A DNA stretch of 64,000 nucleotides, from assembly GCA_000708835.1 (NCBI GenBank), contig DF237277.1, forward strand, positions 37,949 through 101,948, in the 5' to 3' direction. The position numbers and the translations under genes are program-made. Numbering within the stretch: the stretch's first letter is position 1; the number at the start of each line of letters is the position of its first letter. A model generated the notes under the pieces. It saw only the letters and a list, made by a program, of their open reading frames with translations, was not told the DNA's origin and did not search any database. Shown one piece after another: positions 1-64,000 of this stretch. Origin of the DNA: Klebsormidium nitens. Its lineage: Eukaryota > Plantae > Klebsormidiophyceae.

Positions 1-89
1 GCCATTGGGCGCGCATCGGCCATGCATGCTTGATTATTTGAGAATAGCTGTCCAAAGAAAATAGTCTGGGGCAGAGATCTTTAATGCAG

Positions 90-279
90 CCTGATGCATC
101 ACACTTCTTCAGTCCTGGGCAACATCAGATGCACTTTTGAGTGGCAGGTGTGGCACATATTGATATCCATTACGTTGACCGCACCCTGATGCATCACACT
201 TCTTCAGTCCTGGGCAACATCAGATGCACTTTTGAGTGGCAGGCGTGGCACATATTGATATCCATTACGTTGACCGCAC
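90..279. repeat. 95-bp tandem duplication (2 copies, 90-184 and 185-279)
   Basis: CCTGATGCATCACACTTC...TTGACCGCAC occurs twice back to back with 1 mismatch (AGGTGTGG vs AGGCGTGG). It ends immediately before the AG acceptor at 280-281. Confidence 0.95.
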
Positions 280-281
280 AG

Positions 282-2476
282 GTGAGCGGAGTCCAAACAA
301 CCTTGGCGGTGTCAATTACGCGACGCGGTGTCGGTCTCCACTCTGGTGTAGAGTCTATCGTTACCTTGTTACCAGCTCCAGCAGGAACTGGAAGGAGCTT
401 CATTGTTGAAGGCTCCAATCAGTCGTCACAGGAGGTAAGCCTGAACCTTCTTATGCTTGAAGAGTTCCCACCTGCTTGTTTCAGACTCGACTTCCAGCCC
501 TTTTTTCTAGAAGTACTGGTTGAGATTTCTGAAAACATGAAGGTCAAGCCAAATGAGATGTTACTTGGATCAAAGCTGGACTTATCTCAAGTTGGACTCA
601 TCTCATTACCATGAGAAAAAGTAAGGATTCTCGTTTGTGATTTGTAGTCCATCGCTTGCTTGTAAAAGCGGGTCAAGGTCTGTTCAGGAGAGTCCTTACA
701 AAAGGACTTGTCGCAGGCTCTGCCTCACGTCGGTACACGGAAACTTAATCATGAAGTTGCATTGTTGCATCTCAAAGAGCATCAGAGAAAACTTATCACT
801 GAACCAATTGCAGATACCTGCACACGTTGATTACGTCTCTGACACACGCTTGAGCACCGCAGTACGAGCAGGAGACTGCACGGTCCAGACAGTCGAACAC
901 CTTCTATCAGCGCTGCAAGGTCTTGGCGTGCACAATGTCAGAGTTCAAATGACCGGGGGTAATGAGGTGAGGCACGGTTCCTATGGTCATTGGTGGCCCG
1001 TAGAGCTGAGGAAATTTCAATATTTCATTGTCTCTAGTGCGCTTATACATACGATCCATGTCTTTTCCTGATCTGGCGCGAAAAGAGGAGAAGCAACTTG
1101 ACGAATGCATCTGCTCTAACATGGATGCCGGTGCTTACGGATGCTTCCATTAGGCCTCACGAATATGTCCAATTCGTCCCCTTCTGTATCCCAACCTTCG
1201 CTGCGTGTAAATCCAGGTCAACAAAGTCACCCTTTCTTGGCATGGACTGTCTGGAACGCGGTGCAGAAGTTGCGCTGGAAACCTTGTAGAAGCCGGGGCC
1301 CTGCAGCTTCTCACCGCGAGCTCTAAAGAGGCATCAGTTCATCAAGGAAGTCCAACAAATTGCCTTCAATCTGCTCTGTCGATAGATTCCCCTTCTGGAC
1401 GGTTCTGCTTCGGGCTGGGTGGCCGCCTGCAAAGAGGCGGGGATCGTGCCAGCTGTGGACGGGAACGGAAAGCACGTCGAACGGCGCTCCAGGACACTGA
1501 AAGAGGTGGTCACGGTCCGTGAGGGCGACGCCTGGGTGGCCGGCTTTCCATCTGCTAGGCCGATGCTCACCTACGGTATCCACTTTCCTCAGGTACGTTT
1601 CTCCAAGCCTTGTGCTTCACCTTGAACTCGAGTCGCTCGACATGATCGTTCGAAGCAGACCTTGCCGGGTCCAACACGCGAATGACCCAGAATAGAGTGA
1701 ACGCTTGCTGTCAAGACTTGCCTGATTTCTGTTCTTGGGTATGTAAAAACGTGGACGAACGCTCCGTTTGCTAGAAGGATGAGGAGCCAACCGGTTATTT
1801 TGAAGTGCAGACCTCAAATGACTGCTCTCTAAAGTTGACTTCTTAGAGGACTGTGCCGAAAAACTTACACACGAGCCTGATAGACGGGTGCGACAATTCG
1901 GGTGCTTTGTAACGAGCTTCCGACGGTGCTGGTTATCCTCCAAGAACAGCCGTGAAGGGTCTTATTTATACATTTGGTCCTCGCTTTGTCTTGGCTCCCG
2001 GGCAGTTGTGCTTCGACGCCTGGTTCGATAGTGCAACTTCTGGAGACGCAAATGCACGCTCCTTGCTTTCTTTTTCGCCACGCTTGCCTTTTGCCCTTCT
2101 TCAGGTCCCTGCCATCGGTGGACCTCACTGGTATACTTACACACCGGAAGAGGGACCAGGAACAAGCTTCGAGAACGACGTTGCCCCAGCCCGTACTTTT
2201 GGAGTGTTCGAGCAGTTTGAACAGCTGCGTGTCGCGGGGTTGATCAAGGGCGGCTCGCTCGAAAATGCGCTGGTGTGCAGCATCTCGAAGGGCTGGTTGA
2301 ATCCTCCGTTGAGGTTCCCAAACGAGCCATGTCGACACAAACTCCTCGATCTGATTGGGGACCTCGCTCTTGCAGAAGTAGACGGATCAGGTTTTCCTAA
2401 TGCTCATGTAGTTGCATACAAGGCCAGCCACACCCTCCATGTGAAGTTTGCCAAGGCCTTACTTCAAAAAATGTAA
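282..2476 (+). CDS. lpxC: UDP-3-O-acyl-N-acetylglucosamine deacetylase (LpxC), 5' partial, spliced
   Basis: Exons 282-434, 814-966, 1386-1592, 2105-2476, all GT-AG and phase 0. Motifs: GVGLHSG, TVEHLLSAL, IPLLDGSA, APARTFG, GLIKGGSLENA, NEPCRHKLLDLIGDLAL. The start codon and targeting exon were not located. Confidence 0.95.
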
Positions 2477-2511
2477 GAGATTATATATTAGCTTGACAAG
2501 AAGGCACAAAT

Positions 2512-3419
2512 CTAGGTTGAGACGGGCATATGCGTCTGCAATTTTTGAAGTAGTAAGCTCATTTTAGAGAAGTAGAAGTGAGGTGCCATCGCAAGATATT
2601 GCTGCATGCCCGCTGCATGCTCTTTCAGGCGCTGCAGCGCTGCATGTGCTTTAGGAAACACAATTGCAAGCTCGAAGTAGCCGGGTTCAAGCTGTCGGCC
2701 CTGAATCGGGGCAGAGTTTACCTCAATCTTCGCATGTATATCCTCAACCTCCAGTATGTCAGTAGCTAACTTAAGGTCAGTAGGTGGCAGCTTGCCAATT
2801 GGCAAGCAGGCGCACGCAGCTGGGAATTAGGCAACTCAAGTCGAAGCCTTTCTCAGTAGTGCTGCCATAGCTGCTACAAATCTTAACAATGGCGGCTTCG
2901 AGGATGGAAATGCTGCAGTTGGCCGGAAATTTGCGCAGCTTAGCAGTTAGCGCGACTGACATCAGCGCTTCTTGCTGACGCTGACAGGATCAACTGTGCG
3001 AGCACCCGCCTCGCCACGGTGTCGTCCACGTGCTAGTTTAAAGGACGCTTGTTGGATGATCGAACCACGTGATTACGGAAGGCGTGATGCATGTAAATCC
3101 AGGCTAACCATATGCTATGTTGCATTGTTTCTCGTATATGGATCTGGATCTGCCCAAAAACCTCAGGTACGTCGTCCAGATGGGAAATTATCCACATCGG
3201 ACGGTTAGAACTTTGCACGTGGCTTTGCAATCCGCAATGACCTTTCCACGTATACTCCCGGAAGCTGTCGATCTGGAATTGCCAATTGATTGGCAGACCA
3301 GACTGCCCGAGGCACAGTAGGCCTACGTGGTGCCAGACGCCAGATTGGCACAAGGGTGGAACTGTGGAAGGGCGGTCGAAGATTCCAGTTCCCATCTTCT
3401 TGTATGTGCGTGGCGCCAA
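2512..3419 (-). CDS. Putative small spliced gene, product unknown
   Basis: Exon-like blocks with AG/GT borders (ISILEAAIVKICSSYG; ATDILEVEDIHAKIE then GTAAAC; AHAALQRLKEHAAGMQQYLAMAPHFYFSKMSLLLQKLQ...stop 2512). The 5' exons are uncertain and I recognise no family. Confidence 0.3.
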
Positions 3420-3571
3420 TCCTATCTTGCTTTTAGCAGGAGCAATACTAATCTTAGAGAGCCAGAAGGCATTGTATCATGTGTGTAGCAATTTGAAGGT
3501 GGGGCCCTTCCAAGAGGAAGACCAAAAGATTCTGCGGAGGCTGCTTGAGCTGGTTTGCTTGAGACCAAGAG

Positions 3572-6500
3572 ATGAAGGCCAAGAGGAAGCCTTCCGGAGT
3601 TAAGTCGGGGAATGCTGCAAATGGGAAAACAGGCCTGCAGAATGGGAACGACACCTCTCCAGGAGGGCCTTCTTTGCTTGCCCTTGATAAAAGAAAAAAT
3701 GGTTCTGGAACTGAGGCTGGGGCTGGAGTTGACGGAAAGGTGGAGGAAGGTGAGTACGCAGCGTCCACATTCATTCCCGTTCTGGCCCATGGAATGTGCC
3801 CTGTCCTGGAGCCGCTTGCATTCATTTCAACTGAGCTCCTATGCCTCAAAATGCAGCAAATGCAGGTCAATCATGAATGGATTAAACACCGCGCAACAGT
3901 CAACGACTGCCCCAAAAACTACTCCAGTGAAACAATTGTGCTCCAGAAACATCGTCTTCGTAAAAGAATGCTTCATAACAATGCCAGGGGCGCTGCTTCT
4001 TCTTCTGGTGGCGACCTTCTGTTTACTCTTCCAGAAAGGCAGAAGGAATGTACTTCACAGGGTTTTGTGACAGTCGTTCTTCTTTGAAAGCTCCTGCCAG
4101 GACCTCCTGTGTTTGAGAGTGTCCTCGCAGTTTGAGCATGTCCGCTTGAAAAACTCTTTTGCATTGTGGTCTGCCTTGAAAATCTATTGCATTGCCTTCT
4201 GAGGAGTCTGACTTCGCCTCGTCATTGGGTCGAAATGACTTTGCATAGTCGCGAAGAACACATGTTGCGGAGGCTGCTGTCCAGTCAGATTACAAGGAAT
4301 GTAGACTGCTGATTGCCACAAACTGTCCGGCAGCAATTTTCACCACTGCTGAAGGTTTCGTATACTTACTGTCCGTTAAGTTTAATTTCATTCCCTGAAT
4401 ATTACGGCCCCATCATTCACAGAAAAGAATGTGGCAAACCGTATTTTTCATTGATTTCCTAAACCATCCACCAGGCCAGCTTACATAGGGTGACTGCCGC
4501 AGCAGTTCCAAAAAGTTAAGATGACAGTTTAGAAGTGATTGCCACCGGTGGTGCTCCTACTTAAAAAACAAGGTCAGTGTTGGACATGGTCAAGAATGAC
4601 CAACCGAGGCCTGCACTTCTAGGACACACCCAGCTACGCCAGCTAAGCTTTCTACACGTGACCAAGGGAATGTGTCCCTTTGAATATGGTGACATTGCTG
4701 ACAACATCGCTCTCAATTCCTGCAGCACCAACAACATTGGCTAGCCTGCTTAAGGAGCTCGAAACACAGTCAATGCGACCGCACGATGCATTTGGAAACC
4801 CATTAGATGGTACAACAGCCTTGGAAAGCGCCAGAAAGCTCCACGACATTGTTTCCAAGGTAAGGGTTTCTTTTGGCAGCCTGCCCAGCATGCCCTACCA
4901 ATCTATCGCAAACATCAAATTAGCTTGTGAGGCCCGAATTGCTCCCTCATAGTAGATTGAAACGTGCCTCCGGAGGATGCAGACTGATTAAGTTGAAAGT
5001 TGCTCCTTGCAGAACCAGACATCTCCTCCGTTTCATTGTTGATGCTTTGCACTATTCAAGAGTTGAGCGCTGATTCATTGCATTTCAGTTGCTGTGCGAC
5101 ATTCGTGCGTGCTTCCCTTACCCACTTTGAAACTTTTGTGATACAGATCAGCGAAATAGAGAAGCAAGTGGTGCACCCAAAGGAAAAGCAGCGGACACCA
5201 GAGAAGCGGCTGCAAATACTGAAGCAATGGCTCGAGGACAAGGGCGTTACGGTAGGGGAGATGTGACTCCCTTCTTTGTCGTAAACGCAGTTTGTGTGAT
5301 ACGACCATCTTCCAACTTTTCAAGGAGCATTGGGCTTATATCATGCATTTAAATAAAAGGCCGGAAATTCAGGTTATGAGAGCGACACATGACACAGTTC
5401 CGTTGTTTGTAGAAGTAGATAAGGAACACGGCAGTCTGCTGACAGGCTCCAAAACCTCAGGACTCAGTGTTCCTGTTTTCAAACCCAGCGTTCGACTTGT
5501 GAGATGACACTGCAACCAGATGTGCACTCCCTGGAGGGTTCATTCGCTGCCAAGGAACTCTCGCATCCGGGACAAAGAAGAACTGGACAGAAAAACCAGC
5601 AGTTCGAAGGGCCGTAATCAGACTCCTTAGCACCTTCATAATATGCCCTAACTCCTCCTCTAACCTCCAGCTATCCCCACCGTGCCGCTTGGGGCAGCAA
5701 TGGGGTGAAACTTATTATGTTCGTACACGTTGGCAAAGTAGATTAGAGACTTCTCCCCTGTCCCACTCAGTTGGACGGCGTCGAGTTCCGGAGTAATCTG
5801 CGGGAGGGCTGTGGGGTGGTCGCCACGAGAAACTTCCAGGAGGGCGAGCTCATCTTCACGGTTCCGGAGGGCATCATGATGTCACAGCTGACGGCGGCCG
5901 CTGCCAAGAAGGACTGCGCGGTGCTCATCCAGGCAAGCGGCCTGGTGCAAGAGCTGGGGTCGCTGCAGCTGGCACTGCACCTGCTATTTGAGAAGGTGAG
6001 ATGCTGAAACGTTCAATTTAAAAGGCCCTACAAGGTAGCGCTATTACAGGTTTTGAAGAACGGGGGGCAAGCAGGCTCGGCAAGTTGTTTGCAGGGCATC
6101 TGCTTAGTTCTGAAGAGCTAGCGTGCGCGGGGCCGCGGACCAAGCCAGAGTGGAAAACAGAAGAGTACTTCTAAGACTCAGAGTGTGGCTTCTGGAACTT
6201 CAGACGCCAGTGCAGAAAGGAAGGACCATGGGTGGACCGTCACCTGTATGAAGCAACTTCCTTGCTGGCGGCGATTGCAACCTTCCAGCATTGCTCTCCA
6301 ATCGCGGGTGCTCGATGATTATACTCTCGGTTTTAGGGCAGCGAGCTTATACTTCGAAGTTGTTTTGCAAGCCCCGGTGAATGTCCTGCACCTAGCTGGA
6401 CTCTTTTCCACAAAGAAAACAAATGCTTCGGTGGAATGAGATCTTGCAGGTTTTGAATTGACAAATTGGATACGGATGTAAGTTATCAGTGTTGACGTCC

Positions 6501-9500
6501 GAACTTCTTTCTGTGCTCGCTGCAGCACCGGCCGTCGAGTGACCCCTCTCCCTGGAAGGGCTACATTGAGTCATTGCCCGGACTGGACGATGGTTACTTC
6601 TTGCCACTAGGTTACAGGTAGGCGTCGCATGATGCATCACCTCCTAGCAGTGGCATCATTTTCACATTGATTGGATGTTACTTAGGGAACTGAAAGGCAG
6701 GTGATCAGGGCAGCAATCACCTAATCCTGTAAAACCAGGGCCGGCATTCAAAACCGGCTCAAGGATGATGACAGGAGCTCTGTTTGATTCTTTGTTAACG
6801 CACTAACCCGATCTTGTCAAGGAACTTAAAGCCGAGGAACTCGTCTAAGAGAGGCGCTTGCCTTTGCCTGGGAATCTAGGTTTGGTGCCCTGTCAAGCCA
6901 TTGATCTGCAGGACTTTCTGTTCGAAGTACTGCTTGTCGAAGTCAAACGTTGTCGGGAAGGGACTCTCTGTTGTCTGTAAGATGCGAACGGGTCTCCTTC
7001 TCCGCGAAAATCCAATTCTCAAATATTGTGGCCTTCGCATGCAGCATTGAGACCCTGGAAAAGCTGGACGGAACACAGGTGAGGAGCGCTGTTTCCGCTG
7101 TCCACTCCGTTCTGCAAGTGGTGCACCCCTTGGCACTTGGGATCGTCCGAGTCGTACTAAGCCCAAGTCTGGTTGATAGACTTACCAAGTAGCAGACTAA
7201 CCGAAAGACATTTTAAGCGATCTCGGCTTACGTACTTGGTCACCGGACTTGCTGGGATTGTGCACTGGCTCTGTCCCGCTTTCCTGCTGGCTTCTAGCAC
7301 GTGTTGAAAAGTAACTCAAAGCGTAGAACCATCGATTCAAAGTCTGAGAAGGTCAGAGCGGTTCGAAGCTTGAGGCATCCTTGGGATTGCTCGTAAACTT
7401 TGGAAAGTGACGGCTCATCACAGCTTCGAATGAAGATCTCTTTGTAGGTTTTGAGCAATAATATCGCTATAATCTGCAGGCCCTGTACGACATCTACCGC
7501 AATCTCCGCAACTTCGTACGGCAGTATGTCCAGTGTCGGAGCCTTCTTGCGAGCTTCGGACATTACTCGCCAGCCATCGCACGTGCCAACCAGTGGTTCT
7601 GCTACTCTGAGTGGCTCTGGGCGGTCTCGGTAAGCATCCCCCTCCTTCTGTCGGCTGACGGACTTAGCTTACCCGGGCCATTCATCCGAAGTTGTTGACG
7701 GTTTCCATGACTCTCTTGTTCTCCCTTCTCAAAGATTGTCTCTTCTGACACTGAGGAACAAGATGCCTGCTAACTGAATGCGAAAATCAGTTCGGATAAA
7801 CGGGGTCGGCCTTGGTACAACGCTATTTAGCTACTGTCTTCTGCTGCTGATTCCATTGTCTGGGTGCCTGAGCTCACATGGTGCCACGTGTCTCCAGATC
7901 GTGTTGGTGCGGCAAAACAACCTGCCGCACGCGGTTCAGGGGGCCAGCAAAATGTCCCACATCGTCGCGCTCATTCCTGCCATGGACTCCGTCAACCACG
8001 AGGTGAGATTCCTACTTACCCATCATTCCTACTTCTTTTTCTTCGTACGGGTCGTGTATCTTGTGTGCTTCTCTTATCTTGCCAATACTAAGATCCAATT
8101 CGGGATTGAGTCGTGGAAGCGGACCCAGCGACAGGAGCTGTGCTACTGTATTCTCAGTCTGTCTCTCTTCCGCGAATACAAGGAAAATCATATCCCTGAG
8201 TCGCACTTTCTAGATTGACTTGCCAGCCGACTTCGGGATTGGAACGAATTCGAAGACTCAGTGGGAGAGGAGCACCCTAAGCCAATCTTGTCCGCGTAAT
8301 GGCATCTCAGCCCGCCGCAGAAGGAGTTTGTGACATAACATAACATCTCTCGCATCTGAAATACTTTCAAGAACAGAAGCGAAAGCGTTTCTTGAGGTTC
8401 GTTCATTTACAGCTCTTTCATTCCGTATGCCGTGCTTGTAATGAATCGTTGTTATCAGCATTCCGCACCTCAAGTTTGTTTATCTTGGCAGTATAATCGT
8501 ATTCGGGGCGTTGCCCAGTTTCGCTCTCTGCCACAGAAACAAAGGTATCGCTAGACCGGTTGCAGACTCTGCCGTTGCGACTGTTGCAACGAGAAGAGCA
8601 AAAGTCGTGACCCAGTATTAACTCCAAGCACGCAGAGAACACCGTAGATCTAGATTGACTGCAATGAGCGTAAGGTCAGCTGAAGCTGGGCGATGGTTGT
8701 TTGCAGCCGGGCCCGATCACCGCCAACTTCGACTTCGGGCAGAAGCGGATGGAGCTGACGGCCAAGCGGGACTTCAAAGCGGGCGAGCAGGTAAGTAGAT
8801 TGTGTAGACTTTGGCTCCTCACTTGTAACTTGAAGTCTGCCTCTTCGTTCAATTGTTGCATTCACTTATCTCGTCTGATGAAACGCCTGGCTTAGTAAAG
8901 GTGGGCTGACGGTTCATCGTCGGTATACCTGTGGTGTCACCATCTTTCACTAGTCTCTTTTCAACCCACACTATCAAGGATGCATCGTAATATCGTTCTA
9001 TCCGTTGGTGTAACATTCTATACTGTCCATATACCTCTTGCCTCAGCCTCTTTCACAGATTTCCTTCTCACTTCAAGTGCAGTATTGCCCGGCCAACAGT
9101 TCTCCGGTCGCCCTGATCAACAGCCTTGTCTTACGTTGCACCCCGCACGTTGATGCAGATCTACTTCTCGTATGGGTTTCGCCCTGCCAGCCAACTCTTT
9201 TTGTACAACGGGTTCGTGCCAGCGGAGCTGTCCCCTGGGGACCGGATAAAGTAGGATTCCTTGCTCCGGCCTTGGGCCATCTCCTTGTGCAGTTGATGTT
9301 TCGACAGAATGGCTACCAGCTTGTTGCACTGTCTGTGCACGCGATGCATCGTTTGGTGCCTGCTTTTCTGTGTGGCATTGACGCCAGCGCTCGGGAGCAA
9401 CCCTGGAAGCGACGGCTTCCGTTCTTTTTGTTGGGCAAGCTCGCCAGCAAGCTTCGTGGCGCGCAATTGCGGTCCATCTCTCTTGCTTCAGTCCACACTT

Positions 9501-12177
9501 TCTTGCTAGTCGCTACGAATGTCCCGGGAAGAAGTATTTGCTCAGCAAAATCCGATTCGACATGTTCTTAATGAATCCAGTTTTCCGCTCTTGCCGCAGG
9601 GTTCCTGTAAGTCTGCCAAAGTCCGACCCACTCTACAAGAAAAAGGTGAGACAATCCATGGACGGTTCGCTTCTCGTGAGCAACTGGACGCTTGTCGGAG
9701 CCCATCACCCCTCGGTTGACTCTTCGTGTACTGGCTAGGTTTGATCCTCCTGTAGGCTGTCGTTCCCTTCTTAACTCCTCGGCTGATCCTCCGTCAACCC
9801 CTTCCTAAACCGCTTTCTTTAATCCTTCGGCTAACTCCGATCATCAACCCCTCCGTTTCCATATACCCCTGCGTAAACCCCCGCTAACCCTCGGTGCCAG
9901 GCGGCCCTGCTGAAGCTGCTGGAGGTGCCGACGGACGGCCTGTTGGATCTGATGGCGGATGGCCGCCCCGGCCGCGCGCTGACCATCTGGGTTAGGGTAA
10001 CAGCATTCACGGAAGAAGCGGACGTGGTGGAACACCTGCGGCTCATCATCGAGCAGAACACGCAGGCGCTGCGCGCACAGCAGGAGGTGCGGGTCCTTGT
10101 ATCTTATATGCGTTCGCTCGTGCACATGTGTATGCGCTCAAAAGAATGCGTCAGCGGGATTGCCTCGGCATAGTCTGTAAACATTGGCATTTTGTGATAT
10201 TCAACGGAGCCCACCGACGAGGCCAGACTCATCCTTCACTTCATCAGATTATCTCCCCCTCTCTTGAAAGGAGATGAAGTCTGAGCCGGCCTCGTTTGCC
10301 AGGCCATGATTTTTACGTGAAAAGGTCACGTATCCCTGCCACCTCTCTTCTGTATCTTCCGATTTTGATTTTCAGAAACGGTCGGCCGTCTGAGAAGCGC
10401 TCCGCTCAACCGACTCAGTGAAGCAAGTCGTTCGCTTCCGCTTGAGGATAGGTAGCGAATCCGACGTCGAATTTCGTGGTTCTCATATTTACGAGCGGTT
10501 GCAGGCGGCGCTGGAACGGAAGGGAAGCGGAAACGGAATTCCGACGACCAACGACGGAACCAGCGAAGGTGCCAAGGGTGGGGCTGACAGTGCACAAGAA
10601 GGAGGCGTACAGGAGAACGAGGTTCGAGGGAATGGAAAGACGAAACCGGAACAGGAGAACGGAACACAGGCTGGGGGAGAGGCGGAGAACGGAGCGACAG
10701 AGGACCTAGCAGACAGCGAAACTGGTGAGACAAGTTTTCGACGTCGGTTAAGAGATTTGACGGCTTTCAAGAAGTGCTTGCGTGACATAAGTTGTAAGAG
10801 TAGCGAGAGCGACGGAGGTGTCTGGTCATCGGACCCATACCGCAAAAAATTGTATTTCCGTCTGCCGTATAGCGCCTGTCCCCGATTTTGGAGCTAATGC
10901 ACTGCGCTGTGCTTGTAGAAAGACGCGTCACCAGAGTGCTCGAATCAGGCCCGACAGCAGTATTTTAGTGTTTTGTCACCTCCTCGGTAGCCTCGTGCTT
11001 TGCCTTGGGCGTAAAGAATGGCCCAAGAGCCTCAGCAGACGCTAGCTCTCGACTTTCCACAGTTCATCTACACGCGATCAGAGAGTTGGCAAAGTACGCG
11101 TAGAACGGCTCAAAGCTGCAAAGCTTTGCTTCTTCTTGAGGCACTTCTTGCAATAGGAACAATCGATCTCCGATTTGTAAAACTTTCTCAACACTTTCTT
11201 GAACGAACCGTCTAATTGTCAAGCAGTCTAATACAAAGTTTACGTCACCTCTGACTTGCTACTTTTGTGCAGCGGAGGACGTGGATCCGTCTCAGAGCGC
11301 GGAGCTCCAGCCGCGGGAGGCGGCCATTTTGGTGTCCCTCATCGAGCAGACCCTGGAGCGGTACCCCGACGTGCAAGCGATCGAGGCGGCGGCGCAAGGA
11401 GACACCCCGTCCGAGGGCGGCGAAAAAGCCGGGCCCGCTTCCGAGGGGCCTGCAGCATCGCTCGTGGGGGGTGTGCAAGGGCTGGGCTTAGGGCTGAAGG
11501 ACCCCCTCGGGAAAGGCAAGAAGCAAGGTGGGAAAGGCGACCGGAGCTGCCGTCAGGACCTGGCAACTACTGTTTTGCTTTGGGAGCTGTGCTGCTATCA
11601 GGGTATTTTTTTGCAAAAGGCCTTGTTTTTGCTCTCCTTTGGAAAGGGGGAGAGCCTTATACTAAGGAGAGGGTCGTTTGGGTTGCCGATGAGGCGCTGT
11701 GGCGCTAATGTTCAGTGTGCTTGTGAGAGGGAGATGCCGCCAGCATATGCGTCACCACTGCTTTTAAATAAAGTATTTAGATTGAAATGTTGTATGGAAG
11801 TCTCGATGGATTTTTGCACTGGCTGTGCTGGTTTGCTGTGCTCCTTTCCTACAGCGCAAGTGGAAGAGAATACCACATTGACGAAAGGTTGCACGAATAC
11901 GCTTCTATTTGTACGTTTCTGTGCCTTGGGTTTCAGCTCGCCGTTTAAGCCCGGCATTCGCTTTGCAGAATTAGACATCCGTAGCGTCATTCGAAAGAGG
12001 GAGCTGACGACGTCCGCAGCGATGGTGAAGCTGGAACGTCTCATGCTCAGTCGGGGCGCTGAGAGGCTGCGATCAGTAACCCACGACACTGCGGGTACGG
12101 ATATCAAGTCGCAGGGCCAGAAGAGAATAGGAACAGAAAATGGGCATGGAGGCAGTAAAGAGAAACAAAGAACGTAA
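3572..12177 (+). CDS. SETD3: SETD3-like SET-domain methyltransferase with C-terminal Rubisco-LSMT substrate-binding domain
   Basis: 15 phase-compatible GT-AG exons: 3572-3749, 4726-4859, 5147-5251, 5771-5995, 6526-6617, 7045-7078, 7480-7629, 7898-8002, 8707-8790, 9159-9250, 9600-9645, 9901-10086, 10505-10724, 11273-11527, 11969-12177. Motifs WLWAVS-IVLVRQNNLP, ALIPAMDSVNH, AKRDFKAGEQ-IYFSYG and RVTAFTEE..VEHL are collinear with animal SETD3 as I recall it. Confidence 0.88.
9741..9895 (+). repeat. Degenerate ~11-12-nt tandem repeat (YTRAYYCC-like) in intron
   Basis: TTGATCC, TTAACTCC, CTGATCC, TCAACCCC, CTAAACC, TTAATCC, CTAACTCC, TCAACCCC, GTAAACCCC, CTAACCC recur just upstream of the acceptor at 9899-9900. 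Confidence 0.6.
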
Positions 12178-13134
12178 GGGAGAACGTCAGACCTGTACGC
12201 CCCCGTCTGAGGGCAACCCGGCCTGTTGAGTGTTTGTGCAACGATTAATCAGGTACAATTTTATGGGCGAGCCCAGACTTTAGAGAGAAACGAAGGACGT
12301 CAACATTTCGTTGCGGTACAGTTTCGGAGGAGGTCATTACTTAATGAGTAGGAAAGTCAATTTCAAGTAGAGTTGATCCGCGTTTTCCAGAGGCACAGTC
12401 TGACTTTCTCGGACGACGGGCTTAACACTGTGCCGTTGGCCAACTATTGTACGCCACGTATCAACTATACTGATGGCGGCCCTCAAAGACACTGTACTAG
12501 GACGCTAAATTGTCCGTTGATATATCGGCCATGCACGTACACTTTGAAGCGCGCCAGCTCCAAATAGCTTCACGTTTCGTCACAATGATCCTTAAAACTG
12601 TCTGGAATCCAAGCCTGAGTCAATTAAGAACTGTCCTCATTAAAGAATCATCATGCATAGTATATGGCGATTGTACCTGTGTGTGCCTGGCGAGACCATT
12701 CAATGCATATTCATCCGGTTAGTGAGTGCCACCATTGACGTTGGTGAAACTGGTTGGATCCTGGCTTTGCACCGTCACGAGATGCATATGCATGATTGAA
12801 AACTTCCAAGTCCAACCTGTGATTAAATGCTGCATCATGACCGCCAGAGGAATTGCTCTGATCGAGCTACCAGCCAATGATCTAAAACAGGACTCTTGAC
12901 AGAGACGCCCCTGCATGGCCGGCGCCTAAACGGGCATGTCATATCATGCAACGCCGGTGCTGATCGACCTTGAAAGCTGTTCTATCATGCAAGCAGCTAT
13001 TCCTATAAAAGTTAGATGCCTGGCCGGTAGCTGAATCGATGCCAGACGTTGCTTTGCCATGCAGAATCCCGTGACCCTTATCACAAGCGATCACTCTCGA
13101 GGCTTTGCACTCAAGCTCCTCATGATTTCGGCAA

Positions 13135-16100
13135 CTAATGACGAGTTTTTCGAGTCACCGCTCGCTTGTCTTTCTCTTTTACAAGTCGCTTCCGCTTCTT
13201 CCCAGGCTGCTCCTTCACTTTGCAATCTTCGCAGCAGAAAGCTTCCGACCCTGCGAGCAAGAAGATAACGCACCAGTTGTATCTAGAACGCAGTTGAGCG
13301 ACGTACGTAGACAGAGATACTGGTCCGTTTCAGATACATCTAGTCCAGAAAACAAAACGACATTTTTCATGCTCGCATGCGGAGCTCGAACAAATCTATT
13401 GCTGGCCCTGTATCCTCGAGCGCACACTAGTTCAGGATTCTTACCTTCAATCGTCTCCTTTGAGTCAACACAAGTTGCATGAAAGTGCCCGCCGCAAACA
13501 GAACAAGCAAGCTGCAAAGAAACAACACTGTAAGCGCGTACGACGTGTACGTATGATTTCAACGTTTGAGTGGCTGGCAAGTTCAGATGCGTGATAGACT
13601 CATTGCAATCAAGCCCCTAGAAGATCTAGGGTTAATCGCGATAGCGAAGCACGGAATGCAATGCTAAATCTATGGAAACCTTGCTGGAAGGTGTGCTTCC
13701 ACATAGTCAGATTTAGCCTTTGATTCTAGCCAAATAATGTCGGCGAGCAGGTTGACTGCTTTGATTTCGGGCAGTGTGCAACTATGACAATACTCACCAT
13801 TAGACCATAAGGCGGATCTCCGCACGAGCATCCCGCCTGAGCTTGATCCTGGTCCTGCACGGGGATCGCGCTGGCAGGCAACTCTGAAGGATCAGCGGGT
13901 CCCAATTCGTCCAACAGGCCTGCAACGGATCTTTCATCTTCGGTTTTGCTTGCCAGCTCTCTTGTTTTCTCTTCTTGCTTCCTCTCTTTCTCGACCTCGG
14001 AACGCACCTCGGCAGCGAAGAACTCTTGCTTTGGGCCAGCGGTTTCTACTAGTGCGCCGTGCCCGACCTCAGAAACGTCTTTGCGCCCTTCTGCGGCGAA
14101 CCGCGGGGGCAGAACTTCAAGGACCTCGATACCGGGATCCGTCGTATTCCCTTCCTCGGCTGCGATTGGATGATCTCTCATCTCGCCGGGCACAACGTCA
14201 GGTCCGTCCTGTGCGACGCTTGATGGATGCAATTCCTTGCCGCCTCTCTCTTGATTGCTAGCATCCCCTTGAGGTTGTTCCGAAACCTCTCTTTGAGTTC
14301 CTTCAAGAGCCGCCGTTTCGACTGCTGCCCCACGGGGATCTGGGACGCCATCCGGCTCTTCAGGTTCGACCGCTTCACTGACGTGATTCGGGAGGGGAGG
14401 AGTCCGAGTCTGTGAAGATGGGCCCGACGATCCAGGAGGCTTGCCGAGACGAGAAAGGATGCTACTCCAGACCTTCTTTTGCTGCACGCTATCTTGCGGC
14501 ACGGATACCTCCAATTCGCTCTCCTCGTCTCTTTTTGAATCCGCTTCCTTCCCTTCCAGACGAGCAGCCGGAAGAAACGAAGGTGACTGCGTTGGCTCAC
14601 TCGCCTCCGCCGTCCGGTTCTCCACCTCTAACGCGTGTCCACTCTGAACGCTCTCTCCTTCGTTAGCAGTTGTCGTCAACCAGGACGGCGATGCTTGGTC
14701 TGATCTTCTGTCATCCTTTAGCGTCAACGGGATCGAAAAACTCAATTCGTTCTCACCTTTCCTTTCCTGATTGCGAGACGGTTTTGGATTTTGGAAATAA
14801 GGCGGCCCTGTTTCCTGTCTTCTCTCCGGCTCATTATGCGACTCCTTTGGCTCAGCAGTCATTTGGAAATCTTCAGGGGACTCGGTTGCAGCCGTTTCAG
14901 CTGCCTTACGAGGAGCAGCTTCGAGATCGCCTGCAGCTTGTTCAGAGACAAATCTAAGGCCCTCTTTTTCGGCTTCTACGGAGCTATGTTCGAAGGACGA
15001 ACGACGCTCGTTTTGGTCCTCTGACACTGCAGCGGCCTCCTCGGTAGTTCCACCTAGGTGCGCGCGCGCATGGCTGTCGATGTTCTCGGGATCTTTACGG
15101 CTAGCTTCCTTTAGCTGAGCTTCCGCGTCATCTGGATCAGTCCCTTCTTTTGTAAGGACACAGCCGCCAGTACTGGTGAGAGGGGTTGTTTTCGCCGGGG
15201 CAGCCAGCTCCGAACCCTTCTGATTGCCGTCTTCCCAGGCGTCAACGCCTTCCTCGAAAGTATCTCTCAGGTCACTTGTCTTCCATTCAATTGATTCTCC
15301 TTTGATGGATTGTGTGAAAGTGTCTGCTTCTTGAACTCTTCCTTTTGGATCATCTGAGATCTTGACGTGGTCGAGAGAACTTTGGGTGGCTTTTTCAAGC
15401 TTAAGGCGTTGGAAGTCGGTCACTGTCCCCTTGTTCAGTGTCTCTGCGCAGATATAGGAAACGATTGTCGACCCCAGAACTTCCTGTTAGCAGGCCCGGA
15501 ATGACACAACTAGGTATAAAGCGGCGTCGAGTAGCTAAGCGACAAGTCGTTCAAAGATTCTGTTACTTTCTAAGTCCCAGTAATTATCGTCGCCCAATTC
15601 ATGAAACGTGAAACGTACCAGTCAGGTGCTTGACGTCCGTTCCTCTTGAAACGGAGGACGGTTTCATACCGATGGCGTCTAGGCTCGATCTTAGTTCCGC
15701 AATCTCTCTCTTCAACTTCTCTTGTGTTTCTTCCCAATCGGCCTTCGTCTTCTCATACCTGCCAGGGGCGTCTTGACGGCTTGTCAGTTTCTTCACCGGT
15801 CGTTCAACAGATCACTACAATGAGCTTGGACCTGCCACACAGCAACGGAAGTATGCAAGAGCAATTACAGTGATTCTCGCGACTTGCATTGGTTCTGTTT
15901 ATAGAATAATTCGGGCGAAGAGTTTTGAAGGATGCACAAAGTCTCACCTAAGATTCGCCTCAGAAACTTCCGCTTTCAGACGAGCTACTGAGGCTGGATC
16001 TGGGGCTTCACTCTGGATCTGCAGAAAGAAGGGTGAAGTAAGCGACTTCAAGAGAGCTCTAGTCCCTGATGAGCTAGCAACCATTAACTTCGTGTGCAAG

Positions 16101-19010
16101 CAATGTTTGCGCACAGAAAACCATCGACTCACCTTCTCAAGTCGTTCCTTCACCTCTTCACTTTCATCTTGCATTTGGGCAGCTTTCAGTCGGTACTCGT
16201 CTAGAAGTTCTTGCTGTTTACGACAGGAATCTTCTCCTGATCTCGTCAAATTTTCCAGGTTCTTGATTCTGGAGATTAGGTCCTGCAAATAGCGGAGTGG
16301 ATATAATAAATATTACAGGTTGCGCGTCCGCGACGTCCCTTACTTATACATGCCGGCGTCTCTTTCATTTCACGGCGTTGATCTGCTGACGCGATTGAAT
16401 CGAGACCATTCTTTGCAAAGTGCCATAACCGAGCGCTCTGGCTTAGACGTGCTTACCTGTTTCTCCGTGGATATCTTTGAGATGATGATGTCCTTCAGCT
16501 CAATGACTTTCTGGACGTGTTCAGCGTCAAGGAAACAACAATTCGACTCGGAAAGCTTTTGATTGATCAAGGATCTCCATGATTCGACAGCTTATTGAAC
16601 GCGCTTGGATCATTTGTATTGAAAGGAAGGAAAGAGCGCACGACGAAATCGCGATAAAAGGATATTGAATGCATCTTCTCGTCAAGCCTGGTGTTCACGC
16701 TTGGTCCGCTGTGCCGGCTCATACACAAGCTCATGACCTCTCTGTCTTTCTGATCCATCTTGACCATGTAATCCTGGATAACCTTCGCTTGCTGCCTGAT
16801 CTTCACTGCAGTATGAAGAAGCAGTTGAGAAGAAGATCAGAAACAACATTTCTGTCCCTGAAGTGTAGAGATTCCGAAAGCACGAAGATATCATTATACA
16901 TTGAACCTTGCGCAATCTCTAGTCTTGGATGGTATTTTCAGAAAGATTAAAACACCTTATAACAGCTTGCAGTTTGGACAGCCTGTTTTCCTGTGGCAAA
17001 GCAGGCTTGAGCTTACCTACGAATCGTTCTTCAAAATCAGAGATGTAGTTGAGCCTCGTTGAAAGCTCTTGCACTGCACACGTTTCGTGAGTTCTTAGCT
17101 TTGTGTTTGAAAAACGCTCCGCTGGACTTGGCAGGCTACACGAACGAATGTCATCCTTTATTGAGACAAGGGGCAGAGATAAGGAAAGTGTTCAGGGCCT
17201 CGCATCTCCAAATCTTTTTCCAATTCGGGGTTCTTGAATGAGAACATCAATACTGCAGGCTTACCTTGCGATTGCCGCGTCTGTAGGATTTCGCAGGTTT
17301 CCTCGTAGGTTTTCTCAAGTCTTCCAATCTCCTGCATACACGAGTCAGTGGGTCTCTACGCTATGTGGCCAGCTGCAAAGTCCTGCCAACAAAGACCATC
17401 CCCGCTTAACTTGTACTGAGTCTTGAAGAAGTTATATTGTGATTTGTAATCATATTCTCATGTGGAGTCAGCACACGCAAAATCACTTCCAGGAAGCAAC
17501 ATTACTGGATTCTCGTTGACAACTTACCTTCTCAAAAGCTGCCATCAAGCCAGACTGCACCTTAATCTTCTCTCCCAGTTCAAAATGCTCTTCTTCCTTC
17601 ACTTTGAGTGACTGACGTAAACGATAGTTTTCAACCTGTTTAGAGGGCTAAGATCGTCAGGAGTGCAGCTGATCAGGGGCCTTTGATGGAGCTCAGGCCT
17701 TCAAGACAAGACAAAGCTGGCAGATTTGACTTCAGCTATTCTCTTTCCAGATGCAAGGAACTTCATTGAAGCTGCACATGCACACTCTGTTTTGTTTGCA
17801 TTTTCACAGTATCAAACTTCTCGTTGTTTCAAGCTACCTACCTTCAGCTCGTCTAACAGAGAAGTTCTCCCTGCTAGAACAGCCGTAGCTTCAGAACGAG
17901 AACATTCCTCCTTCTGCCCTAGTATCTCAAGATCTCTCTTGAGGCTGGATACCTGCGAAAGGAAAGCCCGCATGTCAAAGATTACTGAATTGCTCTGCAA
18001 GTCAGAGGATCTCGTGAATCACAAATGAAGGGAGTCCCACCCAAGTCGTGCTCTCCTATTCCTTACATGATAGATGGGGTCTTCCTTCAAATTGCTGAAT
18101 TCGTCTCAAGGACAATTCCAGCGAAGAAGCACAAGTTGCACGTACGGAAGAGGCCTCACCAGGGACTTGTGAGTGTTCTTTTTAAGTCCCTGTATTGTAC
18201 GTATGGACGGTACAGACTGTGATCATGTTCAAACGGCGGCGCGAATAAGAAGCGAGAGAAATACCAAATTCACCAGCTTACCAGGGTCCTTGCCCGCTTT
18301 TCCGCTTCGGACGCCAGCTCAGCTTTCTTTTCAAGGTCCTTCGTCCGTGCCGTGTGTGCATCTTCAGCTTCTTTCTTCTGCTCCGAAACCCTAGAGAGCT
18401 CTTCCCGTGCAGCCTTCTCTTTGTTCTGGCCAAGGTTAAACAACTTTAGCGGAGAAGGAAATGGCGTCCGCGAGCAGCGTAAGCAATAACAGCTCATTTT
18501 GGAAAAAATATGCAAAGAGGAAATGCTGAAGCGGCGTCAAGGAGCTATCTGGAGGAGCGGCGGATGTGACTTTTGCAGGGTGGGCTACATATATCTTCTC
18601 GAGTCCGGTCCGGACTCGATGATGCGCACCTGCAAAAGTTGGATCTGCGTGGCCACGTTCTTAAGACGATACTTCAGTTTGGAGAAGGAAAGTCCATTTG
18701 ATGCACTGTTGCCACCCTCGTCACTTCCCTGTCCTTCGATTCTTCGATTCTGCACGTGAACAACATTTTTGCATTTGTTTTCATCCTTCAAAGAGAAGAG
18801 GACATCCCCGGCAAAGCTCAATGGAGATTGGCACGAAGTTGGCAACGCTTAGCGGCTGCCATGAGCACAGGAAAGTGGGGCCTCTGCGTGATCAAGCGGA
18901 CGAGGAGAAGCACGCATTGATCATCACTTAGGCTTCGGTTGCCGTGAGCTTACTCCAGGGTGCCCTCGTTCCCGTTCTTCGTCTTTTTCAGGGACGGGGT
19001 CTCGGGCCAT
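13135..19010 (-). CDS. Long coiled-coil protein with acidic low-complexity region and C-terminal PHD finger plus basic NLS-like tail
   Basis: Probable first exon 19010-18954 (MARDPVPEKDEER, donor GTAAGC), then multiple heptad-rich exons at 15.6-18.8 kb and a large exon ending at 13798. Exons 13511-13445 and 13250-13135 splice in phase to give CSCGDPPYGLM-LACSVCGGHFHATCV...GSEAFCCEDC (C4HC3), then KKRKR and TAG. The internal exon borders are approximate. Confidence 0.75.
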
Positions 19011-20055
19011 TGGCTCGTACTGCCGCTTCGATGCGCCTAGTACAAGTCACTTCGCGAACGCCAGACCAAGAGCACTGCTCTGCGTCACACGGTCCACTTT
19101 AGCTGAGCTTTCTTCTCATCGCCTAGCCGGACAGGAATCTGACTGCCTTCCTGAAACTGTTTTTAACAGGTCTAGTCTGGCAGGAGCTCCTAGGTCGCCT
19201 TGAGCTGTGTGACACACTGCAGTCGCCCCGAGCTTTTTATGCGCATAGTAGTCGGTTTGGACAAGTCATTATTGAGTCTCACTACTTTCGAATCCAACTG
19301 AAGCTCCAGGGCAGGATTCCACGGTGCGCCAGTGGAAGGACAATTGAAATACGTAGCTGCTCGTCAACCATTTCGTCAGCTTCTACTTTGGGGTTTCAAA
19401 CAGCTTATCCACTCTACGTAGTAAAGTCGTTCCGATACGGCAGACGCCCTGACGGTATAGTCGTGCTGAAGCTCTAGGAGGGCTGCGAGGGATTTGCGAC
19501 GACTGGCGATGTAAGCTTGACCTCAGGCTCATTTGCGCTCATTTGAAATCATGACAAGCATGTGATCGAGCCAGATGCGATGTCATCGTGCATACTCATC
19601 CAAATCTGTTCATATCATGCAGATACCTGCATGTTTTGCTAGAAGTCCATAACAGTATGCTAACACATCGTGACGGTGTCCAAGCGGATCCATGTAGGTA
19701 AGTAGAAGGTTGCTTTTGTCTTAATTGGGAACCGTGACCCGTGAACGGACTAAGAATACGGCCTTGAATTGCTTAACAGGGCCACGCTGTGCATGAATGA
19801 ACTCACATGCAGCCTTGAAACATGGGAATGAGATTGCATACCTATAAGGACCTAATTGCACTGGTGAAGCCATAGTACATGCCAAAAAGGGGTTCATGGT
19901 GTTTCAGCTTGCATGGTTCATAAATATTCGAATCTTATATCAAGATTGCACACAGCAATGATGCATAGCCGGCTTTGACGGTGCGAATCTTGCACAATCG
20001 TCGCGCCTTGATTCTTAGTGAATGTCGGCCGGAGGGAGACATGTTTGTGAGTTGG

Positions 20056-20499
20056 TGTGACGAAATAATAAGGCTTAGCCGCAAAGGTTGCGGGTCCGGC
20101 GCGCGGAGTCGCGCGGCCGCCTAGAATACGTCGACGTGTCGTCGGTAGAGATGTCTAAACCCCGAACCCTTGATGTCACGAGGAGTTGAGTAGGACACTC
20201 ACCGAGCGGCGGTTATAGACTTGAGATAGACATGCATGAACTGGAACTGGATCGTCCTCTTTTTCTACTTATCGGATTTGGGAAGCAAGGCGCTTCGTTC
20301 TCTTCTTCTCCGCATGGCTTCCGCCATGCCTCTGGCCATCTCATGAGGTATCGTCATGGTGCTGAATGCATGAAGTAAGTCTGTGAGCATGATGTATAGA
20401 ATGGGAGTCATCTAGCTGCGCCGGTGAATACGGCTGATTGTCACTGCCGCCGCCGCCGGCGGAGAGTACCCCTTTCTTTAGCGGAGACCCCAGTTAATT
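20056..20499 (+). repeat. 5' LTR (lacks the terminal TTCGTCACA present in the 3' copy)
   Basis: Starts TGTGACGAAA and runs ...CCCCAGTTAATT directly into the PBS TGGTGG. Confidence 0.92.
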
Positions 20500-20522
20500 T
20501 GGTGGCGAGAGTGGGATTTGAA
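20500..20522 (+). promoter_or_regulatory. Primer binding site complementary to a tRNA 3' end (probably tRNA-Leu)
   Basis: The reverse complement TTCAAAT-CCCAC-TCTCGCC-A-CCA has exact T-loop(7)/T-stem(5)/acceptor(7)/discriminator/CCA spacing. The Leu identity is inferred from discriminator A and the TTCAAATCCCAC T-arm. Confidence 0.85.
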
Positions 20523-21331
20523 TCACGTCCCGATCGCGGCTAACAGTCCGCAGGCTAATGGTCAAGTTGAACGTTACATGCAGGTGATCAAAGCTTGTCT
20601 GCGGAAGTGTGCTCACGAGCACCCTGACAGCTGGCACCAGCATCTCTCCGGAGTCGCGTTCGATATTAGGACCACCTTTTCAGGACACCATTCAAATGTC
20701 TCCTTTTCAATGCCTTTACGGTCGTTCCCCCCTTTTACCGATCGAAATCAACAGTCTTCCTACTCGCCACGGGTTGGTGCGGCCGAACCTCAATCGCCCA
20801 GAGACCGAAGCGGAGCGCCAGCAGAGGATTAGTAACATTCACCAAGCTCAATCATCGGCCAAGGCAATGATTTTGGGCGCGTCTATTGTGCAGAGAAAGA
20901 ACTTCGCCCGATGGAACGCCACGGCGAAAAACAAGGTCGCGCTTTTGAAAAAAGGGGATTGGGTGTTAATGAAGCGGCCCGGGACGATTAGGGGTCATCG
21001 ACTCCGATGCGAAGGCCCTTACGCGTTCCTTGGGTGGCTCCCCGGTCTCAAAAACAAGAAGGCGGTTTTGCAAGACCATCTCGGGCAAAAATGGTTCCGC
21101 AACGCTCACGAGCTTTGCCGGTATTTTCCCCGTATCCAGTTCGTCCGCGAGTACCTGGAGGAGGTCCGCGCCGTGGATGGCGTCCGCCCTATGCCCAACC
21201 TTCTTATTGCCCGTTTCCTCGAGAGGAATTTCGTGGCCCCCCCTTTTGCCAGCCTCCGTTTGGAGCAGGCTATTACCAAGGTCCGCAAGCTCCATGGTTT
21301 CGTCCCCCTCCGCCGCAGTTCCACTCAATGA
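20518..21331 (+). pseudogene. Truncated, frameshifted gypsy integrase (C-terminal half of core plus GPY/F region)
   Basis: NHVPIAANSPQANGQVERYMQVIK...W...L..VAF.IRTT, a +1 shift in the T-run at ~20677-80, then QDTIQMSPFQCLYGRSPLLP and KKGDWVLMK...EGPY. The HHCC domain and first two catalytic Asp are absent. Confidence 0.9.
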
Positions 21332-21828
21332 GTCCTGCCCTCAATTTCGCAGGTTCGAAGCGTCCATACCGGCGGGGTATGAGCGAGGAAGGGCACGAGA
21401 GGAAGAAGCGGCAGCGGCGAGCGGAGGAGCGGCCCCATCGGAAGCGGGGGCCCCCTGAAACTTCGGAATCCACGGAATCCGAAGAAGTTCCATTAGTCCG
21501 GAAAAGGATGTCGCGGAAAGAGCACTCGGAAGCCACGGCTGAAGAGCAGGACGCGGCTATGGGGAGGCTGGACGAGGCCGATTTACACCGGCCCCTTGAC
21601 GTCCTGCCCGCCCCGCATCAGCCGGATCTTCGTTTTGAGGAATTGCAAGCGCCTCTTCTCGAAGTCATTCCGGCGAACCCGCGAACGGAACCCAAACGGA
21701 TGACGGAAATTGACCAAGCCCAAGCGCTGGTGGCAAGCCACAGTGCAATTGCGGGAAAGGTCTGCACCCAGTTGTTGGCCAACTGGATTTTCGTCATTGG
21801 GCATTGCTTGAAGCACGTCCGTGGTTAA
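21328..21828 (+). CDS. LTR-element extra ORF (basic/acidic N-terminus), unknown function
   Basis: The ATG overlaps the integrase stop (ATGA, 21328-31). 166 aa, with RKKRQRR and RKRG basic clusters. Confidence 0.45.
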   Translation: MSPALNFAGSKRPYRRGMSEEGHERKKRQRRAEERPHRKRGPPETSESTESEEVPLVRKRMSRKEHSEATAEEQDAAMGRLDEADLHRPLDVLPAPHQPDLRFEELQAPLLEVIPANPRTEPKRMTEIDQAQALVASHSAIAGKVCTQLLANWIFVIGHCLKHVRG

Positions 21829-21946
21829 GAGTTACATGCGCGGCTAGCCGCTAATTCAGTTCCTCATCGGGATTCTCCGGCGGATACTCCTAAGCGAAGC
21901 GTTCAATCTCCTTAGCGGACCGCATGCGGTCGAGGAGAGAGCGTAT

Positions 21947-24900
21947 TTGATGGGGGTAGCGGAGTGGGCCCGGCACGAGCGGTCCGACCCCGCGGGGAAG
22001 GACATTGATTTTTTCGTGGGGCAGTGGTCCAGCAAGATTGCTAAACGGCCAAGGCCGGCGCAATCCTTTGGACAATGGCAGTATGGGGTTTCGGCAGTTC
22101 TTACCGGGGGTCGAGTGGAGCAAGAGCTGGCAGCCATCGCACGCGATACTGCGCAGTGGTTGGACAAACCCTTAACCTTCCCCCCGTTCCTGCGGAGCGA
22201 ACTTCGAAAAGTTAAGCCCCGCGAGATCCAAGTCCCTGCCAAGCCTCACAAGACTCGGGAGTCAGTATTGGTCTTGGCGGATTGGGAGTTAGCGAGCGCT
22301 GCGTGTCCTTTTCCACGGAAGGGACTCAAGAGCGAGGGTGAGCAGACGGTCGAAGGCGCCCAGTCGGCGGGCAGGACCGATTCGCAGACGCCGTCGTTCG
22401 TGGATGTGGTGCGGCGGCGCGAGTCGAGCGGTGGCGGCCGCGGTAGAGGAGCGCGCGCGCCGACGCCCAAGAAGCAGAAGACCGGAGCCACCGAGGGCGC
22501 CCAAGGCGGGGAGGCGGAGAGCGCGCGCGCGCGACGCCGTCAGAGCCGAGGGGAGAAGTCGCGGGAGGAGTCCGGCGGAGAAATGGAAGGAGCGGGGCAG
22601 GGGCCGGCTGCTACGGTCATGACCGAGGAGCCGGCAGAAGAAAATGAAAACAACATGTTGCGCGCCTGGGAGGTGGCGAAAAGTTCGGCGGAAGACGAGT
22701 GGCTTCGCCGCGCGCGCGCGGACAAAGTCAAACGTTTTGGGACCAGGAGCGACCGGGGCGGGAAGTTTGTAGAAGAGATTCAGAAGGATGGCGTGTGGTG
22801 CAAGATCCAACGTATTGAGGGCACGCAAGAAAAGTGGGAGTCCGCCGGAATTGAGATTCCCCAGCTGCAACTAAGAGTCCACGGATTCTTACGGAACATT
22901 CTGTGGGGGGAACCGGTAGCCGAGCGGTTTGCACTTTTTATGCCGGATGAGTTCTTCTCGCAGTACGTGGACGGCACCACGGTGTCGGACCTGGGTCTCG
23001 TGGAGTTGGAACAGCTAGCTCTTGATGGAACGCTGCAGGAATGGGAAAGGAGCGCTAATCGGGGGGTCCTGTTCCAGTGGGGAATGTTAAACGACCCCAA
23101 CCAGTTGTACAGTCCACGGACTGTGTCGCTGTCAGCCTTCCAGTGCAGCTCACGCGACGAAGAGCTGGATTCTGCCTTCCACGACGTCGACCTTACGATC
23201 CCCGCGGCGGTCATCGAGCAGATCGTTTTTGATCGCAGAAAGGAGCCGCGGTGGACGAAGGATCGCGTTCGTGAGTTGCTCACGAATGAGGACTGGGGGG
23301 TTCCGGCGTGGTCGAATCTTTCGGAAGCGGACCGGAAGGATAACGACAGAGCTGCTCAACAACTCCTGGCTGCTTTAGGGGAGTCGGATAGGCGGCAAGG
23401 CCGGAAGCAACAGGGAAGAGAGTGAAAGAAGAGAGAGCGGGAATCTCCTCCGAGGAGGAAATCGAACTCATCGGGGAAACTTGCAGATTTGCGGGTGAGG
23501 ATTACGAGAGGATGGGGAGCGTTCGCGAAAAGGTTGCAGCCAAGGTTGTGACCGCCGGAGCGGATACTCCAAAGGAGGGGAGGAAAAAGCCGGAGCCGGA
23601 ACCTAAGGGAACCGGAACGAAGAAGGGGAAGCTGAGGAAGTCAGACCCGGAAGCGGAACGGGGGCGGTCGAATTGAAATCGCCTCCCCCGGGATCGGCTA
23701 CCTTGGAAGAGGCTCAGCTGAAAAGTCCGAGGACTCCATCTAAGTCCCCGGCAAAAGCCTCTGGCGGAACGGAACGGAAGAAGGCGGAACCGGAAATCAA
23801 GGTTTCCGGCGGAAAGAAGGGACTCGACGAGTCGGGCCCCGAGCGAAAGCAGGTTGAAACAGGTAAAAAGGTCGAGAAGGGTGCGGAGCCCAAGGGCCCT
23901 GCACCAGAAACTGTTGTAATTCTGGAGGTAGGGAAGACGGAAGCCAGAACCGAGCCCAAGGGCGGTCCGCCGGAACAGCGGAAAGCATTGGGGGAAGTTC
24001 AGAAGAGCGAAATGTCTGCGGACATTCCGGGGGGCGATCTCGAAACAGCTTTAGCGGATCTTAATGCGAAGGAGGAAGCTGAGTACGAGAAAGCCCAGGA
24101 ACAGGAAAAGACGGATCGGGAAGAAGAGCGGAAGCGGAAAGATGCAGAAGAAGAGGAGCGGAAGCGGGAAGCAGAAGAAGTGGCCACGGCCTGGGCGAAG
24201 GGGTTAGATCATGCGGGGATCGCGCTTGGCGAAAGCGCGTTTGAACCGGATCTACCACCCAGCACCGAGGCAGAAAAGCAGGCCTATATAAAAGAAGCGG
24301 CCGGCGGGTCAGGGGGCGGAAAGTTGGAAAGGCCCAAGGGCGCACTTGTTTTTGGGGGCCTAGCAGCAGACCAGGGGCGAGAAGACGCTGTCAAGGCGCC
24401 AATTGCCCCGGTAAGTCGACTCCGTTTTCCGTCACCTGGGCCAAGACTGCCTCTGCAGGAGAAGAATTTGAAAAACGATAGAAGTCGTTTTGAAGCAATG
24501 AGGAAAGGTTCCCCTGCCCAGATCTCCAAGGAGACGCTGCAGGACGATATTCGGATAACTATAGCATCGGTGAAGGAATCCCGTTCGCCATGTCGGCGCT
24601 GTCAGAAGTTCGGTCATTTCCCGAGGGAGTGCCCGAATCAAGTCGCCTCCGTTCATTGTGTTTGCTGCAACTCCTATGGAAGGCATCGAAAGCGCTGCAA
24701 GCAGCGTCGGGCGATGTATTCGGACGTGGTGTCCGTAGACTTAGACTCGCCTTTGGCGCGAGAGGTGAGGAAGGAAATAGCTCGGGAAGCTGGTGGGTCT
24801 GACACAGAGAGTGAATCCCCTCTGCAGACGGCCGAAGCGGCCGCTGGTGACACGTCACCAGGGGCGACAGCACTGTCGGGGCGTCCGTTCCTGGTCTCGG

Positions 24901-25427
24901 ACGGGGGAATTCCGTTGGACGGCGGAGTTCCGGTGGGCGGAGCGGCCTCCACGGAGGCGCCGGATCTCGATCCGGACAAGTTCACGGGCATGGCTTTTGA
25001 GGAAGGACTCGGGGGTGAAGCAGAAGAAGCGGCCGCGGCACTCGAGAACGTGCGAGGGATCGTTGTTCCGTCCCTAGGAGTTCCGGAAACCCGAACTGGT
25101 CAAGACCAGTTCGAGAGCGGAGGGGCTTTGACGGAACGGCGGAACGATACCGCACCTTCTCCTAGCTCATCGCGGCGCGGGGGTCGCGGTCCGGTTACCG
25201 CTTACCCTCTCCTAGGGTCCGTCACGCATTACGTCAGCCGCCGGAGCGGAATGATGGCGATTCAACGTTTTGTGGACGGACAGATTACGGTCAGCATGGT
25301 TCCGCTGGGTCGGTACATGCGAGGGGCCGAGTTTTCGCAGCCGACGACCGTGCACTTCGTGAAAGGAGTCCCACGGGGTTTCTTCCAGAGGAGCGCGGAG
25401 GCGTGCGAATCCGACGAATCAGAATAG
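21947..25427 (+). CDS. LTR-element extra ORF(s), ~1150 aa in three pieces joined by -1 shifts, with a CCHC zinc knuckle
   Basis: ORFs 21947-23425, 23422-23676 and 23673-25427 each overlap the next by NTGA. CRRCQKFGHFPREC (C-x2-C-x4-H-x4-C) lies at 24591-24632, followed by a degenerate second knuckle. There are globular-looking W-rich segments at ~21.95-22.3 kb and ~22.75-23.38 kb. Confidence 0.65.
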
Positions 25428-25808
25428 ATGTACAGAGCGGCAGTAGTCCGCAAAATGTACTATAGTGTAAATGGAACCGAGGCTGTCGACGCTAGGGACA
25501 TGAAAGCAGGGGACCACCACGGTGCGCCCCTGGGTAGTTTGTGTGGATTTGGTAAAGGCTAGCGAAACTCTTGGCACGGCAGAGTCACGACTCTGTTTTG
25601 AGAATTCAGTGTACTTCTTTCGAACCGTGTCGGGATTCGCCACGGCGTCTTCCGGAAAGGTTCTCAACGTCCAGGTGTACCTTTTCTCTCTTCATGACTA
25701 AGGCTTGAACGTTCCAATTTGGATGGATAGCTTAGAAGAGAGTTTTTAATGGCACCAAGACCTCTGGTAATCATGGCTGGATTTGGACGCGAGGACGCTT
25801 TTTCGAAC

Positions 25809-25816
25809 GGGGGGAG
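25809..25816 (+). promoter_or_regulatory. Polypurine tract (GGGGGGAG)
   Basis: Purine run 10 nt upstream of the 3' LTR start, separated from it by CCGTCACAGC. Confidence 0.7.
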
Positions 25817-25826
25817 CCGTCACAGC

Positions 25827-26279
25827 TGTGACGAAATAATAAGGCTTAGCCGCAAAGGTTGCGGGTCCGGCGCGCGGAGTCGCGCGGCCGCCTAGAATAC
25901 GTCGACGTGTCGTCGGTAGAGATGTCTAAACCCCGAACCCTTGATGTCACGAGGAGTTGAGTAGGACACTCACCGAGCGGCGGTTATAGACTTGAGATAG
26001 ACATGCATGAACTGGAACTGGATCGTCCTCTTTTTCTACTTGTCGGATTTGGGAAGCAAGGCGCTTCGTTCTCTTCTTCTCCGCATGGCTTCCGCCATGC
26101 CTCTGGCCATCTCATGAGGTATCGTCATGGTGCTGAATGCATGAAGTAAGTCTGTGAGCATGATGTATAGAATGGGAGTCATCTAGCTGCGCCGGTGAAT
26201 ACGGCTGATTGTCACTGCCGCCGCCGCCGGCGGAGAGTACCCCTTTCTTTAGCGGAGACCCCAGTTAATTTTCGTCACA
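25827..26279 (+). repeat. 3' LTR (453 bp, TG...CA)
   Basis: Identical to the 5' LTR except 1 substitution and a 9-nt terminal extension TTCGTCACA. Followed by TSD TTGG. Confidence 0.95.
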
Positions 26280-28894
26280 TTGGCGTATAGGGAGCTGATG
26301 CACGCCAGGCTAGCTTTGGCAGGTCGAATGAGCTTTAACAATGGTGCGCGTGTTTCCGAGCAACACATGCACTTGCGTTTCAAAATACGTACCAATCATC
26401 GACATACATCGCAAATGGACACCGCAAAAGTAATGTGCAACATCGAAGCACTTGTACATACAAGCCGCCGAAACCCCTACGGGTTGAGCTAGTTTGCTGG
26501 CATGCTTGATTACTCAAAACTGCCGCTTGATGATCTAATGACTAAGTTCATATTGAGCGATTCATGTCGTATGATGCATATCAAGACCCGCTGTATATCC
26601 TAAGAGCACGCAACCTCCTTTATCCAGCACCGATTGGAGGTCAAGCCAGTGAACCATAAGCACTCCGGTGATCGTTAAAGCTGCAAATCCGGTCTTAAAA
26701 GATAGGTTCCATTGCATCATGTGATGATACAATCCTTGACGAAGAGGTTGTTGAGGAGGTACACGATACAAAAGGCACCTTGTTTGCCGATGTAGCCCTT
26801 GTAACACCTTGGAACAATTATGACGGCAAAAGAAGGCGACCAAGTGCTTATATCTCCCTATCAATGTGGCGGCATGACAACGCCATGGCGCAACTTCTAC
26901 GTAAGTTTGGATACAACGCCTCGAACTTGCTACCTACGTGCTGCAAGTGCAGATCACGGAATCTCCCGCTATACCATTCAAGACCCCTTCTACCATGACC
27001 AGCCTCAACCTTTGACCTAGTGTTTGCAACGAGTTACACTTACTTGTGCAGGAAACTTACCAGACCTTCTCAAAATCCACCGCTGCAATGACATGCCAAC
27101 AAAGTCCACACATGTCAGTTGGAATTGCTTCGTGCTTGCACAGGACCTCATTGGCCGTTAGGCTCTTACTTGGCAGGGATTCGCCTCACTACCTGCAAAT
27201 CAGAAGGTGTTGTGCTTGGATATCACAAAGACGTTTTGAAGCATACAGCGGCTAACAATAGTAGCGACCATTTTGGAATACCTGCTCGGATCCCTAAACA
27301 CAATTCTCAACTCTCAGCTCTCACATCGAGGACTTCCTCTTCTCTTTGCATGCATACACTCTGACGAGCTTTCCAACAGCTGAAAACCAATAACGACACC
27401 TCCCTTATGCGCAAGGCTGGACGGGATGGCCCCACAAAGAGAACCCCGCCATTCGAAGCCTCCAAGAGATCTGCAGTGTAAAACAGACAGGATGGATAGA
27501 AGGCAAGTCAAGTTGCCGGACAGTGCGTCAATGCATCGAGTGGCTCCAAATGCATCGGGTGGCTCCAAATTGGTGTCCAGATAGATACACCCGTCAACAT
27601 ACACTCAGATGATGTCCGCATGACATCTTAAAAGAAGAAGGAGAAAAGGCAGAGCAGGAAAGGCTGAAGAATGACGGGGGAGGTCTACTCAAGCGATGAT
27701 TCCGTTTCGACTGTCTTGTGTCTTGCATCTCTCAACAGGCCTGCTTTCAAAAGTCGTTACGGCGAACAGTGCCATGACCAAGCAAAGAACCCGATCATTG
27801 AGATGGCCACACTTGAAGTCTTGTCTGGTTCACGCAGCGCGCAAATGCTCAACCTTTTGCAGCCAGCACGATCTCAAAGAAATGGCAGCAGCCGTTAGGC
27901 AAAGGATGGAGTTGGGATACAAGTGCCCTCGGGGCATCTGCTGAAGCAGATGTCGGTTGCACCTTCTATATTTTCAATCGCTGTTATCAGCTGAAAGTGC
28001 AGATTCAGTTGGCACATGCAAAACACGCTGCTCACTGCGCTCGACTGGAATGTTACCAGCAAATGACAGCCGGCCCGTGGTGTCCACCAGGTTTCACGTG
28101 CCAGTGAGCACACAGCGTTCGTAGGATGAGGCTAACCACAAGCGCCGCCTCCTGTGACGGACATCAAGCTGCGATGTCAGGTGCCGGGCGTTACATGCGA
28201 GTAGCATCCGTTTCAAATAGTATACCAGATGAGGTTCTAGGTCGAGCAACTGCAGGGTAGAAATAATAAACAGCAGCTACACGTATCGTAGGCAACGGGT
28301 GCAAGCTGCACTTCCTTCATGATCCCTAACCGTATCGCTCGTGGCAAACTTCCCGCTTGACACTCACGCCAGACTTTGCATTCCCTTCGCCGGAGGTGCA
28401 AAATTGGCTTGCAGAAACTCCGTCCATACAGCACTCTCAGGTAAGACGGAGTACTTCCTGAACACAAATTTTAGAGACTCGCTGTTCCCAACAACAGAAG
28501 AGGGCCCTCTCCAAAGAAGAGGGCCCTGATCATCAGGTGGAAAGGACACACAAAACATATGCACAATAGAAAGCAGTTTGTCTTTGGGGGGGCTCAAGCA
28601 TGGAGGGGAAGGGGAGAGCTTATCTTCCGACCAGTGCGACCATAGGAAGAGCCAGACCCAGTCGACCTGATATTCGCCGTATGCAGCCGTGGTTGCGGAG
28701 GGAAGAAAAGGAGGATGTATCAGTCTTTGGACAAAAAATGGTCGGCTTATGTCTCGAGATGCAAGACAGCTAGGCCCCAATACGGTCCCAACTAGTCATT
28801 CCTATTTCGACCGAAACGCAACCTCAAGGGTCCTGAGCCATACATGAGGCAGGAAGCTAGACAAACACTCTAGGTTTCACGTAAAATCCTCCCG

Positions 28895-34158
<5,264 letters not shown>

Positions 34159-34432
34159 CGGGATTCTCTTGCCTCCAGATCTCTGGCACTGCTCCGTCCC
34201 CGCTCTTGTAAACAGCAGGTGCGCTTGCTACTGGACATCCATGGACGAATCTCGGAGTCCAAGTTCTCCTCTTGAAAATTAAATGATCAGGTTTCCGGTC
34301 CGGCCTGCCTGTGGTCACGCGACAACGAGATCGGCGAGCATCTCCCTACTCAAAGTAATTCACAACACATATCATTGGCCCGGTGGTCGCCGCGCCCCCC
34401 GGGAGGGCGGGTGTGGAGAATAGCGGACAAAA

Positions 34433-34700
34433 TTCCTGATCTCAGGAACCTTTCCCGATCTCAGGACCGGCGACACCTGTAGTATGTACCGTACGACTCC
34501 GCCGGTCCCGGACAAAGAATCTGGGCCCTTAGGTTTGCATTGAATCTGCATCGAACGGCTTCGATCGAATTCCGACGATCACCGGGCGGCCGCGTAAAAT
34601 TCGCAAACAATGTAAGAGGGGTTCCCCTACAAGGGAGACCTGAACCCCCGGCGGTGGTTTCCTCAGATCCGGAATGTCCTGAGATCCGGAACCTGAGATC
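34433..34700. promoter_or_regulatory. Divergent PRP4K/ABCF3 intergenic region with inverted GATCTCAGG motif pairs
   Basis: GATCTCAGG at 34438 and 34457; its reverse complement CCTGAGATC at 34678 and 34692; a variant at 34661. Confidence 0.45.
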
Positions 34701-35176
34701 AAGTTCTGTACGCTATTCTCCACACCCTGCCAGTGCTGCTCAGTGCACCCGGACCGTCTCCCTCTCCTGTCTTAGACTCTCTCGTGACCTGGCTTGGCTG
34801 CCCGCCTGTAGACTAGTGGGGCGCCTCATCCGCACACCTGGGTCCCGGCCTAGGGACGTCCCTGGACTTGCTGGAGACGCCCAGCTCTCAAGGTGGTGCC
34901 TGATTCCGAGAGCTTGCAGGACTCAAAATCAAGCTCAACGTGGAGCCATGCAGCCATTGCTGTGAGTTTCTAAGTTTGTGAGGTTGAGCACTTGCGACCT
35001 ACCGGAGCCACCATTCCGTAAGATTGGAAGTGAGTCGCTGGCCACGACCGTACTTGTCACATTTGGGGCTGCAGCACCCTGATAGTCTAGTGCCAGTGAA
35101 ATTTTGGGGGTGGTGGCGCTGACTGCCTGCCCTACTGCATTAATCAGTGATATCCAGCACACCTGCCGCAGCGCAG

Positions 35177-38100
35177 ATGGAAGATGCTTTAAAACAGATT
35201 TTAGGACCCGAGCAGACCGCTGCTCTGGATTCAACCATCCTGGACTACATTGTCCAAGTCTTACAGGTAAGAAACCCTCTTGAAGCGAAGTTGAGAACAC
35301 CCAACGCCAGTGTTTCCATGAGTGACAAGGACTTGAAGGAGTCAATCTAGAGAGTTTTGGTGCCACCGCGGGCGGTCATTTGGTGTGATTGGGAATTTGT
35401 GGAAGGACATATATTTCTACAATGCTGGCACATGTCTCCCTCCTTGAGCTTTCGCTGCAGGCATGTAGAGAGATTTTTAAAGCGTTGAGCATTTCTCAAA
35501 GCTGCCATTGTATGAGCATGCGCCAGAAGTGCTTGAACCTGGCCAAAGCTGCCTGCACAGCTGATCTTAACGAGCTCCTCATGTCCTATGCTTTTCACAG
35601 GATGAAACCTTTGAGTTTGGGCCCGGGGGTGAAGAGGCCTATGAAGCGGTTGGCAGCCTGCTCGTAGAAGGGGGAGGCGTTAAGGATGACCGAGAAGCAC
35701 GTACAGTATGTGGCCAACTAGCGGAGAGGTTTGGAGGCAATGCGCTCAAGGAGACAGAGGTGCGGCAGCTGGCTGCTCCTGTCACGATGGCAATGCCAAA
35801 AGAACTAGAAGGGCACACGTTTGGGGCGGCAAAGGGAGCGGAGGTTGAATTCTCACTGCCGGCGGACATAACGGCACGCGATGAGGCAAAGATGGAGAGG
35901 AGGCGGCGAAAAGAGGACAGGCAAAGACAGGTGCGACCTTCCTAAGATCTTCGTTGAGAGAAACTCGTTTGCGCAGGGCTTGATAATACTTCCTCCAAGC
36001 TACAGCACCTGCAGTGTTGTTGAGAACGCAGAATGGCTGATGAAGTTCGTGGAAGTACCAAGGCTCAGCCCAGTGACTACAATCATGTCGTTCCTGGTCA
36101 GGAAGCCAAGACCAGGTATGCCTGTTGTAAGTGAAGTTGAAAAGGTGGCCTTGCAAGCTGTTCTTAAGTGCTCTGCCGAGAGGCTGATTAAGCTGTATGA
36201 AAGACTGATTGCTATCTCTCCCTGCTTTGTCAGTTGGAGTATGAGGCGCATCAGCGAGAAGCCGAGGAGGCCCTGAAGAGCCTGCCTCCCATGACGGTGT
36301 GGCACAGCTCGGAAACGGAAGGCGGAAGTGGGGGCAGCAGGGATGTGCGGATGGAAAACTTCAGCATAACAGTCGCCGGGAAGGATCTCATCAGCGACGC
36401 CACCGTCATATTGGCCTATGGCAGGCGATATGGTGAGGCTGTCTGCATGCGAGGGGCTGTTGTCACAGTCTGGCGATCAATTCATGACTCCGAATTGGGG
36501 CACTCTGTGCTGATTCTGGTTGATATAGTCAAGGCTGCAGTCAACTCTCCAAATCAGTGTCATCTATCCGCTGAGGATGGTCTCCCAAGAGACCCAGACT
36601 TACGGACCCAGACTTACGGGTCTACTCGTACTTTTCCAGGGCTCGTTGGACGCAACGGGACTGGGAAGACGACGTTCCTAAAGCACATGGCGATGCGAGC
36701 TCTTCCTGGGATCCCCAAGAACTGCCAGATTCTTCATGTCGAGCAGGAGGTCAGTTCTCCCTGTAGTTACTATATTGTTGTCCACACAAACAGTGGCCGG
36801 CCACAATCTCGCGGGAATCCTTCCTGTTTTATCAGCTGATCGTTGGGCACTGCGAAGAATTGGTTGCCCGATGAACTGCTGATAGCCATCAATTGTGCTT
36901 GGTAGACCAAGCAGATGTTGCCGCCGAAACACCATAGAACTTCTCATTCTGGTATGCTCCTTTGCAACTCGCTTTGGCGTCTTTTACAGGTTGCGGGAGG
37001 GACCGACACTGTCCTAGAATGCGTTCTGGCGTGCGATGTCGAGAGGTCGCAGCTGTTGAAGGAAGAGGCAGAGCTGCTGGCAGCACAGAAAAAGGACGAT
37101 CTTCTGGCAGCCACATCCAAAGCGGCTGGCGGCCAACCAAGGTGACCTAACTCGTCAATGGGGGACACGTTCTTAGGCAAAGTCAAGATTCAACAAAGGG
37201 AAAGAAGCTTCGATTTGACGTCGACATCCCCGACGCAGGCTTGAGTTCAACCGATTCGGGGTCAAGGCCTCTGAGGTCGTCTCTGGTACCTAGGCAGGAA
37301 AGAAGATAGGCTTGGCAGAGCGCGGGTCTTCTCTCATTGTTCTACCACCGAAGTTCTACAGACTCATATCAGAGGAGACACTCAACGTGAAAAGAACGTC
37401 CAAAACTTTGTGACCAGAGGAATTTGGTGCAATTTCATTTGTTGAACCGACGAGAACCTGGTTCAGATGGATGCAAGAAGCTTCTGCACAAATAACAGCC
37501 GCTTCCATTGTGTTTGTAACCTTGCTCTCCAGCTGCAGTGACCACAGTAACCTCACTCGACAAACAGTCTGCAGGCTTCGTATATTGCATGTCACTGATA
37601 TACACTCCGCTTACCCTGACGGTACAGGAAGGCTGGCGGACGGGGAAGCGCAGCGCCAGCAGTCCCGGGCAAGGGGATCGAGAAGACGCAGAGTGCTAAG
37701 GATACCGAGACAGCGACGCGGCTAGCGGAGATCTACAAGCGGCTAGAAGCAATTGATGCTTACGCTGCGGAGGCACGAGCAGCGTCGATTCTAGCGGTGA
37801 GGCCCCAACGAACATCTGACGGTGGACGTTTCTTGTTTCTAGTTGCGATCCTACCCGTTGCGGAGCTTCACGAAAACGCACCCGTTCTGCATCGATTTAA
37901 GGTCCTCCTTACCGGGTCCATCGAGCTTTTCTTTTCTTGTGTAAGTGCGCGCTATACGTGGAGAAAAGAAAGGAGCCTACTTGGCACTCGTCCTTGCTTG
38001 GATACCGGGCCCTTTGCTGGATACCGAATGCAAAGAGAATATTGGGAGGGCGTCGAAAACGACACTCGGAACCAGAGTTGTGATCCGCTGGCGTGGATCG

Positions 38101-41100
38101 CAGGGCCTGGGGTTCACCGCCGATATGCAGCAGAAGACGACGAAAGAGTTCTCGGGGGGGTGGAGGATGCGGGTCGCCCTTGCGCGGGCGCTCTTCATTG
38201 AGCCGCAGCTGCTGTTGCTGGATGAGCCCACGGTGAGGGGAACCAGATGGAGCTAGCTTTCTGTCAGCTTTGCGGAGTCGCTGGATTGCAAGATCGTAAG
38301 GCAGCAGTGCTGCCGAGGAGGGACTCTGCGAAAGTCAGAAGCCTGGATCGTAGTCAAACAAAGCGCACATCGCATGTAGCGGTTTGCGTATTAGCCTGTC
38401 ATGTTTGTTAGCATAGCTACGAATGGACAAGGCTTTCTCTCTGTGTGGTCCCTTCCAAAACAGGTTGAAATGATCGATTTGCAACTCCTTCGAACCAGCC
38501 AGGTAATCTGTAGGCAATCTAGCTTTGCATCTTTTGAAACCACATTGATCATACCCTCTTTTTCCACTTAGCCGTGCAGCCTATGTCAGCTGCGCACCGT
38601 TGCTTTTTCTCAAGCATTGCTCGCCTGCGCAGAACCATCTGGACCTGCATGCGGTTTTGTGGCTGGAGGATTACCTCACCAAATGGCCCAAAACTCTGGT
38701 GGTCGTCTCGCACGCTCGGGAGTTCCTCAACACGGTGAGGCGCGGGGAGCCGAACAGGCCTTAAAAAGGTCGAATTGGTCACATTCGAGGGGTTTGTCAT
38801 GTTTCCCGCTTGGCAACAGTCCCGTACATCGTACTCGTGCCACTCGCCGCGCGTCATACCTGAAAGGCCTGATGAAGTTCTCGTCAACCCCTGTGTGTCA
38901 GAGCGGCGCAAGCTGTCAAGGTTCCGCTGCTTGAGATTCAGATAGGCTGATGCCCCAGCACGCGCCAGCATGCGGAACGGACTTTCTAGCAGAGACAGCG
39001 TCGTTCTGCTGCACATATGCTTCGAGCAAGCGCCCAGCCGGCGGATGTTTGTTGTTCTCGTCTTTCAAAGTGGCTTGCGGGTGCCTGACGTCTCCGGGGT
39101 TGGCAGGTGGTGACGGACATCCTGTACCTGCAACACCAGAAGCTGGTGACGTATAAGGGGGACTACGACACGTTCGAGAAGACAAGGGACGAGCGGCTAC
39201 GGAACCAAGTCAAGGTGAGCGGGGCGGGTCAACGTTTCATTCCGAAGGGCACCGATGGCATGTCGTCCTGAATGCTTTTGAACACTTACGACAAGTCTTT
39301 CTCAAATCAAATTGGTCCCGACTTGTGAACCGAGAGGCGAGCTGGGCCCACGCTTCGACAGAACGACCAATCAGCTGGCCTTTTAGCCTTCCCAATACTG
39401 GCAGTGTCCTAACAAGTGAACCGCCCTAGCGAACCTCATGACCTCTTCTTTTCTGCTGTGTTCTTTTTACCTCAGCCGTTTTTGGCAACGAAACACTGCA
39501 TAAAGCGGAGGATCCAGAAAAAGGTCTGTGAACTCAACCAGGTGAGAAGCAGAGGCTTGAGCAGCAGTGCTCGCAGGAGAGTCCACTGCCGCTCCTTGTC
39601 CCGGCCCTCGTTGCCACGCTGACGTCAGCCCGTTCTCTAAGTGCAGGCAAAGGAGGCGAACGAGCGCACGCGGGCGCACATCCAGTCGTTTGTGGACAAG
39701 TTCCGGTACAACGCGAAGCGGGCGTCGCTGGTGCAGTCGCGCATCAAGGCGCTGGAGCGCATCGGGACCGTGGATGACGTCGTCACGGACCCGGATTACG
39801 TCTTCCAATTCCCCACGCCCGAGGACCGGCCGCAGCCGCCCATCATCAGCTTCGTGGACGCGGCCTTCAAGTACCCGGGTGAGACGAGTTGGAAAGGATT
39901 TGGCTTTGTCGGCGGAAGGACCAGCGCTGGAAGAGGCGTCTCTTAAGCTGGTTACGTTAGGCAAGGACGCGTAGATACTCCATCTTACACATGTAAACTG
40001 TTCCACTCCGCCCCTTGGGTGTTGAAAGATATTCACCTTGGATGGGGTCAAGTGCTTGCGTACTTGAAGAGGGTGTTTTTAGGGGGGTGGGCACCGGAGG
40101 CGCGTGGCCTTTACATGCGCCAAACGTAGGTGACAAAGGTCTTCCCTTGGCTTGGAATTGAACTCCATCGTTACAAATACTTGGGGCGTTTTCCGCAGGC
40201 GGGCCGACTTTGTTCAGGAACCTCAACTTCGGCATCGACCTGGACAGCCGGCTGGCCATGGTGGGCCCCAACGGCATCGGCAAGTCGACGCTGCTCAAGC
40301 TCATTTCAGGGGAGCTCGAGCCGACGGAAGGGACGGTGCGAAGATCGGCCAAGGTACGCAGGGGCACCTTTGCGGCCGAGCACATGTTTAACAGGGAAGG
40401 CCTCTGTGGCTGTTGGGCGCACTGAGAGCTGGCGGGTCGAATGTCAGCCCTGTCTGCTTTCGTTTTGTGTTCAGCAGAGTGGAATCGATGCTGCAGCAGT
40501 TGCGTCAGCAATTCACGGTTCCGTGGTCCATTTTATTAATGTTCTCAGGGCATTGTGTTTCTTTGTAAACATTGGTTGTCGCCAACCTGCTTACGAACGG
40601 GCCTCACGTAGAATCTCATAGATTGAAGGATTGGTTCCTCGCCAAGTGCAATTGCTTATCTCAGCTTTGCCCGGCTTGGCTTTTGGCAGGTGCGCATGGC
40701 GTCGTTCAGCCAGCACCACGTGGACGGCCTGGATTTGGCGTCGACTCCGCTCGGGTATTTGATGAAGCAGTTCCCGGGGGTGCCGGACCAGCGCCTGCGG
40801 GCGCACCTCGGAAGTTTCGGCATCACGGGGCCGCTCGCGCTGCAAACCATGTACACGCTCTCAGGTGAAAACACGTGGCACAGGGCTCGCGTGCTCCGCT
40901 TGCGGCGGATGCAGGTACGAGGAGGAAGATGGCGAGCACCTCAGTATTGAGCATTTGAACGTATCGGCGTCGAGATCGTAAGATTCTGATATGAGTTGAT
41001 TAGGGGAGGCCGTCTGACTAATAGGCTGTATTGCGACGGCACTGTCTACGATGGAGCGATGAGCATATTCTTGTTTTCCGTTGCACTGTGCAGGGGGCCA

Positions 41101-41659
41101 GAAGAGTCGGGTAGCCTTTGCGAAGATCACCTTCTCCAGGCCGCATATCTTGCTCCTCGACGAACCGTCCAACCATCTCGTGAGTGTCGGCCTTCCATGG
41201 CCCCCCACCTCTTCTCTTCTGTCGCCGCTCAATCCTGCTGAGAAAAGCTTGAAGGCTGGCTGACCTCTGCTGAACTGGTTTAGGTTTCTACGAATTGAGA
41301 CATATAGCCAAGTAATCTAAGTTGCCTTCTTTACGATCGTTGAATACAGTCACGTTTGAAACGCCAGTGCGTTCGCCGCTGTAAGCGCGTGGTAGCTTGT
41401 GGGCAAATCATCTGCCGAGCTTCTTGTTCTCATGCACCTTCTGTCCGTGTAGGATCTCGATGCGGTGGAAGCTCTGATTGCGGGGCTTGCGCTGTTCCAA
41501 GGGGGCGTCCTCATGGTCAGTCACGACCAGCACCTGATCTCAGGCAGCGTGGACGAGCTGTGGGTTGTGCACGATGGGACGGCAACCCCGTTCCACGGCA
41601 CCTTCGAGGAGTATAAACGGACGCTCGTAGATAAGCTGTTCTCAAAGAACAAAAAGTGA
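35177..41659 (+). CDS. ABCF3: ABC-F family ATPase, GCN20/ABCF3-like
   Basis: N-terminal [16 protein letters not shown]1: [48 protein letters not shown]. Linker: [31 protein letters not shown]2: [42 protein letters not shown]. No transmembrane domains. Stop at 41657-59. Confidence 0.95.
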
Positions 41660-44600
41660 GGTAACTCGCAATGTTTCGAGGGGACGGAGGATGCTGTTTG
41701 TAACGCCATGAGCTTTTGTGGGCTGAAAGCTCGCAATAACGTTTTTGAAGCACAAATGGGCACGCCTATTTTTTGTACTGCATTGCAATATTGTTCGACC
41801 TGGGCCGCCACGGGCTGCGGGGTCAGGAAGTTCTGACGTGAACTATCGTCCCGGCACTTGCTTCGAATGCATGTCTAAGCTGTGGCAACGGTGTAGCTAC
41901 CGGCGTCAGTGCGTGACAGGCCGTGCACGACATGATGCCATCCGAAGGCCTGTAGACCGATAACAACGTGTACACTCAAGGTGGCAGCGCGAGATGGTGA
42001 CCATGCAAGGACATTTGGTTTCGCACGAAATTCATGCAATAACTACGAATGCGTGCATGAACTTTCAATACAAATCATTTCCAGACGACGAAACCTATAG
42101 TGAGGTCGGAAGGGTCCGATCTGCTTTGAAGCCGTCCAAAGTCTAAACTTGAATGGCACACCTCTCACTGCATTGCATGGCTGTCCTCCTGATCAAGCGC
42201 AGAGTCACGTACTGAAACAGCCCATGGACGCCTCCGGTATAGACCCGGCATGAACACTTGTTTACGATATCCAGACTGAGCGCGAATTGCGCAGACCGCG
42301 CGTTTCCAATGCATGGGATTTTAGGGCTACGCCCGGGGGTGCACCGGCCTCGGACCCTGGGGCTCCCAGGTCAAGCCGGCTGTTTGTCAAAAGTCTGTTT
42401 TCACAGCTTATGCTTCCCGGACCTTAGCTATTTAGCTGCTTATGCAGTGGATCATGCGGTCGGTAGCTAGGACCTGTTGGAATAAAGTCAATTTCCAGCC
42501 ACTTGATGACCGTTCTATGCGCCAGTTTTGTAGAGGCCTTGTGGAACACCACTCTTCATGCTTCCTGCGCTGCCAATAGGGCAGCTCTTGGTTTCCAAAA
42601 CTTAAGAATATATTAGATGATCGAAGATAAAAGTCACAGAACTTTTTGTGCAAATGGGGCACAGTTTGGCCAAATGAACCTGTTAATTCTCACACAGATC
42701 AAAGTGGTTATGAAGCTCGCAGCCCGGGGCCCATTTTGCGATGTGCGCCCCAGCGTGCGCCCCTGATTTTGCCCCGGGGCGCAGGGAATCTCCTTGGGGC
42801 GCTATGCGCCCCAAAGTGCGTTCCGTCAGACACGCGTATGTAAGGTACTACCTAAATTCTAATACTCCAAGCTTAGAACAGTGACGTCAGCAGCTTGCAC
42901 TACTAGGTACCTAATAACGGACCGCACACCGCAGAGTGCACTCACGTGCACGCTGCCGAGTCCAGACTCCAGACTCCAAACTCCAGTTTACGTCACAAGC
43001 CTTACAGGATTCAACTTGAAAGGCCAATGATTAGCTTGTCCCATCTGATTCCCACAGGCTAGTAACTACCTAATTCTTGGGCGGCCGCTGCGCACTGCGC
43101 AGGTGGGGGGCGGGGGCGCGCGGACGGTGCCAATCCCCGATTCTTCCGGTGTCATGTTGCCGGGTTAGACCTCAAAACAACATCCGTGCTCCAAGCTCAA
43201 CCAAAAAAGTAAACCCATAGTTAACAAGCTCTACAAATCTGACACTCCTTGAGCGCCGAGGGTCGCGCGAGCGCTCGGTGCATTATGCAGCACTTACTAG
43301 TCGTAGGTACATGATGCAGATTGCACTTTCAAGTTTAGCCCGGTAACACTGAACTCTGTACCAGCACTCCATCACCGTGCTTGCTTTAGGTGCAATCCCA
43401 GGAATCTAGGGACCAGGATAGCTACGGTATTACCTAGGTAGCTATGCATGCCACAGCTCGTGAAAGGTGAGCACATAGGAATGAGTGGGGCCCGTAGGCC
43501 CTCAGTTTCTAGGGCGCATTGGCTTTTACTAGCAAAAGTAGGGCTACTAGGGGACGGCAACTTCAGTACCCGTAACAGAATAGTTAGCTCTCAATCACTA
43601 CCCTTAACAAATTACAATGCGATTCCTGCAGATATTGGAAGGTCCTTGCAGTCCCTTAGGAAGCCGTAGATATCTGGCATTCTGCTGCTCGCATGCCCAT
43701 CTTTCGAACTGGCTTGGATTCACTTCCAGTTGGCAAGTCTTGCTTGATTCTAGTCAGGCTGGCCGTGACCCGCTTGAAAGTAAGCGCCGCGGGGGTGCCT
43801 CAGCTCTGCCTCAGTCGCTTCCGAAGGAAAACAGACGTAGAGAGATTGTAGGACGCATCTGCAGCCAAGTATTAATGTACTTGTGAAGTTCGTATTCCAA
43901 CGCTGGAGCTGCAGCAGAACAAAAAGAGATCAAGGCAAGCTTTTGGGCCCTTGGCAAATCTGTCAAGCAATAACCAGGACAGAATCAGCAGCCGCAATTA
44001 TGTTGGCGGGGGGGCTATACGACACGCTCCTCATGATGCTGAAGCGGTGGTTAGCCCCATCATGTTTGTGGAAGCAGCCCTCTCAAGATGACTTGACGTG
44101 AGTGCTTTGCATTTGCCTTGCCTTTGGTCTTTGCGTTCTTGTATCAGATTCTGATGTGGCAGGCCTGTCCATTCATGTGGCCATGATGCTGAGAGCAGCG
44201 GTGGTCTGGTGGTGATGTTCACCAGGATTCAAAAGCGGTACAAGAGCTTGTGTAACACTATAAATCTGGACACGAATTAAGAGCGGCCGTTTGAAGAGCG
44301 GCGCCGGTCTTGAATAGTGTCCGCTTTCACACCGGCGGCGCTCTTAAAACAGCATCGCTTTAAGGGCGCCGTTGCTCTAAATGCACATGATTGAAATAAG
44401 GACGATTTTGGCTGAAATGTCCGGTTTTCCAGTACGAAACATACTGAAAACCCGCAAATTAAGAGCGCTAGGAATCTTAAACCGGAATCAGACGGGGTCA
44501 AGTGTGATTAAGTGCGCTACGTTGTCCTACCTAGCGGAATTTTCTATCTACTGTTGGGTGCGTCTACGTTGAGCTCTCATGCTTCTTACGACCCTGATCA

Positions 44601-44849
44601 CAGCGAGGCATTGACACGAAGAGGGGCCCACAGCTGGCGCGGACCATAAACTGCGTAAAGTGCTACTGTATTGATACCTTCTTCACGTCCTTGTGCGTTG
44701 ACCTGGCCTCAACTCTTGCCACGTGCCTTGCTCTTCCGGGGAATAAGTGCTCTAACTTCTGATCCATTTTGGTGCTCAGGTCCCACGCCTCGCGATCCGC
44801 AATCATTGGTGTACCGAACTGCAGAACGAAAAATTGCATTTGTCCTCCA

Positions 44850-45650
44850 GTGCGATCAATGCACGTCTGACAACTGATACATACAAAGTTCCGTGCGCGC
44901 GCGAGAGGGCGCGCGTGGACGCATCTCTGGAAGACGTTCCGCTCTACCACCGGCTCCTCGGCCCTTTTGAAACTGCGCGAACAAACATGACGACATCAGC
45001 TGCTTGATTGATTTTTCCGTGATCGTGCGCACGAAAGGGGCGCAGCCCAATCACGTACCCGTTCCGTGTCACTCTTCACGTCCGCCGGCCGCTGGCCGCT
45101 CGTGCTCGCAGGACTGCAAGAACGAGCATGACGTCAGCAGGTGGCGAAAATGTCAGAAGCAATTGTGCTCGAGCCAGCCCGGTCTTGCGCGCACGCGGAA
45201 AGTGGCGCGGCCCAAATAGACGTCCTGCTCCATGGCACCTGCCGCTCACGGTTGCAGATTTGCGCAAGAGGAGATGACGTCAGCATGGGCGAAATGACAG
45301 TATTAGCTTTGGTCAAACCCCCATCCCGTGTTTGCGCGCGTGGGGGGGACGAGGCCCAAAAAAACGGTCTGGCCCCACGGCCACCGACCGCTCGCGGTCG
45401 CAGAACTGCGAGCAAGAATGACGTCAGCAAGCGCGACCACATAAGAACAATCTCGGTCGAGCTCTCCCCATCTGCGCCGGCGTGCGGGAGCGGCGCAACC
45501 TGGACGCGTCCCCGATAACCTACTTCTAGCGGCTGCTCGCCATCGGAACCACGCAAGCAAACGTGACATTAGCAAGCGCGGTCTAAGCTTGTTTACGATC
45601 GGCTGCCACCTTTTCTTGGCTGGGTGCGACAAAACGTGACGACAAAAGAG
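44850..45650 (+). repeat. Degenerate ~145-bp tandem array, each unit anchored by TGACGTCAGC
   Basis: TGACGTCAGCA at 45129, 45275 and 45419; variants at 44991 and 45564 (spacings 138, 146, 144, 145). Units share TGCGCGC, GGCCCAAA and CCGCTC.CGGT.GCAGA blocks. Confidence 0.75.
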
Positions 45651-48600
45651 AAGTTCTACTCAGCACGACAGCCGCAAAGAATGCAAGTCTTCCGATGGGG
45701 ACGCTAACCCTCAGATGGTGGTGGTGATTGATTTGAAATGGCACTGAATGCTTACCACGTTTCCAATAAGCAGCTGCGTCATCCTAGAGCTCCTCCTCGC
45801 CTTCGCTTGCTTGGCGGCAGAGGCGACCTGCCATCAGGACGAAAACTCTGTTGAGTAGACAGATTACCTGACCTACATAATGCGAAATTGACGCTGCTGC
45901 ATCTAATCCGTATGAATCTCTCACAATCCATTGTTGGACAATTCACATGCGAAGACAGACACAATTTGAGTCAAGCTTGCAAACGCGTTCTGATCAGCGA
46001 CACGATCGGAGCAGTGAGCCGTTACTTACTTCCTGCAAAGTTTGAGATTCACGACCTCGCTTTCCAGCATACAAAAGGATGGAAGGTCGGTAAAAAGCAA
46101 GGAAGATTAGAAGATGAAATGGATTGCGAATCTTCACATCCCTGTGCGTCGACCTTGCCAATGCCGCCTGGACTTCTTTCTGCCAGAGTTTCTTTTCTGT
46201 AGCGCGCTTCAGGATACCGCATCTATGCTGACGACAGTGTCACGCCGCAGAATCGGCATACACCTCATGTTAATTACCGCGTGCAGAATGAAAAGGCGCA
46301 TTCTTTTTCGATCGAATCAATCAAACGTCCGACGACAAATACTTACAGAGCTTGTGCGCGCGCAGCCTTGACGGAGCCGAGGAAGAAGTTCTCCTCCACA
46401 TCATTGGCTGCTCGCCCTCGTAGAACTGCGTGAGCACACGTGACCCAGCAATCTGCCCGAGCATGAACAGTGCTTCAAGACGAGGCGACAGAAGCAGCAG
46501 GTCAGACAGGAGCAGGGCTTGTCCTACTCCAGCTTGACCCTCCGTTACATCAAATATCCAACTTTGATACTGAGGACTTGCAGAAACTTTAAACCAAACA
46601 GGACACGCTCAATCAGCTCAAGCCTGCCCGCAGCCGGAAAGCCGTATCCACAATCTTTGCCTCCGCAACTTTTACAGGCAAGACACTGACAAGGCGCAAA
46701 AGTTAGACATGAAGTTAGGTCCGCGGCCTTAGATCCTCATATTCAACTTTCCCTCCGTCATTCTGATGCTCAATTTCTATTCAAGAGTTTCGTTGACAGA
46801 ACACAACAATTTTTCGACGCCATTCTGGTCCACAACCAAGAATTTGACCCCGAGTGTTCATACACATGACCGAGCGGACCGGAAGAGCACTTGGTTGTTG
46901 GACACGTCACCTTGTTGTATCCTCGTGGCGCGGCCCACCCAGGGGAGCGTGTTCTGCATTGCTCAGCTGCTGCTCGGCGGGGCTCATGTCGACAATAAGA
47001 GCGGTCTGACACGCGCCTCCCAAAGATTCCTGGAACGATCTTGTAACTGGTATCAGTGGGTCAACTGATATAGGAAACAAAGTCTGTAGCAGAATTTCTC
47101 TATTATATGTACCAGGATCCAATCAATGGTTTCCAATCCGAACTTCATTTGGAGGCACTGGCGTGATTTGACCGTCAGCGGTGCGTATTGGCAGCAACGT
47201 CAAAAACGATCAGAAGGAAGATTGGAGCTGTTGGCAAATCTCTAGAATATCAGATTACCAATTGACTGACAAGTCCTGGGTCTTAACAGTGCACTTTGAC
47301 TATGGGGCCCCAGATCAAACAACCGAGAGGTATAAATTGCTCTGCCGTCTGAGATGGACAGGATCGGCGAGGCCTTGCAAGAAACCCGCGAGAAAAGAAC
47401 AGATCGGGCGAAAAATGTTAGGTGCGAATAACCTATGACACATTCGCAGAAGCACCAAAAAGCAAGGTAAGTAACTCATGCCCACAGAAACCTCTTTGGC
47501 CATAACATTCCGGCCCCACCTTGAGCAGCTGACGATGAGCTTGCTATTGCTATAGGACACGTGGCCCTTCCCATCGACCAGCGCGCGGATGCAGCTGCGC
47601 AGCGCAAACAGGCTCTTGTAAATATCCGTGGGCTCGAGATTGCGCACCGTGCGCACGTACATTGCGAGCGCGCTGATTCTCCCCAGGTCAATCAGCGACA
47701 GTTTCTGCAGCAACGCGCATGCCCGTCAGACTGCGCGCTGCGCGTGGTCCTTTCGATGGAATTCTGGGGAAAGACACGGGTCAGGCTCCGAGTGGAAGGG
47801 AGATAATTGCTGTGAGCGGCGGGCATGCTGATGCCAGTCGCCACGGTGTGTGTGGTATAATTTTGATGAAGACGCATGGATGTCAATGATGTCAGCGACT
47901 TACCTGGATGGCCAGGACCATGACGCCCAGATCGCACGTGCTCTCCAGCATTGTATGCACCTTCCCCGCTCCCGTCGCGCCGTAACAGAAGACAGAGGCC
48001 TTGCGCCCTTCAAAAGCTCAACCGGGAGAGCAGCACTGTTGAAGGAGAATGGAAATTACATAGACTTCAGCTTAAGGGCTGGGCTTCTGGAGTAGAATTG
48101 CAGAGCAACAGCCTGATCAGGAAGCACGATTCTTTCCCACGTGTGAATCCTCGACAAGCGATCTGATGCATTTAACACAATCTGCTCCTGACAGAGCCCC
48201 TGTTCTTTTTAGGCTGCAAGCTTCTGCTAGGCATTCTGCTCAAACAGATCCCATCGTGAGTATCTGAAAATGTAAGATGGAAAAGAGAAAGCTGCACTCA
48301 TGCTAAAAACAGTGGAAATGCTTGAAAGTGGCAGGTCGCATAGGCCGGCCTTGCAATGGTTACACAGAAGAATCCAACTCAAAGGAGACGATAGTGGCAC
48401 ATTGATCACATATGCCGGTGACTGTTTGTCAAGAGTCTAAGTTGGTCTCAGTCCTGACTCACACAAATTGAATGTTCACTTGCATTTGCTTGAAGATGAC
48501 GAGCTGGCTAGCCACAAAAAGTCAAAGAAAGAGATTTAAATCCTACGCAAACTCTTCTAAATGCCCACACAGTTTCTTGTTCTGTTGTGCCCTCACCTGG

Positions 48601-49134
48601 CCCAGAACCGATATCAATCTGCGCAGCTTGTCGTCCTGTTCGTCTACCTTGCATGTAGGCCTATTCACTTTGCTTGAAGACCTGCATGCAACTGCATGAA
48701 GGCAAAGTAGATCGACGTCTTCGTGGGATCTGCCAGATGTACGCCTTTTTCCATGGAAAACATGCTTTGCGAGCTTGCATCTTTCTTTACCAATGATCCT
48801 CCTGTCTGCACCTGGCACCTTTGAGTCTTTTGGCTTCTGCTGCTACACACCAGTAACACTCTCTGAGTGAGCAGGAACCCTGCGTGGGACCGCCTGACAT
48901 CAGCTCACTTCAAGACTAGAAGACTAGGTATATGGTCAGTTGCGAAGGCGTTTAGCATTGCGCTCTCGTGAGCATTGCGCCTTCCCTCCTTGTTTGCTGA
49001 GCTCTGAATTCAGGAAGGAATGGCTGAGCTGAGGAGCTTTCAATCCTGGCAAACTTTGCTCTGAAGTTGCTTGCAGCTTGAACTTGAAGCTCATTCAATA
49101 TTGCGCCCAGAGTGTGCAAGCCCCTTCAAAAACG

Positions 49135-49328
49135 AAACCCTAAAATACCACCTCGTTGAGGGTCCTGACTCCTTTATGGAACCTGCGAAGCGTTTCGTGC
49201 TGTGATATGACTTGTAGACTGTGACGCTGTCGCAACGCTCTAGAAACAGGGTGTAACCCTAGTCTGGTAAACCGTAAAGTATGCGCAGTGGGCTTTGATT
49301 CAATGCCAAACCTGCATGCAAAACCCTA
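49135..49328 (+). promoter_or_regulatory. Telo-box cluster (AAACCCTA-like x3) with TGGGCT site II
   Basis: AAACCCTAA at 49135, AACCCTAG at 49255, AAACCCTAG at 49321, TGGGCT at ~49289, followed by a GC-rich stretch. Lies inside the right arm of the CACTA element. Confidence 0.45.
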
Positions 49329-50882
49329 GTCCGGCGCGGCGCCAGCCTGGCCCGCACGAATGCCGGCGCGGCCGGCGCATGCCCGGCCACGCGCAGCAGC
49401 GCGGCCAGGCTCACGGCACTGGCCGCTCAAGCCGCGCTCATAACCGGTCCGGTATATATTGGCCTTGTTTACACGAGAAAGGCGGTCTACTTGAAGTTTA
49501 GTGCGGCAATGTACTTGATCTACCTTATGATGAGAAGATGACGTAAGGTCGCCTCCGTCCTTAAAATAGAGCTTTACCCGTTTCAGAGCGGCGGCGACAT
49601 GAAAGAGAGGCCGTTTGAGAATTCAGTACGTTTCGTACTTAGTTGTCTGGTTTTTCAGTACGGTCCCGTCCTACTTGACCGCTCTTAAAACGGGTCAAGG
49701 TTTATAGTGTAAGAGAGTGAAGGGAGTCCGGTCCTTTGCAGTTGTTGACTTATTGACAGAGCTTTGCTGCTCCCTGAGTGATTTCCGGCTTGAAAAGAAA
49801 GATCTAGGTGTAAGTGAGCCATCTGCAGAAATATGACACGATGGACTGCCTAAGATGCACGGGTCTGTCCAATAGAATAGGAGGCCTCCAATGGCAAACA
49901 CACGGTGAATTTTGGCCTTGACACTGCTAAGGAACTTGAGGGTCAGCTGGCAGCATGTTGGACTCTGAAACACTGCCAGCAATCCTAGGAGGTTTGTCAT
50001 TCCAAAGATTTGTTAGGAGGACAAGCATTAATCTCTGTCTGGGACAGACGTGTAGCACTCTATCTCGCCTGGTTCCCTTCTTGGCTACCTGATTGTTGAG
50101 GGTCAATTTGAGCAATCTTTTGAAGCCAAAGCTCGGCAGCCTAAGCAGACATTGACAGCCTCCTTACGTTAAGGTTGAAGGCCGCTTCTTCATAAGCATC
50201 AACATCTTTAATGACGTATGACTTTCAGGTGCAAACGCTCTTCTTTTCAGACGTCCTATTCTGAGAGTCTTTGCTCGTTGGTTGGCAGGCAAGAAAGCGC
50301 GAAAGTGAGCGATGCAACTCGACCAAAAGCGGAAGCCTCGGACCTCCCAAAGGACTGCACAACTCGAAAGCAAGGACGTGCTGCTAGAGCCGGGTAAGAC
50401 TGTTGAAAGGGGCAGCGGATATGAGCACGTTAAGCTCGAATCTTTTGGCCTTTTTGAGTCAAGAGCTTCTGTGCGGAACATGTAAGCACTGGCTTGATGG
50501 TGCCAGTCAGCCGCTGTGAGAACCTGTGGAGGAACATGAACTTCAGTTTCTTTGTTTCGAACCCTACACCGACTTTGCAAGCAGCTGAAGCCTGCCAGGG
50601 CATGCATGGGAGACACACACGTAGTCCCACAGTGATGGAAAGTCTTGACCAACCAGTGAGATTTTGGCCGAGGGCGGAGATACTGGTCATGCAGCCCTTG
50701 AATTCTACTATCAGCCAAGCGAAAGCGACCGGGTGACTAGACAGTCAGGTTGAGTTGTGCGCGCACAGAGTACCTACTGGTGTTGGGGTCAACACTGCGA
50801 AACTGGAGTCCCTTTTCTCCTTCCACAGCTTCCATCAGCTCCTCAGTGTCTGACACACAAACGTCAGGCTGTACTTGTGGGA

Positions 50883-52621
50883 ATGCCGTCAAACACACTG
50901 CTCGCAAGGACCGGGCCAGTTCTGATCCGAATTTGTCATGTGGCCCTGTCTATCCCGCGACGGTCACTCCGGTAAATCCCTGTTTTAGCCGTAAGTGGCT
51001 GCTTCTTCCGGTTGCCAAACGAAGATAGCGTTCTTGGCATACTTACTCATCATAGCTCTTGACTTGTGCAGTAGAGGTGACGCAGTTTCCGAAGGCCCCA
51101 TTCTGCCGTCCGAGTACTGCCAGCAACGCCTCGACGCCTTATACGAGCGCGTCTCTGCCTGCCGCGAGGAGTTCATCGGCTATCCGCTCAACCTCGACTT
51201 CGACTACAGCGAAGTCCTCGCCCCTTTCCTGCGCTTCTCTCTAAATAACGTCGGCGATCCGTATCAGCGCGTGCCCACCAACCTAAGTGCGCTGCAAACT
51301 CACGACTTCGAGCGCGAGGTTCTGGAGATCTTCTGCGGGCTGACGGGGGGATCCCCCGCTGACGTGTCGGGGTACGTCACTAACGGGGGCACCGAGGGCA
51401 ACATGTATGGGCTGTACTTGGCGCGCGAGGTGCTGCCACGTGGCATCGTCTACTTCTCCGACGCGTGTCATTACAGTGTCTTCAAAATCTTGCGGGTACT
51501 CCAGATGAGGAGTGTGCGGATCCGGACCGACGGGCGGGGCGAGATGGACTACAACCACCTGCGAGAAACCTTACAGGTACGTTGAAATAAGCGGTCTCGA
51601 AAATCTGATTGAAAGTGAAAATTGATACTTGATTTATATGCCTCCGTCCTTCTGGGCTGCTTAAAGACCGGCCAATTCTGTTGTACCAGCTTCGAAGCGG
51701 ACCACGGAAGCCCGCGTCCGTCCGCTTGTTGCGTTAGCCAGCGCTGGCGGATCGATGCAAAGCGCCGACGGAACGAAGCGTTTTCATTTGGTGCCGATGT
51801 CAACTTTAAATGGAGATAGGGTAAAAGATTACTATCTGCATTCGAAGTAAGGCATGCGGGAGCTTCTTTCTTTCGCCGATGTGTTTTGCTCATACCATCG
51901 CATCGGCGTTCGAACCCGCTGCCGCAAGTGTGGTGTTACATTGACAAACCAGAGTTAACGGTAAGACTTTGGGAAAACCGTTTTGACATCCCCGTCCCTG
52001 TCGCAGGCCAATCGCGACTTGCCGGCCATTGTCTTCGCCAACATCGGCTCCACCATGACGGGCGCCATCGACAGCCTGCCGCGCATCAAAGCCGCCGTCT
52101 CCGAGGCGGCCACATGCCGCTCGTACATTCACTGCGACGCGGCGCTGAGCGGCTTCGTGCTGCCCTTCGCCCCCAATCCGCAGCCCTTTGGCTTTTCAGA
52201 CGGCGCCGATAGCATATCCGTTAGCGGCCACAAGCTTATCGGTTCGCCGATCCCCTGCGGCGTGGTCCTCGCACGGCGCTGCCACGTGGAGGGCATTGGC
52301 AGCAACATTGAGTATGTGGGCGCGCTAGACACGACGCTCTCGGGCTCGCGCAACGGTCTCACCCCGCTAGTGCTGTGGTACGCTTTTCGCAGTCGGGGCA
52401 TTCGAACGGTCCGGGACATGGTGCGCAGGGCCCTCGACGTGGCGGCATATGCCACGGAGCAACTGCGCGCGGCGGGCGTCGACGCGTGGCGGCACGAGAA
52501 CTCACTCATTGTCGTCTTTCCCCGCCCCTCGGAGTGCCTTGTCAAGCGCTGGCACCTCGCTGCCCAAGCAGACATCGCGCATCTAGTTACGATGCCGCAC
52601 GTCAGCCGGAATCAGGGTTGA
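50883..52621 (+). CDS. Group II PLP-dependent decarboxylase, bacterial histidine-decarboxylase-like
   Basis: Exons 51072-51576 and 52007-52621 are firm; exon 50883-50971 (intron 50972-51071, phase 2) is inferred. Motifs: IGYPLNLDFDY, FSLNNVGDP, GYVTNGGTEGN, HYSVFK, HCDAALSG, SISVSGHK (PLP Lys), GSRNG. The C-terminus appears frameshifted at 52615-17, and the alternative frame stops at 52692-94. Confidence 0.9.
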
Positions 52622-53986
52622 CGCTTTTGTAGCCGACATGCGGAAACTTTGGTCCGGAACGGAAGCAAGAGCCGCTCTACACCAGATGAGCTAGATCGAG
52701 GATTGGGGCTAGGATAGACACTGCCGGCAGGTTCTGAGCCTTAGACGAAGTTTTAATGTCAATATATAAACAGTCGATTTTGCGAAAAAGAAAGTTGAAA
52801 AAATCTGAACGAGCTGCATGACAACGGGCTATCCGCCTCATGAGGAGCTAATTTATAAGTTCCATGAAAACACGCCCATACAATCTGGGAAAGAGCACCG
52901 AAACGCGGTTCGATCAACCGAGAGCCAGACCACCATGCAGGCCGCCTCTAGTTAATTAGATGTTTTTAGTGCTGTAGTAAGCTGCTAGTGGTGTCCATAA
53001 TGGACTCGTGAGTCCACGCTTCGACAATTTGTAGCTAGGGATCGGACGGTGACGATGACGCTTTAGGACTGAACAGGCCACTCCAGCAACCGGCAAACGT
53101 GCCACATTGCGACAAACTGTACTGCGCCAGCTTTATGAGTGGTCAGTAGACATCGAAAGCGTCAATCACGAGAATGTCGAAAAGACTCAATCATTGCATG
53201 TCTACATCCTCGAGATTTTGGTTGAGTTGTTTCATTCACTCAGAGTGATTGGATACGCGTGCAAGCGCCGGCCCTGACGTTTGTGCCAGGCGGGCGCTCG
53301 TGCTTTAGCGGCTCGACCGCACTAGCTCTCAATTGACTCAGGGCTCACTTAAAAAAGCACCATTATACAGGTGACGAAGCACTCGCCCCGTATGTGCTTG
53401 CAGTGCCGACACAAACGGCAATTTGGGGCAATTCTTCGATCCGAGTCCGACGTGTAAATAGAGGGATTCATTCCAAGGTTTATAGCTAGGACGTGTGCGC
53501 ATTTGCCGGCGCGCTCTATGATATACACGCCTAATCATCACACACCGGTATATTGAGCGAACGGTGGCTAGTGTTGACTGCATTTCAACGTTAAGCAAAT
53601 ACATTTCGTCTGGTGTCTAGCTGGGCCGGTCGAGATCTAAGGCCCAAATTGACTGATTGACCGTACTTATAGCCCGTGATGTGTGACTCTGGGGTCTGAC
53701 AGCATCTGATCCGAATGCAACTGAACGTCACGTTTCATCTGTATCAGCCCTTGACTCCGTTCGTCTTTCTCACGTATGGGGACTCGATCAATCGATCCGA
53801 ACTTTGACTATCTGGCTCAGGCTGCAGCCGCCAGCAGATCCTGTAACCGTCGCACCTCACGAAGGCGCCATCTCAAACACACGGACTCGCAAGAACACCC
53901 AAACCGACACACTTTCATCTATGATATAAGCAGGTCTAAATATGTTTCAGCATGCTTCTACTGTACAGGCAATCCCACTGCGCGCT

Positions 53987-56900
53987 TCAGAAAGGGCTGG
54001 CTGCGGTAGCGAGTTCTATGAGGAGCTCGGGAAGCATTCTTTCCTTGGGGAGGCTTGGCACAGGTTCTTTTCGGAAGTCGAGGTTGTCCGCTTTCATGAC
54101 GGCCAGAATGTCCTCCACCATTGGATCCGAGCCGCCACGCATGGGGTCCTGAACGGAGAACAGAGAACGGTGGTGCTTCGTTGTACTTCTCGAAGGCGAA
54201 GCAGACTCACCCCTCCTTCTATCAACGACTTGCAATCTTGACCCCACGAACGAGCACAGCACTCAAGTTAATGCTCCAGAGGTGCTACAGTTGTGCGATC
54301 AGCGAAACGCGCAATAAGCAGACAAAAGTCAGAGTACGGTAGGATTGCAACATCTACTTGCAGCGGCTTGAGAAACACCCTAAGCTTGGCTTGCGGCAAA
54401 CGGGGCGCCTGACCTCAATGATGGGGTCCGTGTGCGTCTTCCCTTGGTACAGCTTGACAGTCGCGGCGGCCCCGGCCTCTCTCAACGCGGCCGCAAACAT
54501 GAGGCTGCAGCACACAGCAAAGACTCGGTTCATGAAGCCAAACCGGTCGCTGAAGTCCTCAAGCAGGATTTGGCGACACGCAGAAAGCACGAGAGAGCAG
54601 GCTCTGATCCTCGCAGGGGCTTTTATGCAAGCTTTGGGCCGCAGTCCGCTCATGCCCAAGTGGCTGTCCAGAATGCCGGAAAGCGCTACGGTTTGGCCTC
54701 TGCTTCATTAAAGGCCCCGTTCAAGGTGCAACGGGAAAAACCGCTGATATTTCAGAAACGCCGAAATGCAGGGAGGGATGCCGAGAAGAGACCCACCTGG
54801 CATGGTGCGGGATGGACCGGTCGGCAGTCCCGTGCAGTAGAGTGATGGGCGGTAGCAGCGGGCCGGCGTCTCGTCGCTTGTCGGTGAAGGCTTTGCGGGC
54901 GAGGACGGTCGGGGAGTAGCCCGGTAAACAGTGGCGGCCCTCCATCAGCCTGAGGAAACAACGCAGACGGGGTCGATGCACGGCGGAGAGCACTAGAGCA
55001 CAGTCCTCAAAGTTCGAACCGGTTCGCTGAACGAGAAAAGCTGGGATACCTGGACCGGATCCGGACCCAAAGCAGCAAGGCGTTCTTTCCAAAGTGTCGC
55101 GATTGACGCAAGCGTCGTTGCCCGCATGTTTTCCTTCGCGAGGGGAGTGCTTTACGCTGTAGAGGATCAGTTGCAGAGTCCCTCATAGAGGCGCAACAAG
55201 GGGGAACTCCCGCCCCTCCCTCAATGAAAGCTGTATCGCAGCGTCAGACCAAAAGCGTTCTTGGGCGCTTCCAGTGAGTGTTCTTACGTCAGCATGATGG
55301 TCTTGTAGAGCCCCCGGTGGTGCCAGTGCTCCAACATGTCCTCGATGTCATAAGCGCCCGACACGCCAATATACGCCCGCAGCTGGGACGCATACCAGTC
55401 TAGTTCACGCCCCCCCCGCTCCTGCGGCCCGTTTGGAGCCGTTTTCATAACCCCGTTCCGAGGCGACGCTTTCGCTTGCTCCCCGTTTGAGGCGTTGCCG
55501 TTCGAGTTGGCTGGGGGCTCCGAGGAGGTATGGGAACTGGTGGAAAGTGTCGGGTTTTCAGGCGCCGTGGCCTGCGAGGGATCTGGCGGCCCAAAGCGAT
55601 CCTCAAGCCTGCAGCGCCAGCGGGACAAGCTTGTACCACTTTAGTCATAAAGCTCGTACCACTTTAGCAGGAAAACAAGGTCCAAAGTTCCGCGCACAGT
55701 TAGGAATTCAGTACCAATTCCGACTGGGTTGCAAGGTCGATGAAGTCCGACATCGCCCGCATTTCGTTTTAGAGGGCGTTGTGGTTGAAGGAATCCACGT
55801 GGCTCTCGCGGCTTCCTCGATGCGGTAACTCCACCTTCAATGTCGCTGCCAAAGTATAGCACGTGCGCATTGCGGCGACAGCAATAGCCGTAACCCTGGT
55901 TATCGGTCGCTGATCGCGGACGTGCCCATGCCCTCTTTGAGCAAAAGACGATGAGACTGGCTACTTCCTGTCCAAGACCAGTGTCGTTCCGACAAGGTAC
56001 TTCTAAATGGAGCTGTGCACAAACCATTATGAGCATACCGTCATTTGTGCTTTTGGCCACAGTCGGGAAGAAGACACTATGCTTACTTGGCGGGCGCGGC
56101 ATCTCGGAAGCGCACGTGCTTGGGCCCGTTGGCGCTCCGCTCCTCGAGCTCCGCCTCCTTAATGGCTTGCCGCAGCAGCGCCAGCGCCGTCAGGTGCGCC
56201 CCCGCCGACTGCCCTACGACGTACACGCGGCCTGGGTCGCCGCCAAACTCGCCGATGTTGAGCAGCACCCACTCGATGCCCGTGCTGATGTCGGCGACCA
56301 TGTCGCTTACGCTACCCTGGGGAAAGTTCCTGGCAGTAGCAGAGGAGACGACTTCTTCCCATGTGCATCAAGGGTAATGGAGGCGAAAAGGGTACAGTGG
56401 AAACCAGGGCAGGTGAGTGGAGGTAAGTAAACGATGCAGAACGACGTATCCAGGATGCCTGAGCTCTGGAACTTCTCAGCTTCAGTGCATGGCAAAAGTC
56501 ATGGTCGATTGTACTTACAGCATTTTCAGGGCAGGCTTCCCGGTTGCGATCGATAGATAGGGTCTATTTAGATACTAAATTTTAGAACTTTAGCTATTAC
56601 TTTGACGTCATCGAACATCTTTCCGCGGTTGCAGCCGGCGAGGTTGAACAGGAGTGATCATCGGACCATAGAACCTCAGAGCAGGTTCCATCCGACGCGC
56701 TGGATTCTTCCACGTGTTAAAGCTACTCACTAGGATGACGTCAGTTAATGTGGTCACGTAACTAAACTTACCCTCAACCTAGCCTAAGTTTAGACTAAGT
56801 ACACCCTATCTATCGAACGCAACCGGGAAGCATGCCCCGAAAATGCTGTATCTGCTGGTCGGAGCCGCCACTCACAAGGTGAATTTGAAAGGGACATATA

Positions 56901-58931
56901 CCGGTTCAACTTGTTGCGCTGTCCGCTTAACATTTGGTGCGTGAATTGGTGCGTTAAAAGCTCTAAACGCACCATGCGTAGTGAAGAAACTGGCAGGAAA
57001 GCAAACTTCGTTAACACATCCCGTCCTAAACTTCTGGGTACTCAGAAACCCGCTGCCACACCGTGATAGTGGCTGTGCGGGAAACAAAGAGTAGCCAGCA
57101 CAAGTGGCTTCTTACCGGTAGTCCAGGCAGGCCACGAGCACCCCCCTGTTGGCCAGGCGCCGCCCCAGTAGTGCCCCCCAGGCCTTGTACCCAATCACCC
57201 ATGCACCACCTGGACGTCCAGAACACGTCCTTATCGTGCTATTAGCATGGGTGACGCTGTTTGGCTTTGATGAAACGAGGACAAATCTTCAATGTCGCAC
57301 CGTTCAACTGTGGTGAAAGAGCTTGGTTGCACAAACGCACCTCGGAAGGGAGTCGGCAGTTTAGGTCCAGATTTTCACCTGTTACAAAGACGACCACGGG
57401 GCGGGGGCGCTGAAGGTGACCGGGAGGCATGTACAGGTCCAGCCTGCGCCAATGTTCAGCAGTCGGTTAAATTGGAACATACGGAAAAAAAGAGGTTTTA
57501 CATACTAAATGGATCATAGAAGTTCAAACTTTCACCAGTGCGTGGCAAAGGGATGAGGCATGTGCTTAGAAAGCGACTGTTAAGGTTTACCAGCGAGATT
57601 GGCCTTGGTTGTCAGCTTTGCTTGATGAGTGTATAATCTCAATTCACGTTGACTTACTAGATTCTCACCTATTCCTAGCCTTTGTTCCATACACGAGACT
57701 CCGATAGACCTGGGGCGACGTGTAGTAGAACCACACAACTGCAGGTGCCATTAGATCGTACTAGTTAGTTGAAATTTCTGCTCAAGGCTAAGAACACATC
57801 AGCGATTCTAGCAAACAATGCAATCAGCTTCCAGAAAGCTGAAAATGTATGACATGTCCTCTGCGCGGATTGACACAATTGGCGCACGTCTTGTCAGCAA
57901 ACAGGTTCTCCACCTCACCTTGCAAAAAGCCTGGCATGAGGAGGATGGCGAAGACGACAAGACTCCAGGCTTTGATGATCCACTTGTAACCAAACCTGCA
58001 AGACAGGGGGCCCCCATCAGTGTCTCTGGATTTCAAGATGCATGTAAGACTTTCCTGCAGCTTTCCTTTAGTGCCCACATTTGAGATGGAGCTGCCAAAG
58101 CTCCGTGTTCATTCAGCAACAAAAGCAGATTTTCCAGAGTTCCATGTCTGCAGACCTGTTGAGACAGACTTGCGGGGACAATCCTTGTCTGGATATTCAT
58201 AGATCCATCGGACTTGATCGCAGAGGTTGAGAGAGCACATTCGCTGTTGAAGCCTCACCCCAGTGCCCTGAGCAGTGTAATGGTGAATCCCAGCACCTCC
58301 ACACTTTCTCGATAGGAGTGGTGCAAGTTCTCCAGCAGGCTTCTTCGGGGGCCAATCAGGGCTGCCGCTGCATTGGTTACCCCCTGCAGCAGGGTTAACG
58401 CTTGTGTCAGAATCTGCTGAATGCCCCGTACTTTTCTTCGTCTTTCAATCGAACCAAAGCTGGAAGACTGATTGGGCCCCACATTCTTGTCCTGAATAGC
58501 TCGAACCCACGATTCTGACACAAAAAGGAAGATAAGCACCAATAAAGATGTGGAACCATAAGTCGCTGTCCAAACAGAAACCTTGGACCTGGAATTTGAT
58601 GTCGAGGGCAAGTGCATACAAAAAGTTAAGAATATGTAAAGGTGGAAGCTCCCAGATGATCGCATCAAGCAAGGGGCCATGCACCCAGAGACTGCAGAAA
58701 AAATGCAATCTCATTAGCTGCCTTGGAGAAGCAAAATTTTACCTGTCTTTCCACCTCTGAGCTGGCCTCCCCTGGTCCCACAGCCAGACACCCCGACCTT
58801 CGCCTTCCCAGTGGGCTAGGGGTGTGCATTCTTCGAGGACTGTCGGCCAGAACATCGGGGATACTAAGGTTGGAGGGGGGCAGCTTTCTGTGCACCAGAG
58901 TGCTCTCCTGCTGAGCTGCCATGGTGGTCAT
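53987..58931 (-). CDS. ICME: Isoprenylcysteine alpha-carbonyl methylesterase (ICME/ICMEL)
   Basis: Spliced motifs: [16 protein letters not shown]...[46 protein letters not shown] (nucleophile Ser), [43 protein letters not shown] stop. Confidence 0.93.
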
Positions 58932-60005
58932 GACCAGGATACCAGAGCTGAGCAAGCACTTTTAGGAACGACCCAATCCACACTTTTCGACAGCAGTGCG
59001 GCAATTGGTTGCCCTTAGATTATTTGCTTTCAAGAAGGCTGTGCCTTCACATCGAGCTGATGTTTTAGCACATCTGTGATGTGGGCAAGCATCACTGTCA
59101 AAAAAGTTCTGAGCGGCAGAGCTGGCGTCTTGGCGTCTTTGCACCCTGCAATTCTTTCACCCACGCAAGATTGCAGCTGAAATCTGGCACTGGCAGAGAA
59201 GGAGGACAACGGAAGAAGCGTGGCTGAAAGGTCTACCAACATATGGTTCAGTGGCGGCCCATGCCCATTCCAGCCAGCTCAGGCTGTAGCACTTTCACTG
59301 GAAGTGGAACAGATCAGTTTCAGAAGAGACGCCTTCCTGCTGACGAGGCTGGGTCAGACAAACCCCCAGCCCAAGAAACGGGTAACCCGGGTTATATGAA
59401 GCCAAGCGATAGTCTGACACAACCATACATTTATGGACTCCAGAGAAGTAACCACCAACTCTTATAATTAACCCAAACCAGCCCCCAGGAACTTTGGAGG
59501 GGGTTCCCCCAACACATTTCGGTGACGTCACCCACTCAGCATGTATATCAGCGTCACCACATGAGGTGGTCACAGCAAGAGCTGGGCACCCATTGGCATT
59601 GGCTCTTCAATGCATGAGATCAAAGGCAGACGCTACAGCAACGAAGAATACGAATACGTTTGTGACCTGGACCAAAGTAGGGATAAAATAGCTGGTTGTG
59701 GCCGTCGTAGCATGCATTGCAGCATTGCAAACGGGCGTGCTTGATCTTTGTGCCGTGGGCTTTCCAGGTGCTGGCAATCCCTGCCCTTTGACACAGACGA
59801 GGGGGCAAGTGAATGGTATTTTGGACGTGAAAGGGGCTTCAGGAGAGAAGTCTGTTAGTAAGAAGGCTCCTTCACTTTCTAATTACTAGTGGAGGCTGTT
59901 TTGGGAGATTAGCTGAAGCCAATCATGTCCTGAGCATGGCAACCGAAGCAGACTTGCTAACTAGGGGAGGTGCCGGAGGAGGGCACTTTGAGTGGATACC
60001 CAAGG

Positions 60006-63000
60006 ATGGCTTTTCTTGGGCTCGCGTGCCGGCTGAAACTGCGGCTTGCAAGTGCAAGGAGCATGTGTGTGAGTTCATGCAAGGCCTCAAGGCGACGGGT
60101 CTGTACTTTGCAAGGCAGTGCGATTAGAGGGCACCAGTTTGCGGAACAGGCTGGGGGCCGAGAGCACAAGTTTGACCCAGCTCTCCTCTTGTCGGGGCTC
60201 ACTCGCCAGTTCTCAACTTTCACCAGGTATCCAACCCATCCAGCACTAGATGTCACCCATGCTCGGTTTCTATCGCTCTTCTGAATATTCTACAAAAAGA
60301 TAATCTTTAGGTGCCAGGGTAAGAGCACAACTGCAAAGATCGAAGTTGCAGGATAAGAAAGCAGGACCGCTGTCCCCCTCTTCTGTTGCTCACTGTTTGA
60401 TGCGCCCCTCCTTGCTAACGACGTGTCCGCATCTGTCATCAGGAATGAAGCTGGCCTGCCTGTGGTGTGGCACCCAGCTTACAGTGCCCCCCTGTTGCCG
60501 TCGTCGCACCGCTTTCCAATGAAGATCTTCCAGACGATTTATGACAGACTGCTGGAGACAAAGGTGGTGCGACCAGAGCAAGTGAGTTGTGCACCATCGA
60601 AGTGCCACCCACAATAAGGAGTGCCTTCGAAAGGATTGACCTTGTGGTTGTTGCAAGACATGATTTTGTGAACGATGATGGTGGGGAAATGTTGGTCTGA
60701 CAGAGCTCTTACAAATTTTACGCCTGGGCTACTGAGCCGTCTCCATCAGATTGACTTCTTGAGAGAATCATAGGTTGATTCTACTTCATTCATGTCCTCA
60801 TGGCTGCCTCCCTCCAGGTCCATATTCCTGTTGAGCTGCCTTCCATGGAACAAATGAGCCTGGTGAGGCCAGCTTATATTGCCAACTTAACCATAGACCA
60901 CACAGCAGAGTGAATCCAACGTGATGCTGATGTATTGCAGGTCGGTCGACTTTGTGTAAAGTTTAGCATCTTCTGCGCTTCTTGATTGCAGTTCAACTTG
61001 TTGACAGTAGCTGAAGGAATTGCACGAGGGCCCCACATGAAACCTCAATTTGACCTTGATCTTCCCTGAGAGCGCCATATTGCACCATTGCCATGAACAC
61101 ACGTCTGGCAAAAAGCCTGACTCCCTTGCAGGTCCACGACCCCGAGTATGTGCGCGAATTCTGTGAGGGGACCTTGTCGGCCGCCAGCCTCCGCCGCATT
61201 GGCCTCCCCTGGAGCCCGGTGCTGGTGACGCGCACCCTGGCCGAAGTGGCAGGAACGCTGCTCACAGCGGAGCTGGCACTCGAGTACGGCCTCGCTTGCA
61301 ACACCGCAGGAGGTGCGTATGCAATTGCACCCTCAACTCTTATTTACATGTAAAACTGATCCTGATTCATCCGTCCTAGGATACCCACGTTGGCAAGGTG
61401 CAAGATCGGTCTGATTGTAAATGCTACAAATCTTGACCTGTCGCGGGCACAAACTTGAAGCAAGCCCGGAGTTACATGCGAACAACTCGGAATTGGTGAC
61501 CGCCCAGCAACACCAGGCAGATCCTGCAGGGTGTAAAGTCAGGTACGAAAGTTCCCAAGGTGTAAGCTTCACAAGCTTCATCTTTGTGTTCATTCTAAGC
61601 TGTCTCAATCCGGACAGACGTTAGATAGCTTCGTTTGAGAATCCCTGAGTCGCCCGTCATTGCCAGGTACCCACCATGCGTTCCGCGACTTCGGTTCCGG
61701 CTTCTGCATCATCAATGACCTGGCGGTGACGTCAGCAGTCCTACTGGAGCGGGGGGCTGTGTCCCGGGTCCTCATCGTGGACCTTGACGTGCACCAGGGA
61801 GACGGGACGGCCGCCATCCTGGCACACGAGCCTCGAGTGTTCACGATGAGCGTGCATGCCGCCTCTAACTTCCCAGCAAAGAAGCAGGTGCGCTCCCACT
61901 CCTTCTCGTAGCCACCAAGAAAGGCGGAGACGGAGGGCGATTTCCGCGGCTAAAACGTTCTCTTCCGGCGGACTAGAAGTACGGTGTAATTTCCACCTTC
62001 CTGAAGTCAACCGACAGAAAGTTGAGCGGACTGGCTATCAAAACTCCGAAAGATTTCTCGTTTACGAGCAGTTGCTTTGGCTCATCACGGCTTCTTGCTG
62101 TTTGCTACCATCTGGACGCTCCGATTGTTCCTGAGGCGCGGTTCCTCCTTCAGCGCAGTGATTTGGACGTTCCCCTTCCGGACGGCCTGGCCGACGAGGA
62201 ATACCTGGCGGTAGTGGCGGACCATCTTCCGCGGGTGCTCACGGATTTCCGGCCGGATCTCGTGCTGTATGATGCCGGGGTGGACCCGCACAAAGACGAC
62301 AGTCTTGGGAGGTGAAGCGTTTCAACCATGATAGGAGGGACTGGCCGTCACGATTCGGCTTCGTCAAGTCGCAATTATCCATGTCGGAAGAAGACGGGGC
62401 CGGAAGCGAGAGCTCGTTCACGTCTAGCACTTTTCCGACATGCATCTGGATCGGTACTCGAGGCGCATGTCTTGTGAGTCGTGACACTCAATCCAGCTAG
62501 CGAAACGATCTTTGCCTGTTGAGAACTCTCCGTCCACGTGACCTGCATCCCTTTGCTCGTGGTCTTTGCAGGCTATCGCTTACAGACGCAGGCCTCTTTC
62601 AGCGGGAGCGGATGGTAAGACTGGTTTCAGACGATCCAACGTTTTTGATACTTGAGGGCAGGCCGGGGTTTCAGTCCTTGCAGCCGGTCGGAGACGTCTC
62701 TGGTGACGGTCACAAGCCTTCATGTCAGATGCCGCATGTCGCAGCTTGAAACGTTTGACACGACTGGATTACAGACGCAGCGAGACACCAAACTCGAGCA
62801 GCTGTGGCAGCAGCATCTGAGCGGGTAATTCTCAACTTGCCGTCCTTGTAGGTCTTTGATACCTGCCTTGCATTTGGGGTGCCGGTGGCGGCGTACGTCG
62901 GAGGCGGTTATTCGACGGATCTTGACGTGAGCGAGCATCCCGAATAAGATATATGAGCGTAAACCGGACATTTGTATCGCTTTTATGTCCTCAGCATCCT

Positions 63001-63346
63001 CAGCTTTTGTGCGGTTCAGCCCATTCAGCTATCATTTCGTTAATGTACATTGGTACAGCGAATGACAATCATGGGTCATAACAGCAAAGAAGGTTTCGAA
63101 GCTTGAGTCAACTTCACTTATTCCTCGAATGATACTTTCATTGGTTGCCAACATGTAGGATGCATGTTGGACCGACTGCACTTCCAAGGAAAATTCAAGG
63201 GGCTTGATTAGGTACTTCGCGCACCATGCCAATGCCAATACGTTGCAAGCAACTAAACCCATCCCTTCCGGTTTCAGGTACTAGCAGCTCGCCATTGCTT
63301 CCTGCACCAAGCGGCAACTGAAGTCTATGCCCATCATCACTTTTGA
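60006..63346 (+). CDS. Zn-dependent deacetylase, class IV (HDAC11-like/bacterial-type), probable organellar transit peptide
   Basis: Exons begin 60006-60226 and 60443-. Motifs: HRFPMKIF, VHDPEYV, GG-THHAF, GFCIINDLAV, VDLDVHQGDGT, YDAGVDPH.DD.LG, GGGYS. The last exon is 63278-63346 (TGA). The N-terminus is Arg/Ser/Ala-rich. Confidence 0.9.
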
Positions 63347-64000
63347 TTGCTTCCAAGTGTTCGGGCTATGTGCAATGAGATGACTTTGGTTTGCGGGGTT
63401 GAAAAGGCGATGTCCATCTATCTACAATGAGGTGTGTTTGCAGTATCGCTCTCCGCATCGATCATGCCATCTTGTCATTCTTGCTCGATGAGAATGTTCA
63501 TCGTTGTCACCTCCCTCAGCCTAAGGGGGTGCAACACGAGTGATCACTTACAGCATGCAACAATACACGAAAATGCTTTCGGTATCAAGGGAACTTACCG
63601 GACGGCCAACAAACACCAAAACACTGATGACATCATCTCGGCCTCGGACCCGGAAATAAGTACTCCCGAAGTACTCCGTTTAGTGCATCAGTGCGTGCAA
63701 TGTTTTGATAAGATCGATCGTGATCTAGGTAGGACGATGAACAGCTCTCATTTTAACTCCGGCCGTCTGCATTCACGGGGCCGTATCCTGACTGACATAA
63801 CCCAAAGGTTAAAGCAGAACTGCTATGTACGTGCTAGTTGTGAATGCAGGGTAACTCGAACAATGTAACTAACCGCACATAACTGGCTTAACTTGTTGTA
63901 CGCCGGCCAGGCGTATCCATGCTGCAGTAACCGGAGCTTCAATTAAGACTGTTCATTATAAAGCATGTCTAGCATGATGGTATGCAAAACTGTGCCAGTG

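Follow-up and report, generated by a model that had tools for sequence, protein, structure and literature searches.

Copies of an LTR retrotransposon in the green alga Klebsormidium nitens carry a CA at their right end that the standard scheme of LTR replication cannot give. The copy described here occupies positions 20056-26279 of the window, i.e., of the whole 64-kb stretch of contig DF237277.1 that was analysed. Judged from the sequence, its right end is probably rebuilt in each cycle by joining of the cDNA ends and cleavage of the joint by integrase. The element is built as follows.

20052..20055, + strand: left copy of the target site duplication (TSD), TTGG, borne out by contigs of X5 and X6 that lack the element
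20056..20499, + strand: 5' LTR (A1), 444 bp, beginning with TGTGACG and ending with AATT, without a terminal CA
20500..20517, + strand: primer-binding site (PBS), 18 nt, complementary to a tRNA-like 3' terminus with CCA
20509..21331, + strand: C-terminal half of a DDE integrase of the Ty3/gypsy type, with a frame break near 20675-79
21328..23425, + strand: ORF2, no Pfam family, with a frame break near 21822
23607..25427, + strand: ORF3, 606 aa, with a weak CCHC zinc knuckle inside
25809..25816, + strand: polypurine tract (PPT)
25818..25833, no strand: perfect palindrome of 16 bp, made of B1, a GC spacer and the first 7 nt of the 3' LTR
25818..25824: B1, CGTCACA, the left part of the palindrome
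25825..25826: GC spacer within the palindrome
25827..26270, + strand: 3' LTR core (A2), identical to A1 at 443/444 positions
26271..26272, + strand: junction scar; its first T is also the first PBS base, its second base differs among copies (none, T, G)
26273..26279, + strand: B2, CGTCACA, the right attachment end
26280..26283, + strand: right copy of the TSD

The 5' LTR ends in CAGTTAATT, directly adjoins the TGG of the PBS at 20500 and, taken by itself (20056-20499), lacks terminal inverted repeats. The 3' LTR (25827-26279, 453 bp) is the same sequence, with 1 difference in 444 common positions, and adds TTCGTCACA. An earlier note on this DNA had described both ends in this way, together with the perfect palindrome just past the PPT, and all of this was reproduced; its interval for the element, 20056..26283, starts correctly but includes the TSD at its end. 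A single C lies between PPT and palindrome. The TSD is TTGG on both sides (20052-55 and 26280-83), and one contig each of runs X5 and X6 spans the locus without the element, with the joint 20055->26321. Read as reverse complement, the last 10 nt of the element equal its first 10 nt without a mismatch; B2, the scar and the element start thus make up a perfect terminal inverted repeat of 10 bp. The repeats are arranged as A1-internal-B1-A2-B2, with a B of 7 bp. The earlier note had missed four things: the origin of the copy by deletion, the 4-bp length of its TSD, its inverted termini of 10 nt, and the higher symmetry of the joint as compared with the PPT site.

Two long direct repeats, PBS, PPT, outer ends of the type TG...CA, a TSD and an integrase of the H2C2 + rve type are shared with the Ty3/gypsy LTR retrotransposons (Metaviridae). 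Unlike these, the element lacks CA at the end of its 5' LTR, here and in sister contigs. It further differs by a spare attachment half-site behind the PPT, by a variable scar inside the right end and by an integrase that seems to be an ORF of its own in the family, followed by two long ORFs.

The sister copies are contigs from the sequencing runs X1, X5, X6, X7 and X11. In four of these runs (X1, X6, X7, X11) the 5' LTR passes straight into the PBS without CGTCACA, as had been predicted. The PBS follows immediately on AATT in one X6 contig and two X11 contigs, record 23 of X7 covers 20261-20517 gap-free with 2 differences, and one X1 sister with the AATT-PBS junction was obtained by hand decoding of a two-contig consensus. 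Sister 3' ends finishing in CGTCACA, likewise foreseen, number about nine in X1 and X5, 8 of them from the single run X5, and unrelated flank follows. Three X5 contigs extend to 26279, six depart at 26271, and for the latter 5/6 with CGTCACA fits best in a simulation (range 4-6); record 3 of X1 has the scar TG. The junction scar is indeed as variable as expected: AATT-T is followed by nothing, T or G, and the forms differ even within a run (TT and TG in X1, 1-nt and 2-nt in X5). One detail of the earlier proposal is not supported. It had assumed a joint AATT-T-CCGTCACA altered by a C>T mutation, but no readable scar contains the C, the base being unreadable in three X5 contigs; with nothing, T and G as the readable forms, the mutation is unneeded. 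The PPT junction is spanned by four contigs (X5 record 14, X6 record 22, X7 records 23 and 24), with at least 31 letters on both sides in one only.

The family appears to be reverse-transcribed, since its LTRs are far more alike within the copy than between copies: a sister LTR of the same run shows 3 differences in 72 nt, as against 443/444 identical positions within this copy. The protein of ORF2 and that of the relative P0005, being 88-90% identical, argue in the same sense when set against the within-copy LTR identity. So do the 18-nt PBS and a deletion that joins it to a PBS-like stretch of the integrase.

From the anatomy, its recurrence, the scar variation, the TSD and the integrase type, all of which are observed, we infer five steps. 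First, tRNA priming at the PBS would create a right end of AATT plus a retained T, without CA; the first T of the scar would then stand for a retained tRNA A. Second, priming at the PPT would create a left end with CGTCACA-GC-TGTGACG as its start, either at once or after trimming. Third, the ends would be joined by host end-joining or by an end-to-end jump of reverse transcriptase (RT), with a scar of 0-1 nt and a 2-LTR circle as the simplest product. Fourth, integrase would cut after CA on both strands, whereby GC is lost and a 4-bp stagger leads to A1-internal-B1-A2-B2. Fifth, the joint would be favoured over the palindrome at the PPT, as the full inverted repeat is restored in the joint alone: the computed joint of the cDNA ends is a palindrome of 22-24 bp, versus 16 bp at the PPT. 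If a tRNA primes next to AATT, B2 would not be inheritable and would have to be rebuilt in each cycle from the left end. Three further routes could lead to the same product as the circle.

The integrase of foamy virus cuts the palindrome at its LTR-LTR junction behind CA in either strand (PMC1180852), and 2-LTR circles of HIV-1 are a back-up substrate (PMC4372172); these systems and the scheme above have in common that a palindromic junction is cut after CA in a staggered way. RT can clamp 2-nt overlaps (PMC3035444), and HIV-1 circle junctions hold tRNA bases in RT mutants (PMC2262134). In retroviruses, however, the circle route is optional or disputed and gives a normal symmetric provirus (PMC11054761), whereas the anatomy of the present element would make joining obligatory and leave a trace in each copy.

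Several points weaken the joining model. Linear DNA is the established integration substrate of retroviruses (PMC11054761), and in a fly element 2-LTR circles made up 6.4% of circle reads (bioRxiv 2022.09.25.509424). The runs, which consist of contigs throughout, showed neither a circle junction nor a linear cDNA end nor a trace of cleavage. No RT or RNase H gene of the family was seen. Direct joining needs a left end exactly at CGTCACA, that is after a C, and a PPT cut after a C is unusual. Finally, B2 fits the inverted LTR start (10-11 nt) better than it fits B1 in direct orientation (7 nt), which would also suit a copy-back by RT. Here the plus-strand 3' end ATTT would pair with LTR positions 8-11 at the left end and copy that end in inverted form; the cDNA would stay linear, without a circle, have the palindrome at both ends and be cut by integrase at each. 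In the commonest scar form, with 1 nt, 11 nt agree with the inverted LTR start, the 4-nt overlap included, the TT of this copy (10 nt matching) could be a one-base slip, and C is never read before B2. The TG scar of X1 record 3, however, misfits, for its match drops to 7 nt. Invasion of a duplex end by 4 nt is weak, and the additional match of 4 bases may go back to a former terminal repeat of 11 bp or to selection for integrase binding. Copy-back is unlikely. A hairpin-priming model was dropped, since DNA folding of the palindrome region is no better than that of shuffles (z -0.73, -1.56).

Integration might also come first and closure later. Integrase would cut the palindrome at the left tip of the linear cDNA, use the 7-8 bp tip as second end and insert the two halves; host repair would then join the free right end. 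The final sequence and the variable scars would be the same, and the linear substrate established for retroviruses would be kept. Yet no more than 7 bp of attachment sequence are present in the tip, where the subterminal T run is missing, and the chromosome break left behind needs repair. This order of events is distinctly unlikely.

Ginger transposons have a stand-alone gypsy-like integrase, TGT...ACA inverted ends and a 4-bp TSD, and no LTR, PBS or PPT. Transposition of this kind, with the asymmetry as a frozen ancestral deletion that is merely inherited, would be in line with the 4-bp TSD, the 10-bp inverted termini, the separate integrase ORF in near relatives and the unseen RT. Integrase, inverted ends and TSD fit roughly, but the element has LTRs, a PBS and a PPT, and its LTRs are homogenised, being much more similar within this copy than between copies. 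Moreover, the PBS-to-integrase deletion resembles a misdirected plus-strand transfer, and the scars differ exactly at the U5-B2 joint. We consider DNA transposition very improbable.

The order of the repeats recalls the split-direct-repeat elements PAT, Ngaro, VIPER and TATE, which are arranged A1-internal-B1-A2-B2 (PMC6681497). If the element replicated like these tyrosine-recombinase elements, its RNA would include B2, priming would occur elsewhere than at the PBS, and B2 would be inherited through RNA. A Gypsy element with DIRS-like repeats has even been reported from K. nitens: KnitGypsy-Dnmt3 (de Mendoza et al. 2018, PMC5890265), with DIRS-structured repeats and Gypsy domains according to the legend of Fig. 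4c, the DIRS arrangement being given as A-coding-B-A-B. In DIRS-1, an internal copy of the end junction, the ICR, is needed to rebuild the ends (PMC7192593, PMC5633606). The split-direct-repeat elements, however, use a tyrosine recombinase, and their B measures 57-294 bp in the tables seen of PMC6681497. The element here has a B of just 7 bp, a DDE integrase, PBS, PPT and a 4-bp TSD; a tyrosine recombinase gave no match in the 5 reading frames scanned. Its PBS of 18 nt is conserved and lies at the breakpoint of the deletion, and its scars vary. Inheritance of B2 through RNA has but a slim chance.

That this 5' LTR suffered a single 9-bp deletion, or was misassembled, and that the palindrome is there by chance is hardly credible: the mere presence of a 16-bp palindrome means little, as 64 kb should hold about 1 of at least 16 bp and this stretch holds 2, but one at exactly this site has p about 1.6e-5, both LTRs of any progeny would inherit such a deletion, and the LTR-PBS junction recurs in sister contigs of X6, X7 and X11, which refutes the idea unless these contigs are collapsed artefacts.

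KnitGypsy-Dnmt3 shares with the present element the host and split-type repeats on a Gypsy element. It differs by a DNMT domain in Pol, a region deleted in this copy, in which no DNMT is found. The available portions of the text and three supplements of PMC5890265 give neither a mechanism nor a repeat length for it. We tentatively suggest, as a proposal somewhat short of probable, that a green-algal LTR lineage, perhaps including KnitGypsy-Dnmt3, uses the joined-end (2-LTR circle) junction as its obligatory integration substrate.

Be it by circle, by copy-back or by joining after integration, the LTR life cycle would contain a non-standard step. It is a rule of retrovirology that linear DNA with two ready CA ends is what LTR elements integrate, circles being dead ends or a back-up. 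Integration through the 2-LTR circle junction was reportedly modelled by Panganiban and Temin in 1984, and has long been rejected as the normal retroviral path. If the joining model is true, the element realises this discarded model in nature and links integrase LTR elements mechanistically with split-direct-repeat elements; every genomic copy would then bear a readable scar from the joining in its cycle. It would offer, in nature, a junction that integrase cleaves, and could serve as a model for the origin of split-direct-repeat architecture from ordinary LTRs. Such families may be overlooked or trimmed wrongly by LTR finders that require TG...CA in each LTR.

Among titles and abstract starts, a coverage outside which most subscription journals and Repbase Reports fall, none on this end structure or mechanism was found. 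The sole locus from a metagenome scan was a bacterial chance match, and that from a genome scan (1/56 stretches) a bacterial enzyme gene region without LTR. Five scans of viral contigs gave 0/39, no match, 4/32, no match and 0/4; the viral loci L003-L006 are 25-31% identical and have no comparable end structure. A plasmid search gave no match.

The interior of the copy is deleted: the RT and RNase H region upstream of integrase is gone, and what is left of integrase, its C-terminal half (start 20509), adjoins the PBS, with a PBS-like stretch at the point of fusion. This looks like a misdirected plus-strand transfer. Sister contigs part from this copy exactly behind 20517 and keep all 18 PBS nt; three of X1 depart there into different internal sequence. 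By its consensus, tRNA-Leu is a candidate primer for the PBS; there is no tRNA gene within the 64-kb window. Relatives at 96% identity carry PF00665 and PF17921, and against solved structures the integrase profile finds foamy virus IN (E 3e-18) and Ty3 Gag-Pol (E 3e-11). The frame break near 20675-79 is possibly an assembly error; an X1 contig across this stretch has one base fewer at 20675. In near relatives integrase appears as a separate ORF, and a search for longer fused proteins yielded only P0005 and one relative at 33%. ORF2 is a single unbroken protein in the relatives P0001, P0002 and P0005, and had no match of at least 0.9 in the ESM Atlas. In ORF3, the CCHC knuckle at about 24588-24638 stays under the Pfam cut-off. 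It is covered by an in-frame GT-AG stretch of 417 nt (24411-24827), which is skipped in a contig of X7, a run that is RNA only by guess.

The two LTRs of the retrotransposon insertion at 20056-26279 end differently, the left one directly at the primer-binding site (PBS), and a palindrome lies behind the polypurine tract (PPT):

20056-20499, 5' LTR, 444 bp, with AATT at its end and the PBS adjoining directly
25809-16, PPT, followed by one C and then by a perfect 16-bp palindrome
25827-26279, 3' LTR, 453 bp, differing from the 5' LTR at 1 of 444 positions, with TTCGTCACA added

The earlier note had claimed a 5' LTR running straight into the PBS without a terminal CA, a 3' LTR with the same sequence plus an extra end before the target-site duplication (TSD), and a perfect palindrome after the PPT; all three are present. 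The TSD measures 4 bp on both sides. One contig of sequencing run X5 and one of X6 cross the insertion site without the element, which shows that TSD and ends are genuine and that the element inserted recently. Read as reverse complement, the last 10 nt of the element match its first 10 exactly. Per 64 kb, 1 palindrome of 16 bp is expected and 2 were found; the chance of one exactly at the PPT-LTR position is about 1.6e-5. The repeats are laid out as A1-internal-B1-A2-B2, A1 being the 5' LTR, A2 the core of the 3' LTR, B1 the CGTCACA behind the PPT (25818-24) and B2 the same motif at the right end (26273-26279). AGC occurs twice in 25809-25833, directly behind the G run and directly ahead of the LTR, a pattern that would fit an origin of B1 by inverted duplication of an ancestral left end of the form PPT-GC-TG.

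Sister copies were judged from contigs, which were taken from 5 runs out of 24 listed. To 26200-26330, 34 contigs were aligned (X1 6, X5 23, X6 3, X11 2), and coverage falls behind 26271, the T after AATT. Among the matches listed, the PBS follows AATT directly in at least one X6 contig and at least two X11 contigs; in X7 record 23 the alignment continues through the LTR-PBS junction without a gap, and a two-contig X1 consensus, hand-decoded against the window junction, reveals a sister with a 4-nt insertion within the PBS and without CGTCACA. Sister 5' LTRs thus lack the motif before the PBS, as had been predicted. The further prediction, 3' ends in CGTCACA with variable junction scars (the base or bases between AATT and B2), also largely held. 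In X1 record 3 the sequence runs AATT-T-G-CGTCACA and then passes into flank. Of the X5 contigs, six depart at 26271 with a consensus of low agreement (0.56) that begins CGTCACA; in simulation, 5 of the 6 (range 4-6) carrying the motif fitted best. Three more X5 contigs reach 26279 with an agreement of 0.61, closer to simulated unrelated flanks (0.56) than to two identical flanks (0.75); one of them might still be PBS rather than a 3' end. Including the window copy (scar TT), there are about ten right ends in three scar classes. The PPT-side junction is spanned by 4 contigs. In X5 record 14 each of the 7 gaps corresponds to a listed indel lying upstream of the PPT, and X7 record 24 is free of gaps, so the spacing there is kept. 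Close to the LTR end, a GC-rich hairpin (20443-20470 and 26214-26241) is variable in sister LTRs of X1, X5, X6 and X11; one X1 contig matches it partially in inverted orientation. The end asymmetry is a real feature that recurs within the family, and the standard LTR cycle does not explain it.

In the standard scheme, the RNA immediately upstream of the PBS is the template for U5 in both daughter LTRs, and the tRNA sets the 5' end of the minus strand. A U5 ending in AATT therefore makes a CA end impossible, and a deletion at the U5 end would reach both daughter LTRs. B2 must then come anew from the left-end palindrome, the sole other copy of the motif, and is very probably rebuilt in every cycle.

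Judged from sequence, this rebuilding probably runs via a joined junction of the two cDNA ends that is cut by integrase. Most economically, the ends would join and a staggered cut after each CA would follow, the central GC being lost. A retained tRNA A, as is known for some RTs, would fit the shared first T of the scar; the variable second base would fit another base taken from the tRNA (G), one added without a template, or trimming, and the C>T change claimed earlier is not required. From 11-, 10- and 7-nt inverted matches, the perfect palindrome at the joint is derived as 24 bp in the commonest scar form and 22 bp in the window copy, versus 16 bp at the PPT, which would explain why integrase chooses the joint over the internal site.

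The main rival is an inverted copy-back by RT that supplies B2; the same inverted matches count for it, but the TG scar does not fit. By a third route, the two halves of a cut left tip integrate first and joining comes later. Genomic sequence alone is insufficient to tell end-joining, copy-back and integrate-first routes apart. The LTRs speak against movement as a DNA transposon: they are homogenised within the copy (1 in 444), yet those of different copies are not alike (3 differences in 72 nt for an X1 sister).

Behind the PBS lies an integrase reduced to its C-terminal half; it shares 92-96% identity with the related protein P0003, which has H2C2 and rve domains; the best solved-structure matches of a two-sequence profile are foamy virus and Ty3 integrases. 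A protein labelled Klebsormidium nitens, P0005, shows 100% identity along 116 aa of the integrase tail and 88-90% in ORF2 (21328..23425); it would represent a sister copy, with that alga as the probable host. No RT gene belonging to this family came to light, and the window copy itself is deleted from the PBS to mid-integrase: sister contigs match it through the LTR and for exactly 18 nt of the PBS, diverging behind 20517, and integrase contigs start to match at 20508-09. The deletion sits at a PBS-like stretch, which argues for the PBS being used, and looks like a misdirected plus-strand transfer. X7 record 23 (4918 nt) has only 243 unaligned letters behind the PBS and 151 before 21352, and may be a form without RT and integrase or a subgenomic RNA.

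Near relatives have the integrase called as a separate ORF of about 520-540 aa. It appears to stand alone, with its own N-terminal extension, in P0003, P0004, P0007, P0008, P0009, P0012 and P0020, gene-caller artefacts being possible; this is unusual for Ty3/gypsy. Downstream (21328-25427), about 4 kb of sense ORFs, with relatives at 34-89% identity, yielded no Pfam match but a weak CCHC knuckle; they may represent cargo, or a gag-like gene that has been displaced. An in-frame GT-AG stretch of 417 nt (24411-24827), whose skipping takes out the knuckle of ORF3 (23607..25427), is absent from X7 record 23 (X7 being tentatively taken as RNA), either by alternative splicing or by deletion in a relative.

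Circle-junction integration was claimed in 1984, and linear DNA later took its place (PMC11054761). In foamy virus, integrase cleaves the palindrome at the junction on each strand behind CA (PMC1180852), HIV-1 circles can serve as back-up (PMC4372172), and 2-LTR circles are among the minor products in flies (bioRxiv 2022.09.25.509424). DIRS-1 requires an internal complementary region for rebuilding its ends (PMC7192593; PMC5633606). The element shares its A1-internal-B1-A2-B2 order with split-direct-repeat elements and behaves like an LTR retrotransposon whose internal spare end is DIRS-like; of the features that define Ty3/gypsy elements, it lacks one, the symmetric CA ends. The nearest earlier mention is the legend of a figure on K. 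nitens KnitGypsy-Dnmt3, with DIRS-like repeats and Gypsy domains (PMC5890265); the available text of that paper gives no mechanism for these repeats, and its figure and main supplement may bear on novelty. Beyond this legend, searches of open papers turned up nothing on such an end structure, and the name KnitGypsy-Dnmt3 came up in a single paper.

Elsewhere the window holds a MITE-like stretch of 335 bp (56516-56850) with inverted arms of 56 nt, 91% complementary, and a 95-nt tandem pair, 98% alike (86-275). On the plus strand are a pyridoxal-dependent decarboxylase gene (50995-52621; PF00282 at 51965-52618) and an LpxC exon (1913-2476; PF03331).
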